Of a stretch of DNA of 64,000 bases, positions 1-64,000 are shown piece by piece. The DNA comes from an uncultured archaeon (GTDB taxonomy: Archaea > Aenigmatarchaeota > Aenigmatarchaeia > GW2011-AR5). Position numbers and translations under genes: made by a program. The notes under the pieces were generated by a model. It saw only the letters and a list, made by a program, of their open reading frames with translations, did not search any database and was not told where the DNA came from. The stretch is from NCBI GenBank assembly GCA_964373255.1, contig CAYJTG010000003.1:25759-89758 (forward strand). Direction: 5' to 3'. How positions within the stretch are numbered: position 1 is the stretch's first letter; each line of letters begins with the position of its first letter.

Positions 1-178
1 ATAGAATCAGAAAATAGCTTACAACAAAATAATACTTTGTTTTCTCAGATATTTATAGGAAGCAGACGTCCGATTTCTTTATAAGAAGCAACAATTAATT
101 AAGAGAGGGTTTAAAAGTAAACCAACGCTGCAAAACAGCGTTATATTCGTTTTCTCCCCTCCTAAATAAACTGAAGCA

Positions 179-1216
179 ATGTTTCAGTCGATTTGGAGGG
201 ATTTCATGGAACTGAAATATGAAAGAAATAACATATCAGACGTAAGCGACATCCAGCGACGATTCACCAATCCGGCACTCGCAGCCGTAGTATCGATAGA
301 AGCAGAACTTATGAAAGGCGCACGAAAGTACTTTGAAGAACAGAAATTCACAGAAGTTGTGGTGCCTCACATTACACGGGCAACAGGTGCGTGCGAGAAC
401 ATAGATACGATGTTTGGCATAAACTACTTTGGTGAAAGAGCCTATCTTGTGCAGACAGGACAGCTATATCTGGAGACGCTCATTCCAAAACTTGGCGGTG
501 TCTTCTGCATAGGACCAAGTTTCAGGGCAGAACCAGACGTGGATGAAAGGCACCTGACAGAATTTACTCTAATAGAATTTGAGCTGTCCTGCGACTTTTC
601 ACAGCTCTTGATTCATATAGAGAACACAATATACAGCATGGTTCACTCGGTATTGAAAAATAGGAAAGAAGAACTGGAATTATTAGGAACAGATACAGAA
701 CATCTAAAAAGAGCGACAGTCCCATTCAACAGAATAAAATATACAGATGCGATAAACCTGTTGAAGGAAGAGTTTAACGTAGAATGGGGTGATGACCTGA
801 AGAGCAACCATGAAAAATTTATCGTGCACGAGCTTGGTGACAGACCAACATTCATAACACATTATCCGGAGGCGATAAAGTTCTTCAACATGAAAAGAAA
901 CGAGGATAACGAAAAAATAGTCAACAGCGCAGACCTTATCTTGCCGTGCACCGGTGAAGCCGTCGGATCTGCGCAGCGCGAGCACGACTACGAACTTCTG
1001 TCAGGCAAGCTCAAAAAATCTAACATGCTGAAAATGCTGGAGGAACGGGGCGGCTCGATAGAGGATTTTAGATGGTACCTAGATTTTATCAGGAACAACG
1101 GGATTCAGCACTCTGGTTGTGGCATAGGTCTGAATCGCGTAACGCAATTCGTGCTGGCAAGCGGCGACATAAGAACAACAACAGCGTACCCGATGAACAG
1201 GGTGTCGCTGATGTAA
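179..1216 (+). CDS. Archaeal asparagine synthetase A-like protein. Class II aminoacyl-tRNA-synthetase catalytic core (AsnRS/AspRS-like) with no anticodon-binding domain.
   Basis: The 345-aa ORF shows class II aaRS motifs (FRAEP motif 2-like; GxGxGxxR-like 'GCGIGLNRV' motif 3). It has no N-terminal OB anticodon domain. A more likely start is the Met at about 206 (MELKYER). Confidence 0.6.
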   Translation: MFQSIWRDFMELKYERNNISDVSDIQRRFTNPALAAVVSIEAELMKGARKYFEEQKFTEVVVPHITRATGACENIDTMFGINYFGERAYLVQTGQLYLETLIPKLGGVFCIGPSFRAEPDVDERHLTEFTLIEFELSCDFSQLLIHIENTIYSMVHSVLKNRKEELELLGTDTEHLKRATVPFNRIKYTDAINLLKEEFNVEWGDDLKSNHEKFIVHELGDRPTFITHYPEAIKFFNMKRNEDNEKIVNSADLILPCTGEAVGSAQREHDYELLSGKLKKSNMLKMLEERGGSIEDFRWYLDFIRNNGIQHSGCGIGLNRVTQFVLASGDIRTTTAYPMNRVSLM

Positions 1217-1236
1217 TCTGCAAGAGAAAAAGTAAA

Positions 1237-1512
1237 TTACACAAGGCTTACAATTCCCTTGTACATGAAAAACAGGAAAAGAATAGTTGATGCTGTGCCT
1301 CCTAGATTTATGCCAAAAAATATTACGATACCTGCAAAAATATCGGCTGCCCCGTAGATTTTCGCGGTTATATCCCCAACAAGGCTCATAAGGCCTTTGA
1401 TAAACATTATGACCAGTATAATTATCGCAAGTGGCGGCTGGAAATTAAAAAGTATCATAATACCGACAAGAATATCTATGGCTCCTAGAAATTTTATGAA
1501 CATATTTATCAC
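1237..1512 (-). CDS. Small hydrophobic membrane protein with three predicted TM helices, function unknown.
   Basis: The 91-aa ORF is almost entirely hydrophobic. The ORF track starts it on a GTG; an in-frame ATG follows at about 1503. Confidence 0.4.
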   Translation of the reverse strand: MINMFIKFLGAIDILVGIMILFNFQPPLAIIILVIMFIKGLMSLVGDITAKIYGAADIFAGIVIFFGINLGGTASTILFLFFMYKGIVSLV

Positions 1513-1524
1513 TACGCCTCTCTA

Positions 1525-1721
1525 GGCACTGTCAACTTAACGGCTGTTGAAACAAACTGACGCACTAAAGTGCGTCTATCTGCTTTGGCAACAGCCTTTT
1601 CTGGGTGGTTAGCAATGGCTAACCACCCTTATAGCTAAACAAGAAAAGAATCAGGTATTATATTTCTTGTTTGCTATAATATCCAGATTATTTACTTGCT
1701 TCATAATAAGTTGACAGTGCC
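1525..1721. mobile_element. MITE-like non-autonomous element, copy 1 (about 197 bp). Flanked by 12-bp terminal inverted repeats GGCACTGTCAAC / GTTGACAGTGCC. Internal perfect hairpins.
   Basis: TIRs at 1525-1536 and 1710-1721. Positions 1537-1636 are about 95% identical to 56073-56168. Flanking direct repeat CTCTCTA (1518-1524 and 1724-1730). Internal hairpins GACGCAC-taaa-GTGCGTC and GGTGGTTAGC-aatg-GCTAACCACC. Confidence 0.55.
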
Positions 1722-1727
1722 GTCTCT

Positions 1728-2402
1728 CTATAATGAAAATTTTCCCACACCCTTTAGGTTGCTGCCTGTTATCTCAAACTCCACGCTCCGCCCCTCTGGC
1801 AGGCTTCTATGTTTCCTTAGTATAGCAATTCTATGGTTCTCCTTCTCCAGTTTTTTCAGCTCTATAAGCGTCTTGCTCCAGTACTTTGCAATTGTCCTGC
1901 TTGTCAGTTCTATCCTGTCGCCCGCGCTGTATACTTGGTTTGTAACAAGAATAGGGATGCCGTATTTGCGTGTTATTCTCGAAAGAATGGAGTACTGAGT
2001 TGCCAGCTGCTTGTTTACTTTCTGAAAGTTTGTGTCATCCAGTTCTAGCCGGTACAAAGCCACAAGAGAATCAACGATGATCACGCCAATTTTTTTCTCC
2101 TTCTCCACGACACTTTCAAACTCATGCATCTTGTCATTTTGTTCCTTCCAGTCGTGGACGTGTACCATAATTATGTTTTTGAGGTCCTTTTCTGTACCGC
2201 CAAGCTGCGTGAAGCGTTCGAGAGAAAATGATCCCTCGGTGTCCATGTAAATTACCTTCTTGTCCTTCAGGCAGCTCAACGACGTGATAAGTGCTATGTT
2301 TGTCTTACCAGACCCGGCTGGTCCATATACGTTTGTTATTGCGTCCAGCTCAAGCCCGCCGCCAAGAAGCTTATCCAATGGAGAGTTAGTGGGAAGTCTC
2401 AT
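1728..2402 (-). CDS. radB: DNA repair and recombination protein RadB (short archaeal RecA/RadA paralog).
   Basis: 224 aa. Walker A motif GPAGSGKT. The RadB-typical N-terminal 'LDKLLGGGLE' is present. There is no N-terminal HhH domain. Confidence 0.85.
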   Translation of the reverse strand: MRLPTNSPLDKLLGGGLELDAITNVYGPAGSGKTNIALITSLSCLKDKKVIYMDTEGSFSLERFTQLGGTEKDLKNIIMVHVHDWKEQNDKMHEFESVVEKEKKIGVIIVDSLVALYRLELDDTNFQKVNKQLATQYSILSRITRKYGIPILVTNQVYSAGDRIELTSRTIAKYWSKTLIELKKLEKENHRIAILRKHRSLPEGRSVEFEITGSNLKGVGKFSL

Positions 2403-2455
2403 GCTAAAAGTAAACTACAAATGGATTAAAATCCATTTGTAGGCGCAGGCGTGAA

Positions 2456-3082
2456 TTGTATCGTCTGCGGGCGAGCAGAAAGGGCGATATTAGTGCTTTA
2501 AAGATACATGAGTTAATTCTGAATATGCCAAACTTCTATTTTGACATAGAAACTACTGGTTTGGATCCTAAAGACCATAAGATAATAACAATACAGTTCA
2601 TGGAACTGGATTCTATAACATCCAAGCCAAAGGGAGAGTTGATTATACTAAAAGAATGGGAATCCTCGGAAAGAGATATGCTAAAAGAATTCATTGAACG
2701 TTCCAGAATAACAGACGATTACCCGTTTTCTTTTGTCCCCGTTGGCTATAACCTGAAATTCGAGCATAATTTTTTGATAGAAAGGACAAGGGTAAACAAA
2801 TTACAGGTTGTAGATATTTTGAAAAGACCTTTCATAGATTTGATACCTTTTGGAATAGTGATGAACAAAGGTCAGTTCAAGGGGTCAGGGTTAGACAAGA
2901 TAACAGGAAAGAATCGAGAAGGCAGCGTAATACCTAATTGGTATGACAAAAAGAACTATGACGAAATAATAAAATACATACAGAATGAGGCTGAAGAATT
3001 TGTTAAATTTTCTTCTTGGTTATACAAAGAGCTTCCACCAATGCTCAACAAATTCAAGAAAGAGCATGGAATAAATAAATAG
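2456..3082 (+). CDS. DnaQ-like (DEDD superfamily) 3'-5' exonuclease domain protein, YprB / RNase_H_2-like.
   Basis: Exo I motif 'YFDIETTGLDP'. Exo II-like motif 'GYNLKFEHNFL'. 208 aa. Confidence 0.55.
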   Translation: MYRLRASRKGDISALKIHELILNMPNFYFDIETTGLDPKDHKIITIQFMELDSITSKPKGELIILKEWESSERDMLKEFIERSRITDDYPFSFVPVGYNLKFEHNFLIERTRVNKLQVVDILKRPFIDLIPFGIVMNKGQFKGSGLDKITGKNREGSVIPNWYDKKNYDEIIKYIQNEAEEFVKFSSWLYKELPPMLNKFKKEHGINK

Positions 3083-3175
3083 TAAAATTAAACCCGAAAC
3101 TTTAACACAGTGTGTCCGTAACACTTAAATACTTTTAGTATATCATATTACACTAACTAATCTATCCAAGGTGTC

Positions 3176-3520
3176 TTGTGCATGAGAATCGAAATAAGAA
3201 AAAACGGTATGCCCGTTGCAATTGTTACGTTTCATACAAATCCAGAACGCTTCGACTCTGACTACGAAAGAATAAAATTCTTCAAGGAACTGCACGGATG
3301 GAAGCAGACCGTGCCAAAAAACGGTAAGAAGTATCTCTATCACAGGTCTGGTCTGCTGGATGAGGTGCCCCACATCAAGCTGGCCGACTCGGCATTTTTG
3401 ATAGCTATGGAGAACATGGAACGTGTAAGAAAATATTTTGAGGAGTGGTCCGACAAGGTGGAATGTGAGATGCTCCAGGTCATGATGAACGACAGAAAAA
3501 AGCTCGAGCAGTTGATGTGA
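3176..3520 (+). CDS. Hypothetical protein, 114 aa.
   Basis: ORF sits in the gap between the exonuclease gene and cdc48. I recognise no motifs. Confidence 0.35.
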   Translation: MCMRIEIRKNGMPVAIVTFHTNPERFDSDYERIKFFKELHGWKQTVPKNGKKYLYHRSGLLDEVPHIKLADSAFLIAMENMERVRKYFEEWSDKVECEMLQVMMNDRKKLEQLM

Positions 3521-3573
3521 TTTAGTATATTAAGGTGTTAATGACAAAATAAGTCATAAATAGTTCGTAACGG

Positions 3574-5868
3574 TTGGTGTTTTTTATGCCCAACAATGAG
3601 AAAGAAGACGAAGCCATGCTGAAGGTCGGCGAATTGACAGAGCGTGGCGACTTCGGCCGTGGCATTGCTAGAATATCTGCAAAGGACATGAAAAAAATAG
3701 GCGTCAGCGAAGGCGATGTCATTGAGATGGAAGGCAAAAGAAAGACCGGTGCCATAGCTGTCCGTGCTTATCCTGTTGACGTTGGTCTCGATGTCGTGAG
3801 AATGGATGGACTTGCCAGAAGGAACTGTGGTGCAGGCATTGGTGAGATTGTTAAAATAAGAAAGTCCGATGTGAAGGAAGCAAAATCCGTGACTATTGCA
3901 CCGGCTCGCAAAGGCATAATAATTCACATGGGCGGAAACCTGCTGAAACAGAACCTTCTGATGAGACCACTAGCTACGGGCGACATCATAATTCCTAATC
4001 CTATTGTACAGGATCGGAGGTCACAGACAACACTATTTGAGCAGTTCTTTGGCGTCGATTTCGGCGATTTTCTATTTACACCATTCGGCGAAGAGAAGTT
4101 CGCTGTTGTGAGCACCGAGCCAAAAGGTATTGTGCGCGTGACAAGGTCGACAGACGTTGAGCTGCTGCCACAGGCTACAAGGCCCATGGAGGAAGAGAAG
4201 ATCCCCGAGGTCACATACGAAGATTTGGGCGGGCTGCACGAGGAGATAAAAAAGGTTCGCGAAATGATTGAGCTGCCGTTGAAGCACCCTGAGCTCTTTG
4301 AACGTCTTGGTATCGAGCCGCCTAGGGGTATTCTATTACACGGCCCGCCAGGAACCGGCAAGACACTTTTGGCAAAGGCTGTTGCAAATGAGAGCGGCGC
4401 GAAATTTTTTGTTATTAATGGTCCGGAGGTAATGTCAAAATTTTACGGCGAGTCGGAGGAAAATCTTCGTAAGATATTTGAGCAGGGTGAAAAAAATGCG
4501 CCGAGCATAATTTTTATCGATGAAATAGACTCCATCGCGCCTAAGCGCGAGGAAGTCAAGGGCGAGGTTGAGAAAAGAGTTGTTTCACAGCTGCTCACGC
4601 TTCTGGACGGATTGAAATCCCGTGGAAAAATAATTGTCATCGGCGCGACAAACATACCGAATTCGATCGACCCCGCACTAAGAAGGCCGGGACGATTTGA
4701 CCGTGAAATTGAATTAGGCGTGCCCAACAAGGACGGAAGAAAGGAGATTTTGCAGATCCACACAAGGGGCATGCCGCTCGCAAAGAACGTCGAGCTTGAT
4801 AAAATATCTGAAATAACTTATGGCTATGTTGGTGCAGACCTTGCGGCGTTGAGCAAGGAAGCTGCGATGCACGCCCTCAGGCGCGTATTGCCGGACGTAA
4901 GCGCCATAAAAGATGACAAACCAATACCCATAGACATACTAAAAAAGCTCATTGTAACAAAAGAGGATTTTGACCACGCACTAAAGATTGTTGAGCCTTC
5001 TGCGATGAGAGAAGTACTTATCGAGATACCCAACGTAAAGTGGGATGACATAGGCGGACTGGAAGACGTCAAGAAGCTGTTAAAAGAAACCATTGAGTGG
5101 CCGCTTAAATATCCTGATTCGTACGTAAGACTGGGTATAAAACCACCCGCGGGCGTACTTTTATACGGGCCTCCCGGAACTGGAAAGACACTCCTTGCAA
5201 AAGCCGTGGCTAATGAAAGCGGCGCCAACTTTATTTCTGTTAAAGGGCCTGAACTTTTGTCCATGTACGTAGGCGAGAGTGAAAAGCACGTTCGTGAGGT
5301 TTTCAGGCGTGCAAAGCAGGTTGCACCCTGCGTAATATTTCTTGACGAAGTTGATTCTCTTGTACCAAGAAGAGGTACGTCGAACGACAGCCATGTAACT
5401 GAACGTGTTGTTTCGCAGCTCTTGGCAGAGATGTCAGGACTGGAAGATTTGCACGGTGTTATAGTTATCGCTGCGACGAATCGGCCTGACATTATAGACC
5501 CTGCGCTTCTAAGACCAGGTCGGCTAGACAGGCAGATACTTGTCCATACCCCTGACGATGCTGCAAGGCTGGAAATATTCAGGGTGCACACAAAATCTAT
5601 GCCACTTGCTTCTGATGTAGATATAAACGACGTAACAAGCCAAACAAAGGGCTTTTCAGGCGCAGACATAGAAGCCGTATGTCGTGAGGCTGCGTTGTTT
5701 GCGATGAGAAAAAACATAAGCACAGAGCAGGTAACAAGAAAAGATTTCGAACAGGCGCTGAAAGAAGTGAAGCCGTCTCTTACCGAAGAGATGAACCAGT
5801 TCTACGAGAGCATACTGAAGAAGAAAAAATCGCGCGTCATCGAGGAAGAAGTAAACTACATGGGATAA
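3574..5868 (+). CDS. cdc48: AAA+ ATPase Cdc48 / VAT (VCP-like ATPase). N-domain followed by tandem D1 and D2 AAA modules.
   Basis: Two Walker A motifs (GPPGTGKT, twice). Walker B DEID and DEVD. Both SRH regions present. 764 aa. Start possibly at about 3586 (MPNNEK). Confidence 0.92.
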
Positions 5869-5944
5869 TGCTGCATTAAGGAACCTAAGGTTCCTTAGAA
5901 TCCAGACTTAATCCTCCTATTGAAAAATATTTTTTGTGTTTTGT

Positions 5945-6082
5945 ATGAAGTGCATGGTTTGCGAAAGGTCGACACTGTTTACTTATAAGATTCAAGACGT
6001 AGAGGCAGCTTTCTGCCCTGAACATTTGCCTAAACAGATGCAGAAAATCATGATAAAGATTGTAGCGTGCCACAGATTATAA
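5945..6082 (+). CDS. Possible small Zn-ribbon protein, 45 aa, with CxxC...CxxH.
   Basis: ATG at 5945, stop TAA at 6080-6082. Translation: MKCMVCERSTLFTYKIQDVEAAFCPEHLPKQ... It is below the 60-aa cutoff of the ORF track. Confidence 0.25.
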   Translation: MKCMVCERSTLFTYKIQDVEAAFCPEHLPKQMQKIMIKIVACHRL

Positions 6083-6148
6083 GCCAGTGCAACGCCCATC
6101 CGTTTTTATGGTTTTCACGCGTTTCTTGCAGGTTTTCAGAAGAAGTTT

Positions 6149-6682
6149 CTAACCTTTGTGGTACTTCCCCCAGACTTCGACAAACTTCACAAAGTTGTCT
6201 ATTATTTTGAGCCCGTCGCCGCCTGATTCTGGATTGAAGTGGACGCCGAAAAAGGGCTTTTTGGCCTCGCCGATTATTTTGAATTTATACTTTGAAGAAG
6301 AAGCAATGACACTAAAGTTATCTGGGACCTCATCGAATGCATGTGTGCTGTTTTGAATTACGGTAAAAACACGCTTTAAATCGAGAGTCAGTGGGCATGG
6401 GTGTTCTATCTTTACATGATCTGACTTTTCGAATTTGCCTTCTCTGGCTTTGGCACCGTAAGCCACACCAAGAAAAACATATCCGGCACCAATACCAAGC
6501 AGGGGCTTGTTTATTTTCTCAATAATTTTCATATTATCTTTCAAATGTTTCATATTGCCGTCGGAAAGAATAAACCCACCGGCCTTAGCATTCAGGGCGT
6601 CCTTCGGCTTCATGATTTCCTTCTGGCCGCGCACAAATCTTTCGACGTCAGCGCCTTTTCCATTATCAACAATTACAATCAT
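6149..6682 (-). CDS. Class I glutamine-amidotransferase-like protein resembling GMP synthase subunit A. The catalytic Cys and its neighbouring His are substituted, so it is a predicted pseudo-amidotransferase.
   Basis: N-terminal 'MIVIVDNG' and C-terminal 'FGVHFNPE' match the GuaA-A fold. The nucleophile elbow reads 'LLGIGAGYVFLG', where canonical GuaA-A has 'ILGICLGHQLI'. That is Cys to Gly and His to Tyr. Confidence 0.65.
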   Translation of the reverse strand: MIVIVDNGKGADVERFVRGQKEIMKPKDALNAKAGGFILSDGNMKHLKDNMKIIEKINKPLLGIGAGYVFLGVAYGAKAREGKFEKSDHVKIEHPCPLTLDLKRVFTVIQNSTHAFDEVPDNFSVIASSSKYKFKIIGEAKKPFFGVHFNPESGGDGLKIIDNFVKFVEVWGKYHKG

Positions 6683-6745
6683 GAAATCATCTACTTTTTA
6701 TTAGTTAGCATAACCTTTTTATACATACTGTACGTCTTTTGCTGC

Positions 6746-7630
6746 CTATTTTGTCAGTATTATCGGCGGGTCGCTTATTATCAAAGTGTGTTCGGCCTGC
6801 GACACCATGCCGCCCTTTATCTCGCGCAGCACATTGTAGTCGTGAACAATACCGCGCTCTCTCAGTTCGCGAAGTGCTATCCTTACCTTGAATAATGAAT
6901 CTATCGGTATCCAACGCTCGGCGAAAGGCAGGCCGTTAAATGAATCGGCAAAATCTATTATCTTTCTTGCATCTGGATTTCTTACTGGCCTTTTTTCTAT
7001 TAGTGAGAATATGAAAACATTCTCAGAATCTTTTACAGCACCGCCGCCGTCAGTGGCAAATGGCTCTATGGCGATTACCTGGTTTTCTTTCAAACGGTAA
7101 TTGCTGCTGAAAGAAACGTTTGGAATGGTCGGTTCTGTGTGCAGGTCGTAGCGATTTATGCCGTGCCCTGTCAGATTGCTGACAGGTTTGAATCCGAAAC
7201 CTTTTATTGTCTCTTCTATTGTGAGCGCTATATCAGAAATCAGGATGTCTGGCACTGCTATTTTGACTGCTTCTTCCAGAGCCGTCTCTGCTGCTTTCAC
7301 CAAATCATCGTAGTCTTTGTTAAAATTTATCGTAACCGCCGTATCTCCAACGTAACCATCTACGTGGACGCCAACGTCAAGTTTCACTATACTGTTTTCC
7401 TTTATCACGTCGGTATCGTTTTTGGTCGGTGTGTGGTGTGCGGCTATATCGTTTATGGAGATGTTCACAGGAAAAGCCGGCTCCCCGCCTTTCTCTCGTA
7501 TGAGCGCCTCTATTTTTTCAGCGATATCAATTAGTCTTTCATTAACATCTACTATATTCCTGCTCGTCTCTCTGACTTCGGCGGCTATCTTGCCAGCCTT
7601 AATGTACTTTTCCATCACGTCTTTTTCCAT
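6746..7630 (-). CDS. map: Methionine aminopeptidase, type 2 (archaeal/eukaryotic type).
   Basis: 294 aa. The pita-bread fold metal ligand pattern is present (D..D..H..E..E context: 'VHVDGYVGDTA', 'HGINRYDLHTEP', 'IAIEPF'). Confidence 0.88.
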   Translation of the reverse strand: MEKDVMEKYIKAGKIAAEVRETSRNIVDVNERLIDIAEKIEALIREKGGEPAFPVNISINDIAAHHTPTKNDTDVIKENSIVKLDVGVHVDGYVGDTAVTINFNKDYDDLVKAAETALEEAVKIAVPDILISDIALTIEETIKGFGFKPVSNLTGHGINRYDLHTEPTIPNVSFSSNYRLKENQVIAIEPFATDGGGAVKDSENVFIFSLIEKRPVRNPDARKIIDFADSFNGLPFAERWIPIDSLFKVRIALRELRERGIVHDYNVLREIKGGMVSQAEHTLIISDPPIILTK

Positions 7631-7663
7631 GTGATTAATTCTGAGAAGAAGCTTAAATTCTTT

Positions 7664-8917
7664 CTAATGCCGTGAGTTGATTAATTCTTGCAGATTTTTG
7701 TAACCGTCTTTTTTGATGTATTTTGAAACGCCTTTCATCATTTTTTGTGCCAGTCCTAATCCGTAAAACGTGTACGGCGTATAGCCTTCTATTGCGTCTG
7801 CGCCTTGCAGAAAAGTTTCATAAGCGTCCCTGCCGTCAGATATCCCGCCAGTCGCGAATATTATTGTTTCTGGAAACGCCTCTCTTGTATCTCTTACTGC
7901 CCTACGTCTGTACTTTCTTAGAAATCGCCCACTTTTGCCTGCAGTTGCATAACCCCATTTCTCTGCTGGGACATTTTCCTTTTGAACCATGTAAGTATTG
8001 ACTGCTGTAACACCATCACCACCGCCCTTCATCCAACCTTCAACAAGCCTTAGCCATTCTTGCCTGCCTTCTGGCTCGTAGGGTCCCATCTTTACCTGTA
8101 ATAATTTATTTTTTATATATTTTCTTATCATTCTTGCATATTTCTCAAAAATATCTGGCCTGCGAAGCATTGACAGGGACTTCGTATTTGGTGAGAACGG
8201 GTTATACTCAAAGCCAGCTGCGTATGGATTAAAATCGTGAACAAGCACTTCAGCATCATTGTACGCATTCTCGAGCGCATTTTCTATTTCTGTATCTGGT
8301 ATATCTGCGAATTCTTTGTAGCGTATGATATTGGCAGTAGATTCTATTATCACCCTGTTTTTGTTTGGAGCAAAAGAATTTTTACCTTCTTCCTTAATAA
8401 CGTACGGCAAACCACATATGTTTGCAATTATAGGTTTTTTGGGTGCTTCTGAACTCTGATATTTGTTGAGGTTCTTTAGAGCATGGTCTTCACCCATAGA
8501 AGGAAAGCCTTGTGCATTGTATGCATTTTTATTTTTTACATCAACCGCAACCCTTGGTCTGTCATTGCCATCTCTTCTGTCAATTACAAATGTTCCCTTT
8601 GTAAGAAATCCAAATATATAAGAGAGCGGAATAATGGCATCTGCGTTCTTGTCCAAGCCCGCCGCAGTACCGAATGGCTGCATTCTTATGCCTTTGACAT
8701 CAACGGCAAGTTCTGGAAAATCAAAACAACTATTGTGAGCATCTATGACATTTGAATATTTACTGAGCATTTGTAATGCATGTTCATGAACCGCTTCCGG
8801 ATCTTTGTATCTTCTGTAAAGTTCCTTGCGCACAAAATTCTTGAAGAACCAAGGGCTGTGCAGAGAAATATGCATGCCTAGTTTTTCTATTGTCGTGCGC
8901 ATATTTGTAAAATTCAA
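7664..8917 (-). CDS. pyrD: Dihydroorotate dehydrogenase, class 2-like.
   Basis: N-terminal 'FVRKELYRRYKDPEAVHEHA' and 'FGTAAGLDKNADAI...RPRV' match class-2 DHODH. The Ser-containing 'NPFSPNT' is present. C-terminal 'IFATGGISDGRDAYETFLQGADAIEGYTPYTFYG' is the FMN-binding end. The middle region is divergent. Confidence 0.6.
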   Translation of the reverse strand: MNFTNMRTTIEKLGMHISLHSPWFFKNFVRKELYRRYKDPEAVHEHALQMLSKYSNVIDAHNSCFDFPELAVDVKGIRMQPFGTAAGLDKNADAIIPLSYIFGFLTKGTFVIDRRDGNDRPRVAVDVKNKNAYNAQGFPSMGEDHALKNLNKYQSSEAPKKPIIANICGLPYVIKEEGKNSFAPNKNRVIIESTANIIRYKEFADIPDTEIENALENAYNDAEVLVHDFNPYAAGFEYNPFSPNTKSLSMLRRPDIFEKYARMIRKYIKNKLLQVKMGPYEPEGRQEWLRLVEGWMKGGGDGVTAVNTYMVQKENVPAEKWGYATAGKSGRFLRKYRRRAVRDTREAFPETIIFATGGISDGRDAYETFLQGADAIEGYTPYTFYGLGLAQKMMKGVSKYIKKDGYKNLQELINSRH

Positions 8918-9031
8918 TGAAAAGTTTTTATAGGTGTTATAAAAATTTTGTGTGATTCTATGAAATTACAGGCGTGATTGGGCTTTTAACTTGTATAATC
9001 TTTTATACATAAGCTTTAATTTAATTGAAAG

Positions 9032-10054
9032 GTGACAACAATTCCTAGAAATTTTGCCGACAGACTTCTTGATGCAATAGATGAAAGACGGAACCCGAGT
9101 TGTGTAGGTCTTGATCCAACAATAACTGATATACCTGATCACATGAAACGTGCTGTAATTGAAGACTATAAAGTATACGAAATAGATCCTTACGAAAGAT
9201 TAGAAGTTCTATTTCAGGCGACCGGTGAAGTTCTGTTCAGATTCAATAAGGCTATAATTGATGCAACCCACGATATTGTTCCTGTATTCAAACCGAACAT
9301 TGCATTTTACGAATGCTATGGGCCTGAAGGCGAAAAGGCATTCTTAAGAACTTTAGAATACATAAAACAAAAAGGCACACTTGTAATAGCCGACGTGAAA
9401 AGAGAGGACATAGGAAAAACTGCAGGCTTCTACTCAAAAGGCTTTTTAGGAACTGTTGAGCTTATCGACGGAACTTCTATTTCTACTTTCAATGCAGATG
9501 CTGTTACATTAAGTCCTTACGTAGGTTCAGACAGCATTGGCGAATTTACAAAGGTTTGTGCAGAACATGGAAAAGGTGCATTTGTTCTTGACAAAACGTC
9601 CAATCCTTCTTCTGGCGAGTTGCAGGACATGAAATTTGATGATCGACACGGTGGAAGATTGATGTATGAACAGATGGCACTCCTAATAGATCAGTGGGGG
9701 CAACAGCTTAAGGGTGAGAGAGGTTACACATCGTTGGGCGCCGTAGTAGGCGCAATCTATCCAGAACCAGCAGCAAGATGTAGGGAAATGATGGAAAATG
9801 CTTTTATTCTTGTTCCAGCTTATGGAGCGCAAGGTGGCAAAGGCAAGGACACAATACCAAATTTCAATGAAGACGGTTACGGTGCTATTGTAAATAATGC
9901 TAGCAAACTAATATTTGCATACAAGGATGATCTATACAGACCAAAATTCAGTCCAGCCGAATTTGCTAAAGCAGCAAGAGAATCTGCTCTTGTAATGCGA
10001 GAAGACATAGTTGGTGCAATGCGTTCTTCTGGTCGAATACCTTCTGGGTGGTAG
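9032..10054 (+). CDS. pyrF: Orotidine-5'-phosphate decarboxylase, long type-2 form.
   Basis: 'NPSCVGLDPT' followed by 'VIADVKREDIGKTA', the OMPDC type-2 signature. 340 aa. Confidence 0.75.
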   Translation: MTTIPRNFADRLLDAIDERRNPSCVGLDPTITDIPDHMKRAVIEDYKVYEIDPYERLEVLFQATGEVLFRFNKAIIDATHDIVPVFKPNIAFYECYGPEGEKAFLRTLEYIKQKGTLVIADVKREDIGKTAGFYSKGFLGTVELIDGTSISTFNADAVTLSPYVGSDSIGEFTKVCAEHGKGAFVLDKTSNPSSGELQDMKFDDRHGGRLMYEQMALLIDQWGQQLKGERGYTSLGAVVGAIYPEPAARCREMMENAFILVPAYGAQGGKGKDTIPNFNEDGYGAIVNNASKLIFAYKDDLYRPKFSPAEFAKAARESALVMREDIVGAMRSSGRIPSGW

Positions 10055-10055
10055 A

Positions 10056-10742
10056 ATGATAAGTCTTGATCAGTACAACAAATTTTTACTCGACAATGAT
10101 CTTGTTGGCTTTTTTGATCCTTACATAACTTTAAAATCAGGGCGCCCTGGACATTGGTACGTAAATATGCGAGACGCTTTGAAAAATCTTAATCTAAAAC
10201 GCCAGTTAGCTATGTATATGTATGATCTTTGTGGCGAATTAGCACTAAAACCTGATTATTTCTTGGGTGTGCCTGATGGAGCAAAACCACTCGGCGAAGA
10301 GATGAATAATCTCATAAATTACAAAAAACCTTTTGAGATATCAGCAGCGGTTCTACGCGCTGGCAAAAAAGCTCATGGAGATCCGTTGAACAGATATTCA
10401 GTAGGACCACTTACACCGGGAAATCACGTAGTTCTTGTTGAAGACGTGACCACAACCGGCGGCTCTTCGATGGAATATATAATGCGCCTGCAGGAAATTG
10501 GTATATGGATCGATGCACTTGTTTCCTGCGTCAATCGCTTTGAACGTAGGGATCGTAAAAGAACGGTAGAAGATGTGTTGTTAAGAGATTATAATGTAAA
10601 ATATGCGGCAAGAACCGATGCAAGGACTCTCTTGCCTGCTGCCGTTAAGAAGTTTAACCCAAACGAAAAAATCATAACTGATATAGAAGCTTACTACAGA
10701 CAATATGGCGTTGAGCCAATAGAACTTCCTAAAGCTGCTTAA
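10056..10742 (+). CDS. pyrE: Orotate phosphoribosyltransferase.
   Basis: PRPP-binding motif 'VVLVEDVTTTGGS'. Start taken at the Met of MISLDQY, immediately after the pyrF stop. The ORF track begins at 10011, upstream and overlapping pyrF. Confidence 0.85.
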   Translation: MISLDQYNKFLLDNDLVGFFDPYITLKSGRPGHWYVNMRDALKNLNLKRQLAMYMYDLCGELALKPDYFLGVPDGAKPLGEEMNNLINYKKPFEISAAVLRAGKKAHGDPLNRYSVGPLTPGNHVVLVEDVTTTGGSSMEYIMRLQEIGIWIDALVSCVNRFERRDRKRTVEDVLLRDYNVKYAARTDARTLLPAAVKKFNPNEKIITDIEAYYRQYGVEPIELPKAA

Positions 10743-10743
10743 T

Positions 10744-13521
10744 TCACTTCCAGTATATCTTCGTCCTGGCAAAATTTTTTTCGGCTTCTAGTATATCCTT
10801 GTAGAACTGCTCTTTATTGGTATGGAGCATGGCTAAAATTCTGGCTGCTGTTTGCGGGCCTACGCCGTGGCCCGCCAATGCCTCGACAGCCTTTCGCCCG
10901 TAAACAACGACCAAGTCGGACGACCGGCGGATTGTCTGGAATTCGTTGAGTTCTTCTTTTGTCAACTGTTTCTTTTTGAGCTTCTTTTTCACGATATTTT
11001 GCGCGCTTATCTGCCTTGGTCTTAATATTGCTATCAACGCTGACCTGCATTTGGGGCACTGCGGTTGTTCATTGACATCCTTTACCTTTGTGATCAGTGT
11101 GTAGTCCCCGCAGTTCGTGCACAGAAGCCTTATCCTCGTCAATAGAAGCCTCCTCTTGAATGCCCTGAAGATCTCGCCTTCCGGCATTTTTGGCTTCATG
11201 ACTTCCGAGAACTGCTGAACAAGACCCAGTTCGCCCAGATGGCTCAGTCCTTGACTTACGTGCAGTTTTATTTCGCCGTTCTTGATCTTTTCGATCACGT
11301 CTTTTGCGTTTTTAATGTCCATTTTTTCAAGAAATAGTTCTCGCATCGTCTCTGTGTAGGCAGGGCTATCGGCGTATGACGCAACTATCTTGCTGACGTT
11401 TATTTTATCGTATTTCGCGGCTTTCGATATTATGCCAAAGCGCCTCGCCACATGAACGAACCGCCATTTGAACATTGAAGACCTTTCTATCGAATCCTTC
11501 AGCACGTCATCAAAATTCTTCGCCTCCTTGAGAATTCTTTTTACGTCATCGGGTTTCGCAGTTGTCTGGAGCATTATTCTGTACGGGTCATTCTTTATGT
11601 TGACAGACACTCCTGTTTCTGCCGTAATGATGGCGCCCAAGTATTTTGCAAGTGTATTATTGACCAATGATCCAAAGCATGCGTGAACGACGATAAAGTT
11701 CTTGTAGTTTTCGACGAGCACATTTTTTTCATCGGGCACGATGTGCGATGCCTTGTGCTTTGAAAGTATATCCGCCATTTCTTCCAGCGCGTGCTTATCG
11801 ATATCAAACTCTTCCTCAACTTTGTCAAGGTTTTCAGAAGCAATGAGCCGCCTCAGCCGCCCGACACCATGCGCTATACTAAGTGGGACAGGTATTAGCT
11901 CGCCCTCCCACGCGGGTATAGCAGACTCGATGTCTTCCACTGGTTCGACAATAACCTTGTTGCCATCAACTTGAATTATTTTCCATGCACGGCCGGCGCA
12001 AACAAATCTGTTGCCGCTCTGCCCGTGCTCGGCCACGAACTCTTCATCCAAGCTGCCTATAGGCTCGTTCTCAACGATTGAAATAATTCTGTATTGCACT
12101 TTGTTTGGTATCGTTGACAGGTTTTCAAAGTAGTAGTTCCACGCCCGCCTCTTTCTATTAACCAAATACCCTGTTTTTGTTTTATCTAGCCATACGAGGT
12201 GCAGGCTTTCCAGAAACTCAAGAATTTTTATAAATTCCTTTTTTGTGAGATTCCTGTAGGGGTACGCCCCTTTCACAATCTCGTATATTTTTTCATCCGG
12301 TACCGAATAGTATTCAAGCGCTATGCCGATTATTTGTGTTGCCAGTACGTCAAATGCGTCTGTATGTATTTTTACATCTTCCAGTTTTTTGTCGACGGCG
12401 TTCTTTGCGATAACGGCCGACTCAAAAGCGTCTTCTTCGCCTGTAATAATTATGCCCTTGCTCGTTCTTCCAACGCCGTGGCCGCTGCGGCCAATGCGTT
12501 GTATCAACCTTGAGACCTGTCTAGGCGATAAATATTGGACAACTAAATCTATGGAGCCTATGTCAATGCCAAGCTCCAGGCTGCTCGTAGCTATCAGTGA
12601 TTTCAGTGTTTGTGCTTTGAATTTCTGCTCAGCGCTTATTCTTCGCTCTTTTGAGAGCGACCCGTGATGAACGGCCTGCATAAGCTCCCTGTCAAGAGTT
12701 CTTAACCTCGATGACAGCACTTCAGCAGTCTCGCGCGTATTTGTAAATGTCAGAACAGACGTATGGCTCTTAATCAGTTCGTACAAGTGACGCAGCCGCG
12801 TGGTCGTGTTTATCCCAATGAACAGTTCATCGGCAATAGTTCTGTCCTGCATTGTTGGCTTGGGTGATTCTACCTTAATGGTGTATTTTTTTTCTGAATC
12901 GGCGTGTATAATTTTTACATTGCTCCCAAGAAATTCCGCAACTGTCTGTGGCGAACCGACCGTAGCCGACAACCCAATGCGTTGAAAATCGCCGCAAAGC
13001 TCTTTCAGACGCTCCAGTGCTACAGATAATTGAACGCCCCGCTTGTTTTCGACAAGCTCATGGATTTCGTCGACTACAACGAACTTAACATTTTTGAGGT
13101 GCTCGCGCATCGTTTCCCCGGTCAATATAGCCTGAAGCGTTTCTGGTGTTGTAAGAAGGCAGTGTGGGGGTATTTCCCTCTGTGCGGTCCTTTCTACCTG
13201 CGAAGTATCGCCGTGTCGTACTGATATGTCAAGATCAAGCTTGTCGGCCCACCACACCAAACGGTCGAGAAGGTCCCTGTTCAGTGAGCGCAGCGGTGTT
13301 ATATAGAGTATAGATATAGGTTTTAGCGTATCTTTCGCCGCCTTGTCAAAAAGAGGCAGCATTGCCGTTTCTGTTTTGCCGATACCGGTAGGTGCAATTA
13401 TAAGAATATTCGAACCATTCATTATTTCCGGCATACCCATCTTCTGTGCTAGCGTTGGCTCGATAAATCCCTTGTCTCTTATCAGCTTCTGCATTTTTTC
13501 TGAGAACATCTGAAATGTCAT
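10744..13521 (-). CDS. lhr: Lhr-type large ATP-dependent helicase (superfamily 2, DEAD/DEAH), Lhr-core.
   Basis: 925 aa. Motif I 'APTGIGKT'. DEIH box 'VVVDEIHEL'. Helicase C domain. C-terminal CxxC...CxxC ribbon and HhH-like tail. Confidence 0.85.
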   Translation of the reverse strand: MTFQMFSEKMQKLIRDKGFIEPTLAQKMGMPEIMNGSNILIIAPTGIGKTETAMLPLFDKAAKDTLKPISILYITPLRSLNRDLLDRLVWWADKLDLDISVRHGDTSQVERTAQREIPPHCLLTTPETLQAILTGETMREHLKNVKFVVVDEIHELVENKRGVQLSVALERLKELCGDFQRIGLSATVGSPQTVAEFLGSNVKIIHADSEKKYTIKVESPKPTMQDRTIADELFIGINTTTRLRHLYELIKSHTSVLTFTNTRETAEVLSSRLRTLDRELMQAVHHGSLSKERRISAEQKFKAQTLKSLIATSSLELGIDIGSIDLVVQYLSPRQVSRLIQRIGRSGHGVGRTSKGIIITGEEDAFESAVIAKNAVDKKLEDVKIHTDAFDVLATQIIGIALEYYSVPDEKIYEIVKGAYPYRNLTKKEFIKILEFLESLHLVWLDKTKTGYLVNRKRRAWNYYFENLSTIPNKVQYRIISIVENEPIGSLDEEFVAEHGQSGNRFVCAGRAWKIIQVDGNKVIVEPVEDIESAIPAWEGELIPVPLSIAHGVGRLRRLIASENLDKVEEEFDIDKHALEEMADILSKHKASHIVPDEKNVLVENYKNFIVVHACFGSLVNNTLAKYLGAIITAETGVSVNIKNDPYRIMLQTTAKPDDVKRILKEAKNFDDVLKDSIERSSMFKWRFVHVARRFGIISKAAKYDKINVSKIVASYADSPAYTETMRELFLEKMDIKNAKDVIEKIKNGEIKLHVSQGLSHLGELGLVQQFSEVMKPKMPEGEIFRAFKRRLLLTRIRLLCTNCGDYTLITKVKDVNEQPQCPKCRSALIAILRPRQISAQNIVKKKLKKKQLTKEELNEFQTIRRSSDLVVVYGRKAVEALAGHGVGPQTAARILAMLHTNKEQFYKDILEAEKNFARTKIYWK

Positions 13522-13522
13522 T

Positions 13523-14215
13523 TTAATCGATCCTCATGTTATTTATTGCACCTATGTCTGTTCCGTCAAGAAGATAAGCACGGGCGTTCTTTGTGTCGAG
13601 CATCTTTGCTATCGGCCCTAACAGCTCGTCTTTGTTAACAATAGTTGCGCCGCAAAGTTCATTAAATGCCGGCATTATAACAAGTGTTTTGCCATTTAAC
13701 CTCTTCGCCAGCTTTCCTATAACCCAGACCGGTTCAACGTAGACAGCACCAAGCTTATCCCTGAACTTTACGTGAGGCTGGTTGTGCCCTATAACTATCG
13801 TTCTTTTGCCTGTTTTGACATTTCTATGGCCGTGTGTAAGAAAATAGTTTTCGATAGTAATAGAGCTCTTCACTCTTATATTTTTACCCCGCGGTACCAT
13901 TTTTTCTATACCGCCGTCGTGGTTTCCTTTTACAATTATTATATCGTCAAAGTCTAGCAACAAGAAAAACCGGTCGAGCTCGAATTTTTCCTGAAGCGAG
14001 AATCCAAGAACCCTGTGCTTTACATCGCCCAAAAGAATGAGTTTCTTTGTTCGTGTGATTTTTTTCAGCTTATTTATTCTTTTTGCCAGCTTCTCCGGCT
14101 GGCTGGGCATAACTATGCCTTTTTCATAAATGTCTTTTGTTATTCCTATGTGCAGGTCTGCGACGATCAAACATTTGCCTATTTTTAGTGCCGGATAGTT
14201 TTTCAGGAATCTCAT
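13523..14215 (-). CDS. Metallophosphoesterase (MPE), the usual operon partner of Lhr.
   Basis: Calcineurin-like motifs 'VADLHIG', 'LGDVKH', 'VKGNHDG', 'THGH'. Stop is adjacent to the lhr start on the same strand. Confidence 0.8.
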   Translation of the reverse strand: MRFLKNYPALKIGKCLIVADLHIGITKDIYEKGIVMPSQPEKLAKRINKLKKITRTKKLILLGDVKHRVLGFSLQEKFELDRFFLLLDFDDIIIVKGNHDGGIEKMVPRGKNIRVKSSITIENYFLTHGHRNVKTGKRTIVIGHNQPHVKFRDKLGAVYVEPVWVIGKLAKRLNGKTLVIMPAFNELCGATIVNKDELLGPIAKMLDTKNARAYLLDGTDIGAINNMRID

Positions 14216-14226
14216 AACACAATGCC

Positions 14227-16101
14227 TCAGAAACCGAAAATGATTCTTATTATGGTAAGCAGCGACGACGATATGACATTTATTGGATCTGACATTTGTC
14301 CAACAGAAAGCCCAGTAATTACTTCATAACTGCTTTCTGTATCGTTCTGCGATTGGTTTGTGATTTCCATCTCTGTTGTTGGAAGTGACGTATTAAGTTC
14401 TGTGTCATTTATAGCATTAATTACTGGGGGTTCTGCCACATTTATTTCGTTTGTTATATCATTATTTTTGTCGTCAACCCTTACTCGTACACGAAACTTA
14501 TAAACGCCTTTTTCTGTGGTGTTTTCTATCTTGTTCTTAAGATAAAGTATTGTAGACGCTAATGTTGAAAGTTCAACACTCTGTTTATTTGCATCATAAG
14601 TGCCCTTCCACTTATTTTCATTGTTGTCTAACCCTAGTGAAACAGGATTATTGTCTTTGAAAACATACGAGTAAACTGTGAAATTCTTCTGGCTTGTGAA
14701 ATTGTTTGTGATTCTTACGGTTGTTGTAAACTCCTCTTCTATGTGCACGTTTGGCGGGTAGTTTACAACTTCGTACAAGGACACGTTTTGCTTCACAAAT
14801 ACTGTTGTAGTGCCCCCACCACCACCGCTTGTGCCAGAGCTGGATACTATTGTAGTTGTCTTGCAGACCGATGACGAAGACCCCTTAACGTTTATGTTTT
14901 TTGAGTCGATTGCATCAAGGCCTTCTGCAACAATCGCATAGGTGCCGTCAGAAAAAGTGCCGTCACAATTTGATTTTAATTGAACTGGAACTTTCAAGTT
15001 GTACGGTGTGAATTTATTTTCCAGATTCATATTTGTTATATCGCTGATCTTGTTGCCTGTGCTGTTTTTCACGAAAATATCGATAGACGTTTTTGAAGTA
15101 TTGCCCTTGTAAATACTTATAGAAACTTCTGCGGTTTCACCGTATTTTATCTCGTTATCCGATCCCACGTTAACGGATGTTATATTTATGGATGAATCAA
15201 ACTGTGGGCTTGAGCCTTTTACAACGATAACCTTGCTCGCATTATTATTACTCACGTCTGTATCATTGCATCCCGTACTGACAAGGGAAGCTTTGATATA
15301 GTAAGCTTCTGATCCTGTAATGCCATCAGGCGTCCACTGCCTGCCTATTGTTTTTGTGCACAGAAGTTCTGATGTTACTTCCATCGGTGATTTTACGAAA
15401 TTTCCAAAAATATCTTCGACAAAATAGTTTACCGTAGAATTGTGCATGGTATTATTGCACGTTGTATCGTTAACGATTAAATTAAAATTTATTGTCCCTA
15501 TTTCATAAACAACTGAATTTGTGCCTATCGAAAGCTCAAGGTTGCATATAAGTGTGGTGTTTTGCTGAGTCGTATTGGTTTGATTGGTTTGCTGGTTAAT
15601 TTTTGGCTTGTTAACAGCGCCAGGCGTGGGCTCGCATTCTGCAAAGCTGCTGTTGATTATGCAAATGGTTTTACCTTCGGCCGAAACAGGCGAGTATGTT
15701 ATATTGTCAAAAATTTCTGTAGAATTTTTTATCCAGACCGTTTCATTTGCAGAATTCAGAAGGTCTGACCACGAACTGTCTATCACTGGCCCTGTATAAT
15801 TAGAATAATCAGCAAGAAATAAAATCGCGTCCTGTGCAATAACCAAATACCCTCCGGGATTCAAAATCATTGTTCCTTGCCCACCATTTGCAGGCGGCGG
15901 ATTCAATGTATGATCAGTATTACCCGTGTTGAGTTTCCATCCTGTAAGATTGTAGATATCTGAGTCATTATTGTATACTTCTACCCATTCGTGTCCTGTG
16001 TCCGTCCCGTTTGGATTGTGCATTATTTCGTTTATAGAAATTCCATACGATACACTAGAAGAAACAGCTAAAATAAAAATGTACAACAAAATTTTATGCA
16101 T
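14227..16101 (-). CDS. Secreted surface protein. N-terminal signal peptide, lamin-tail (LTD) domain, Asn/Thr-rich region with many N-glycosylation sequons, and a C-terminal TM anchor.
   Basis: Signal-like N-terminus MHKILLYIFILAVSSSVSYG. LTD-like 'ISINEIMHNPNGTDTGHEWVEVYN...GWKL'. More than 25 N-x-S/T sequons. Hydrophobic C-terminus 'LLTIIRIIFGF'. Confidence 0.7.
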   Translation of the reverse strand: MHKILLYIFILAVSSSVSYGISINEIMHNPNGTDTGHEWVEVYNNDSDIYNLTGWKLNTGNTDHTLNPPPANGGQGTMILNPGGYLVIAQDAILFLADYSNYTGPVIDSSWSDLLNSANETVWIKNSTEIFDNITYSPVSAEGKTICIINSSFAECEPTPGAVNKPKINQQTNQTNTTQQNTTLICNLELSIGTNSVVYEIGTINFNLIVNDTTCNNTMHNSTVNYFVEDIFGNFVKSPMEVTSELLCTKTIGRQWTPDGITGSEAYYIKASLVSTGCNDTDVSNNNASKVIVVKGSSPQFDSSINITSVNVGSDNEIKYGETAEVSISIYKGNTSKTSIDIFVKNSTGNKISDITNMNLENKFTPYNLKVPVQLKSNCDGTFSDGTYAIVAEGLDAIDSKNINVKGSSSSVCKTTTIVSSSGTSGGGGGTTTVFVKQNVSLYEVVNYPPNVHIEEEFTTTVRITNNFTSQKNFTVYSYVFKDNNPVSLGLDNNENKWKGTYDANKQSVELSTLASTILYLKNKIENTTEKGVYKFRVRVRVDDKNNDITNEINVAEPPVINAINDTELNTSLPTTEMEITNQSQNDTESSYEVITGLSVGQMSDPINVISSSLLTIIRIIFGF

Positions 16102-16146
16102 AGATTATTTAATATGAAAGCTTAAATCTAAGAATAGCATGTGGGC

Positions 16147-16974
16147 TTATATGGGTTTCCATTCTTTTATTGCCTTTTCATAGCCGTGCGGCGTGCCGAC
16201 GTCAAAAAGGAAGCCGTCATGAACAAATCCTGTAACACTTCCCTTGCTGCTCAGTATAGAAAACAGCTTGTCGGTCATGACCTTCCCGTTTGGCACGTAT
16301 CTTAGTGCTTCAGGCTCAAATATGTAGAAGCTCGCGTCTATTAGATTGGTAGGCGCGTTCAAAGGCTGGTCAATAAATTCTACCACCTGGTTGCCGTGCA
16401 TTCTCACAACACCGTATTCTGTAGGATCGTTCGAATTTGAAAGTAGGATGGTTGCAAGTGCGCCCTGTTTCCTGTGGAAATTAAATAGCTCTGGTATGTT
16501 AGGATTTATGAGCGTATCTACATTCAAGACCGCAAATGTGTCGTGTATTTTTCCCCTAAGAAGCCGCAGAGCCCCCATCTTGCCGAGAGGCTTTTGTTCT
16601 ACAATATAATCTATCTTAACGCCAAATTTGCTGCCATTACCAAAATGTTCAAATATCTTTTCGTGGTTCTCTCCTACAGTAAGAATGATATTTCTTATGT
16701 CAAATTCCTTTAACATGTTTATCTGGTGCTCCAGAACAGGGCGGCCTTTGATCGGTATAAGCGCCTTAGGTATCTCGTATGTTATTGGTCTCAGCATCGC
16801 ACCGTCGCCACCGGCCATTATTACAACTGTATTCAAGTCTGTTTTTGCAAGGCCTCTCATGATAAGTTGTTCAACCGCGTGTGACCTGTTTCTTACATCT
16901 TCATGGTCGATTGTCTTGTCCAGTTTCCTTAGTATGTCAGATTTTATTGTTATAGTAACGCGCTTAAGAGTCAT
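16147..16974 (-). CDS. Fusion protein: N-terminal ribbon-helix-helix (CopG/Arc-like) domain joined to a sugar-1-phosphate nucleotidyltransferase domain.
   Basis: The first ~45 aa 'KRVTITIKSDILRKLDKTI...RNRSHAVEQLIMRGL' fit a beta-alpha-alpha RHH. It is followed by the nucleotidyltransferase motif 'VVIMAGGDGAMLRPITYEIPKALIPIKGRPVLEHQI'. Confidence 0.65.
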   Translation of the reverse strand: MTLKRVTITIKSDILRKLDKTIDHEDVRNRSHAVEQLIMRGLAKTDLNTVVIMAGGDGAMLRPITYEIPKALIPIKGRPVLEHQINMLKEFDIRNIILTVGENHEKIFEHFGNGSKFGVKIDYIVEQKPLGKMGALRLLRGKIHDTFAVLNVDTLINPNIPELFNFHRKQGALATILLSNSNDPTEYGVVRMHGNQVVEFIDQPLNAPTNLIDASFYIFEPEALRYVPNGKVMTDKLFSILSSKGSVTGFVHDGFLFDVGTPHGYEKAIKEWKPI

Positions 16975-17092
16975 TCATACCACGTATCCACAAAAGTATG
17001 AAAAAGTATGAAATTCCAAACTATTTAAACGTGACATCTATGTTTATTGTTGTGGTTTCTGTGGAATTCAATCGACCACAACCACTAAATCT

Positions 17093-17100
17093 TTAAAATT
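17093..17100 (+). promoter_or_regulatory. Candidate archaeal TATA box (TTTAAAAT) for the heptose-kinase gene. The 16975-17120 region is shared by divergent promoters.
   Basis: The A/T box lies about 21 nt upstream of the ATG at 17121. The RHH-nucleotidyltransferase gene is transcribed divergently from the same region. Confidence 0.3.
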
Positions 17101-17120
17101 ATGTTACCAATGGTGTCACT

Positions 17121-18155
17121 ATGATAATAAGAAGCAGGTCTCCTGTCAGAATATCATTCGGCGGAGGCGGAACAGATATACCGCCTTACTGTTTTGAAAG
17201 GGGCGGCTGCGTAGTGTCGGCAACAATAAACAAATACTCCTATGCAACCCTGCAGAGCCGAGATGACCAAAAAATATTCGTAGAATCTGTCGATTTCCTG
17301 AAAAGCACGGTATTTGGAAATATGTCTGAAATCGTCTATAACAATGAGCTTGATGTCCTGAAAGCTGTAATAAAAAATCTCAATCATACAGGCATGGGCG
17401 CTAATATATGGATGAGAAGTGATGTTCCGCCGCGTTCTGGGCTGGGGTCTTCGGCGGCTGCGTTCGCAGCCATGATAGGTCTTTTCAATCACATGCGTGG
17501 TGAGAAGGCAATGACGAACTATGAAATTGCCGAGCTTGCCTACAAGTTAGAGAGGGAAGAGCTGAAAATAGGCGGCGGGTACCAGGACCAGTATGCAACT
17601 GTATTTGGCGGCATAAATTATATTGAGTTTGCAAGCAACGGTATAAAGGTAAATCCGATAAAAATGAAGAAAGATCACGTACTGGAGTTAGAAAAGCACC
17701 TTGTTATTGCCTACGCTGGCGAAAGGCAGGCAAGCGGCGACATAATTGAGGCTGAAAAGAAGGGTTACAAGGAAAATAAAGAAGTCTTTGAAGCGCTTGA
17801 AAAAACAAAACAAATTGCGCAGGAAATAAGATACGCGATAATAAGGGGTGATTTTGAGAGGCTCGGTGCATTGCTGCATGAATCATGGGAAACAAAGAAA
17901 AAACATTCTGCCTTGGTGTCGCACCAACGCATAAATGATATATACGATCTGGCTAGAAAGAATGGCGCCATAGGCGGTAAAGTGTCTGGTGCAGGTGGCG
18001 GAGGGTTTATGTTTTTCCTGTGCGAGCCTAACAAGGAACATAATGTTGTTGCTGCTCTGGAAAAAATCGGTGCTAAACCTGTCAACTTCACATTCGATTT
18101 CGATGGTCTGCAGACATGGGAGCCTGCAAACCGTACCCCCATGATTTTGAATTAA
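17121..18155 (+). CDS. hddA: GHMP-family sugar kinase, likely D-glycero-alpha-D-manno-heptose-7-phosphate kinase (HddA-like).
   Basis: GHMP motif 'PPRSGLGSSAAAFAAMIG'. C-terminal 'GGKVSGAGGGGFMFFL'. Sits in an operon with gmhA and the gmhB-hddC fusion. Confidence 0.65.
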   Translation: MIIRSRSPVRISFGGGGTDIPPYCFERGGCVVSATINKYSYATLQSRDDQKIFVESVDFLKSTVFGNMSEIVYNNELDVLKAVIKNLNHTGMGANIWMRSDVPPRSGLGSSAAAFAAMIGLFNHMRGEKAMTNYEIAELAYKLEREELKIGGGYQDQYATVFGGINYIEFASNGIKVNPIKMKKDHVLELEKHLVIAYAGERQASGDIIEAEKKGYKENKEVFEALEKTKQIAQEIRYAIIRGDFERLGALLHESWETKKKHSALVSHQRINDIYDLARKNGAIGGKVSGAGGGGFMFFLCEPNKEHNVVAALEKIGAKPVNFTFDFDGLQTWEPANRTPMILN

Positions 18156-18172
18156 AATGAAGAAGTGATGTT

Positions 18173-18748
18173 ATGAACTACCTAGAGGAAAAAATGAATC
18201 TTCATAAAAAAATGGTTGATTTATTGGATTTGAAATCAATAGAAAGGGTTGCGGATGCGATATCAAAATGCTATAGAAGCGATGGCAAACTATTGATATT
18301 CGGCAATGGCGGTTCTGCGGCCGATGCGCTTCACTTTGCTGCGGAGTTCGAGGGACAGCTATCATCTGTAGACAAAAATCGGAAAGCGCTGCCAGCCATA
18401 ACACCGTCTAATTTGTCTGCATTGACAGCCATAAGTAATGATTATAATTATGATACTAGCTTTCTCCGTTTTGTTCAAGCTAATGCAAGGTCTAGTGATG
18501 TTGTCGTAGGCATAAGTACAAGTGGCAATTCAAAAAATGTGATTAACGCAATAAAAGAAGCCAAGAACATTGGTGCAACAACAGTTGGCTTTACCGGTTA
18601 TGACGGCGGTCAGTTAAAAGACTTTGTTGACATCCTTATGAATGTTCCTGCTTCTAATGTTTCAATAATACAGGAAGGCCACATTATAGCTTATCATCGC
18701 GTATGTGCTCTTGTTATAAAGGAATTGTTTGGTTATGATGCATTATGA
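18173..18748 (+). CDS. gmhA: Phosphoheptose isomerase (sedoheptulose-7-phosphate isomerase), SIS domain.
   Basis: 'LIFGNGGSAADALHFAAEF' and 'VVGISTSGNSKNVINAIKEAKNIGATTVGFTGYDGG' closely match GmhA signature regions. Confidence 0.85.
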   Translation: MNYLEEKMNLHKKMVDLLDLKSIERVADAISKCYRSDGKLLIFGNGGSAADALHFAAEFEGQLSSVDKNRKALPAITPSNLSALTAISNDYNYDTSFLRFVQANARSSDVVVGISTSGNSKNVINAIKEAKNIGATTVGFTGYDGGQLKDFVDILMNVPASNVSIIQEGHIIAYHRVCALVIKELFGYDAL

Positions 18749-20013
18749 AGCCTGCAGTTTTTTTGGACAGGGATGGTGTAGTAATTACAGCAACGCACCT
18801 AGTTACGAAAATGCAGGAAGTCGAAATAGAAAAAAATGCGCCTGACGCAATAAGAATTTTTAATGATCTTGGATTCAAGGTAATAATAGTTACAAACCAG
18901 CCGCAAGTGGCCCGCGGCCTGTGCACAGAAGAAGACGTCATCAAGATAAATAAAAATATAAAGAAAACCATGGAAAAAGATGGAGCTATAATTGATGATA
19001 TATATTTCTGCCCGCATCATCCGGAGATGCATGAAGATGTGCCGGAGTATGCAAAAAAATATCGAATAGATTGTCGTTGCAGAAAACCGAAGACAGGGAT
19101 GATATTAGAGGCGGCAAAAAAACATGATATAGATCTTTCAAAATCATTTATGATCGGTGATCGCACGGTTGATGCGATGACAGGCAAGAATGCCGGCATA
19201 AAGACAATTCTAGTAAAAACTGGCAGAGCAGGAATGGATGGCAAATACGATACTATTCCTGATCATATATGCGCCGATCTGATGGAAGCTGCAAAACTTA
19301 TCAAAAGATCAGTTACAACCAAGGCTGTCATCCTAGCTGGTGGCAAGGGCGAACGCCTGATGCCATTAACAAAGGACATACCAAAGCCGATGATAGAAAT
19401 AAGCGGCAAGCCCGTCTTGCAGCATCATATAGGACTATTGAAGAAATACGGGATAAATGAAATAATAGTCTGTGCGAGCTATCTTATCGACAAGATAAAA
19501 GACTTTTTTGGAAATGGTAAAAATTTTGGTGTGCAAATATATTATCCCGATGAGCCTGAGCAGCTCGGCACAGGTGGCGCAATAAAGAACGCAGAACAAT
19601 TTATCAAAGGCTGCAAAAATTTTATTGTATTGAATGGCGATGTCGTGACAAACATAAATTTGTCTGCATTACTTGATTTTCACGAAACTAAGGACTGTTT
19701 AGCTACAATTGTTGTTCGTAAGAGTGATCATCCGATAGACAGCGATATCGTTCAGTTGGATGAGAACAGGGTTATAAGGTATATAGGCCGTGGGCAGAAA
19801 AAGCACAAAGTCGCAAATACAGGCATAATGATATTAAAAGCTAGCATACTCGGGCACATAAAGAAGGGTGTATCGAACATCGAGACAGACGTGGTGTTTC
19901 GCATGCTTGATGACTATAAAATTTGTGCATATTTTTCCAACGATTACATAAAGGACATGGGCACTTTTGACAGGCTTGAAAAGGTCCGTAGGGAATTTTC
20001 GCTGATTTCCTGA
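18745..20013 (+). CDS. gmhB-hddC: Bifunctional D,D-heptose-1,7-bisphosphate phosphatase (GmhB, HAD) fused to D-glycero-alpha-D-manno-heptose-1-phosphate guanylyltransferase (HddC-like nucleotidyltransferase).
   Basis: N-terminal 'AVFLDRDGVV', 'CPHHPE' and 'CRCRKPKTGM', which are GmhB motifs. C-terminal 'KAVILAGGKGERLMPLTKDIPKPMIEISGKPVL', a nucleotidyltransferase motif. Confidence 0.8.
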   Translation: MKPAVFLDRDGVVITATHLVTKMQEVEIEKNAPDAIRIFNDLGFKVIIVTNQPQVARGLCTEEDVIKINKNIKKTMEKDGAIIDDIYFCPHHPEMHEDVPEYAKKYRIDCRCRKPKTGMILEAAKKHDIDLSKSFMIGDRTVDAMTGKNAGIKTILVKTGRAGMDGKYDTIPDHICADLMEAAKLIKRSVTTKAVILAGGKGERLMPLTKDIPKPMIEISGKPVLQHHIGLLKKYGINEIIVCASYLIDKIKDFFGNGKNFGVQIYYPDEPEQLGTGGAIKNAEQFIKGCKNFIVLNGDVVTNINLSALLDFHETKDCLATIVVRKSDHPIDSDIVQLDENRVIRYIGRGQKKHKVANTGIMILKASILGHIKKGVSNIETDVVFRMLDDYKICAYFSNDYIKDMGTFDRLEKVRREFSLIS

Positions 20014-20032
20014 GCTTATAAATCTTTAGTTT

Positions 20033-20971
20033 ATGTTGATAGTTATGAAAATGCTTGTAACGGGCGGCGCGGGATTTATAGGCTCAAATCTAGCCGAAGC
20101 ACTTGTGAATGAGGGGCATGAGGTTATAGTGCTTGATAATTTCTCAATTGGCAGGGAGGCTAATCTAAAGAATGTACTAGATCATATAAAATTAGTAAGG
20201 GGCGATATAAGGGATTTTGAACTCCTGTTAAAAATCACGAAAGATATAGATGTTATATTCAATCAAGCGGCTGCATCGTCGTCACACATGTTTTTGGAGA
20301 ATCTGAAAGATGCCTTATCAGTCAACATAGACGGTTTTGTACATATCCTTAATGCCGCGAAGATTAACAACGTAAAGCGTGTTGTTTATGCATCAACATC
20401 ATCCTTGTACGGAAACAACAAGCCACCGTTAAGAGAGGATATGAAAATTGCGCCGGTAAATTTTTATGCATCATCTAAGCTTATGAATGAGCACATAGCA
20501 GCCTTGTACAGCCTTGAATACGGACTGGAGACAATAGGCCTTCGTTACATGAGCATATACGGTCCACGCGAAGAATGCAAGGGACGATTCGCAAACATGG
20601 TAAGCCAGTTCTTGTGGTCGATGCAGAAAAACGAGCAGCCGATAATTTACGGCGACGGCATGCAAACAAGAGATTTTACATTTGTAAAAGACGCTTGCAT
20701 GGCAAATATACTTGCAGCAACTGCCAAGAAGGGCATGAATGATATATTTAATGTTGGCACAGGCAAGTCGACAGATCTTAACAGGCTTGTAGAAATCCTT
20801 AATATGAAATTAAACAAAAGCGTAACACCAAAATACATATCAATGCCTATAAAGAACTACGTATTTTCACAGATGGCGGACATTGAAAAAATCAAGAACG
20901 CATTCGGCTATGAACCTAGATCTACGCTGGAAAAAGGTATCGATGAAATGCTTTCCACAACTCTCAAATGA
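20033..20971 (+). CDS. NAD-dependent NDP-sugar epimerase/dehydratase (extended SDR).
   Basis: 'LVTGGAGFIGSNL' Rossmann motif and a YxxxK context. 312 aa. Start likely at about 20045 (MKMLVTGG). Confidence 0.7.
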   Translation: MLIVMKMLVTGGAGFIGSNLAEALVNEGHEVIVLDNFSIGREANLKNVLDHIKLVRGDIRDFELLLKITKDIDVIFNQAAASSSHMFLENLKDALSVNIDGFVHILNAAKINNVKRVVYASTSSLYGNNKPPLREDMKIAPVNFYASSKLMNEHIAALYSLEYGLETIGLRYMSIYGPREECKGRFANMVSQFLWSMQKNEQPIIYGDGMQTRDFTFVKDACMANILAATAKKGMNDIFNVGTGKSTDLNRLVEILNMKLNKSVTPKYISMPIKNYVFSQMADIEKIKNAFGYEPRSTLEKGIDEMLSTTLK

Positions 20972-21656
20972 GTCCTATCCTTAGCTTAATTATGTTTATC
21001 AGCATTCTCGGCCCGTACTTAAGCTGAAACTTTGAATATTCACCATGCTTCCATATGACAGGTGCCTCAAATATTCTGCAGCCCTTCTTTTTCAGTCGCC
21101 AGAGCAATTCGACATCAAACTCGAATCCATACAGTTTCATATTATTCAGCACGCCTTTAGCTGCTTCTTTGCGAAAGACTTTTGCCCCGCATTGTGTGTC
21201 TTTTACATCAAGATTAAATAGTGTATTAACTATCACGTTGAACGTCTTGCTCGCTATGCGTCTACGCAGTGGCTGCTTTATCGAAATAATAGAATCTTTT
21301 GTGCGCCTAGACGCAATAACACAGTCATAAGATTTCAGGAATTCAAATAATTTGACATACTCTTCTGGCGTTATCGGTTCATCAGCGTCCATGAAGCCTA
21401 CAAGATTGCCGCTGCATCTGCGCAGGCCTTCAACAACGGCTTTCCCTTTTCCCATCCTTTTTTGCTTTATGAGCTTTATTCGCTTGTTATTTTTGGATAT
21501 TTCGCTTACAATCTTCGGCGTGTTGTCTATTGATCCATCAGAAACGACGATTATTTCGTAATCTTTTTTAGTTTTCGCAAGAAAACTGGAATAATCCTCT
21601 AGTGCTTTTTGTATTCTTTTTTCCTCATTAAAAGCAGGTATAACGATCGAATACAT
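20964..21656 (-). CDS. GT2-family glycosyltransferase, dolichyl-phosphate hexose synthase (DPM1-like) type.
   Basis: 'YSIVIPAFNEE', then 'VVSDGSIDNT' and 'MDADE' (DxD). 230 aa and soluble. Confidence 0.78.
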   Translation of the reverse strand: MYSIVIPAFNEEKRIQKALEDYSSFLAKTKKDYEIIVVSDGSIDNTPKIVSEISKNNKRIKLIKQKRMGKGKAVVEGLRRCSGNLVGFMDADEPITPEEYVKLFEFLKSYDCVIASRRTKDSIISIKQPLRRRIASKTFNVIVNTLFNLDVKDTQCGAKVFRKEAAKGVLNNMKLYGFEFDVELLWRLKKKGCRIFEAPVIWKHGEYSKFQLKYGPRMLINIIKLRIGLI

Positions 21657-21659
21657 AAT

Positions 21660-22763
21660 CTAAACCACGCTTTCGTATATTCTGATAAGTTTCTGTGCAA
21701 CAATTTGTTTATTGAATTTTTTTTGTATATGTAAACTTCCATATTTTCCGATTTTTTTATTTAGAGAATCGTCATTTAATAGTATATTTATATGTTCCTT
21801 CATTTGATCCCATTTCCCATAATCAACTAGAAAACCTGTCTTTTTATCCATAACAACTTCTGGAATACCACCTACCTTAGTAGAAACAACTGGTGTACCA
21901 CACGACTGTGACTCTGCTAGAACTCGGGAGAATGCCTCATACCTCGATGGAAGAATAACTACAGAAGCTTTATTATATAATTCAACAAGCTTAGAAAGAT
22001 TAATGTTTCTCAGGAATTCTATGCGTTTGTTTTTTCTAAGTTTTTTTATTGAATCTAACAAATGTCTGTCATACGAATTGCCAACAAAAAGTGCTTTTGT
22101 ATCTTTGTCGTCATTCAAAATTTTTTCTACAATATTGAATGCAATATCGGCACCTTTGTCTTTTGTAAAATTGCTCACAAATAGTATAAGTTTCTCTTTT
22201 TTTATATTTTTGTTTCTTTTGAAAATATTTATATCAACGATATTCGGAAGGATTTCCATATTTTTCAATGTTGCACCAATTTTGAGAAGTTGCATTCTTT
22301 CGTATTGTGTATGCGGCAATATTTTATCAGAAAATCTCAACAAAGGCAAACCCTGCGTCAAATGATAAGATACAAACTGAAGCCATCTAGAAAACCCATA
22401 AATAGGTGGGTGAAAATAGGGTCCAAATATATGCGGTACATTTAATTTTTTTGCTGCTAATAATCCAGCCGTTGCAGGAAAATATCCGTAGTGATGAGAA
22501 TGTACGATATCAAAATTTTCAGAAGCGATGGCGTTTATCATTTTTGATGAATAGTAGAAACGCCTGCCAAATAGGTGTTTTACAGGGATTCTTTTTATTT
22601 CTACATTACCTATGTTGTCTTCTAGCTTCCATCCCGTATTCCATTTTGTGAAAACTGTTATTTCATGCCCCCTTTCCGTTAGATAAGATACCAAGCCTTG
22701 ACAATAAAATGATGCACCTATAATTGATGGGTAGTACGCTGGTGTGACAAAGGCGATTCTCAT
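21660..22763 (-). CDS. GT4-family glycosyltransferase.
   Basis: GT-B fold. C-terminal 'E(x7)E'-like motif 'PSRYEAFSRVLAESQSCGTPVV'. Confidence 0.8.
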   Translation of the reverse strand: MRIAFVTPAYYPSIIGASFYCQGLVSYLTERGHEITVFTKWNTGWKLEDNIGNVEIKRIPVKHLFGRRFYYSSKMINAIASENFDIVHSHHYGYFPATAGLLAAKKLNVPHIFGPYFHPPIYGFSRWLQFVSYHLTQGLPLLRFSDKILPHTQYERMQLLKIGATLKNMEILPNIVDINIFKRNKNIKKEKLILFVSNFTKDKGADIAFNIVEKILNDDKDTKALFVGNSYDRHLLDSIKKLRKNKRIEFLRNINLSKLVELYNKASVVILPSRYEAFSRVLAESQSCGTPVVSTKVGGIPEVVMDKKTGFLVDYGKWDQMKEHINILLNDDSLNKKIGKYGSLHIQKKFNKQIVAQKLIRIYESVV

Positions 22764-22813
22764 ATCCTATTGTAATGTACAATAACTTTTAAACTGTGAT
22801 ATTTTTAATCAAG

Positions 22814-24346
22814 TCATTTCGCCCTACACATGTAAACAGACCTTAAATTAATCCCTCCTCTTGAAATTTCTTTTGTAAGCGTGCACTGCGCATCAAGGAT
22901 TTTTTCAATTTCTTTAGGTAGATTGCTATCATATGTAACATAAACACAGAACGCCAGATCTTGTTTTGTAACATTAGAAATAACAAATCCTGTTGGGTCT
23001 TTGTCAGGATCTACCGTTGATCGTGCAAATTCGCCTGTGACCTTTGAACAGTTTGATTTTACAAAATCTATGCCTTCCCTATAACCATCGAGCATCATTA
23101 TTTCGCTGTCTATGGGCTTGAAATTTGATATATTATCAAGCACATTGTAATGCAGCGTATAATTTGGATACGCATAAACAGACTCCGCGAAAACAGCTGT
23201 GCCAACCAAAAAAATAAACAGAATTTTCACATTGTTTTTCTTTATAAGGTCCAAGCTTCTTGCGCTTATTATGGCTATTAAAGGGATTATAGCAGTCATG
23301 TACCTGTATGTCCATCCATATCTCTGGAACCACAAAAGAATTAAAAATACGAAAAATATGAAAAGTACGCTTCTGTCTATGGATTTCCTCTTTCTAAATA
23401 TAGCTGCAAGTCCTAAAATCATAATGATTCCAAAAAATATGCTTTCTTTTGCCATAAAGATGAACAAATAGCCTATTACAGGTATGCTTATTATGTTGGA
23501 TTGTACGGATTTGCTGAAAACTTCCTGACGCCCGAATGCTGATGTAAGATACTCTTCTGGCGAGAGTATTATACCTGGCAAATTAAGTGTGAATGAATCG
23601 TCCCGTTGCGGAAAATCAACTACATTTCCATAGAAGTGGACCTTTATTGGATATAATGAAAATGGCCATATAATAAAAAAAGTCAATAGAGCTATCAAAA
23701 ATCCCTTCAAAAGAAAATTGTCTATCTCTATCCCTGTTCTTTGTTTTTTTTTGAACCTTATATTTTTTGAGATTATAGCGTGCAGAATGATAGCTATCAA
23801 AAGATAAAGAGACAGGTATTTTGTAAGAAGTGCCAGTCCTAAAAATATGCCGAATAAAACAATGTATTTTTTTGTTGGTTTTTTTATCATTGTAAAATAC
23901 GCAAAAAGTACCGTCAAATAGAAAAATCCAACTATGACTTCTGTCAGATAAAGTCTGCTGAATGTCAGATGTATAATAGAAAATGCTACTAGGATCGATG
24001 AGAAAATAGCAATATAAATATCGTAGTATCTTTTTGCAAAATAATAGGTGAGTCCTATAGTTGCTATACCAAATAAAGCTGGTATTATTCTTAATAAAAT
24101 CTCTGAAAATCCAAAGATACTATAAACAATAGCCCCCAAGTATTTCATGAAAGGCGGCGTAGCGTAATCATTAAAATTGTAGATGAAATTTCCACGTGCG
24201 TATTCTAGGGCTCCGCCAAAATGTGTTCCTTCATTCCAGCTAAATGCCTCCCAGTCAAGATTTGTCAGCCTCATGACAGCTGCGAGTAAAATTATAGCGA
24301 CTAAAACTGCGATTTCTATTTTATTGGTTTTTTTCATGTAAATCAT
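22814..24346 (-). CDS. GT-C-fold membrane glycosyltransferase of the PMT/ArnT type, which depends on polyprenol-phosphate-sugar donors.
   Basis: 510 aa. About 11 TM helices. N-terminal 'RLTNLDWEAFSWNEGTHFGGALEY' loop as in the GT39/GT83 family. Soluble C-terminal domain. Confidence 0.6.
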   Translation of the reverse strand: MIYMKKTNKIEIAVLVAIILLAAVMRLTNLDWEAFSWNEGTHFGGALEYARGNFIYNFNDYATPPFMKYLGAIVYSIFGFSEILLRIIPALFGIATIGLTYYFAKRYYDIYIAIFSSILVAFSIIHLTFSRLYLTEVIVGFFYLTVLFAYFTMIKKPTKKYIVLFGIFLGLALLTKYLSLYLLIAIILHAIISKNIRFKKKQRTGIEIDNFLLKGFLIALLTFFIIWPFSLYPIKVHFYGNVVDFPQRDDSFTLNLPGIILSPEEYLTSAFGRQEVFSKSVQSNIISIPVIGYLFIFMAKESIFFGIIMILGLAAIFRKRKSIDRSVLFIFFVFLILLWFQRYGWTYRYMTAIIPLIAIISARSLDLIKKNNVKILFIFLVGTAVFAESVYAYPNYTLHYNVLDNISNFKPIDSEIMMLDGYREGIDFVKSNCSKVTGEFARSTVDPDKDPTGFVISNVTKQDLAFCVYVTYDSNLPKEIEKILDAQCTLTKEISRGGINLRSVYMCRAK

Positions 24347-25278
24347 CTTTTTGATTTAAGCAAGCCAACGATTAATCCTGTAGCATACGCTATTTCCCGG
24401 ACAAATACTATCGTAAATAAGACGGGATAATAGCCAAGATTCTTTACTCTTAAAAGTATGTAAAAAGGTTTTAAAATGAAATAAAGAACGATGAGAATTA
24501 CCCAAATGAAAAGTGGAAATGTATTTGTTATTGACACCAGCAAAAGAATTATTGTAACAATAACAGAACCAAAAATAATTATATCATACGGCGTTATCAT
24601 GTCTTTGTGCATTTTTATCAAATCTATTTTTGAAATCCCGTTTCGATAGATCTGATTAAATACGCCCCCCAGATTTTTTCTCCTAGAATGATAAACCTTT
24701 ATGTCTGGATTAAATTTTATATTAAAGCCGTTCTTAAAAAGCCGGTGAATGAATTCTGGCTCTTGAAGTCCTACCAGTTTTCTGTTAAAATTAGATTCTT
24801 TGAATATGTTGCTCCTGAATGCTATGTTGCATGCACGCAATCTGTTGCAAGCATCATTCCCATATAGAGTGTTTTTAGGAGTCCTGACAAAATCTATCAT
24901 AAATAAAGCATTTTGAAACTTCGTAGATTTATCAGCATCTATTATATCATCGCCTCCAACCACATCTATATCATCATTCTTGAATTCGTTTACCAGATTG
25001 CTTAGCCAGTCTTTTGATGCTGTACAATCATCGTCTATAAATGCTACTATATCGCCTTTAGCACGTATAGATCCTATATGATAGGCATTACCAATCGTAT
25101 TCAAATCATCTTCAAACCACTTACACCCTAATTTTTTTGCCAATGATATGACACTGTCATTATTTGGAGAAACAATAATTGTTTCGTAAATTTTTGTAGA
25201 CTGCTTTTTCAAACTTTTTATACAGTTTATTAGATCTTTTGAGTTATTTCTTGTAGGGACTACAACAGAAACTTTCAT
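24343..25278 (-). CDS. GT2-family glycosyltransferase with C-terminal TM helices.
   Basis: 'VSVVVPTRNN', 'DDDC' (DxD). Hydrophobic C-terminal 80 aa. Confidence 0.75.
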   Translation of the reverse strand: MKVSVVVPTRNNSKDLINCIKSLKKQSTKIYETIIVSPNNDSVISLAKKLGCKWFEDDLNTIGNAYHIGSIRAKGDIVAFIDDDCTASKDWLSNLVNEFKNDDIDVVGGDDIIDADKSTKFQNALFMIDFVRTPKNTLYGNDACNRLRACNIAFRSNIFKESNFNRKLVGLQEPEFIHRLFKNGFNIKFNPDIKVYHSRRKNLGGVFNQIYRNGISKIDLIKMHKDMITPYDIIIFGSVIVTIILLLVSITNTFPLFIWVILIVLYFILKPFYILLRVKNLGYYPVLFTIVFVREIAYATGLIVGLLKSKR

Positions 25279-26897
25279 GCAATTACACCTGTAACATTAT
25301 ATATTAAAACGGAGTACGCCACCATATCATAATGTGTATAATTTTCAAGCCATCCATAGCAATTTTTATCGAGTGTGAGAAAAAATACACCAACGATATG
25401 TATACCATTTTGAGGTATGCATTTTTCTCTTACATACGATTTAACATAATTATTTGTATAAGATTCAGGAAGTGGTAGTGATAAATAAGCTACTGTTATA
25501 TTTTTCTCTTTTGTGTAAGACGAAACATATTTTAGCCACTGCCCCCAATCCACGTCTGTATCACTTAAATAAAGATAGCCATTTTTTGGTCCACCAACAA
25601 ATTCATTAAAGTAAGATATATTATATGGTAGTATAAGCAGTGCTTCTACTACACTCCACAAAATAAGTAAAATAACAACAATATAAAATAATCTTTTTTT
25701 ACTACCCGAAAATTTTACATGCAAAATTTTACCTAGCATAACAAACATGAAAGGATACATAGGTAAGAGATGCCTAAGACCTATATTTAGTTTTAATAAT
25801 GACAATGCAACAAACAATACAAATAGGGGCAATAAGAGGAAAATTTCATTATAGAAATCAAACTTAATTTTTCTCAAGGCAAATGTAAAAAATAATAGAA
25901 CAAACAGTATTAGAGGTATAGTAGATTTGATTAAAAAAGCTAAGATATAATAGTGAATCCAGCCAGTACTAGAGTATTCGCCAAATAAATATGCGCCGTG
26001 CCCTACGATTTTATGATAGAAATTGTACCCAAATGCAGTAAAATAACTCGTCGCAGGAAGAGGAACATCCATTAAAGTTATAATAGTATTTTTATTACTG
26101 CTAAATGTTTGATTGATGAAATCTTGCGATTTCTCGATAGAATGAACAGTATTATTAATCGTAGACATCTGAAATCCATAAAATGCCCATATTACGATAA
26201 ATGATATTAGATAATAGATTATAATTAATCTTATATTTTTTCGCACCGATCTGAAAATATATAAAAATAGAAACAAGGTTATTGGTATTAATAAAAGTGC
26301 AGTAAATTTACTCAAAAGGGCAAGTCCTAAAAATAAACCTGCTATTATTGAATATTTAATTGTTTTATTGCTGCTAAATTTCCAAAAAACATACATTGCT
26401 ATGAATATAAATGTAGCAGCCACGATGTCTGTGGTTGCCAGAGAGCTATGTGCCAATATAGTTGGTTCAAAGCTGAATAGTGCAAGAACAAACAAAGCTG
26501 CTTTGTCACCATATAGTTTTCGAGCCCATATAAAAATAAAAACACCTAAAATTAAGGACGTAAAAGCAATAGGTAATCGTGTAATAAATAAATAGTAATC
26601 TATTTCATAAGAGTTTGCAATGTTTGACATGTTGAATGGTTTATTTTGCCATACAGGATTATTGTCAAAATAGAGGAAAAAACTGTTAATATAATAAGCC
26701 AGTGGTGGATGAAACCTGTATGCAAAAGGTGAAAAATCTCCGTGCTGTACAGTATAGCGTCCTGTACCTGGATAGAATTGTTCGTCAAGGACGGGCGATT
26801 GTGATGAAATTATGTAAATAATTTGCAAAAGCATGAAAATCAGAATTAATGCTGCGATAATTTCTGTCCTTTTTTTTGTGATATGAACTAAATGCAT
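25275..26897 (-). CDS. GT-C-fold membrane glycosyltransferase of the PMT_2/ArnT type, a second paralog.
   Basis: 540 aa and polytopic. N-terminal 'LDEQFYPGTGRYTVQHGDF...YRFHPPLAYYI' loop typical of PMT_2. Confidence 0.6.
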   Translation of the reverse strand: MHLVHITKKRTEIIAALILIFMLLQIIYIISSQSPVLDEQFYPGTGRYTVQHGDFSPFAYRFHPPLAYYINSFFLYFDNNPVWQNKPFNMSNIANSYEIDYYLFITRLPIAFTSLILGVFIFIWARKLYGDKAALFVLALFSFEPTILAHSSLATTDIVAATFIFIAMYVFWKFSSNKTIKYSIIAGLFLGLALLSKFTALLLIPITLFLFLYIFRSVRKNIRLIIIYYLISFIVIWAFYGFQMSTINNTVHSIEKSQDFINQTFSSNKNTIITLMDVPLPATSYFTAFGYNFYHKIVGHGAYLFGEYSSTGWIHYYILAFLIKSTIPLILFVLLFFTFALRKIKFDFYNEIFLLLPLFVLFVALSLLKLNIGLRHLLPMYPFMFVMLGKILHVKFSGSKKRLFYIVVILLILWSVVEALLILPYNISYFNEFVGGPKNGYLYLSDTDVDWGQWLKYVSSYTKEKNITVAYLSLPLPESYTNNYVKSYVREKCIPQNGIHIVGVFFLTLDKNCYGWLENYTHYDMVAYSVLIYNVTGVIA

Positions 26898-26940
26898 AAA
26901 ATCATCTCTATAGTTATAGAAAAAATTAAATTACGCAAAA

Positions 26941-27915
26941 TTAATCATAGACATTTTTTCCTTCTCTCTTCCACCATTCCACAGTAGATTTAATTCCATC
27001 TTCTATACCAACTTTTGGTGACCACCCTAGCAATTTCCTAGCCTTTTCTATGGATGCCCGAGTTTCTGAGGGATCAGAAGGGTCACGCTTACCGTATTTT
27101 ATTTCTGCCTTCTTTCCAGTATGCATTTCTATGAGTTGCACAATGCTTGAAATCTCTATCATCCTGCCGCTGCCTATGTTGAAGAAATTGCAGCCTCTTT
27201 TCTTTGACTCAAGGCATTTTCTGAGTGCCTGAACAACATCGCTGATAAAAACAAAGTCACGCTTCAGTCTGCCGTGGTCGTACAGTGTTATCGGAATTCC
27301 CGCGTCGATATTCATGATGAATTTCTGTATTGCCATGTCAGGCCTGCTTCTTGGGCCGAACACAGTAAATAGTCTCGGTCCAAATACAGTGATTCCATAC
27401 AGACTGTTGTAAACTGAGCACATAACTTCACATTCTTTTTTTGTGGAAGCGTAGACAGACGTTGGATTGTCGGTTGGCGTATCTTCCGAGAAAGGTGGCT
27501 TCTCATTTCCGTAAACTGCTGACGTTGATGCAAACACAATTTTATTTACGTCAAATTTTCTTGAGCATTCAAGAATAACAGATGTCCCGTAGACATTTGA
27601 TCTTACGTATTCGAGGGGCTTTTCTGCGGATTCGCGGACGCCCGCTTTTCCAGCCAAATGAAATATAACGTCAAAGCTGTTTTCTTTGAATATATTTTCC
27701 ATTGACTTGTAATTACTAACGTCGTCATCAATAATTTTGACGCCTAGGTTCTTTAGAAGTGCTACGTTATGATTTTTTATCGGTCTTTTATAGAAATTAT
27801 CAAAATTGTCTACAACAATTACATGAAAATTTTGCATTGCAAGCTTCTCAGCAACATGCGAGCCTATAAAGCCGGCGCCGCCTGTAATCAGGATAGTGCT
27901 TTCTTTGTTTTTCAT
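26941..27915 (-). CDS. NAD-dependent NDP-sugar epimerase/dehydratase, UDP-sugar 4-epimerase-like.
   Basis: 'ILITGGAGFIGSHV' and a YASTK-type 'VYASTKKECE' motif. 324 aa. Confidence 0.75.
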   Translation of the reverse strand: MKNKESTILITGGAGFIGSHVAEKLAMQNFHVIVVDNFDNFYKRPIKNHNVALLKNLGVKIIDDDVSNYKSMENIFKENSFDVIFHLAGKAGVRESAEKPLEYVRSNVYGTSVILECSRKFDVNKIVFASTSAVYGNEKPPFSEDTPTDNPTSVYASTKKECEVMCSVYNSLYGITVFGPRLFTVFGPRSRPDMAIQKFIMNIDAGIPITLYDHGRLKRDFVFISDVVQALRKCLESKKRGCNFFNIGSGRMIEISSIVQLIEMHTGKKAEIKYGKRDPSDPSETRASIEKARKLLGWSPKVGIEDGIKSTVEWWKREGKNVYD

Positions 27916-27920
27916 AAGTC

Positions 27921-28643
27921 TTAATTTCTAGAAAGTTTTTTAAACACACTTTGTTTCCTTATAAGTTTCAGCCTGAGAATAAGCACGTCAAGGAACATCT
28001 TTAGCGGGTCCAGTTTTCCTATCTTTGTATCCTCCTTGTGAACCCAGTATATAGGCATTTGATAAAGACTGTAATTATTTTTCCTTATTTTGTAGAACAG
28101 TTCGACATCGAACACCCATCTGTTGCTTTTCATATCTCTAAAAATATTTCTGGCGATTTCTTTTTTAAACCCCTTGAAGCCACAAAGGGTATCCTTTATT
28201 CTTATACCAAAAATTATATTCACGTATGAATTGAAAATCGTACCAAGAGCCTTACGTATTAGTGGCTGCTTCTTCACAACGGATTTTTCCGATGCCCGCG
28301 TGCCGACGACCACATCATATTTTTCGATAAATTCTTCCATGTTTTTTATTTCATCCGGGTCTATGGAACCGTCGGCATCTATAAAAATTACGTACTTGCC
28401 CATTGAAGCCATGACGCCAGTCTTTACGGCGTGACCCTTTCCCATATTCCTTTTGTAAGAAACAAGCCGCACATTCTTTCTGCCTTTTACCATAGAGTCC
28501 ACAACTTTTTCTGTGCTGTCAGTGGACCCGTCATTCACAATTATTATATCATATTTGCCTGGGGTGCAAACTTTGAGCAATTTGTTTAGGAACGGCGTGA
28601 CCCTTGTTTCCTCATTGTAGCACGGTACGACTATTGTTATCAT
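27921..28643 (-). CDS. GT2-family glycosyltransferase, dolichyl-phosphate hexose synthase type.
   Basis: 'MITIVVPCYNEE', 'VNDGSTDST', 'IDADGS'. 240 aa. Confidence 0.8.
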   Translation of the reverse strand: MITIVVPCYNEETRVTPFLNKLLKVCTPGKYDIIIVNDGSTDSTEKVVDSMVKGRKNVRLVSYKRNMGKGHAVKTGVMASMGKYVIFIDADGSIDPDEIKNMEEFIEKYDVVVGTRASEKSVVKKQPLIRKALGTIFNSYVNIIFGIRIKDTLCGFKGFKKEIARNIFRDMKSNRWVFDVELFYKIRKNNYSLYQMPIYWVHKEDTKIGKLDPLKMFLDVLILRLKLIRKQSVFKKLSRN

Positions 28644-29797
28644 TTAATCAGCTTTGTTGCATTGTATAAATCAAGATATTTATTAAGTACTTTTTGCTTG
28701 TCGAATTTTTTTGATAATTTTATCGATTCCTGTGACATTATTTTTGAAGTTTTTTTATTTGAAAGTATGTATATTATAGCCTTTGATATATCATCGCTAT
28801 TTTTCCGCCTGACAAATACAGCGCACCGGCGGTTAAGTACTTCTTTTGTCCCGGAAACCTTTGTAGCTATTACCGGAAGACCTGCTGTAATAGCTTCCAT
28901 AACCACAAGTGGCATACCCTCCCTGAGTGAAGGCAACACAAAGACGTCTGCAGACGAATATATTTCTGGTAGTTTATAGAATGGTACCGTACCTGCAAAA
29001 TAAACATTATTTTCTATCTTATATTCTTTGGTTACTTTTATCCAAGGATTTTCTTTCAAATCCTGTTCGTGTTCAAGACCACCAACTAACACAAATTTTA
29101 CATTTTTGAATTTTTCCGCAACCTTTTTTACAGACTTCAGCAAATATGGAATACCTTTTGTTTCTGTCAATTTTCCTACAAAAAGCACAACAGGCCCATT
29201 TATTTTGTTTTTTATTTTCCATGACTTGTTTGAAGATTTAGAAAATGTTCCTGATTGCGTAAAATTCTCTATAGTGATCACTTTATCACCTTTTATGCCC
29301 CTTGATATCATTCCACTTCTCATGGAGTCTGCAACGGCTGTCGCCATGTTAGACTTTTTTATCACAAAGCCCTCAAGCCTGTTGAAAACCCTGTTCGCAA
29401 CGCCTATCTCTTTGTCGGGAACTGTCCACGCAGGGCTGTGAGACGTATATACAATTTTTGTTTTCTTTGGCAGAAATTCTCTGAAAAGCATTATAGGAAA
29501 TGCCGTAAATGTAGTATGCATATGAAGTATGTCAGGTTTTATTGCTCTTATTTTCTTAATACATTTTATGCCGTACAACAAATCTTCTATGATTGCAAGC
29601 AATTTGTTGGATCTTATAGCTGAGTCTACAATCACGTAATCGGCGATTTTTTTGCTTGTCGATTTTCTTGAAACGATGCTTACATTTTCACCATTTCTTT
29701 GCAAATATTTTGCAAGCTCGTAGACTATTATTTCGATGGCCCCGCTTTTTTCAGGTGGTACAGATACCTGGCTTGAACATAAAAGCATTATACTCAT
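28640..29797 (-). CDS. GT4-family glycosyltransferase.
   Basis: GT-B fold. 'LPSLREGMPLVVMEAITAGLPVIATKVSG'. Confidence 0.8.
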   Translation of the reverse strand: MSIMLLCSSQVSVPPEKSGAIEIIVYELAKYLQRNGENVSIVSRKSTSKKIADYVIVDSAIRSNKLLAIIEDLLYGIKCIKKIRAIKPDILHMHTTFTAFPIMLFREFLPKKTKIVYTSHSPAWTVPDKEIGVANRVFNRLEGFVIKKSNMATAVADSMRSGMISRGIKGDKVITIENFTQSGTFSKSSNKSWKIKNKINGPVVLFVGKLTETKGIPYLLKSVKKVAEKFKNVKFVLVGGLEHEQDLKENPWIKVTKEYKIENNVYFAGTVPFYKLPEIYSSADVFVLPSLREGMPLVVMEAITAGLPVIATKVSGTKEVLNRRCAVFVRRKNSDDISKAIIYILSNKKTSKIMSQESIKLSKKFDKQKVLNKYLDLYNATKLIK

Positions 29798-29859
29798 TAT
29801 TTCACCCTAGAAATGTAAGTGTAATAAAGTCTTAAACTCTTAAGCATTAAAAATAGTTC

Positions 29860-30555
29860 ATGGAAGTTACAGAAATCGAAAAAATGTCTGATATCGAAGA
29901 CAATCATTGGTGGTTTTGTGGCAAAAGAGATTTGGTAAAAAAACATATAGGAAACAAATCTGGCTTACTGCTTGATATAGGTTGTGGGACTGGCGCCAAT
30001 TTAAAGGCATTCTCACAATCGGCTAATTCAGTTGGTGTCGAATTTTCAAAAGACGCACTTAAATTATGCAGAAACCGTGTCGATAACCATCTAGTAAGGT
30101 GCTCTGCGGAAAAACTTCCTTTCAAAAACAGCATATTTAACAGCATAACAATACTGGATGTTCTTGAACACTTGGATAAAGATGTAGATTCTATGAAAGA
30201 AATCAGGCGTGTATTAAAAATTTCCGGGAAGGCTATAATTTCTGTACCTGCTCACATGTTTCTATGGGACGAGCATGATGTTCTTCTTCACCACAAAAGA
30301 AGATATTCGATGAAAGAGCTAGAATGCAAGTTGAAGAAAACGGGATTTTATATCAAAAAAATTTCTTATTGGAACTTCTTGTTATTTCCGTTGGTTGCCG
30401 TTTATAAATTCTTAAATAATGGCACTGATACAAAAAAAACTAATATGTATCTAAATGCGCTTTTGTACTCTGTGCTTTCAATCGATAATTTTCTAATAAA
30501 AAGAATGTATTTGCCTATTGGTGTATCTATTTTTTGTGTTGCCGAGAAGCAATAG
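29860..30555 (+). CDS. Class I SAM-dependent methyltransferase.
   Basis: Motif I 'LLDIGCGTGAN'. Motif post-I 'ITILDVLEHL'. Confidence 0.78.
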   Translation: MEVTEIEKMSDIEDNHWWFCGKRDLVKKHIGNKSGLLLDIGCGTGANLKAFSQSANSVGVEFSKDALKLCRNRVDNHLVRCSAEKLPFKNSIFNSITILDVLEHLDKDVDSMKEIRRVLKISGKAIISVPAHMFLWDEHDVLLHHKRRYSMKELECKLKKTGFYIKKISYWNFLLFPLVAVYKFLNNGTDTKKTNMYLNALLYSVLSIDNFLIKRMYLPIGVSIFCVAEKQ

Positions 30556-31711
30556 CGTCTTCAAACGCATCTTCGTATAATTTTACCAATTTGTTCCAAT
30601 CGAAATCTTTAACCTTCTTATAATTGTTCGAGATAAATTTATTTCTCATAGTTTTGTTAGAAAGTATCTTAATTATCGCATTAGCCAATTTATCAGGATT
30701 TTTAGGTTCCACAAGCAGGCCGTTCTTGTTATTTTCTACTATTTCCGGAATTCCAGCAACGTTCGTAGTTATGATAGGGCAACCACTGGCCATGGCTTCT
30801 ATGAATACGATTCCAAACCCTTCATAAAGCGTAGGAAGCACGAAAACGTCTGCCGACTTGTAAGCATCTATTTTCTCCTGTTCGTCGAGAAATCCGATAA
30901 ATTCTATATTTTTGTCTAGCCCTAGTTTATGGCATAAGTTTTCTATTTCGTTATTTTTTTTATAACCTACAAAAACGCATTTTACATTAGGAAATTTTTT
31001 AATTACCTGTTTCATAGCTTGCACAAGATACTCTGGACCTTTGCGTGGTATTGGCTGTCCAACAAAAAGTATCATTTCTTCTTCAATCTCATATTTTTCC
31101 CTGAAGTTGCCTTTCTTTTTATTAAATATGTCAAGGTCAACTCCTATAGGCATATGTCTTATACGACCTTCTGTAACGCCAAACTTCTTGATTTCCTGCA
31201 TTTCCCATTGAGTGAGTGCACCTACGATATCGGATTTAAAAAGAGGCAAGTGGGAAAACCAGTTTTTTAATCTAAGTGGATTTAACGGAAACGAATTTTG
31301 CATACCATTATACTTTATTTGGTACGATAGTGGATCGTCTATTGTCTTTACTACATAAGGATCATGGTAAAGTCCCATAACGTTGTGAACCACTGGTATG
31401 TTTTTCATTTTCTTCCTTATCGTCGCATAACTGGATATGGAAGCCATAAATCCCATGAAATGCGCATTTATAACGTCAAAATCATTTTTTAGCATGTAGA
31501 CGAGAGAAGAAGGAAAATATGGATTGAATCTTCGCACATTTATACCGTCTATATTTTCTACTTTTCTTGCATCATGAATTTTCATGACAGAACTGGATGT
31601 TAGCACAGTTACTTCATGCCCTTTTTCTATTAGTTTTTTTGCCAACGCATACTCTGTCCAGCCTTTTATGCCGCGAACAACGCCACCACATGTTGTTATC
31701 AATATTCTCAT
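30527..31711 (-). CDS. GT4-family glycosyltransferase.
   Basis: 'VLPTLYEGFGIVFIEAMASGCPIITTNVAGIPE'. Confidence 0.85.
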   Translation of the reverse strand: MRILITTCGGVVRGIKGWTEYALAKKLIEKGHEVTVLTSSSVMKIHDARKVENIDGINVRRFNPYFPSSLVYMLKNDFDVINAHFMGFMASISSYATIRKKMKNIPVVHNVMGLYHDPYVVKTIDDPLSYQIKYNGMQNSFPLNPLRLKNWFSHLPLFKSDIVGALTQWEMQEIKKFGVTEGRIRHMPIGVDLDIFNKKKGNFREKYEIEEEMILFVGQPIPRKGPEYLVQAMKQVIKKFPNVKCVFVGYKKNNEIENLCHKLGLDKNIEFIGFLDEQEKIDAYKSADVFVLPTLYEGFGIVFIEAMASGCPIITTNVAGIPEIVENNKNGLLVEPKNPDKLANAIIKILSNKTMRNKFISNNYKKVKDFDWNKLVKLYEDAFEDAIASRQHKK

Positions 31712-31914
31712 AGATTTAGTAAATCTGTTAAATTTAAATATTAATGTTGTACACTATAGATGACCCTCCTTGCGTTTAAAACCGCAGGTTTTTGCTAGTG
31801 CTAAAAGAAGGTCACGTTATGTGTTCCTGCCATACGAGCACATCTCAGGGCTTGCCTATTTATGATTTTGTGCTAATTGAGATTTGTACAGCCCTCTAGA
31901 TACACGGTGAAAAA

Positions 31915-32604
31915 ATGAACCAAAAAGAATACTATAACAAAATAGCGTCTGAGGAAATTAAGGTTGTTCATGAGACTATACAGTTTGTTTCGAAGAGATT
32001 AGAAGATACTGTAGTATACAATTCTGGTTTAAATAAAAATGATGTTATACTTGATTTAGGTTGTGGTGAAGGTAAATTGGAAAAGAGGCTAAAAAACAAT
32101 TTTATAATAGGTGTTGATATTTCAATTGGAGAGATAAGAAAAGCAAAACTGGGTAAATTTGTTCTATGTGATGCAAACAAATTACCATTTAAGACTAATG
32201 CATTTGACAAAATACTTTCTATGGAAGTTATTGAACACTTACCAAGTCTGAATCAAGTGTATGAAACAGTTGCAGAAATGCATAGAGTTCTTAAAAATAA
32301 TGGTACTGCAGTTGTGTCGACACCAAATCGTGATTCTTTGATTTTCTTTTTCACTCACATTTTCAGGGGCAAAAGAAATCCTAATTCGGCACTTCATCCT
32401 ACAATGTTAAGCATGAATTATTTAAAAAAGATTTTCTGTAAAAATGGATTTATAATAAAAAAAATCCAAAGTTATCTACTTCCGCTTCCTTTCCCTAGAT
32501 ATGAACATATTACACCAGAACCTATACTAAAAGCCCTGTTCTACATTGGAAATATATCAAAACCTATAAGTACTGGATTTATAATAAAGGTTCAGAAAAA
32601 GTAG
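31915..32604 (+). CDS. Class I SAM-dependent methyltransferase.
   Basis: 'ILDLGCGEGK' and 'ILSMEVIEHL'. Confidence 0.75.
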   Translation: MNQKEYYNKIASEEIKVVHETIQFVSKRLEDTVVYNSGLNKNDVILDLGCGEGKLEKRLKNNFIIGVDISIGEIRKAKLGKFVLCDANKLPFKTNAFDKILSMEVIEHLPSLNQVYETVAEMHRVLKNNGTAVVSTPNRDSLIFFFTHIFRGKRNPNSALHPTMLSMNYLKKIFCKNGFIIKKIQSYLLPLPFPRYEHITPEPILKALFYIGNISKPISTGFIIKVQKK

Positions 32605-32630
32605 CTACGACGAGGAGATAATTGTTTGCA

Positions 32631-33296
32631 CTATTTTTTCCACGCCTTTACGATTATATTCTCACCAAGACTCATAAATGACTTTTTAAAATGCACCCCA
32701 AATCTAGAAAATATAGGCAATGACAAATTTGTATCTTTTATAAAAGCAATTTCAAATCCATGCATTTTTAGCAACATCGATAGTGTAGATTTTGTAAAAA
32801 ACCTTATATGTTGACCATCCATGCTAAAAGCTGGATCAGCTATCGAAATTCCGAATAAAAGGCGAATTCTATTCCAAATGCCTGCAAGATTTGGTGTAGT
32901 TATTATAAGTATCCCATTTTTTACAAGTACTCTTTTTATTTCTTCCAAAAAAGAATCTGTATCAAAAATGTGTTCTATTATCTCACCAGCGAAAACACAA
33001 TCAAAGCATTCATCACCAAATGGTATGTTATATTCTATATCATTTATAACTACGTTTATTTTCCTTGATTTGGCTATTTTAGCTGCACTTTTTGACAACT
33101 CGCATCCAAAAACACAGTTTTCATTATTTACAAAAAATGTGCTGATAGATCCATCGTAGCAACCAATATCAAGAACTCTTTCATTTTTTCCTAATAAGCT
33201 TTTGACTATTTCTAATCTTATTATATCTTGTTTGTGAGAATGCCATTTCGTTGAATAAAAGTCTGAATAATATTTTTTCTTTAGCATAAATATCAT
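32631..33296 (-). CDS. Class I SAM-dependent methyltransferase.
   Basis: 'VLDIGCYDGS' and 'VFAGEIIEHI'. Confidence 0.72.
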   Translation of the reverse strand: MIFMLKKKYYSDFYSTKWHSHKQDIIRLEIVKSLLGKNERVLDIGCYDGSISTFFVNNENCVFGCELSKSAAKIAKSRKINVVINDIEYNIPFGDECFDCVFAGEIIEHIFDTDSFLEEIKRVLVKNGILIITTPNLAGIWNRIRLLFGISIADPAFSMDGQHIRFFTKSTLSMLLKMHGFEIAFIKDTNLSLPIFSRFGVHFKKSFMSLGENIIVKAWKK

Positions 33297-34027
33297 TGAC
33301 TATGATCAATATAAGGCATACGTATAAATTTTTTGCCTAATGATTTAAAAAATCTAGGGATTTTGAGATTTTTATAACAGAATATATACAGATTATTAGC
33401 TGTTATTATATACCGATGTTTTATTCTATCATATACAGAATTTCTTCTGACCTTTTTGGCATATGCAATGGACTCGAAAAAACCGAAATCATTGAATTTT
33501 CGTGACTTTAGTATATTTTCATCAATAACTTTTTTTGGACCATTATGAAATCTGTCATGAAATGCTATAATTCCACCATCCGTAAGAAATGGTTCCCAGT
33601 TCTTAAAATCATTTAATGCGGCCGAGTAAGAGTGCTTACCATCGATCCATAAAAATTCGATTTTTTTATTCCATTTCTTGGCAGCTTTTTCTGAAGTTGT
33701 AATCAACGGTTTTACAAATTTTGAAACCCTATATTTTTTTATATTATTCTTAAATTCTTGCAGTGTGGAGATATTTTTCTTTTGAAAAATATCATGGCAC
33801 TCCCGACTTCCTATATGAGGATCTATAGCGTAAACGTCTACACAGTTACCTGCCATACTGCCTTTCGCCAAACAAATTGTAGATCGGCCTTTCCAACTTC
33901 CTATTTCAACTATGGACTTTCCTTTTGTACATTTTTTTGCATTATTATACAGAAACATACCTTCCCTTACAGTTAAAAATCCTTCAGTGTTACGTACTAC
34001 ATCTTTAATTATACTTAAAGATCTCAT
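33293..34027 (-). CDS. SAM-dependent O-methyltransferase, Methyltransf_24 / TylF-MycF-like.
   Basis: 'IVEIGSWKGRST' and 'LWIDGKHSYSAALNDF', typical of this macrolide/sugar O-methyltransferase fold. Confidence 0.55.
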   Translation of the reverse strand: MRSLSIIKDVVRNTEGFLTVREGMFLYNNAKKCTKGKSIVEIGSWKGRSTICLAKGSMAGNCVDVYAIDPHIGSRECHDIFQKKNISTLQEFKNNIKKYRVSKFVKPLITTSEKAAKKWNKKIEFLWIDGKHSYSAALNDFKNWEPFLTDGGIIAFHDRFHNGPKKVIDENILKSRKFNDFGFFESIAYAKKVRRNSVYDRIKHRYIITANNLYIFCYKNLKIPRFFKSLGKKFIRMPYIDHSQ

Positions 34028-34031
34028 GGAA

Positions 34032-34970
34032 TCACCCTAATTTTGATAGCCCTCTCCTGTGTTTTATATAGCCGACCCAGAAATGAATTGCACGAAAAGG
34101 ATTTAACACGTATAATAGAAATGCACTTCCAAAAAAGTCCCTGGATACGCGCCATAAATATGCAACTGGAATAAAAAATATTATGTTAATAATTGTAAAC
34201 AATAAATATTCTTTTATTATTAAGGAAAATAAAAAAATGGCATAAAAAATCATGAACAATGACAAATATGATAACGTCTTAAATTGTTGAATAAGCGACT
34301 CTTGATGTATAACCCTTCCGTACCAAATTGCCTGACGTTTAATTTGACTAAAAGTATATGGATCTTTGTGGTAAATAACTATATTCGGGGCAAAAACAGT
34401 CTTAAAATTATTCTGCATAGACCGGCGTGCTAGGTCTATTTCATCGTTGCCTATAAGGTTTTCATTATACCCGCCTATTTTCCAGAATGATTTTTTCAGG
34501 TAGCAGCTAAATGCCACATCGGGTAACCCAGCATTGAAAACAACAGACTTCTGCTTGTATTCCCATGTTTTTTTCCTGTATGCGAGTTGCGCTCTTCCTA
34601 TTATGTTCGTGGGTGGGACTGCGTCTGTCCTGTTAACAACTATATCTACATCATACTTTTGAAACGCTTCTACGACTTTCTTGAAATAATTTTTATCGAG
34701 CAAAACGGCATCGGCATCCATGAACTGAAATATTTCCCCGCGGGCTTTCCTCGCCCCATAGTTCCTACTTACAGTAACGCCTGCTTTTGGTATCATGAAA
34801 ACTTTTTTTGTATACTTTCTTGCTATTTTCACTGTATCGTCTGTAGATCCTCCATCAACAACGATTACTTCTATTTTTTTGTACGTCTGTTTTTTCAAAG
34901 ACACAAATAAATCTTCTATGTCGTGTTCCTCGTTCAAAGTAGGTATAATAACGCTCACAAGTTTTGTCAT
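34032..34970 (-). CDS. GT2-family glycosyltransferase with C-terminal TM helices.
   Basis: 'VSVIIPTLNEE', 'VVDGGSTDDT', 'MDAD'. Confidence 0.75.
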   Translation of the reverse strand: MTKLVSVIIPTLNEEHDIEDLFVSLKKQTYKKIEVIVVDGGSTDDTVKIARKYTKKVFMIPKAGVTVSRNYGARKARGEIFQFMDADAVLLDKNYFKKVVEAFQKYDVDIVVNRTDAVPPTNIIGRAQLAYRKKTWEYKQKSVVFNAGLPDVAFSCYLKKSFWKIGGYNENLIGNDEIDLARRSMQNNFKTVFAPNIVIYHKDPYTFSQIKRQAIWYGRVIHQESLIQQFKTLSYLSLFMIFYAIFLFSLIIKEYLLFTIINIIFFIPVAYLWRVSRDFFGSAFLLYVLNPFRAIHFWVGYIKHRRGLSKLG

Positions 34971-35962
34971 AACTTATCAATCTCACTAAATATTTTTTTG
35001 AATTGACCAACATTTTGTTTTTCCATGAACCCATTTCTGACAAACTTTTTGCATCTCTTTGATATTCCAAGTTTCTTATTTCTATCGTATTCATGCACTT
35101 CCATTATTTTGTTTGCGATGACTTCTGGTTCAATACTATTAATTATTAAATTTGGAAATTGTTTTGATATATACTCAGACACCCCGGCATTTTTGCTGAC
35201 AACAGGTATAACACCCGCCGACATGGCTTCAAGTACGCTTACTCCAAATACATCGAACTGGGCTGGATGAACATATATGGAACATTTTTCCATATAGGTT
35301 TCAAGATTCTTTACGTAACCTTCTACATGCACGCCTGGTATTTTTTCTCGTATAAGACGTCCTGATCTGCCTACCACAAATAGTTCCCATTCCTTATCTT
35401 CGTTCAAAATTTTGAACGCGTCACCAAGTTGTTTTAATCCTTTTTTTTTGTCCTTTTCCGCTATGAAAAGGAGTTTCTTGGAGTATATATCAGGCTTAAC
35501 GTGAAGAAAGGGTTGGGCACAGAATGGTGGGTGAACAAAAACTGGTACGTCAAAATACTTTTTTGTTAATTTCATGTAGTATTTAGTATCTGTTATAAAA
35601 GCATCAGACATAGATAGAAGTTTTATGATGAACTGACGTTTTTTGTTGTTGATGTTAGGAAAGTTGAACAGCGTAGATTCTTTCATAAAGGTTATGATTT
35701 TCGACCCGGTTGGTTTGCCACGCAGAAAAGGGTAGAGTTCCGATGGCCCTTCGCATAAATATACATCGTCTTTTGGGATTCTTAGGGAGTTTATAAATCC
35801 TGAACCTACGTTAGAAATTATTGGTATTGACTTTGGTATGCCAAACCTCTTCATGTAGAATATCCTGTCGCATACTGCTTCTGCGTATTTGAGGTTGCAG
35901 TAGTGTGGAGTAAATGTGAGAAAAGTTGTCATGTATATCATTATCCATTTTGATATCGTCAA
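34967..35962 (-). CDS. GT4-family glycosyltransferase.
   Basis: C-terminal 'VHPAQFDVFGVSVLEAMSAGVIPVVSKNAG'. Confidence 0.72.
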   Translation of the reverse strand: MTISKWIMIYMTTFLTFTPHYCNLKYAEAVCDRIFYMKRFGIPKSIPIISNVGSGFINSLRIPKDDVYLCEGPSELYPFLRGKPTGSKIITFMKESTLFNFPNINNKKRQFIIKLLSMSDAFITDTKYYMKLTKKYFDVPVFVHPPFCAQPFLHVKPDIYSKKLLFIAEKDKKKGLKQLGDAFKILNEDKEWELFVVGRSGRLIREKIPGVHVEGYVKNLETYMEKCSIYVHPAQFDVFGVSVLEAMSAGVIPVVSKNAGVSEYISKQFPNLIINSIEPEVIANKIMEVHEYDRNKKLGISKRCKKFVRNGFMEKQNVGQFKKIFSEIDKL

Positions 35963-36000
35963 CTCAATGTGTGAGATTCAATTATTAAAATCTAGCTCAT

Positions 36001-36912
36001 TTAATTCTGACTAAACCACTTTATAGTCTTTATAAGTCCTGTTTTCAGATCTGTTTCTGACTGCCATTTAAGGATTTTTTTTGCCTTTGATATATCTGGC
36101 TTTCTTTTGATAGGGTCATCGGTTCCAATTGGGGTGAATATTATATTAGATCTGGATTTTATGATCTCCTTTATTTTTTTTGCAAGATCAATTATTCTTA
36201 TTTCTGAAGGATTTCCTATATTGAACACATCATTATATTTTGAGAACGCTGCTGCGCATATACCATCTACAGTGTCTGTAACGTAACAAAAGCTTCTTGT
36301 CTGCTTTCCGTCACCGTAAATTGTAATGTCTTTGTTACCCAGTGCTTGTGTTATAAAATTTGGCATAACCCTGCCATCGTCTTTTCTCATTCTTGGACCG
36401 TAAGTATTGAATATTCGTAGTATGCAATAACTTATATTGGATTTTTTGCAAAATGTGTATGTAAGTGCCTCGCCAAATCTCTTTCCTTCATCGTAGCAGC
36501 TTCGCTCGCCAACAGGATTTACATTACCATAGTATGTTTCTTTCTGTGGGTGTTCCTTTGGGTCGCCATAAACCTCAGAAGAAGACGCATAAACAAACCT
36601 TGCGCTATTTTTCTTTGCAAGATTTAGCATATTATAAGTACCAAAAGAATTTGACATCATTGTTTCGATTGGCATATTCTTATAAAATTTCGGCGACGCG
36701 AGGGATGCAAGATGAAATATTATATCCACTTTTATATTTGCCTTAATCGGCTTTGATACATCAGCCTTAATTATATTTATTCTACCGTCTAGATTTGCCT
36801 TCGATCCAGAAAGAAAGTTATCGATTACAGTAACATCGTGCCCTTCATTATATAACTTTTCGCAAAGCCAAGATCCTATAAATCCTGCCCCGCCGGTTAC
36901 CAAGCATTTCAT
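36001..36912 (-). CDS. uxs: UDP-glucuronate decarboxylase (UDP-xylose synthase)-like SDR.
   Basis: 'CLVTGGAGFIGSWLCEKL', 'SSSEVYGDP...YDEGKR' (YxxxK). 303 aa. Confidence 0.7.
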   Translation of the reverse strand: MKCLVTGGAGFIGSWLCEKLYNEGHDVTVIDNFLSGSKANLDGRINIIKADVSKPIKANIKVDIIFHLASLASPKFYKNMPIETMMSNSFGTYNMLNLAKKNSARFVYASSSEVYGDPKEHPQKETYYGNVNPVGERSCYDEGKRFGEALTYTFCKKSNISYCILRIFNTYGPRMRKDDGRVMPNFITQALGNKDITIYGDGKQTRSFCYVTDTVDGICAAAFSKYNDVFNIGNPSEIRIIDLAKKIKEIIKSRSNIIFTPIGTDDPIKRKPDISKAKKILKWQSETDLKTGLIKTIKWFSQN

Positions 36913-37730
36913 TTATCATTCTCCTCCTCCATAGGCGGCGGGATTATAAGCCCTTCGTAGGCCATCTTGTTGGCATTTTCGTAAGCCTCGATAGTGCTGA
37001 TATCTATCCAGAATGGGAGCTTTCTCAAAAATCCACATAATTTATTTTCTGCTGCGAGTTGTGGAAAAAGCGAGTTCTCTACTTTGGTTTTTTCTCTAGG
37101 TAAAAGATCAAAAACATCTGATACCTCGATTATATAGTAGCCGCCATTCGCGAATTTCGATGGCGCTTCTGGTAATTTTGGCTTTTCGACAAATTTTTCT
37201 ATAAGATCGAACCCATTTACATTCTTTATTTTTGCTATTCCGAATCTGTTTAATTCATTTTCAGGAGCTTCGAACAATAGAACTGTCGAAGAAACGCCAA
37301 GTTCTTTTCTGGCACGATTGTGGTATTCTACCATTTCGTAGAGATTAAAATTGGTAAGGTTATCGCCATAAACAACAATTATTTGGCCTTTTCTGATGCC
37401 GAGTTCCTCTAGTATGTATCTTATGTCGCCTGCTGTTTCTTTTTGTGGAACAGGTATTGTTTTTATAGGAATTTTATAGCCTGCATTCTTAAGATAAAGA
37501 TCAATGCACATGCCATGTATGTGCGACAGTGTACGCTCCTGTATATCATCGCCGATTGTACCTGGTATAGCAACAATTATTTCGTCTACACTTGCATTGA
37601 CGCTCTTAATAACCCAGTCAATCATAGGGCTTCCTTTTATCGGAAGCAGTGGTTTTGGTATGCCATACGTGAGTGGCCTTAATCTCGTGCCTTTTCCAGC
37701 AGCCAAAATTATCGCTTTCATTTCTACCAA
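36909..37730 (-). CDS. Sugar-1-phosphate nucleotidyltransferase, UDP-glucose pyrophosphorylase-like.
   Basis: 'KAIILAAGKGTRLRPLTYGIPKPLLPI'. Confidence 0.75.
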   Translation of the reverse strand: MVEMKAIILAAGKGTRLRPLTYGIPKPLLPIKGSPMIDWVIKSVNASVDEIIVAIPGTIGDDIQERTLSHIHGMCIDLYLKNAGYKIPIKTIPVPQKETAGDIRYILEELGIRKGQIIVVYGDNLTNFNLYEMVEYHNRARKELGVSSTVLLFEAPENELNRFGIAKIKNVNGFDLIEKFVEKPKLPEAPSKFANGGYYIIEVSDVFDLLPREKTKVENSLFPQLAAENKLCGFLRKLPFWIDISTIEAYENANKMAYEGLIIPPPMEEENDK

Positions 37731-39019
37731 CAGACCCCTTCAAAGTTTTTTACCTTATCTTTGTTTAGAACCTTTCGCCCTTCAATAATTATGCTATTTC
37801 GCATAACAGAAAAATCTTTATCGGTCAAATTTTTAAACTCGTCCCATTCTGTAAGAATAAGGCACGCATCTGCGCCATCCAGCGCATCCGAACAGCTTTT
37901 TGCATACTTTATATAAGAATAGATTTTTTTGAAATTTTTAGACGCCTTTGGATCGTAAGCCACTATTTTGCACTTGTTTTTCTTTAATTCTGATACTACG
38001 TCTATAGCAGGTGAATCTCTTATGTCGTCTGTATTCGCCTTAAATGCCAAACCAAGCACAGCTATAGTTTTTCCATCGAGATTTGGGATTTTATTTCTTA
38101 AAATATCGACAATAGTTACCCTCTGGTATTTATTCAATTTCAGGATACTATCTAGAATACCAGCTTCATAGCCTAGTTGTTTTGCCTTGCTATAGAGTGC
38201 ATTTATATCTTTTGATAAGCAGCTGCCGCCGAACCCTACGCCTGCACTCAGGAACATATCGCCAATGCGCTTATCATATCCTACACCACGCGCGACATCG
38301 TATGTATCTATGCCTAGTTTTTTGCAGATATTTCCGATTTCATTTATCAGTGATATCTTTGCTGCAAGAAATGCATTGGAAGCGTACTTGACCATCTCTG
38401 CTGTTTTTACGCTCGTAATCATTACATACGCATTAAAGTCTCTATACAACGCTTTAACTACAGATTTTGTTTTTTCGTCGCTAACCCCAATAACTATTCT
38501 GTCGGGGTAAAGAAAGTCATTTATTGCTGAGCCCTCACGAAGAAATTCTGGATTAGAACATACGCCAAAATCTTTTCCGCTTTTCTTGTGCGAAAATTTT
38601 TCCATGATAGGCACTATAATTTCTTCCGTTGTGCCTGGTATAACACTACTTTTGATAACTATGACATGAAAGCCTTTTTTATCTTTTATAATTGAACCTA
38701 TTTGCTTGGAAACATTTTCAACATATGATGTGTCAACGTGATTATCATTCCTGGACGGCGTCCCAACGCAAATAAATGTTATAGAACTGTTGTTAACCCC
38801 ATACTTGAGGTCTGTTGTTGCTTTTATCAGGCGTGCCGTCTTTTTGAGCGCATCTTCTAAGCCTGATTCCGTAATCGGAGGCTTTTTTGCATTTATCTTA
38901 TCTATCTTCTTTTTATCTACATCAACGCATATTATGTTATGCCCTTTTAATGCAAAACCTACACCAGTACAAAGGCCTACATAACCTGCACCAATAATTG
39001 ATATACGCATGGCAACCAT
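37724..39019 (-). CDS. ugd: UDP-glucose 6-dehydrogenase.
   Basis: 'ISIIGAGYVGL' and the catalytic 'GFGGSCLSKD' Cys motif. 431 aa. Confidence 0.9.
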   Translation of the reverse strand: MVAMRISIIGAGYVGLCTGVGFALKGHNIICVDVDKKKIDKINAKKPPITESGLEDALKKTARLIKATTDLKYGVNNSSITFICVGTPSRNDNHVDTSYVENVSKQIGSIIKDKKGFHVIVIKSSVIPGTTEEIIVPIMEKFSHKKSGKDFGVCSNPEFLREGSAINDFLYPDRIVIGVSDEKTKSVVKALYRDFNAYVMITSVKTAEMVKYASNAFLAAKISLINEIGNICKKLGIDTYDVARGVGYDKRIGDMFLSAGVGFGGSCLSKDINALYSKAKQLGYEAGILDSILKLNKYQRVTIVDILRNKIPNLDGKTIAVLGLAFKANTDDIRDSPAIDVVSELKKNKCKIVAYDPKASKNFKKIYSYIKYAKSCSDALDGADACLILTEWDEFKNLTDKDFSVMRNSIIIEGRKVLNKDKVKNFEGVCW

Positions 39020-39066
39020 CCTATAAAATTCTTCGTGATAACTTTAAACAATAAATAAGCCTAAAA

Positions 39067-40008
39067 CTATACATTATTGCGCCAATATCCAAGCATATCT
39101 TTAAGTGTTTTGTCTATAGGTATAACAGGCGCCCATCCTATGGACTTGATTTTTGTGTTGTCACCGACAAATATCGGATCCTCCAGAATGCGCAATTTTT
39201 TCGGGTCCTTCTTCACCTTCACCCTCGCATCAGAAAATGAAACCAATTTATTTAGCAAATCTCCGACCTTGTATCTATTCCCTGTGCAAACATTGTAAAC
39301 GTCTCCAAATACGCCTTTCTTGGCAAGCAGCCATACGGCCTTTACAGCATCTCTTACATCGGTATAATCTCTTATACCTTCTAAATACCCGACGTCTGCT
39401 GCATTTCTTTTATTATTCTCTACCTCTGCAATCATCTTTGAAAAATCGGAGCATGCGTCATTGGTCTTTTTTGGCCCTGTTACATTGAAAAATCTGGCGC
39501 GAATTATTTTCATCTTGTACGCATGCCAGTAAAGATAAGCAAGCATATCAGTTCCTATTTTACTGACTGCGTAGGGGGAGGATGGCCTAAATTCTTTTGT
39601 TTCTTTGACTGGTATTTCATTTTCGTAATTGAGTCCATACTCTGCAGAAGAGCACGCAACGATTATTATTGGATTAATATTAGCCGCCCTGACAGCTTCA
39701 AGCAAATAAAGCGTGCCTATTATATTTGTTCTGAACGTATTTTCAGGATCCTTCCAAGATGGCATAACGAAGCTCTGCGCAGCTAGATGAAATATATAAT
39801 CGGGGGCAACCTTTTTGATTATTCTTTTCAACTTTTGTTTATCTGTTATATCGCAAACTTCAAGTTTCAGGTTTTTTTCAATATGTGATATGTTTTTTAT
39901 ATTTTCGTTTTTGTGAAGTATTCCATAAACTCCAATATTTTCTGATATAAGCAAATCAGCCAGGTGCGACCCTATAAACCCACCTATGCCAGTTATCAAT
40001 GCTTTCAT
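39067..40008 (-). CDS. NDP-sugar 4,6-dehydratase-family SDR. GDP-mannose / GDP-heptose 4,6-dehydratase-like.
   Basis: 'ALITGIGGFIGSHL', 'SSAEYG', 'SPYAVSKIGTDMLAYLY'. 313 aa. Confidence 0.6.
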   Translation of the reverse strand: MKALITGIGGFIGSHLADLLISENIGVYGILHKNENIKNISHIEKNLKLEVCDITDKQKLKRIIKKVAPDYIFHLAAQSFVMPSWKDPENTFRTNIIGTLYLLEAVRAANINPIIIVACSSAEYGLNYENEIPVKETKEFRPSSPYAVSKIGTDMLAYLYWHAYKMKIIRARFFNVTGPKKTNDACSDFSKMIAEVENNKRNAADVGYLEGIRDYTDVRDAVKAVWLLAKKGVFGDVYNVCTGNRYKVGDLLNKLVSFSDARVKVKKDPKKLRILEDPIFVGDNTKIKSIGWAPVIPIDKTLKDMLGYWRNNV

Positions 40009-41522
40009 TATTTCACTACCTTGAAAAGAAATTTTAATATCCTACCTGAAACCTTGATATTAATCTCGGACAACATTTTTATATCTGACTTTTTGACGAC
40101 TTTCGAAAGCAAGATAAAAACCAAATACACTGTAAAACCAATTATCAAGCTTATAATTGCCTCTAGAATTGATTCGGTAACCAGAGTATTTTTGACAAAA
40201 AATATTATTATAGTTGCTATAATGCCGCCTACGAAAACCTTTACCATTTCGGAAATGCTGAAACCTATTTTTATGTATTTCCCGAGAGATTTGTAGGACA
40301 TAGTTATCGCCAACAAATAAGAAATCATAGAGGATATCGCAGCGCCTATTATTCCTATCAAATTAATGAGCAACAAATTAAGTGTAAAATTTATAGCCGC
40401 AATGAAGATAATTATCCTCGTAGTTATTTCTGGTTTACCTATACCTAAAAGGCTTATGTACATTATAGAAAATATACTCTGAAATATAGCGCTTACAGTC
40501 AGTATTTGAAGCAAAGGTGCTGCATTTATATAAGATGGCCCAAACACGAGATTTAATGTAATCTCAGGAAATGTTATTAGTATTATTGCAAATGGTATAA
40601 TAAAAATAAATAAAAATTTAAGCAGCAATGAAATGCCAGAATCTAAAGCGTACCTTTTATCAGAGTTCCATATGGCAGAAACTGATGGAAGCAGAACTAT
40701 TCCTATAGCACTAGAAAACACAAGCAGAAATTGCGCAGTAGGCATAGCAACCTGGTAAAGCGCTACATCATTCAGAGAAAGGAAAAATGCTATCATAAGA
40801 CTGTCGATAGACGCTATTACTGTAGCCGCAAAAACTCCGGCAAATACGGTAAGGCTGAATTTCAATAGCTTTTTGGCTACGCGTGGTCGCACAGATTCTG
40901 TGTCATACGTCCTGTATCGTTTAAAAACGTAAAATACTAGAGCGGCATTTATTACAGCTCCAGAAATTAGATAGCTTAAAGCGACACCACTTGCTCCAAG
41001 AGAGAGAGAAAACGATAAAATAAGAAACCAAATAATTAAAAGTCTGACAGGTTCAATGAGTGCATATGATTTGATCTTATTCAAACCTTGAAGAACTGAT
41101 TTAAGGACGACAAATCCGATAAGAAATTCTATACTCATTATTTGTACAATTATTTTTGCTGATGCGTCATGAAAAAAATTTACAGCTATTATATCTGATA
41201 AAAAGAACAGCGTGACAGATATTATTAAACCTACAAAAAATTGCGAAATAAATGAATAATATATAATAGACTTTAGATTGGCGAATTCCTTTTTACTCTG
41301 AAATTCCGATATAAATTTGGTGACAGCTTGGCCAAGACCAAAATCCTTAAAGACCCCAAAAAAATATAAAAATGCTAGCACAGAATAGAACATACCAAAA
41401 TCTAAAACACTGAGGTTACGGGCAAGATATATTCTTAATCCATAACCTAGCAATGTCCCTGCTAGACCTATGATCAATACAGTAAATGTGCTTTTAGCAA
41501 TATGCTCTTTATAGTTTTCCAT
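40008..41522 (-). CDS. MOP-superfamily oligosaccharide flippase, Wzx-like.
   Basis: 504 aa. About 12-14 TM helices. The Wzx-typical N-terminus 'NYKEHIAKSTFTVLIIGLAGTLLGYGLRIYLAR'. Confidence 0.8.
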   Translation of the reverse strand: MENYKEHIAKSTFTVLIIGLAGTLLGYGLRIYLARNLSVLDFGMFYSVLAFLYFFGVFKDFGLGQAVTKFISEFQSKKEFANLKSIIYYSFISQFFVGLIISVTLFFLSDIIAVNFFHDASAKIIVQIMSIEFLIGFVVLKSVLQGLNKIKSYALIEPVRLLIIWFLILSFSLSLGASGVALSYLISGAVINAALVFYVFKRYRTYDTESVRPRVAKKLLKFSLTVFAGVFAATVIASIDSLMIAFFLSLNDVALYQVAMPTAQFLLVFSSAIGIVLLPSVSAIWNSDKRYALDSGISLLLKFLFIFIIPFAIILITFPEITLNLVFGPSYINAAPLLQILTVSAIFQSIFSIMYISLLGIGKPEITTRIIIFIAAINFTLNLLLINLIGIIGAAISSMISYLLAITMSYKSLGKYIKIGFSISEMVKVFVGGIIATIIIFFVKNTLVTESILEAIISLIIGFTVYLVFILLSKVVKKSDIKMLSEINIKVSGRILKFLFKVVK

Positions 41523-41736
41523 TAAATAACCTCAACGTAATGTGCATGTTATTATTGTTTCTGTTTAAATCACGTATCGATAATTTTTTAACGTCATCCT
41601 CAAGCAAGTAAAGAATTATATATATTACAGTTTGCGTCATATATGCTTAGAAAGTGAGACTTTCTAGATGCTAAAAACTTGTGCTTTTTGGCATAACTAA
41701 CAATAAAACTAACAAAATTTTTGGTGGTGAAGTAAC

Positions 41737-42831
41737 ATGCAAATATGCATGCTTTCAGAACTCTTCTATCCGTATATGCTTGGGGGTGCTGAAAGGCGAT
41801 ACTATGAGATAGCCAAAAGGCTTGCAAAACGCCATGAAATAACTGTATACGCGTTAAGATTGAGGGGGGTTCCTGATAAAGAAGTTATAGATGGTATAGA
41901 AATAAGAAGGCTTGGAATTTCTCATCCTCTCAATAGAAGGAGTTTCATGCCTCTGGCCAGCTATTTTCCTGCATTTCTCAAAGCTGTAAAAAATGAATAT
42001 GACGTTATAGACGTCAACCAAGGAATGGCTTCTTTTATGGGCATCGTGAAACCTATCATTAAAAAGCCGATGGTTGCGACATTTCATGATATTTATTGGA
42101 ATAAATGGAATCGTCATTTTGCTTTTCCGTATTCTAACATAGGTAAATTTATGGAATTCGTATGGTCTAAAACAAAATATACAAAAATAATAGCTAATTC
42201 ACCTGAAACAAAGGAAAAGCTAGAAAACTTAAAATTCAGATCGACAGTAGAGATGATACCAAGCGGCGTGGACATGCGGCTGATTAATAGTATAAATGGC
42301 AAAAAAGGGGGAAATACAGTCGTGTATGTCGGCAGGCTAGAGGGCTATAAAAATGTTGAGACTGTCCTACACGCTGTGGCAAAGGTAAGAGCAAAAATTC
42401 CAGATATAAAGCTAAATGTTGTTGGTTCGGGGCCGAAAGAAGCGGAACTCAAAAAATTAGCCAGTGATCTTTCAATAGATGCCGAATTCTTTGGATTTGT
42501 CGATGAAAAAAAGAAATTTGAAATTATCAAGTCTTCTGACGTACTGATAAATCCATCGTTTGTTGAAGGTCTCGGCCTGATTGTGTTGGAAGCCATGGCG
42601 TGCAAAGTGCCTGTTATAGCAAGGGATCTTAAATGTTACTTCTTTTGTAACGGCAAAAATTCTGTACGGTACACGAATAAAGAAAAACTCCCAGAACTTA
42701 TCGTAGACATCATCCAGAATAAAAACCGAAGAAATGCAATGGCTCGAAATGGTTACCAAACGGCAAAGCAATTTTCGTGGGATGAAACGACAAAAAAAAT
42801 AGAAAATCTCTACAAAAACTGCTTACACTAG
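41737..42831 (+). CDS. GT4-family glycosyltransferase.
   Basis: 'INPSFVEGLGLIVLEAMACKVPVIA'. Confidence 0.8.
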   Translation: MQICMLSELFYPYMLGGAERRYYEIAKRLAKRHEITVYALRLRGVPDKEVIDGIEIRRLGISHPLNRRSFMPLASYFPAFLKAVKNEYDVIDVNQGMASFMGIVKPIIKKPMVATFHDIYWNKWNRHFAFPYSNIGKFMEFVWSKTKYTKIIANSPETKEKLENLKFRSTVEMIPSGVDMRLINSINGKKGGNTVVYVGRLEGYKNVETVLHAVAKVRAKIPDIKLNVVGSGPKEAELKKLASDLSIDAEFFGFVDEKKKFEIIKSSDVLINPSFVEGLGLIVLEAMACKVPVIARDLKCYFFCNGKNSVRYTNKEKLPELIVDIIQNKNRRNAMARNGYQTAKQFSWDETTKKIENLYKNCLH

Positions 42832-42888
42832 CTTGGCGGTGTTGTCAATTAAAAAGGCTTTAATACTTTTTCCTTTACACTTAGGTAC

Positions 42889-43848
42889 ATGAAGAATGAA
42901 AAAATACTTATCACAGGCGGCGCCGGTTATTTAGGGTCGGTTTTAACAGAACACCTTGTCAATCTTGGCTATGACGTAGCAGTTTTAGATAATCTTATGT
43001 ACAACCAAAACTCACTCCTGCACCTGTTTCACAATAAAAACTTCCGGTTCATAAATGGTGATGTAAGGGACACGGAATTATTGAAAAAAATAGTCCCGAA
43101 TTTCGATTTTATTCTCCCTTTAGCAGCAATAGTTGGCGCAAACGCATCAGAACGCGATAAAGAACTTACCAAATCTGTTAATTATGAAGCAATTGCGTCC
43201 ATCAATAAAATAAGAGACCAGAAAAGACAGAAGATAATTTTTCCTACAACAAACAGCGGTTACGGAACTAAAAGCAGCGACATTTATTGTACAGAAGAAA
43301 CACCACTAGAACCTATATCGATTTATGGCACAACAAAGGTCGAGGCAGAGAGAGAGCTGTTGAAATCTAACAATACAATAACGCTTAGATTAGCCACATG
43401 CTTCGGGTTCTCGCTAAGAATGAGGATAGATCTCTTGGTAAATAACTTTGTATACAAAGCGATAAAAGACGGCTACATTGTACTATTCGAAAAGAACTTC
43501 AAAAGAGATTTTCTGCACGTTCGTGATGCTGCCAGATGTTTTGTTCATTGTATAGAGAATTTTGAATCGATGAAAAATGAACCCTATAACGTAGGCTTGG
43601 AAGATGCAAACCTGTCAAAAGAGGAACTATCACTAAAAATTAAAGACATACTAAAAAGTACTGCTCAAAAAGACCTTTACATACACGCGTCAGAAATAGG
43701 TAAAGACCCCGACAAAAGAAACTACATTATTTCAAACAAAAAAATAATGTCTGCTGGATTTAAGTGTAGATATTCTTTGGAAGACGGAATAGAAGAACTA
43801 ATAAAAGGGTATGAACAGCTTTTTGATAAACACTACACAAATTTTTGA
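42889..43848 (+). CDS. NAD-dependent NDP-sugar epimerase/reductase (SDR).
   Basis: 'ILITGGAGYLGSVL', 'YGTTKVEAE' (YxxxK). Confidence 0.68.
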   Translation: MKNEKILITGGAGYLGSVLTEHLVNLGYDVAVLDNLMYNQNSLLHLFHNKNFRFINGDVRDTELLKKIVPNFDFILPLAAIVGANASERDKELTKSVNYEAIASINKIRDQKRQKIIFPTTNSGYGTKSSDIYCTEETPLEPISIYGTTKVEAERELLKSNNTITLRLATCFGFSLRMRIDLLVNNFVYKAIKDGYIVLFEKNFKRDFLHVRDAARCFVHCIENFESMKNEPYNVGLEDANLSKEELSLKIKDILKSTAQKDLYIHASEIGKDPDKRNYIISNKKIMSAGFKCRYSLEDGIEELIKGYEQLFDKHYTNF

Positions 43849-43857
43849 GGCGATTTA

Positions 43858-44811
43858 ATGGCATTGAAGGCTAAAAAAATAGTTGTTGCTGGTGCTTCTG
43901 GATTTCTTGGGAGGAATTTTACACATTCTCTAACTAAAGCTGGGTATAAAAATGTCATTGTACTAAGCTCTAAGGATTACGACCTTACAGAGCAGATAAA
44001 AGTAAGGCAAATGTTTGCGGATTTGAAGCCTGAAATCATCATCAATCTTGCAGGGTACGTAGGTGGTATATTAGCAAACAAAACCTATCCTGCTGACTTC
44101 TGCTACAGGAACCTTATAATGAACGCAATGCTTCTTCATGAAGCTTATATAAATAATGTAGAAAAAATAATTTCGTGCATAGGTGGCTGCAGCTATCCGG
44201 CAAACGCACAAAGCCCTATAAAGGAGGAAAACCTGTGGGAAGGCTATCCGCAAAAAGAAAGCGGCCCGTACTCTGTGACAAAGCGCATGGTTGCTGAGCA
44301 GGGTAATTCATACAGGCAGCAGTACGGGCTGAACGCCGTTACTGTTGTTCCTGGCAACATGTACGGCCCGTACGATAATTTCTCACTGAACAATTCACAT
44401 GTTATTCCGGCGTTAATAAGAAAATTTTACGAGGCAAAGAAAGAACACAAAAACGAGGTAGTCGTATGGGGCAGTGGCAAACCTACAAGAGACTTTGTTT
44501 TTGTGGAAGACGTAGCAGAATGCCTTATAAAAGTCCTAGAGGATTATAACGGTCCGCAGATAATAAACATATCGTCCGGCACAGAAGTACCTATACGAGA
44601 ACTTGTAGAAACAATATCAGAACTTATCGGCTTTGATGGAAGTATAGTATGGGACTCGTCCAAACCTGACGGCCAGATGAGAAAAATATTTGACGTCACA
44701 AAAATGAAAAACATTCTTGACTTTGAATGCAGAACAGATCTAAGAACCGGCCTGAAAAAAACGATACAGTGGTTTGAAGAGAACTACGAAAAAGGTACTG
44801 TAAGATTGTGA
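43858..44811 (+). CDS. GDP-L-fucose synthase-like 3,5-epimerase/4-reductase (GMER/Fcl family). Alternatively a GDP-6-deoxy-heptose reductase.
   Basis: 'KIVVAGASGFLGRN', 'GNMYGPYDNFSLNNSHVIPALIRKFYEA', close to the Fcl signature 'NLYGPHDNF...SHVIPALLRRFHEA'. Confidence 0.75.
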   Translation: MALKAKKIVVAGASGFLGRNFTHSLTKAGYKNVIVLSSKDYDLTEQIKVRQMFADLKPEIIINLAGYVGGILANKTYPADFCYRNLIMNAMLLHEAYINNVEKIISCIGGCSYPANAQSPIKEENLWEGYPQKESGPYSVTKRMVAEQGNSYRQQYGLNAVTVVPGNMYGPYDNFSLNNSHVIPALIRKFYEAKKEHKNEVVVWGSGKPTRDFVFVEDVAECLIKVLEDYNGPQIINISSGTEVPIRELVETISELIGFDGSIVWDSSKPDGQMRKIFDVTKMKNILDFECRTDLRTGLKKTIQWFEENYEKGTVRL

Positions 44812-44907
44812 AATACGAACACAACTGGCGATATGTAATGATCGTACATATTGCATTGTTCAAGTGGAAGAACATGGAATCGGAGTTGACTTTGAAGCAT
44901 AAAACAG

Positions 44908-44931
44908 TCTTTACTTAGTTCTTTACTTAGT
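44908..44931. repeat. Perfect tandem duplication of a 12-nt unit (TCTTTACTTAGT, twice) across the stop codon of the 44923-45447 gene.
   Basis: Read directly from the sequence. Confidence 0.5.
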
Positions 44932-45447
44932 TAATTCTACGTGAAGCTCTTTTGCCGGAAATATCCACGCGAGTCCTGAATTTTCATAAAGCCACGGAAA
45001 CCTATTTGCTATAGGCGACATCCAAGAAAAAAATCTGCTGAACACAAGGTTTGTCGTAACTTCAGAAAAATGGAATTTGTAGTAGTAGCTCAGATTGTTG
45101 CCTGCCATAAATGGCGCAAAGCTCTCCTTTGTAAAATACCACTTGTGGTGCGGATGGTAGGCGCTCGGTATTGTGGCGTAAGGCACAACTATGTACGCCC
45201 TGCCGCTTTTTTTTAGCACCTTGTGTATTTCTGACATCGCCTTTTCAAAGTCTTTAACGTGCTCTATCGTGTGCTCTGTAAATATTTCATCTATACTGTT
45301 TTGTTTGAATTTTTCTGACAAATTACATACGTCCACAACAACGTCGGGCTTCACGGCCTTAGATATATCGCAGTTTACGTAGCCTTGTTTCCGTTTAGCG
45401 CCACAACCAATATAAAGTTTTGCCATAAAATCATTTTCCTCTTGCAA
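44923..45447 (-). CDS. Small SAM-dependent methyltransferase-like protein.
   Basis: 'LYIGCGAKRKQGYVNCD' and 'IFTEHTIEHV', resembling the Methyltransf_11 family. 174 aa. Confidence 0.5.
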   Translation of the reverse strand: MQEENDFMAKLYIGCGAKRKQGYVNCDISKAVKPDVVVDVCNLSEKFKQNSIDEIFTEHTIEHVKDFEKAMSEIHKVLKKSGRAYIVVPYATIPSAYHPHHKWYFTKESFAPFMAGNNLSYYYKFHFSEVTTNLVFSRFFSWMSPIANRFPWLYENSGLAWIFPAKELHVELTK

Positions 45448-46189
45448 AATCGAAAACGGTCTTTTGTGTCTTCTCGATACTACAGATCTTTTTTATTTTC
45501 GATACGTTGACATTGTACGCCTCTTTCTTCAGTTTGTAAAGATTTTTATCAAGGCGTACTCCAACAAATTTAGCCGCCTCCTCTAACTTGATTGTTCCGT
45601 CACCGCAGATATTGAATATTTCATTTTTTTGGTTTCTTATCTGATAAATTATTCTAGCAACACCAGACGTGTTTATGTACTGGTATTCGGATCTTGGGCT
45701 GACAAACAACGTGCCTTTTGTCATAAGGTCGAATATGGCGTTCTTCTTCAGGCCTTCCCCAACCATACCACCGAGTCTTGTTATCAGCCAGTCGTTTGTG
45801 TATTTTTTGACGATCTGTTCGCACAGCCACTTGCCGAACCCGTAATTGCTGAGCTTCTCAGGCGTAATCTTTGCGTCTTCTCTGTTCCTTTTTGTGTCTG
45901 AAACGTCATTATAGACGTCTATAGACGATATCAGTATGTATTTCTTGAATCTGAAATCCACAACTGTATTCAATACCGACAATACATTGAGTTCAAAATC
46001 TTTTTTTGGGTCCTCCGCGGCCAGCCTCTTCTTTGAAGAACCGCCTGCGTTTATAAATATATCACAGTTGCTGCCAACAAAGTCTGTATAATTATCCCTG
46101 TCTATACCAGCAAAATCTATTCGTTTTGACTGAAGATATTTTCCTATTGCTGATCCAACAAATCCCTTATACCCAAGCAAGTATATCAT
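45431..46189 (-). CDS. Short NAD(P)-binding Rossmann protein. dTDP-4-dehydrorhamnose reductase / epimerase-like.
   Basis: 'IYLLGYKGFVGSAI' glycine-rich N-terminus. 252 aa. Confidence 0.45.
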   Translation of the reverse strand: MIYLLGYKGFVGSAIGKYLQSKRIDFAGIDRDNYTDFVGSNCDIFINAGGSSKKRLAAEDPKKDFELNVLSVLNTVVDFRFKKYILISSIDVYNDVSDTKRNREDAKITPEKLSNYGFGKWLCEQIVKKYTNDWLITRLGGMVGEGLKKNAIFDLMTKGTLFVSPRSEYQYINTSGVARIIYQIRNQKNEIFNICGDGTIKLEEAAKFVGVRLDKNLYKLKKEAYNVNVSKIKKICSIEKTQKTVFDFARGK

Positions 46190-47151
46190 TTGATATCAGC
46201 CTTCCTGAACTTTATGTATCCTTTTGTGAAATAATAAAACCTTGACAGTGGTATAATCCATATGAAAATCAATAGTTTTAACTTTTCACCAATTGATCCG
46301 TCTTTATCTTCGACTAGTTTTCTACCAGCAATTATCAAATATATTAAAACTATGAATATTGCTGCTGTGGCATAAAATGCCGCCGAATAAAGAAACGCTA
46401 AAAGCAGGAAAGGCGAAAAGACACTTGGCCATATAGTTGCTGGCATGCCATTTTTATAAAAATATTTTTTGTACAATTTGGCGTGCTTTCTTATGAGCAG
46501 ACCATCATAGAGGAATGTCCGCTGGTTTTTAATCCTGTAAAACACAGAAACTTTTTTTGAAATATGTGTCATCCTTGCTTTTTCACAATACACCATTTTG
46601 TAGCCGCTTTCTATAACACTCCACGCGAGGTCTGTATCTTCTCTGGCTATTTTAAACCTTTTGTCAAATCCGCCGATTTTTTTTATTATGCTCATCCTGT
46701 AGGCGCTGTTATGCCCTATGAACTGCAAATAATCGTTTTCCATGTGGTACCAGAAAAGCCCTTTTTTATCAGCGGCAGTCCGTCCTATAACTCCGCCAAC
46801 GGATTTGTCTGAAAACGGCTTTACAATCTCTTCCATCCAGTTTTTTTCGACGATGCAGTCGGAATCTACAAAAATAACTATTTCGCCCTTTGCCATATCG
46901 ATGCCTGTATTTCTTGCGGCGTTTCTTCCTGGTGTTTTATCGACAAGAATTTTCAGCCTCTTGCTCTTCTTTGCGTATGCGTTCAGCATTTCAAGCGTCC
47001 CGTCTGTTGAGCCGCCATCAACGGCAACAATCTCGTAATTCTTGTAGTCAGACCTGAGCATTGCATCAATGGTTTTTTTCATGAGGTCTTTTCTATTATA
47101 AACAGAAATGACAACAGAAACTGATAATTCTTTCATTTTAATCGCCTTCAA
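46186..47151 (-). CDS. GT2-family glycosyltransferase with C-terminal TM helices.
   Basis: 'VSVVISVYNR', 'VDGGSTDGT', 'VDSDC'. Confidence 0.8.
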   Translation of the reverse strand: MKAIKMKELSVSVVISVYNRKDLMKKTIDAMLRSDYKNYEIVAVDGGSTDGTLEMLNAYAKKSKRLKILVDKTPGRNAARNTGIDMAKGEIVIFVDSDCIVEKNWMEEIVKPFSDKSVGGVIGRTAADKKGLFWYHMENDYLQFIGHNSAYRMSIIKKIGGFDKRFKIAREDTDLAWSVIESGYKMVYCEKARMTHISKKVSVFYRIKNQRTFLYDGLLIRKHAKLYKKYFYKNGMPATIWPSVFSPFLLLAFLYSAAFYATAAIFIVLIYLIIAGRKLVEDKDGSIGEKLKLLIFIWIIPLSRFYYFTKGYIKFRKADIK

Positions 47152-47182
47152 ATAAGAAAATGTATTGTTATATTTTGAGTTT

Positions 47183-48361
47183 TTAGACTGTCTCGTTGAA
47201 CCGTACCCTGAAAAGCTTGACCTCTCCGCCCCAGCTATTTACGAATTCGAAACTGTTTAGACCTACGCCGTTGAACAGAAACATCCTTGTAAACAGCGCA
47301 TTTTCCAGTTCTGGTGTCATAAAGAGGAGTGTTTGCCTTGAACCGTCTAACCATAAGGTCCCCTTGACCTCTGCCGCTGCGTCGTTATACAAATTGAATG
47401 CACCCTGACGGTCGAAGTACCATAATTTCTCTACGCGAAGAAGGTTGTTTTGCTGCTGCAGAAAAGGCCTGAGCGTGCCATTTGTCTCGTACAAAACAAA
47501 CGCGCTGTCTTGTGCAACCCTGTAATAGAATGCTATAGCGTTCTGGTCTAAAACAGGTCGCGCGGATTCTAGCGGTATTATGACGTAGTTGTGCCGCTGC
47601 CCATAGTTCGGCGCATTTGTCGGGTTCCACGTGGCGAAATAAGTCCACCACTGGCTTTTACCTATAAGATCCGAGGACGCGATATAGTAGAGTTCATCGC
47701 AGTCGGGCTTTTTATAATCTTTCAGAATTTTCACAGCTAACGTCTCGTTGCCTGTGAACAGTGTTGTTCCGATGTCCTGTATTCGTGCCCTTGTAACAGT
47801 TCCGTCTTTATAAAACAATACGCGGTTTATGCCGTGGTCTTGCTGCTCAATAACGATCCCGGTTTTTGTTTCGTCGGTTGGCAATGTTATAGTAGAACCC
47901 TGAGATGCTCCATCAAATACAATAGCACGCCGAGCTATGCCAGTTATAAAATGCCCTGGGTCCCAGTACGTTGCGATGACGGCGCATTCCTTTGTATTGT
48001 TCTTTATCCAGTTAAGTGCCTCCCACCAGTTGTCCGAAAGCACGGTACCAGAACACTCTGAGATTCTTAGACTATCGAGGTAATAGACATTCACAAAAAA
48101 TATGAATATTATAACCAAGAGAACGAATGAAAACAGTTCTCTGTTATTTATCCTTTTGCCAAAACGTGCACCTATGGCTATAAGAAATATAACAGCGGCA
48201 CCTATATAGAGCTGTAATGAATATCCGTCAATCCAGTCCTGGGACGTCATGGAACCACAGGTTGTTTGTACGCCACTAAAGAGAATCAACAGCACATATA
48301 TGATTACTATACTGATGATGCCTGCAGTAAATTTATTCGCGTTTATGTCCATGCTAATCAC
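47183..48361 (-). CDS. aglB: C-terminal part of AglB/STT3 oligosaccharyltransferase. Three TM helices followed by a periplasmic catalytic domain with a WWDYG-type motif.
   Basis: 'TYWDPGHFITGIARRAIVFDGAS' lies immediately after the third TM helix, as the WWDYG block does in STT3/PglB/AglB. The reading frame is offset from the upstream TM ORF. Confidence 0.55.
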   Translation of the reverse strand: MISMDINANKFTAGIISIVIIYVLLILFSGVQTTCGSMTSQDWIDGYSLQLYIGAAVIFLIAIGARFGKRINNRELFSFVLLVIIFIFFVNVYYLDSLRISECSGTVLSDNWWEALNWIKNNTKECAVIATYWDPGHFITGIARRAIVFDGASQGSTITLPTDETKTGIVIEQQDHGINRVLFYKDGTVTRARIQDIGTTLFTGNETLAVKILKDYKKPDCDELYYIASSDLIGKSQWWTYFATWNPTNAPNYGQRHNYVIIPLESARPVLDQNAIAFYYRVAQDSAFVLYETNGTLRPFLQQQNNLLRVEKLWYFDRQGAFNLYNDAAAEVKGTLWLDGSRQTLLFMTPELENALFTRMFLFNGVGLNSFEFVNSWGGEVKLFRVRFNETV

Positions 48362-49541
48362 TCATGTTCTTATCCTCACCGCTAGCCAAACGGAACAATT
48401 TAGAAAATAAAATTCCTGCAGCTATAGCTACCGGGGCTGAAAACAGTATTGTAAATCTTATAGCAACAAGTGTTGCCAAGAATGGGCCAACAAACCATAT
48501 GGCGAGCAAAATAATTGTGTCAAGGTGCTGCCTCTTTTTTATAAACGAAAATAATAGGTAGATAATACAGAATATCATGAGGAAAAATGGCGAGCCTATG
48601 CGGTTTATTATTTCCTTGGCGTCAGAAGGGTTCTGAAGCTCAGCGACAGACACATAAACATTCGGGAAGGTTCTTGCTTCGCTTTTGATTTCCGGAAACT
48701 GGATTGGTCCTGTTATCGTGGAAACGATAGGGTTGACGCCGAAAACCGGAACGGTAAAGGCGAAGAACAGCAAAATAATTATGACATAAGAAAATATCGG
48801 AGACCTATAATTGTGTAATGTTTGCCTTGCATTTTTTGTTTTTATGAAACTTGTAACGATCTTTAGAAACACAAATCCTGTTATCAGCCAAACAACAAAC
48901 CAGAATCCGCTCCATGTATAGTACCACGCTGTAAGTGCTAAGCCGGCTGCAATTGAAAGTACGATTGTTTTCTTTCGAAATCCTTGTTCCAACGATATTT
49001 TATGCGCTACAACAAAAAGTGCCATGACAACTAGAGGCATCAGAAGGACTATTCCGTCGCTGTCCGGGTCGCCGCCAAGCGTTCGCGCTATAATCGATGC
49101 GTCAAACATGATAAATGCCGCTGCCAGCACACCCGCCTTCCTGTCGTACAGTGTTTTGGCCAAAAAATACATTGGTATAGCCATCAGGGCAGCAAGAAAT
49201 GCTGGAAACCATATAAGAAACTGAAATAGTGACGTGCCTTGCGAAAATATATGGTAAAACATATATGCGTATGCGCTGAAATAGACGTAGAAATCTTGGC
49301 TTATAACTCTGTCAACACCAAAAGGCGCCTGCGCAAGTTCATTTCTTGCTGGAAGTGCTCCACCGTTGTTAACTATATCTTCTATATCTCTGGCAAAATT
49401 GTACGAGTCAATATTTCTGAGGTAAGGCCACCTGTAATCTATAAGTCTTATATACATCCCAAGAATCATGATTACAACAAGAGCTATGATCACCCAGCGT
49501 TTACTCAGAAATGCCAACAACGTGTTCTTGTTTATTAACAT
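48354..49541 (-). CDS. aglB: N-terminal membrane domain of AglB/STT3 oligosaccharyltransferase (about 10 TM helices).
   Basis: 395-aa polytopic ORF with first-loop acidic motifs ('RNIDSYNFARDIEDIV', 'GGDPDSDG'). It ends in a TAG that overlaps the start of the downstream catalytic-domain ORF by 8 nt in another frame. Confidence 0.5.
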   Translation of the reverse strand: MLINKNTLLAFLSKRWVIIALVVIMILGMYIRLIDYRWPYLRNIDSYNFARDIEDIVNNGGALPARNELAQAPFGVDRVISQDFYVYFSAYAYMFYHIFSQGTSLFQFLIWFPAFLAALMAIPMYFLAKTLYDRKAGVLAAAFIMFDASIIARTLGGDPDSDGIVLLMPLVVMALFVVAHKISLEQGFRKKTIVLSIAAGLALTAWYYTWSGFWFVVWLITGFVFLKIVTSFIKTKNARQTLHNYRSPIFSYVIIILLFFAFTVPVFGVNPIVSTITGPIQFPEIKSEARTFPNVYVSVAELQNPSDAKEIINRIGSPFFLMIFCIIYLLFSFIKKRQHLDTIILLAIWFVGPFLATLVAIRFTILFSAPVAIAAGILFSKLFRLASGEDKNMSD

Positions 49542-49600
49542 ATTTGCATATGTTTGAGAAAAATGTTTAAATACCGATTATTTAGATAGGATTCCATATT

Positions 49601-49700
49601 CGTATGATGATGGTCGACGTGAGAGGCATTATCTGTCGATAATGCCTCTAGCTGACATATACGTCAACTGACGTATATGTCTACGTCGACCATCATACTT
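49601..49700. repeat. Structured palindromic element: an outer inverted repeat enclosing two perfect 12-bp hairpins with 4-nt loops.
   Basis: Outer arms CGTATGATGATGGTCGACGTG (49601-49621) and TACGTCGACCATCATACT (49683-49700). Hairpin 1 AGAGGCATTATC-tgtc-GATAATGCCTCT (49622-49649). Hairpin 2 GACATATACGTC-aact-GACGTATATGTC (49654-49681). Confidence 0.6.
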
Positions 49701-49716
49701 TAATGGAATTCCATCA

Positions 49717-50829
49717 TTATTTGCCAATAATTCTTGTTATCTTTGGCAAAAGAAACCGTGCAAGTTTGAATTTCGGGAGTTTTTTCCATTCGTCGCTGAG
49801 CTTGTCGTAATCAAAGCCGTCGAGCATGGACAGGACGTAACCAAAATCTTTGAACATCCCATCGATTTCTTTGTTTGTCAGTTTTCTGTATATCATTCTC
49901 AGCATATACTGCTTCTCTATTTCCCATGCTATATCCTTTTTCCACATTTTTTCATAGCTGCTGAGAAAATGTTTGCTGAACGTACCTTCTTTCAGCGCGC
50001 TGTTTATTACATCAGCGGCGTGCTGCGCCGCCATCATCGAGTACATTATTCCGCCTCCAGTCAGCGGCTTATTCTGGCCGCACGCGTCGCCTATCAGGAG
50101 CGCGTTGTTCTCGTAGCTTTTTGTGTAAGTGTACGGTATCATGTAGGCGTACATCTTACCCGGTGGCAGGTACGTTTTCTTGACAAAATAGTCAAAGTAA
50201 TCTTTTGGCCGTACGCACGTCATTATTCCGTACTCGTTGTTTTGCGGTATAATCCAAGAAAAGAAATCCGGCGAGAAATATTTGTTGAAAAATACGCTTA
50301 TGTCGCCTTCCATTTTTTGCCGTGTCTTCACCATTATACCCAGCGCGACTTTTGGATTTTCTATATTCATTGCACGCCTTACAACAGAATTAGTGCCGTC
50401 ACACCCGACGACAATTTTTGCCCTGTATTCTTCGTCTTTTGTCTTAACGACCGCACAGTTTTCAGCAAACTTGACCGATTCGACGGTTTCATAAGAAATG
50501 TCTGCATTTTTCCTTGCGTTTTTTCTAAGAGACCTGCCGAACATTTTCCTTCTGAGTATGTATGCGTAAGGCTCGTCTGACTGAAGGGAAAACGTGTGCC
50601 CGGAAGGCGATACGCATTCCATTTTGTTTATTCTGAATTTTACAAGCTTTTTGGCAGAACCACCAAAAATGTTGTCGAACCTTGTAGAAACTATGCCGCT
50701 GTCCTTTGGAATTACTTTTCTGTTTTGCTCCAAAATAAGCACGCTATACTTTGGGTTTATCCTTGACGCCAGGTAGCTTCCAGCGATACCGGCACCGGCA
50801 ATAACAACGTCGTACATGACAACACTCAT
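49717..50829 (-). CDS. FAD-dependent geranylgeranyl reductase family protein. Candidate polyprenol / dolichol reductase.
   Basis: 'YDVVIAGAGIAGSYLA' FAD-binding site. 370 aa. GGR/FixC-like. Confidence 0.72.
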   Translation of the reverse strand: MSVVMYDVVIAGAGIAGSYLASRINPKYSVLILEQNRKVIPKDSGIVSTRFDNIFGGSAKKLVKFRINKMECVSPSGHTFSLQSDEPYAYILRRKMFGRSLRKNARKNADISYETVESVKFAENCAVVKTKDEEYRAKIVVGCDGTNSVVRRAMNIENPKVALGIMVKTRQKMEGDISVFFNKYFSPDFFSWIIPQNNEYGIMTCVRPKDYFDYFVKKTYLPPGKMYAYMIPYTYTKSYENNALLIGDACGQNKPLTGGGIMYSMMAAQHAADVINSALKEGTFSKHFLSSYEKMWKKDIAWEIEKQYMLRMIYRKLTNKEIDGMFKDFGYVLSMLDGFDYDKLSDEWKKLPKFKLARFLLPKITRIIGK

Positions 50830-50877
50830 TCACTAAAAATTATTAAAGATTATAAGTGCAAGTTGCTTGTAATGCTC

Positions 50878-50889
50878 CCGTAATTACGG
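50878..50889. promoter_or_regulatory. Perfect 12-bp palindrome CCGTAATTACGG, about 30 nt upstream of secF. Candidate transcription-factor site.
   Basis: Read directly from the sequence. Located in the GGR / secF divergent intergenic region. Confidence 0.25.
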
Positions 50890-50919
50890 CAAGGGATTAA
50901 AAGATGTGCATAGAAGTGC

Positions 50920-51768
50920 ATGTATATGTTCACCGACAAGCACTGGAAAGCATTCATGTGGATAACAATAGTGTTCCTTATCTTTTCTGTTGCGCTGCTG
51001 GCAAACAACATAATAACAACGGGTTCTTTTCTGGAAAGGGATATAGACCTGAGCGGTGGAAAGTTAATAACGGTCGAGGTGAAAGATGCTGACATAGGTA
51101 AAATAAAATCTGCAGTTCCGTATGCAAATGTTCGCCTAACGTCAGGCGCGACAAGGTTCCTGCTTGTGGAAATGCCTTTTGGTGCCGATGAAAATGACGT
51201 GCTCGAACAGATAAGAAATATTGCTGTCCTGCAGGGTGAGCCTAGCATACGCATCGTAGGTCCTTCAATCGGCAACATTTTTTTTCAGCAAGCACAGACG
51301 GCTATGATCGCTGCATTTGTGCTGATGGCGATTACGGTTTTCATGCTCTTCAGGGCAGTAGTTCCGTCGTTGATCGTGCTTTTTGCCGCACTGACAGATA
51401 TTCTGGGCACGATGGCTGTACTTTCTATAATAGATATGCCGTTGTCATTGCCCGTGATAGGTGCGCTACTTGCCTTGATAGGTTATTCTGTCAGCACCGA
51501 CATACTGCTGACAACAGAACTGCTAAAAAGCGGCAGAACCGACTATTCTAAAAGCATAAGAAAAGCTGCGAAAACCGGGATAACCTTAACCGGGACTGCG
51601 CTGATAGCTTTGGTGTGTATGTTCTTCCTAGCTGGTTCGACTGTGATACAGCAGATTGCCCTTGTAATGCTCATAGGCCTGGTAATAGACATGCCTGCTA
51701 CGTGGTTCACGAATGCCGGTGTGCTTCGGTTGTGGATAGAGAGAAAGCAAAGGGGTGCTCAGCGATGA
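50920..51768 (+). CDS. secF: Protein-export membrane protein SecF.
   Basis: 282 aa. Six TM helices and a periplasmic loop. Overlaps the secD start (ATGA). Confidence 0.82.
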   Translation: MYMFTDKHWKAFMWITIVFLIFSVALLANNIITTGSFLERDIDLSGGKLITVEVKDADIGKIKSAVPYANVRLTSGATRFLLVEMPFGADENDVLEQIRNIAVLQGEPSIRIVGPSIGNIFFQQAQTAMIAAFVLMAITVFMLFRAVVPSLIVLFAALTDILGTMAVLSIIDMPLSLPVIGALLALIGYSVSTDILLTTELLKSGRTDYSKSIRKAAKTGITLTGTALIALVCMFFLAGSTVIQQIALVMLIGLVIDMPATWFTNAGVLRLWIERKQRGAQR

Positions 51769-53381
51769 ATACGTTTTTGAAAAATCCTAGAGTGCTCATA
51801 TGGATTTTTTTCATAGTTGTTTCTATAATTGTTATAGCGCCAAATCCAAATCCACATGGTTTTGTTGTTGTCTCCGTCAACAGAACAATAGTCAACAATA
51901 TTGATCTTGGAGAAGTGATTTACACAGTAGACGACAAACCTGCAACAGCCGACATGTTTAACGATAATTATTTTGGTATAGTCAAAATTGGCACGGGCAA
52001 AGGAATAAAGTATGTGAATCTAAACGGTACGCTCGGCATCGGTGCAAACAGCGTGCCTTCTACAAATATAAGGTTCGGGCTTGACATAAAAGGTGGTGTC
52101 CGTGCCATCCTCGAGCCCAACGTTTCTACAAACGCAACTTTAGATCAGGTAATATCCACGCTTGAGGAGAGAATCAACTTCTATGGTCTGCGCGAGTCTG
52201 TCTTCAAACCGATTTATTACGAGGGTAAAGGCTTCATAGAAGTAAACATAGCAGGCGGCACAAAAGAGGAACTCAAAAATCTTATAGAGAGTCAGGGAAA
52301 CTTCGAGGCCAGGATACCGTTTACCGTATCTGTAACGGGCAACCAATTCGCGCTGAAACTGGACAAAAATTATGCAGTGCCTGTAGAAAATTCTTCCATA
52401 GTTATCGACGGCAAAAATGTACATACCGGCGAGCCGTTTTATTTGTCGGGCATTGATTTCATGCTCAACGACATAAATTCCGGCCGCGTTAACATCACCG
52501 CAAAAGTCTTTGGTGGTGATGACGTAGTCACAGTATTTCTAGATCCGCAGAGAACAAGAATAGAAAAGCTGGCAGACGGCTACAGCTGGACGTTCTCAGT
52601 TCAGCTGAGCAAAACAGGCGCGCAGAAATTTGCATACGTCACAAACAATATCAACCAGCTCGCCACAGGATACCTGGAATCGCCGATAGTCTTTTACCTG
52701 GACGGTAATTTAGTAGATTCTCTCAACATAGCATCATCTCTTAAAGGCAGAACAGAAACAGAGATCGCAATTAGCGGCGGCGCCGACACACAAAAAGAAT
52801 CCTCCCGTGAGATGGTACAGCTGCAGTCGATACTGCGATCGGGCGCGCTCCCGACTACCGTTGAGATTGTCCAGCTTGACACTGTTTCTCCAACCCTTGG
52901 CGCAGGGTTCCTGAAGAGTGCTATCTTTGCTGCGCTTGCTGCGCTGCTTGGCGTCATTATTTTTGTATCGCTGCGGTACAGAAAGCCAAAGCTGGTCGTA
53001 CCGATGATTTTTATATCAATAACAGAAATACTTATTGTCATTGGCGTGTCGACCATTATTGGATGGACGGTTGACCTAGCCGCTATAGCAGGCATAATCG
53101 CGTCAGTCGGCACAGGCATAAGCGACCAGATAATAATTCTTGACCGCGCATTAAGAAAAGAGGGGGAATACGAAGAAACGCTTCATGAAAAAATAAAGAA
53201 GGCGTTCTTTGTCGTTTTCGGCACAGCCGGCACTGTTATTGCGGCGATGCTGCCGCTTATGTTTATCGGCTTCGGGCTGCTGCGCGGCTTCGCACTCATA
53301 ACGATAATAGGCGTGCTTGTAGGAATCCTGGTAACGCGCCCTACCTACGGCGTTATTATTGAACGCCTCATGAAGGAATAG
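51765..53381 (+). CDS. secD: Protein-export membrane protein SecD.
   Basis: Start taken at the Met of MNTFLKNPRV, overlapping the secF stop. Large periplasmic domain followed by a C-terminal six-TM bundle. Confidence 0.82.
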   Translation: MNTFLKNPRVLIWIFFIVVSIIVIAPNPNPHGFVVVSVNRTIVNNIDLGEVIYTVDDKPATADMFNDNYFGIVKIGTGKGIKYVNLNGTLGIGANSVPSTNIRFGLDIKGGVRAILEPNVSTNATLDQVISTLEERINFYGLRESVFKPIYYEGKGFIEVNIAGGTKEELKNLIESQGNFEARIPFTVSVTGNQFALKLDKNYAVPVENSSIVIDGKNVHTGEPFYLSGIDFMLNDINSGRVNITAKVFGGDDVVTVFLDPQRTRIEKLADGYSWTFSVQLSKTGAQKFAYVTNNINQLATGYLESPIVFYLDGNLVDSLNIASSLKGRTETEIAISGGADTQKESSREMVQLQSILRSGALPTTVEIVQLDTVSPTLGAGFLKSAIFAALAALLGVIIFVSLRYRKPKLVVPMIFISITEILIVIGVSTIIGWTVDLAAIAGIIASVGTGISDQIIILDRALRKEGEYEETLHEKIKKAFFVVFGTAGTVIAAMLPLMFIGFGLLRGFALITIIGVLVGILVTRPTYGVIIERLMKE

Positions 53382-53384
53382 AAT

Positions 53385-53475
53385 AGTATCTCCGAAAGTG
53401 AGGTATACGCCTCTTGGCGTATACCTCGGTAGAGGATTACTGCCAACAGGCAGTAATCCAACTTTCGGAGATACT
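53385..53475. repeat. Structured palindromic element with the same architecture as 49601-49700: a perfect 15-bp outer stem enclosing two perfect 11-12-bp hairpins with 4-nt loops.
   Basis: Outer arms AGTATCTCCGAAAGT (53385-53399) and ACTTTCGGAGATACT (53461-53475). Hairpin A GAGGTATACGCC-tctt-GGCGTATACCTC (53400-53427). Hairpin B GGATTACTGCC-aaca-GGCAGTAATCC (53434-53459). Lies between the convergent secD and nac genes. Confidence 0.6.
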
Positions 53476-53484
53476 GTAGAAAGT

Positions 53485-53826
53485 TCATTTTTCTTCTTTC
53501 TCGGCTTCTCTCAGCTCTACGATGGCTTTTGCCAGGTCATTGTCAAGCTCCTCGAGCTTTTTGACGACCGTCTCCCTGTCTTTGCCGGTCTTGTCCATAA
53601 CCATTTTTATGTCGTCCTCGTTGACTGGCACGGACTCCGAGACCTCGCCCGTAACCTGGTAGATGTCGCGGCCCATCATATTAGCCAGCATGACCTCCGG
53701 GTTGGAGATTATTATGCTCTTCGATTTTGTTTTTATGACAACTACGTCCGCAGGAATCTGCTGCACATTCATGTTTAGTTTCTTCATCACCTTTTCAAGC
53801 TTTTTCGGGTCGGGCGCTCCAAACAT
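53485..53826 (-). CDS. nac: Nascent polypeptide-associated complex protein (NAC alpha), with a NAC domain and a C-terminal UBA-like tail.
   Basis: 'KKLEKVMKKLNMNVQQIPADVVVIKTKSKSIIISNPEV...' Start taken at MFGAPD. The ORF track extends the ORF 5' to 53922. Confidence 0.8.
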   Translation of the reverse strand: MFGAPDPKKLEKVMKKLNMNVQQIPADVVVIKTKSKSIIISNPEVMLANMMGRDIYQVTGEVSESVPVNEDDIKMVMDKTGKDRETVVKKLEELDNDLAKAIVELREAEKEEK

Positions 53827-53996
53827 TGTACCACCAATTTGCCTTGGCATTGTCAACTTAAGGAGCACATAGTGGAATCGAAGATTCCACTTGTGCAGGT
53901 GAAGCTTTGCTTCACCATGCATTAGCCGTTGCTAATGCTCCAGAAAGGGGTGTTATCATTTGCCTTTAATTATTTTCATTCCCTAAATTTAAAGGT

Positions 53997-55184
53997 ATGC
54001 TGGAAATATTTTTGTTTCTGGTACTGGGAATTATTCTTGGCATAGTCATGGGGCTGATACCTGGCGTGCATCCCAACATGATTGTCTTGCTGGTTCCGCT
54101 TTTCGCCGCGCTGTCGCTTAACCCGTTCAATATCTTGGCGCTCATTATTTCTATGGGCATAACAAATTCATTTGTAGATTTTGTTCCATCCATCATGCTC
54201 GGCGCCGCAGACCCAGGAAAGGAACTTTCTGTTTTGCCTGGGCACCGTCTGCTATCAGCTGGCCACGGTTACGAGGCCGTGAAACTTGCAGTCGTAGGCG
54301 GCCTAGGCGCTGTCATTTTGGTTTCACTGCTTCTTCCTGTCCTGCTTTTCGCCATCCCGGTAATTTATGATACAATAACGCCTCATATCTATCTTCTCCT
54401 GATATTTGTCGTGCTCCTAATGGTCTTGTCTGAAAACGGGAAGAAGAAAATGCTCGCACTGCTGGTTTTCTTTTTATCAGGTCTGACGGGCATTATGACC
54501 AGCCATCTGCCCGTTGACAGCACGATAATTTTATTTCCTATATTTTCGGGTTACTTTGGTGCGAGCATGCTTTTACTCCAGATACGCAGAAAAACGGCGC
54601 TCCAGCGCCAGACACTGTCGTACGACTTTGTTTCAAAAAAGACGGTGAACAGGTCTGTTATCTCAGGAACGCTAGGCGGCGTAGCATCAGGCTTCCTGCC
54701 TGGCATTGGTTCCAGCGAAATAGCAACATTAGCGACGGTGGATAAAAATGACAGATCTTTTCTTCTCACTATAGGCGCACTCACATCGGCAAATATGATT
54801 CTGTCTGTGCTGAGCCTGTACCTGATAAGCCACTCGCGAAGCGGGCTGGCTGTAGCTATAAGCCAGTTAATTACCCTGACCTTTGCAGATGTAATTTTTA
54901 TCGTTGCCCTGGTGCTGGTTGCCTCTAGCGTATCGGTTGTCGTGACGCTCGTACTGGCGCGTGTGGCTGTAAATTACATTTCAAAAATTAACTACGCTAT
55001 TTTAGGAAAGTTTGTGATTGCAATGATAGTGATCGTGGCGTTTATATTTACAGGTCCTCTTGGTATTTTTCTTCTGGCTGTGTGCACGGCCCTAGGCGTT
55101 TTGACGAATTTTCTCGGGATAAAGCGCGGGAATCTCATGGGTGTGCTCATACTTCCGACGATCTTATTTTACGCTGGCCTGTAG
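53997..55184 (+). CDS. TctA-family (DUF112) polytopic membrane protein. Putative permease.
   Basis: 395 aa. About 10-12 TM helices. Repeated 'GLIPGVHPN' and 'GFLPGIGSSE' motifs, as in TctA. Confidence 0.6.
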   Translation: MLEIFLFLVLGIILGIVMGLIPGVHPNMIVLLVPLFAALSLNPFNILALIISMGITNSFVDFVPSIMLGAADPGKELSVLPGHRLLSAGHGYEAVKLAVVGGLGAVILVSLLLPVLLFAIPVIYDTITPHIYLLLIFVVLLMVLSENGKKKMLALLVFFLSGLTGIMTSHLPVDSTIILFPIFSGYFGASMLLLQIRRKTALQRQTLSYDFVSKKTVNRSVISGTLGGVASGFLPGIGSSEIATLATVDKNDRSFLLTIGALTSANMILSVLSLYLISHSRSGLAVAISQLITLTFADVIFIVALVLVASSVSVVVTLVLARVAVNYISKINYAILGKFVIAMIVIVAFIFTGPLGIFLLAVCTALGVLTNFLGIKRGNLMGVLILPTILFYAGL

Positions 55185-55509
55185 AATGAAATCCTGAAAA
55201 ATGTAATTATAGCATGGTTTTATAGATGTGATAAAACTCTTATAGTGAATCAATTCTATGTTCTGCCAGGATTGCATCAGCATGCAAAGGGAATGCAAAC
55301 AGCTTGTATGAGTTGAAACGACTATTTCTGGCTTTTCATGTAGATATAATGAGCTTTCATGCTGTTTCTTCATAGAAACCGTCAGAAAAATTTCAGCTTA
55401 CTAGTTACAACGAGGAAATAATATTCTGTTTGCCTTCTTGTATTGCTATAAAAACGTTATTTTGCAATGATTCCTATGAAGTAAGTCAGGCTTACTTTAT
55501 TTTTGGAGT

Positions 55510-55695
55510 GTGATAACGATGGGAGACGCATTGGTTGTAAAAAGCAAGGTTCGTGCATGGGCAAAGAAGAAGAAAATGAATCTTGGTGGCGACGCCGTTG
55601 ACGCGCTAAACAAGGAAATTGTAAGGCTTGTTGACCGCGCATCGGAGCGTGCAAAGGCTAATAGAAGGTCGACGATAAAGGGCAGAGACGTTTAA
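55510..55695 (+). CDS. Small histone-fold-like DNA-binding protein, apparently truncated (alpha1-L1-alpha2-L2, no alpha3).
   Basis: 'GDAVDALNKEIVRLVDRASERAKANRRSTIKGRDV' parallels archaeal histone alpha2-L2 '...ASEAIKLARHAGRKTIKAEDI'. 61 aa. Likely start at the Met of MGDAL (about 55519). Confidence 0.45.
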   Translation: MITMGDALVVKSKVRAWAKKKKMNLGGDAVDALNKEIVRLVDRASERAKANRRSTIKGRDV

Positions 55696-55757
55696 AAAGA
55701 TGCTGAAAAGAATACAATATTTTAGTTTTCTTTTTATTTTAATCATGCTAGAAAAAA

Positions 55758-55955
55758 TTACCCGATATAATTTTCATCTTCTTCCGGTGTTGTGTCCTCG
55801 GGCATTTGGTTTTCTGGTGTGTTCTCGAGTTCCGGCTTCCTGCTCCTTCTTATACGCTCGACGGGGCCGAGGTATTTGCTTGTAACCTTCTTCCCGTTCC
55901 TAATAGAAGAATAATAATATTTTCTGCCGTTGATTACCTTTATGTGCCTGTTCAT
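55758..55955 (-). CDS. Small basic protein with an acidic C-terminal tail, 65 aa.
   Basis: 'KVINGRKYYYSSIRNGKKVTSKYLG' beta-hairpin-like basic motif followed by an acidic tail 'EDTTPEEDENYIG'. A MITE copy lies in its upstream region. Confidence 0.35.
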   Translation of the reverse strand: MNRHIKVINGRKYYYSSIRNGKKVTSKYLGPVERIRRSRKPELENTPENQMPEDTTPEEDENYIG

Positions 55956-56060
55956 GCGCTACCACTTTCCGTTCGACTGTAGACATGTCGTGGTCTGCAG
56001 TATTTAAAATTTTAGTTAGCGCAATTGCTAAATCGTAAAACATAAAATGCGTGTAAGATT

Positions 56061-56180
56061 GGCACTGTCACCTTAACGGCTGTTGAAACAAACTGACGCA
56101 CTAAAGTGCGTCTATCTGCTTTGACAACAGCCCTTTCTGGGTGGTTAGCAATGGCTAACCACCCTTAAGTTGACAGTGCC
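56061..56180. mobile_element. MITE-like element, copy 2 (about 120 bp). Same TIRs and core as 1525-1721 but without the ~77-bp internal segment.
   Basis: TIRs GGCACTGTCACC (56061-56072) and GTTGACAGTGCC (56169-56180). Flanking direct repeat TAAGATT / AAAGATT. Confidence 0.55.
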
Positions 56181-56199
56181 TGAAAGATTGAAGAAAATG

Positions 56200-58929
56200 T
56201 TATTCAAGTACGACCTTCTTTCCCAATGAGCCGTGGAAGCTGATGAGGACCTCTCCGCCGCAGTCGCACAGGCCTCTTATAGGCGCGCGCCTGTAGCTAC
56301 GGTTGCACGATTTGCACACAAATTCGTCCCATCCGCCCAGTTCGCCGGCTGTATTTTCGTTCGTATCTTCGGTATGGTTGTATGCGATGTCGATGTCCTT
56401 TTTTGTGGTGCGCCTTTTTCCCAGCAGCAGGTCTCCTAAGCTTACCTGCCGTCCGTTTCCAAGCAGCTCTGACTTTTCGACGCCTACCGCAGAGAGAATT
56501 CTTTCTATCGGCGGAAACAGCTGGCTCTCGATATAGTAGTTCGAGTCGATTGGTATGTTGTGCTTCTCGGCGTACGCCGGGTCTTCTGCGCGCTTTGAAA
56601 GCATCAGGTTGCCCTTGATAATAACAAATCCTATCCGATCGCCGATCTTTGGCGCGTCGTATGGGTTTCTTGCCGCAAGCTTCCTTGCAAGCTCTATGTG
56701 CGGAAGAATGCCTTTGTAGCTGTCCAGCCCCTGTGTGATGCCCTTTATGATTGTCAGTTTTTCCATCGGTATCTCGTTCTTGCGCAGCTTGTTCAATATG
56801 CCCTTTATGTAATCTATTGCCTTCTGTACGTCCCCTTCCTTGAGTATTATGTTCAGCGTTGTCATCATCGTCTCGCTCACGAGGGCACACCAATCTCTTC
56901 GCACGGTCTCGATGCCGCGCATGTCTATCTCATCGGTCCACCCGTTATCTGTCTGTTCGAACTTCCAGCCGGCGTATCTCTTTTTTGACAGGATAAGAAA
57001 CGTCCTGTATATTTTCTCAAACTGCAGTTCCAGCTGGCCTGGCAGGTTTTCTGTGACGAATTCTGATATCTTTTTGCCAGTCTCTTTGGCCTCATCCAGA
57101 TTGGTCGTTTTTGTCTTGATGAACATGGAATCCGTGTCAGCGTACAGAACCTCAAGCCCAAATTCTTTTTCCACCAGATTTTTTGTCTTTTCCAGATTTT
57201 CGCGCCCGAAGGCTGTTATAGAGTTCGCAACGTCGATCATGTAAAGCCTTGCCCTCACGTATCCCGTATACCCGTAGAACGAGTTTGACATGTCCTTCAA
57301 TGCGAGCTGCTTGGCGTTGAGGATTCTTCTTTCTTCGCCGGTTTTTGTTTTCATGAGTCCTTTAATTTTGCTTCGCGTCTCGATAAGCCTTTCCAAAACA
57401 GAGGGAAATATTCCCTTGTATAAGTCTTGGTCCACGAAAAGTGTGCCGATCGGCGATTCGTGGTGCTTTAGATCTGCTGTCTCTGATGTAAGGACGCTGT
57501 CTGGCGAAATGTTGTACGTCCTCATGATGGAAGGGTAGAGGCTCTTGAAATCCAGGACTATGACGCACGTATCTGCGTGCAGGCCTTTATTTGGCTCCAG
57601 CACGGTGGCGCCCTTGAGCTCTTTTTCTTCTCGTTCTTTTGTGCGCCTGTAGAGCTCCTGCCTGGAGTGCGCCGATGACATGACAACATCCCTTTTCTTA
57701 AACTCGTGAAGAAGCATTGTCTCTATCCTTTTTGTCTGCCCACCGAAGGTATCCTGAAGAAGGACGCCTGATATCTTTGAAAGCTCAAAGAATTTGTTGA
57801 GCATTCCCTTTTCTATGAGCAGTTTCATCGACAGGTCCGCGTCCTTTCTCGAGTACTCAATGAATTTTACCATATTCTGCCTTGTGCTGTTCCAGAGCTC
57901 TGCCATCTCCGAGTACGCAACCCCGTGTTTTTCCTCGTCGAGGAGCTTCTTTGCTACTGTTCTTAGGTCGTAGCGGTGCAGCTTTACCCACGGGTCTCTT
58001 TTCAGTATCTGGTAGGGGTCAACAACAACGCGCCCGGCTACAATAAACTCCTGGGTTATGCCATAAGTTTTGGAAAATGCGTCCTTGTCACACCTTCCTA
58101 TTGACAAAGGCAGCTTGTTTTGCTTTAGCCTTTCGATTATGTAAGGCAGGTCAAATGAATTTATGTTGTAGCCTGTTATTATGTCGGGATCATAAGAATC
58201 GATAATGCACAGCAACTCTTCGAGCATCTCCTTTTCGTTTCTAAAGCCCCTTACGCCGTCGCCAAAAAATGGTTTCGCCACAAGAACTGTGGATTTTGAG
58301 CCCCTGAAGTCCGGCCTGAAAGAGAGCGATACCATAACGATTGGGTCGTGCCTCGCGTCAACGGGCTTTTTGTCGTCCGAAGGTATGCATTCAATATCAA
58401 GGGCCATATAGCTGAGTGGCGCGTTCTCCAGGCTCTCAACGGGGTTTATTTTGTCTGCCTTGTAAGCCGCGACCTTTGACCTCACTGTTTTTTGTTCGTG
58501 TGTGCCTTCGACCTCTACCCACTGCATGCCGTTAAGTCCGTGGTCTACCATGAACCTGTACTTGAACATGATATCCGCTTCGTACACGTCCTGTGCGATA
58601 CCTGTGGATATGAGCTTCTCCCTGACGTGCGGCACGTCCTGCGGGTTGAACAGCATGACCTTGAGCATCTTTGTTTTGCTCTTCTGATAGCCGAGCGGGA
58701 TGAATTTTTCTGTTGGCTCGATGTCTTTTATTTCTTTCATGCCCTCGACGGCCGTAATGGCTTTTCCTGCCGTCATTTTTTCGCTCAGCCTCATGTAGAA
58801 GTAGGGAGTTACCTTGTCGTAAAGTACACAGCACGGTGCCCCGTTTTCTGTGCGCCCAAATATTCTTATAATGGGCTTGTTAGTATTGACAAAATAGTCT
58901 ATGTCTAATATCTGCATTTTGAAAAGCAT
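56200..58929 (-). CDS. polB: Family-B DNA polymerase (PolB) with an intact 3'-5' exonuclease domain and a C-terminal Cys4 zinc-ribbon extension.
   Basis: Exo I 'LDIECIP', Exo II 'YNINSFDLPYI', Exo III 'YSRKDADL'. Pol motif A 'DFKSLYPSI', motif B 'KDMSNSFYGY', motif C 'YADTDS'. C-terminal 'CKSCNRSYRRAPIRGLCDCGG'. Start at the Met of MLFKMQILDIDY, preceded by a GGGGGT Shine-Dalgarno-like sequence. The ORF track extends 5' to 59037. Confidence 0.9.
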   Translation of the reverse strand: MLFKMQILDIDYFVNTNKPIIRIFGRTENGAPCCVLYDKVTPYFYMRLSEKMTAGKAITAVEGMKEIKDIEPTEKFIPLGYQKSKTKMLKVMLFNPQDVPHVREKLISTGIAQDVYEADIMFKYRFMVDHGLNGMQWVEVEGTHEQKTVRSKVAAYKADKINPVESLENAPLSYMALDIECIPSDDKKPVDARHDPIVMVSLSFRPDFRGSKSTVLVAKPFFGDGVRGFRNEKEMLEELLCIIDSYDPDIITGYNINSFDLPYIIERLKQNKLPLSIGRCDKDAFSKTYGITQEFIVAGRVVVDPYQILKRDPWVKLHRYDLRTVAKKLLDEEKHGVAYSEMAELWNSTRQNMVKFIEYSRKDADLSMKLLIEKGMLNKFFELSKISGVLLQDTFGGQTKRIETMLLHEFKKRDVVMSSAHSRQELYRRTKEREEKELKGATVLEPNKGLHADTCVIVLDFKSLYPSIMRTYNISPDSVLTSETADLKHHESPIGTLFVDQDLYKGIFPSVLERLIETRSKIKGLMKTKTGEERRILNAKQLALKDMSNSFYGYTGYVRARLYMIDVANSITAFGRENLEKTKNLVEKEFGLEVLYADTDSMFIKTKTTNLDEAKETGKKISEFVTENLPGQLELQFEKIYRTFLILSKKRYAGWKFEQTDNGWTDEIDMRGIETVRRDWCALVSETMMTTLNIILKEGDVQKAIDYIKGILNKLRKNEIPMEKLTIIKGITQGLDSYKGILPHIELARKLAARNPYDAPKIGDRIGFVIIKGNLMLSKRAEDPAYAEKHNIPIDSNYYIESQLFPPIERILSAVGVEKSELLGNGRQVSLGDLLLGKRRTTKKDIDIAYNHTEDTNENTAGELGGWDEFVCKSCNRSYRRAPIRGLCDCGGEVLISFHGSLGKKVVLE

Positions 58930-58981
58930 AATAATACCCCCGAATGAAACATTTCGTTTTATTTCATAATGTTCTTTACTA

Positions 58982-60115
58982 TTACTTTCCGAATATCTGG
59001 ACCTGCTTTGCATCCCTTGTTTCAAGGTCGATGACAACCGGCCGGAAGTCTGCGAGCATCGACCCTGATGTGGCTATTGTAACTGATTTGTAATTCGTGA
59101 CCTGTGACCCGCTGGCGTGGCCGAAGCACACGATGTCCGGGGTGTCTTCGAGCACAAAGTAATTTTCCTCTGATACCGCCTTTCCGTGGCCGAGGTAACG
59201 CTTTTTTAGCATGCTTAATTCAAATTCGTGTATGACGAGTATCTTTACCCCGTTTATCTCCAGAAACGCCGGATCGCTCAGTGATAATATTTTCCCCGTG
59301 CTGAACTGAACCGGCAGTCTTGGATAAGCGCCGCGTGTGTCCCGCTCGCCCGGGATAAATACAACCTCTTTTTCTCTGCAGTACCTGTCTACCATTCGTT
59401 CGAACGTGCCTATATCACCGACGTCGCCTGCCACAACAAGGTATTTTATATCTTCATTCTCAAACCATAAAAAGAATTTTTCTATTTCACCGATAGGCGC
59501 CTCATCGATCATCAGGTTAGAAACAAGGCACACTTTCCCCCAGCCGACAGTTGGCTGTCGCAGCGGTATGTCCGGCTGTATGACCTGCTTTCCGAACAGG
59601 ATGTTTTTTGATGAAATGGCCCTTATCGCAACGACGTCGTCTGTACCTATATCAGGCTTACCCTCAAAAATGATTGAGGCCGCCCCTGTGTTGTCTTCGA
59701 TATCGACGGTGGTCTTGTCGCCGTTGTCCCTTATGTCACGCACAATTCCTATAACGTAGGACTCATCGAGGTACGCGCCGACCTTGTTTATCGAGACGAA
59801 CGGTTTTCTTATTCTGCTTGTCAGTATTTCTCTGATTTTTTCGTACTTTGCCCTGTAAAAATTTGCAAAATCATCTGGTGTCAGCGTGGTTTTCGGCGCT
59901 GTCAGATTTTTGATTATTTTTATTTCGTCTTTTTTTGCTGCGCTTTCTCTGTGCGCAAAATCCGGCCTATCGAGTACGAGGTCTCCGCCAACCATGCCGC
60001 TGATTTGTTCGTCTGTTATCGTTGCTAACAAATCCGGTGTCAGAAGCTTGCCCTTGCTCAGCAGCTTTTTTACGATTTCCTCTTTCATGCTAAAGATACC
60101 GCCTTTATAGATCAA
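58982..60115 (-). CDS. DP1-like protein, homologous to the PolD small subunit / eukaryotic polymerase B-subunit. Its calcineurin-like phosphoesterase motifs look degenerate.
   Basis: 'FLWFENEDIKYLVVAGDVGDIG' matches the DP1 'YLxIAGDxVDG' block. The DxH position reads 'VSNLMID', the GNHD position reads 'IPGERD', and the GHxH position reads 'CFGHAS'. 377 aa. Confidence 0.55.
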   Translation of the reverse strand: MIYKGGIFSMKEEIVKKLLSKGKLLTPDLLATITDEQISGMVGGDLVLDRPDFAHRESAAKKDEIKIIKNLTAPKTTLTPDDFANFYRAKYEKIREILTSRIRKPFVSINKVGAYLDESYVIGIVRDIRDNGDKTTVDIEDNTGAASIIFEGKPDIGTDDVVAIRAISSKNILFGKQVIQPDIPLRQPTVGWGKVCLVSNLMIDEAPIGEIEKFFLWFENEDIKYLVVAGDVGDIGTFERMVDRYCREKEVVFIPGERDTRGAYPRLPVQFSTGKILSLSDPAFLEINGVKILVIHEFELSMLKKRYLGHGKAVSEENYFVLEDTPDIVCFGHASGSQVTNYKSVTIATSGSMLADFRPVVIDLETRDAKQVQIFGK

Positions 60116-60130
60116 AACGTCTCTTGATGA

Positions 60131-61390
60131 TTAGCTGAACTTGCCGTCAAGAAACTGCACTACCCTGTCAAAGGCACTTCCGGTAACCGATAAAACAATT
60201 TCCCTCGTTCTTCCATGACGACCGTTTGATACGACCTTCGTCGTTATTATGCTCAGCATGTCTAATTCGCCTATAAGATCGCTGACCCTGCGCTGTGTTA
60301 ACGGTTTCAGCCCGTTGCCATCACAGGTTGCCTTATACGCCTCGTATACGTCCCCTGTAAATATCCTTTTGTCGTTCCATCCTTTCTGGGTTTTCATTTT
60401 TTCTGTGACCTTGATGATTGCGTATAAAACTGCCTGAGAGTGTGTTGGCTGGGCTTTTATGCCTTCTGTTATGCGGTCCAGGTCCATTTTCTGCTCAGCC
60501 ATGTCAACGTGCTGCTCTTCAACGGCGCTGTGCCCCATTCGTTCGGCAACCTCGCCTGCCACGCGCAAGAGGTCTAGCGCCCTTCTTGCGTCACCGTGCT
60601 CCTGTGCAGCTATGGCAGCGCACTTGTTTATAACCGCCTCGTCAACAGCGCTTGGTATAAAGCCGTGTAACACCCTTTCTGTGAGTATGTCTTTAATCTG
60701 GGCTGCGTTGTACGGCCTGAACAAGATTTCTTCCTCAGACAGCGATGATCTGATGCGGAGGTCTAGGTTGTTCTGCAGTGAGAGGTCGTTGGTTATGCCG
60801 ACAACGGTTATGTAGCTGTTCTTGAGCTCGTGATTTATGCGTGTGAGGTTGTACAAAAACTCGTCCCCGATCTTCTTCACCAAGGTGTCGACCTCATCCA
60901 GAACAAGAATAATTGTGCTATTCATACGTTCAACCCTGTCAAAAAATTTTCTGTAAAGCACGTTTGTCGGCAGGCCTGTATCAGGGACGTGTTCACCAAG
61001 CTCTTTCAGCAGCTGTGCGACAAGCCTGTATTCTGTGTCTGCCACCTTCTTCATCTTACAGTTTATGTAGACAACGCGGAGCTTTGGGCTGTTTGCCATA
61101 GAAATGAGCTGGCTTGCGACAAATTTCATGGTTATTGTCTTTCCGGTACCGCACGTGCCGTAAATAAATATGTTGTTTGGCCGGTAGCCCTTCAGCACCG
61201 GCGCGAGGACCGAGCTTATCTGTCCTATTTCGTTGTCACGGTGTGTGATCTTCTCAGGAATAAACAGCGATGTCAAATAGTTCTTGTCCCTAAAGATGTT
61301 GCCCTTATGTATGTATTGAGAAAATATGTTGCTACTAATGCTTGTCTTTTGGACCAGTCTTGACACTACCAACACCCCACCAGAAATCAT
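60131..61390 (-). CDS. orc1: Orc1/Cdc6 replication initiator, an AAA+ ATPase with a C-terminal winged helix.
   Basis: Walker A 'GTCGTGKT', Walker B 'ILVLDEVD', sensor motifs. 419 aa. Confidence 0.9.
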   Translation of the reverse strand: MISGGVLVVSRLVQKTSISSNIFSQYIHKGNIFRDKNYLTSLFIPEKITHRDNEIGQISSVLAPVLKGYRPNNIFIYGTCGTGKTITMKFVASQLISMANSPKLRVVYINCKMKKVADTEYRLVAQLLKELGEHVPDTGLPTNVLYRKFFDRVERMNSTIILVLDEVDTLVKKIGDEFLYNLTRINHELKNSYITVVGITNDLSLQNNLDLRIRSSLSEEEILFRPYNAAQIKDILTERVLHGFIPSAVDEAVINKCAAIAAQEHGDARRALDLLRVAGEVAERMGHSAVEEQHVDMAEQKMDLDRITEGIKAQPTHSQAVLYAIIKVTEKMKTQKGWNDKRIFTGDVYEAYKATCDGNGLKPLTQRRVSDLIGELDMLSIITTKVVSNGRHGRTREIVLSVTGSAFDRVVQFLDGKFS

Positions 61391-61800
61391 TACATTATGA
61401 CAACCACGCCAAACAGTAATGATTCAACCACAATATAAGTAAAAACAACCCAAAGTAATTACACCATTATTTCTCTTGGAGGATATATAAACATATCTCT
61501 ACTGGAAATCAACGTTACTGAAAATATAGTTTCAAAACAAGACAGCTCCCCTATATTTCTTGTGGAACTTTTAAACAAACAATTACATAAATAACACTGT
61601 TATAAGAAAGAAAGGGTACGTTTTGTGTTTCTTTTCTTCAAAACTTGTTCTCACCACTAGTCGTTCATTAGAAATAATGGGGTCTGCTATACAGAAATGC
61701 GTATAAATTGCGTGATACCGTACTAATTCCCGATAAAACCAATAATAATCCAACAACACAATAACAGACCAAACCAATTTGTTCTTGCTTATTCCACAAT
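61391..61800. promoter_or_regulatory. Candidate replication origin (oriC): an AT-rich intergenic region next to orc1 carrying ORB-like TCTnnTGGA repeats.
   Basis: Direct repeats TCTCTTGGAGG (~61472), TCTACTGGAAA (~61498) and TCTTGTGGAAC (~61558). An inverted copy ATTCCACAAT (~61791) lies across an AT-rich stretch (61570-61790). The arrangement sits directly upstream of orc1. Confidence 0.4.
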
Positions 61801-62202
61801 TTCGAACTTGAAACCATAGTTGATTACCCCAGCGGCCCCGTCTTCGTATAACTTCCTGAAGACCATCCTTACAGGCTTTCCAATAACTATATTTTTATGA
61901 TCACCCACAATATGGCTGCTTACAACAGGCCCCTCGTCCAGTTGCACAAGGGCCATGGCATACGGGACATGTTTTTCAAAGCCCTCTGGCGCAGTATGGA
62001 TGACTGTGTAGGATAAAATCTTACCGCTGCCAGAAAACTGAAACTTCTCAATTTCCTCATGGCCGCAGCCCATGCAAACCGACCTTGGCGGAAAATGCGT
62101 CTGGTTGCACGATTTGCACCGTGTGCCTACCAATGCATATCTATGCTTCGCCAGTCTCCACGACATTGCAACAGATCCACTGTGTGACATGATTATCAAC
62201 AA
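61789..62202 (-). CDS. DUF35 Zn-ribbon / OB-fold protein, the scaffold partner of archaeal thiolase and HMG-CoA synthase.
   Basis: 'CKSCNQTHFPPRSVCMGCG' rubredoxin-like ribbon followed by an OB-fold region. 137 aa. Confidence 0.8.
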   Translation of the reverse strand: MLIIMSHSGSVAMSWRLAKHRYALVGTRCKSCNQTHFPPRSVCMGCGHEEIEKFQFSGSGKILSYTVIHTAPEGFEKHVPYAMALVQLDEGPVVSSHIVGDHKNIVIGKPVRMVFRKLYEDGAAGVINYGFKFEIVE

Positions 62203-62477
62203 AACTTTGGAGAACGCCCAGCATAGATTTCCGTTTCATTTATCGGGTACATTAAAAGGTTTTTTCTAATATTAGGATTTTTGCTAGGCACACACGCATA
62301 AATTACACCTTCTACAAATTTGTGGTAAAAATAGCGTATTTTTGAGGTATGTCCGCCCCACTTTACAGTTACAATACTATCAGACTCTAAGTGCCTACCA
62401 TTACTATCTGGCGAACCCCAATGTCCAAAGGGTGGCCATCCATTAAATCTGTATTTCCATGTATAATTACCAATCAT
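62196..62477 (-). CDS. Hypothetical Trp-rich small protein, 93 aa, lying between the thiolase and DUF35 genes.
   Basis: The ORF fills the whole gap. It has no recognised motifs. Coding status is uncertain. Confidence 0.25.
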   Translation of the reverse strand: MIGNYTWKYRFNGWPPFGHWGSPDSNGRHLESDSIVTVKWGGHTSKIRYFYHKFVEGVIYACVPSKNPNIRKNLLMYPINETEIYAGRSPKFC

Positions 62478-62480
62478 ATC

Positions 62481-63650
62481 CTACACCTTCCTCGGTTCCT
62501 TTCCGAAAATATTTACTACAGCCGTCGCGCCAGAGCCGCCAATGTTCAGGTTCAGCCCGATTTCTGCCCCATTGATTGGGTTGAAGCACTCGCCACGCAG
62601 CAACTTTGCTATTTCAACGACCTGCCTGACGCCTGTTGCGCCGACAGGATGCCCGCAGACCTTCAGGCCACCGCACGTATTTGTTGGAATATCACCATTA
62701 ATATCTATAGCACCATTTTCAACAAACCTGCCACCTTTACCCTTTTCGACAAAGCCCAAGTCTTCCATCGCGATTATTTCATTTATGGTAAAGCAGTCGT
62801 GAACCTCTGTTGCGTCGATCTTGTTGTGATCAAAATTAGCCATTTCAAACGCCTGCTTTGCGGCAGCTTTTGTCGCCAGCAGTTCTGTGTAAGACTTCCT
62901 GTCATGCAGCGCAATAGAATCGCTGCCCTGGCCAGTACCAAGAACATAAATCGGCTGAACATCCAAATTCTTCGCTACATTTTCACTTGTAAGCACAACA
63001 GCAGCTGCGCCGTCCGTTATAGGCGAACAATCATACAACCTTAACGGATCAGCAATCATCATTGACGTAAGCGCGTCCTCAAGCGTAATAGCCATCTGGA
63101 ACTGTGCAAGCTTGTTTTTCAGCCCGTTTCTGTGGTTTGTCACGGCTACAGATGCAAGCTGTTCAGATGTTGTGCCGAACTCGTGCATATGCCTTCTTGC
63201 CATCAGTGCATACAGTCCGGCAAACGTTAATCCAATCGCTGCCTCCCATTCCTGGTCGCCTGCAGCTGCAAGCGTTGTTAATGCCCCAGATCCATGTACG
63301 TCAGTCATCTTCTCGACGCCGACAACAAGCGCAGCGTCTATATGACCAGAAGCAACAGCAAAATAAGCGTCACGAAACGCCACCGAGCCAGAAGCGCAGG
63401 CAGCCTCACAGCGCGTTGCAGGAATGTTACCAAGGCCGAGATTATCAGCAATAAGCGCGCCAAGATGTTCCTGGCCGACAAACCGGCCGGCTGACATGTT
63501 GCCGACGTACAGGCTCTGTATTTTTCCTTTTTCAATTTTCGCATCCCTTATCGCGCCAAGCCCTGCTTCTACGCCCAAATCACGCAGCGATTTATCCCAC
63601 AGCTCGCCGAATTTAGTCTGGCTTGCGCCGACAACAGCAACGTTTCTCAT
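62481..63650 (-). CDS. Archaeal-type thiolase (acetyl-CoA C-acetyltransferase).
   Basis: 'VAVVGASQTKFG'. Active-site Cys in 'CEAACASGSVA'. C-terminal 'NTCGGLKVCGHPVGATG'. Confidence 0.85.
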   Translation of the reverse strand: MRNVAVVGASQTKFGELWDKSLRDLGVEAGLGAIRDAKIEKGKIQSLYVGNMSAGRFVGQEHLGALIADNLGLGNIPATRCEAACASGSVAFRDAYFAVASGHIDAALVVGVEKMTDVHGSGALTTLAAAGDQEWEAAIGLTFAGLYALMARRHMHEFGTTSEQLASVAVTNHRNGLKNKLAQFQMAITLEDALTSMMIADPLRLYDCSPITDGAAAVVLTSENVAKNLDVQPIYVLGTGQGSDSIALHDRKSYTELLATKAAAKQAFEMANFDHNKIDATEVHDCFTINEIIAMEDLGFVEKGKGGRFVENGAIDINGDIPTNTCGGLKVCGHPVGATGVRQVVEIAKLLRGECFNPINGAEIGLNLNIGGSGATAVVNIFGKEPRKV

Positions 63651-63970
63651 TGAGTAACACCCTGTTTATTTTTAACCCCTTTTTTCACTCTTTTGAACCT
63701 CCTGACAAGCCCGTAAGGATCGTTTAATCCAAACACATCAATCAATACTATATCCGGGTTGATTTCAGAACACTGGCGTAGAGCGGCTTCCTCGTCGGTA
63801 TACAATGAAAACGAACGGCAGTGTTCTACAAAATATTCTGCTAAAGGCTGTGCGCAGCCAGTTCTTTTTGTTATAGCAAGTACAGTACTTTTTTCGTAGT
63901 CCTCTTCAACAGTTATAAACCCCCTCCCACGCTGTCCAGTTTTTACGTCTTTTTGTGTTGTAACATACAT
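63647..63970 (-). CDS. ORF upstream of the thiolase, probably partial at the window edge. It might be the 3' end of HMG-CoA synthase, but this is unconfirmed.
   Basis: Overlaps the thiolase start by 4 nt. The window ends at 64000. I recognise no diagnostic motif. Confidence 0.25.
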   Translation of the reverse strand: MYVTTQKDVKTGQRGRGFITVEEDYEKSTVLAITKRTGCAQPLAEYFVEHCRSFSLYTDEEAALRQCSEINPDIVLIDVFGLNDPYGLVRRFKRVKKGVKNKQGVTQ

Positions 63971-64000
63971 TGGGTTACAAAACTTATCTACGTAAATAAC

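Follow-up and report, generated by a model that had tools for sequence, protein, structure and literature searches.

A probable ORB-type replication origin with a central palindrome upstream of orc1 in an uncultured aenigmarchaeon

INTRODUCTION

In Pyrococcus, oriC is located upstream of cdc6 and dp1. It carries ORBs and mini-ORBs with invariant TTCC and GAA motifs, which are needed for Cdc6 binding, and its inverted long ORBs have G-rich tails (PMC1904270). ORB-bearing origins can be dispensable, as is reported for Thermococcus kodakarensis (PMC5663688).

At Sulfolobus oriC1, two inverted sites, ORB2 and ORB3, each occupied by one Orc1-1 with a defined polarity, are placed around an AT-rich DUE, and MCM is recruited to this element (PMC12141716). 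Midway between ORB2 and ORB3 lies ucm, an 11-bp motif to which the protein UBP binds and without which the origin cannot fire. UBP contacts the N-terminal tier of MCM, binds more than 300 genomic sites and, according to the authors, is confined to Sulfolobales and Desulfurococcales (PMC12141716). Whether other archaeal lineages own analogous origin factors is a question that the same authors ask (Dhanaraju et al. 2025, PMC12141716).

For the Aenigmarchaeota, a published pairing joins an inactivated DP1 to a PolB of group B6, whose C-terminal domain is like that of DP2; this pair is proposed to have replaced PolD (PMC7544198). A search of the literature returned no paper on origins or ORBs of DPANN or of Aenigmarchaeota, which does not prove that none exists. 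Here we describe the non-coding region next to orc1 in a 64,000-nucleotide stretch of DNA from an uncultured archaeon (hereafter the window) and compare it with the systems above.

RESULTS

The region upstream of orc1 and its gene neighbourhood

A 123-kb NCBI contig carries the identical sequence around orc1, as does L001, a Logan contig of 11 kb; run ERR4904392 contains the identical contig. The genes surrounding the region are the following:

56200..58929, minus strand: family B DNA polymerase (PolB; Pfam DNA_pol_B, 2e-110)
58982..60088/60115, minus strand: divergent DP1-like (B-subunit-like) gene, 368-377 aa, immediately downstream of orc1
60131..61390, minus strand: orc1/cdc6 initiator gene, 419 aa (Pfam Cdc6_C 1e-25, Cdc6_lid 7e-24, AAA)
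61789-62202, minus strand: DUF35/ChsH2-type OB-fold gene, the next gene upstream of the gap
62481-63650, minus strand: thiolase gene

The Orc1 protein scores 404 bits on NCBIfam TIGR02928 (cutoff 181) and shares 60-71% identity with proteins that bear the label Candidatus Aenigmarchaeota. All genes lie on one strand from 56 kb to the end of the window at 64 kb and for about 1 kb beyond it, as seen on L001.

A preliminary description of this DNA had pointed to about 400 bp of AT-rich non-coding sequence directly upstream of orc1, and this proved accurate. The gap (61391-61788) measures 398 bp and contains 32.4% GC, compared to 47.6% in the gene blocks on either side and 40% in the whole window; its GC minimum is at 61560-61640. 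Rfam searches gave nothing in the whole window at the gathering threshold and nothing in 61250-61950 at E<=1, and no tRNA was found. For the sole ORF of the gap (61583-61777, 64 aa), a tblastn search of 80 related loci gave no E value below 0.7. An imperfect inverted repeat of 27 nt is present at 61535-61561 / 61604-61630. Within the window, the curve of cumulative GC skew does not turn at 61.4-61.8 kb, a position only 2.2 kb from the window end and inside a block of genes on one strand.

Downstream of orc1, the DP1-like gene (called from the identical contig L001) scores 111 bits on the NCBIfam model of the PolD small subunit, whose cutoff is 445. It matches DP1 chains of the PDB with E of about 1e-6, and Pfam Metallophos_2 at a borderline 27.5 bits. 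In the PolB that follows it, a Cys-rich C-terminal tail (residues 905-938) matches the C-termini of PolD large-subunit models (E 5e-4) and is similar to the zinc module at the C-terminus of DP2. Order and content of these two genes fit the pairing published for aenigmarchaeal B6 (Kazlauskas et al. 2020): a PolB with one C-terminal Cys motif like that of DP2, placed after a highly divergent DP1 homologue. The PolB corresponds to the B6-aenigma group already published (PMC7544198). No mention of an origin or of orc1 linkage is made in the passages of that paper that were consulted. In our set, orc1, the DP1-like gene and PolB are kept together in most Aenigmarchaeota loci.

The parallel with the Pyrococcus order oriC, cdc6, dp1, drawn in the preliminary description, is only partial. 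A putative oriC, cdc6 and a DP1-family gene do follow one another as in Thermococcales, but the divergent DP1-like gene is succeeded by PolB and not by DP2; genuine genes for the small and large subunits of PolD after cdc6 are not found here.

ORB sites and their arrangement

Relatives were collected as 80 orc1 loci from one-genome-per-species contigs, of which 41 are DPANN (Aenigmarchaeota, Nanohaloarchaeota and a few labelled otherwise). In the DPANN loci, matches to a loose core pattern fell nearly all 50-400 bp upstream of orc1. A 28-nt ORB matrix (consensus nnnTTCCAnAnGAAATnAAGGTnT) was then refined on the relatives only. It was seeded with a pattern taken from the motif of the window itself, which introduces some circularity in the core positions; the informative positions outside the seed pattern are T4, before TTCCA, and a G-string at 20-24 (GG.GT, 4-5 nt after GAAA). 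The resulting clade ORB consensus of about 24 nt, TTCCAnAnGAAATnAAGG(G/T)nT, consists of a TTCCA..GAAA dyad core followed by the G-string, as exemplified on the orc1 strand by GTTCCACAAGAAATATAGGGGAGC.

Scanning the 64 kb with this matrix gave five matches of at least 16 bits, compared to 0.17 expected from 200 dinucleotide-preserving shuffles of the window. Four of the five lie within 230 bp:

61457..61484, minus strand: ORB-A, 22.1 bits, ATCCTCCAAGAGAAATAATGGTGTAATT; nearest to orc1, includes the 9-mer copy at 61472
61494..61521, plus strand: ORB-B, 17.8 bits, TATCTCTACTGGAAATCAACGTTACTGA; includes the copy at 61498
61543..61570, minus strand: ORB-C, 24.3 bits, the top score in the 64 kb, AAGTTCCACAAGAAATATAGGGGAGCTG; includes the copy at 61558
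61660..61687, plus strand: ORB-D, 16.4 bits, GTCGTTCATTAGAAATAATGGGGTCTGC; distal inverted ORB
16455-16482, minus strand: isolated ORB match, 19.4 bits, inside a nucleotidyltransferase gene

In none of the 200 shuffles did more than two matches of at least 14 bits occur within 300 bp, compared to four in the window. The four ORBs are positioned 67-297 bp upstream of the orc1 start codon. ORB-B scores under 5 bits on the minus strand, and its orientation is opposite to that of ORB-A and ORB-C. ORB-D, which carries TTCAT in place of TTCCA, was also retrieved by a repeat search, where it pairs with ORB-A and ORB-C as inverted repeats (I2, I11). ORB-C and ORB-D are thus inverted, with their TTCCA ends directed inward to the spacer and their G-strings outward.

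The preliminary description had noted three direct copies of a 9-mer, TCTnnTGGA, resembling mini-ORBs, and an inverted copy at about 61791 beyond a 220-bp AT-rich stretch. The likeness to mini-ORBs was well founded, since the 9-mers are the dyad cores of the ORBs of about 24 nt. Exact copies do occur at 61472, 61498 and 61558, but they are not all direct repeats because the ORB at 61498 is on the plus strand and those at 61472 and 61558 are on the minus strand. The inverted copy had to be abandoned: no position in 61770-61842 scores above -1 bit with the matrix, and the neighbouring gene reaches into the site with its 3' end. As the real inverted partner is the site at 61660-61687, the AT-rich stretch shrinks from 220 to 89 bp (61571-61659, 28% GC). 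Taken alone, the 9-mer TCTNNTGGA is present in 13 copies in the window, compared to 7.1 expected, a count reached by 6/100 shuffles. For three same-strand copies within 95 bp the Poisson probability is about 2e-8, a value that applies to a motif defined after seeing the data. A further copy of TCTNNTGGA, at 61345, was considered as an ORB and rejected: it is inside the orc1 coding sequence and has no matrix match of at least 7 bits.

Two further features are defined by the position of the ORBs:

61571..61659: spacer from ORB-C to ORB-D, 89 bp, 28.1% GC; candidate duplex-unwinding/MCM-loading zone
61483..61491, minus strand (orc1 strand): TATA-like box TTTATATAT, between ORB-A and ORB-B

Within the spacer, the sub-segment 61571-61590 has 15% GC. 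Windows of 89 bp that are equally or more AT-rich make up 7% of the 64-kb stretch. By analogy with Sulfolobus oriC1, the spacer is a candidate site for unwinding and MCM loading. The TATA-like box is probably the orc1 promoter.

When the seven closest loci were aligned, the ORB, palindrome (see below) and TATA blocks were conserved and the sequence between the blocks diverged. ORB-A forms one conserved block; ORB-C and ORB-D contribute the blocks GTTCCAnnGGAAATGAnGGGGTGT and AGACnCCTTnGTTTCTTATGGAA (distal), and the TATA.A columns are invariant. The G-string of ORB-B (AAGGTTT) is kept on the plus strand in relatives. The last 100 bp of the gap (61688-61788) are without conserved feature. The locus with the top local Orc1 identity (L013, 69% over the best segment) is a scaffold and was unusable because NN joins occur 107 bp upstream of its orc1. 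In some relatives, lone or clustered ORBs were observed upstream of other genes, for instance a reversed PolB gene in L015 and L035.

A palindrome in the spacer between the inverted ORBs

Across the 41 DPANN loci, an unbiased search for 7-mers enriched in the 400 bp preceding orc1 yielded the G-string GGGGT(G) and, unexpectedly, a family TAACA(C/G)TGTTA. The latter corresponds to a palindrome, PAL, whose perfect form ATAACAnTGTTAT is often extended to TATAACAnTGTTATA. In the window it appears with an overlapping site:

61591..61603: PAL, perfect 13-bp palindrome, ATAACAcTGTTAT, inside the ORB-C/ORB-D spacer
61595..61622, plus strand: weak ORB-like half site, TGTTATAAGAAAGAAAGGGTACG, 13.6 bits, with the right half of PAL in place of TTCCA

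PAL is a single site in the 64-kb window even when one mismatch is allowed. In the 41 relatives, 23 perfect and 11 one-mismatch copies were counted in the 500 bp upstream of orc1 (19.4 kb), compared to 4 perfect and 5 one-mismatch copies elsewhere in the same loci (313 kb); a copy with at most one mismatch is present in 30/41 loci. None was found in 39 euryarchaeal orc1 loci (320 kb). The genes beside the stray copies (Maf, PAP2, TctA, hjc) share no theme.

PAL is nearly always placed between an ORB on the minus strand and an ORB on the plus strand, the ORB cores being directed toward it. Median gaps on its two sides are 38 and 37 bp in the metagenome loci described below, so that PAL is typically midway between the ORBs. 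In the window it is off-centre, with 24 bp between it and ORB-C and about 60 bp on the side of ORB-D. The overlapping half site joins the distal half of PAL to an ORB-like tail, TGTTATAAGAAAgaAAGGGT, and the closest loci (L002-L006, L018, L020, L027) have all conserved the hybrid ACCCTTaTTTCTTATAACA. We found no earlier description of a conserved 13-bp palindrome between initiator-binding sites.

Conservation of the module and its linkage to orc1

The order ORB on the minus strand, PAL, ORB on the plus strand, then proximal ORBs upstream of orc1 is present in about 30/41 of the genome loci of Aenigmarchaeota and Nanohaloarchaeota (DPANN). The upstream thiolase and DUF35 genes are found only in the closest clade, and the ORB-PAL-ORB module stays with orc1 regardless. 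In two complete relatives, CP066684.1 and CP012986.1, the module is located near 690 kb and near 124 kb, respectively.

For the reverse search, the only query used on metagenome contigs was the DNA pattern TTTCNNNTGGA-N(25-55)-ATAACANTGTTAT-N(18-48)-TCCANNNGAAA. This gave 95 stretches and 80 loci. An Orc1 homologue is encoded in 68 of these 80, and in all 68 its 5' end is at most 300 bp from the module; in 11 of the remaining 12, the stretch ends less than 300 bp away from the module. The link of the module is exclusively with orc1. In viral contigs, the half pattern PAL-N(18-48)-TCCANNNGAAA had 14 matches, none with a full ORB, orc1 or an HTH gene; they therefore behave as chance matches and serve as a negative control.

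Candidate binders of the palindrome

The perfect 6-N-6 symmetry of PAL suggests a dimeric protein. The gene for an XRE-type HTH_3 protein of about 241 aa (motif SDYESGRRKSPGI) lies no more than a few kb from the origin in 19/41 genome loci and 35/80 metagenome loci, and it often flanks the origin directly, divergent from orc1. This protein, whose gene thus neighbours the origin in about 45% of related loci, is a weak candidate for the PAL binder. No homologue is encoded in the 64-kb window, and the family is large, with no specific annotation. PAL is present in 15/19 loci with the HTH gene versus 15/22 without, so adjacency of this gene does not predict PAL. A single locus, L041, has a second perfect PAL copy 65 bp upstream of the HTH gene (L041:2264-2989). 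As an alternative, Orc1 itself might read PAL as a variant dyad, as the hybrid site hints.

DISCUSSION

We propose that the region is the chromosomal origin of this archaeon, an Orc1/Cdc6-dependent oriC of ORB type merged with the orc1 promoter. Judged from the sequence, this is probably the case. The features expected of such an origin are found together: adjacency to orc1, several ORBs with a G-rich tail, inverted ORBs around an AT-rich candidate DUE and a conserved arrangement. The candidate oriC of the preliminary description is thereby upheld by the extended ORBs, the inverted pair around the AT-rich segment, the conserved layout and the 68/80 reverse-search loci with orc1.

In the mechanism that we favour, Orc1 monomers would bind the four ORBs. 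ORB-C on the minus strand and ORB-D on the plus strand, with their cores inward, bracket the spacer of 89 bp and 28% GC, and the two Orc1 molecules bound there would recruit the MCM helicase onto it; the spacer would then be the first site of unwinding, as in Sulfolobus oriC1. PAL, at 61591-61603, would most likely be the site of a sequence-specific dimeric accessory protein acting between the two places where MCM would be loaded, which is where the ucm/UBP element is located in Crenarchaeota. As the TATA box of orc1 lies between ORB-A and ORB-B, occupancy by Orc1 would also tune transcription of its own gene. Less in keeping with this picture are the low score of ORB-D, with its TTCAT, the off-centre PAL of the window and the half site that overlaps it, which blur the loading geometry, and the dispensable ORB-bearing origin of T. 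kodakarensis.

Compared to the Thermococcales oriC, the locus has the same TTCC and GAA cores and inverted long ORBs with G-rich tails. It differs by having four full ORBs instead of many 13-bp mini-ORBs, and by the lack of an ORB cluster in the DP1-like gene, where no match of at least 7 bits was found (58982-60115). The geometry of Sulfolobus/Saccharolobus oriC1 (ORB3-DUE-ORB2, orc1-1) is also found here: both adjoin an initiator gene, both have inverted ORBs bracketing an AT-rich DUE (here the candidate spacer) and both carry a short conserved motif about midway between them. The motifs themselves are unlike. The ucm sequence, ATTATACAAA.., is non-palindromic and does not occur in the spacer, while the DPANN element is a perfect palindrome, so that only the position is shared; UBP sites number hundreds genome-wide, whereas PAL is nearly confined to origins. 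Because of this different sequence and symmetry and of its near-confinement to origins, we regard PAL as a positional analogue and not as a member of the ucm/UBP system.

Could the ORB cluster instead be a mere operator, by which Orc1 regulates its own gene and perhaps neighbouring ones, replication starting elsewhere or without any origin? The conserved TATA box bracketed by ORB-A and ORB-B would suit such a role, as would the ORBs that relatives carry upstream of other genes, and origin-independent replication is known in Thermococcus (PMC5663688). The distal inverted pair, the AT-rich spacer and PAL, however, are 150-300 bp upstream of the promoter and reproduce the geometry of mapped origins, which is not operator-like; the spacing on either side of PAL is conserved as well. 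An operator without origin function is therefore unlikely. Still less room is left for a small RNA or small protein encoded by the region, with the repeats incidental: the 64-aa ORF over the spacer and the 27-nt imperfect inverted repeat could speak for it, but neither Rfam nor the 80 related loci returned a match, and conservation is limited to the ORB, PAL and TATA blocks and does not follow a reading frame. This reading is very improbable. That an ordinary AT-rich intergenic region has merely accumulated a recurring short degenerate motif agrees with the mild over-representation of TCTNNTGGA taken alone, but clustering, the scores of the extended motif, conservation across genomes and the reverse search reduce the part of chance to practically nothing. 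An ORB-type oriC combined with the orc1 promoter is the reading that we retain.

The role of PAL is a separate matter. One reading, which we put forward tentatively, is that it is the DPANN counterpart of ucm: a site for a lineage-specific accessory protein, between the MCM loading positions and needed for activation. It is likewise conceivable, if doubtful, that PAL is the operator of a dimeric transcription factor, controlling orc1 or, in relatives, the divergent HTH gene, with no direct part in loading or activation of the helicase. A perfect 6-N-6 palindrome is the kind of operator typical of dimeric HTH proteins; the frequent presence of the XRE-type gene next to the origin, often divergent from orc1, and the extra copy in L041 point the same way. 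Against it, both genes flanking the gap in the window are co-directional and its 64 kb lack this HTH gene, a full ORB separates PAL from the TATA box of orc1, and the copy upstream of the HTH gene is limited to one locus. In addition, the position of PAL is fixed relative to the ORBs and not to the orc1 start, from which it varies between -100 and -345.

An ORB-type origin beside orc1 is what a specialist would expect; the lineage and the central palindrome are the new part. As far as the literature searched shows, this would be the first description of an origin for DPANN, archaea with tiny genomes that are mostly uncultivated, and the logic of ORB and Orc1 would reach this lineage, in which the replisome of Aenigmarchaeota is itself unusual, with PolB-B6 and an inactive DP1 in place of PolD. 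The locus would provide a precise anchor for start points of MAGs and for skew analysis, and growth rates could be estimated from read coverage with reference to it. A defined DNA bait (TATAACAGTGTTATA) is now at hand for finding the protein that would bind the palindrome. If PAL is indeed a counterpart of ucm, it would be a second, independently evolved example and would answer the question of Dhanaraju et al. (2025); archaeal origins may then repeatedly have a sequence-specific third component in the middle of the zone where MCM is loaded.

Genes adjoining the predicted origin

On the orc1 side of the predicted origin, orc1 itself is followed by two further genes (minus strand):

56200-60115, minus strand: DP1-like gene and family B polymerase (PolB), after orc1

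The DP1-like gene is very divergent, and the Cys-rich C-terminal tail of the polymerase (residues 905-938) resembles the C-terminus of DP2. The pairing of a PolB with a B-subunit is eukaryote-like; for Aenigmarchaeota, it has been described before as PolB group B6 (PMC7544198). The gene order orc1/DP1-like/PolB adjoining the origin is conserved in most related loci. Locus L013, a UBA MAG scaffold, carries PolB on the opposite strand and contains NN joins at 3893-3894 and three other positions, one join lying 107 bp upstream of orc1. It is probably a chimeric scaffold and is unfit for synteny.

On the other side of the origin (61789-63650 and beyond, the latter on the identical 11-kb contig L001:2317-5646), genes for an HMG-CoA synthase, a DUF35/ChsH2 OB-fold protein and a thiolase are grouped. 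Among the relatives, the closest clade alone has this group, the usual archaeal mevalonate-entry trio, upstream of the origin.

Elsewhere in the window, a low-GC island (~21000-44000; 30-38% GC versus 40-48% in the rest) is dense in genes for glycosyltransferases (GT1/GT4), PMT-family mannosyltransferases, a polysaccharide flippase and UDP-glucose dehydrogenase. Such a set makes up an ordinary gene cluster for cell-surface glycans; this one may have been gained by horizontal transfer.

ORBs and palindromes at other positions

Several relatives carry a second group of strong ORBs (putative Orc1 sites, scoring up to 32 bits); measured downstream from the start of orc1, these groups lie 3-5 kb away.

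Second ORB clusters in orc1 loci of relatives (positions counted from the orc1 match start)
L014: +2952 to +3022
L015: +3483, +3561
L026: +3854, +3952; palindrome at +3794
L030: +5075, +5133
L032: +5059, +5107
L035: +3357 to +3474

In L015 and L035, the cluster directly precedes a PolB gene in reversed orientation. These clusters, which recall the second ORB cluster within dp1 of Thermococcales, could represent a second origin or Orc1-dependent regulation.

Besides the four ORBs of the predicted origin, the scan of the 64-kb window with the matrix trained on relatives only gave one isolated strong site of 16 bits or more, with no partner sites:

16455-16482, minus strand: ORB-like site AATTTCCACAGGAAACAGGGCGCACTTG, 19.4 bits

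It falls within a nucleotidyltransferase gene (16147-16974); comparable to the scattered mini-ORBs of Pyrococcus, it probably stands alone or arose by chance.

Among relatives, a few perfect copies of the origin palindrome are distant from orc1, and no common theme was found among them:

L041:2193-2205: 65 bp upstream of an HTH_3 gene, divergent from hjc
L042:911-923: intergenic
L026:6761-6773: within a TctA transporter gene

An HTH_3 protein encoded near the predicted origin

Many of the related loci encode, close to the orc1 origin and often divergently from orc1, an XRE-type HTH_3 protein of ~241 aa with the motif SDYESGRRKSPGI and an uncharacterised C-terminal domain. Examples, among others, are:

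L011:3005-3712
L031:3028-3708
L041:2264-2989
L042:2863-3552

The gene was not found in the window, nor near orc1 in any of the 39 euryarchaeal loci. It was present near the origin in 19 of the 41 DPANN genome loci and in 35 of the 80 metagenome loci retrieved by the ORB-palindrome-ORB pattern. This protein may be an origin-associated factor.
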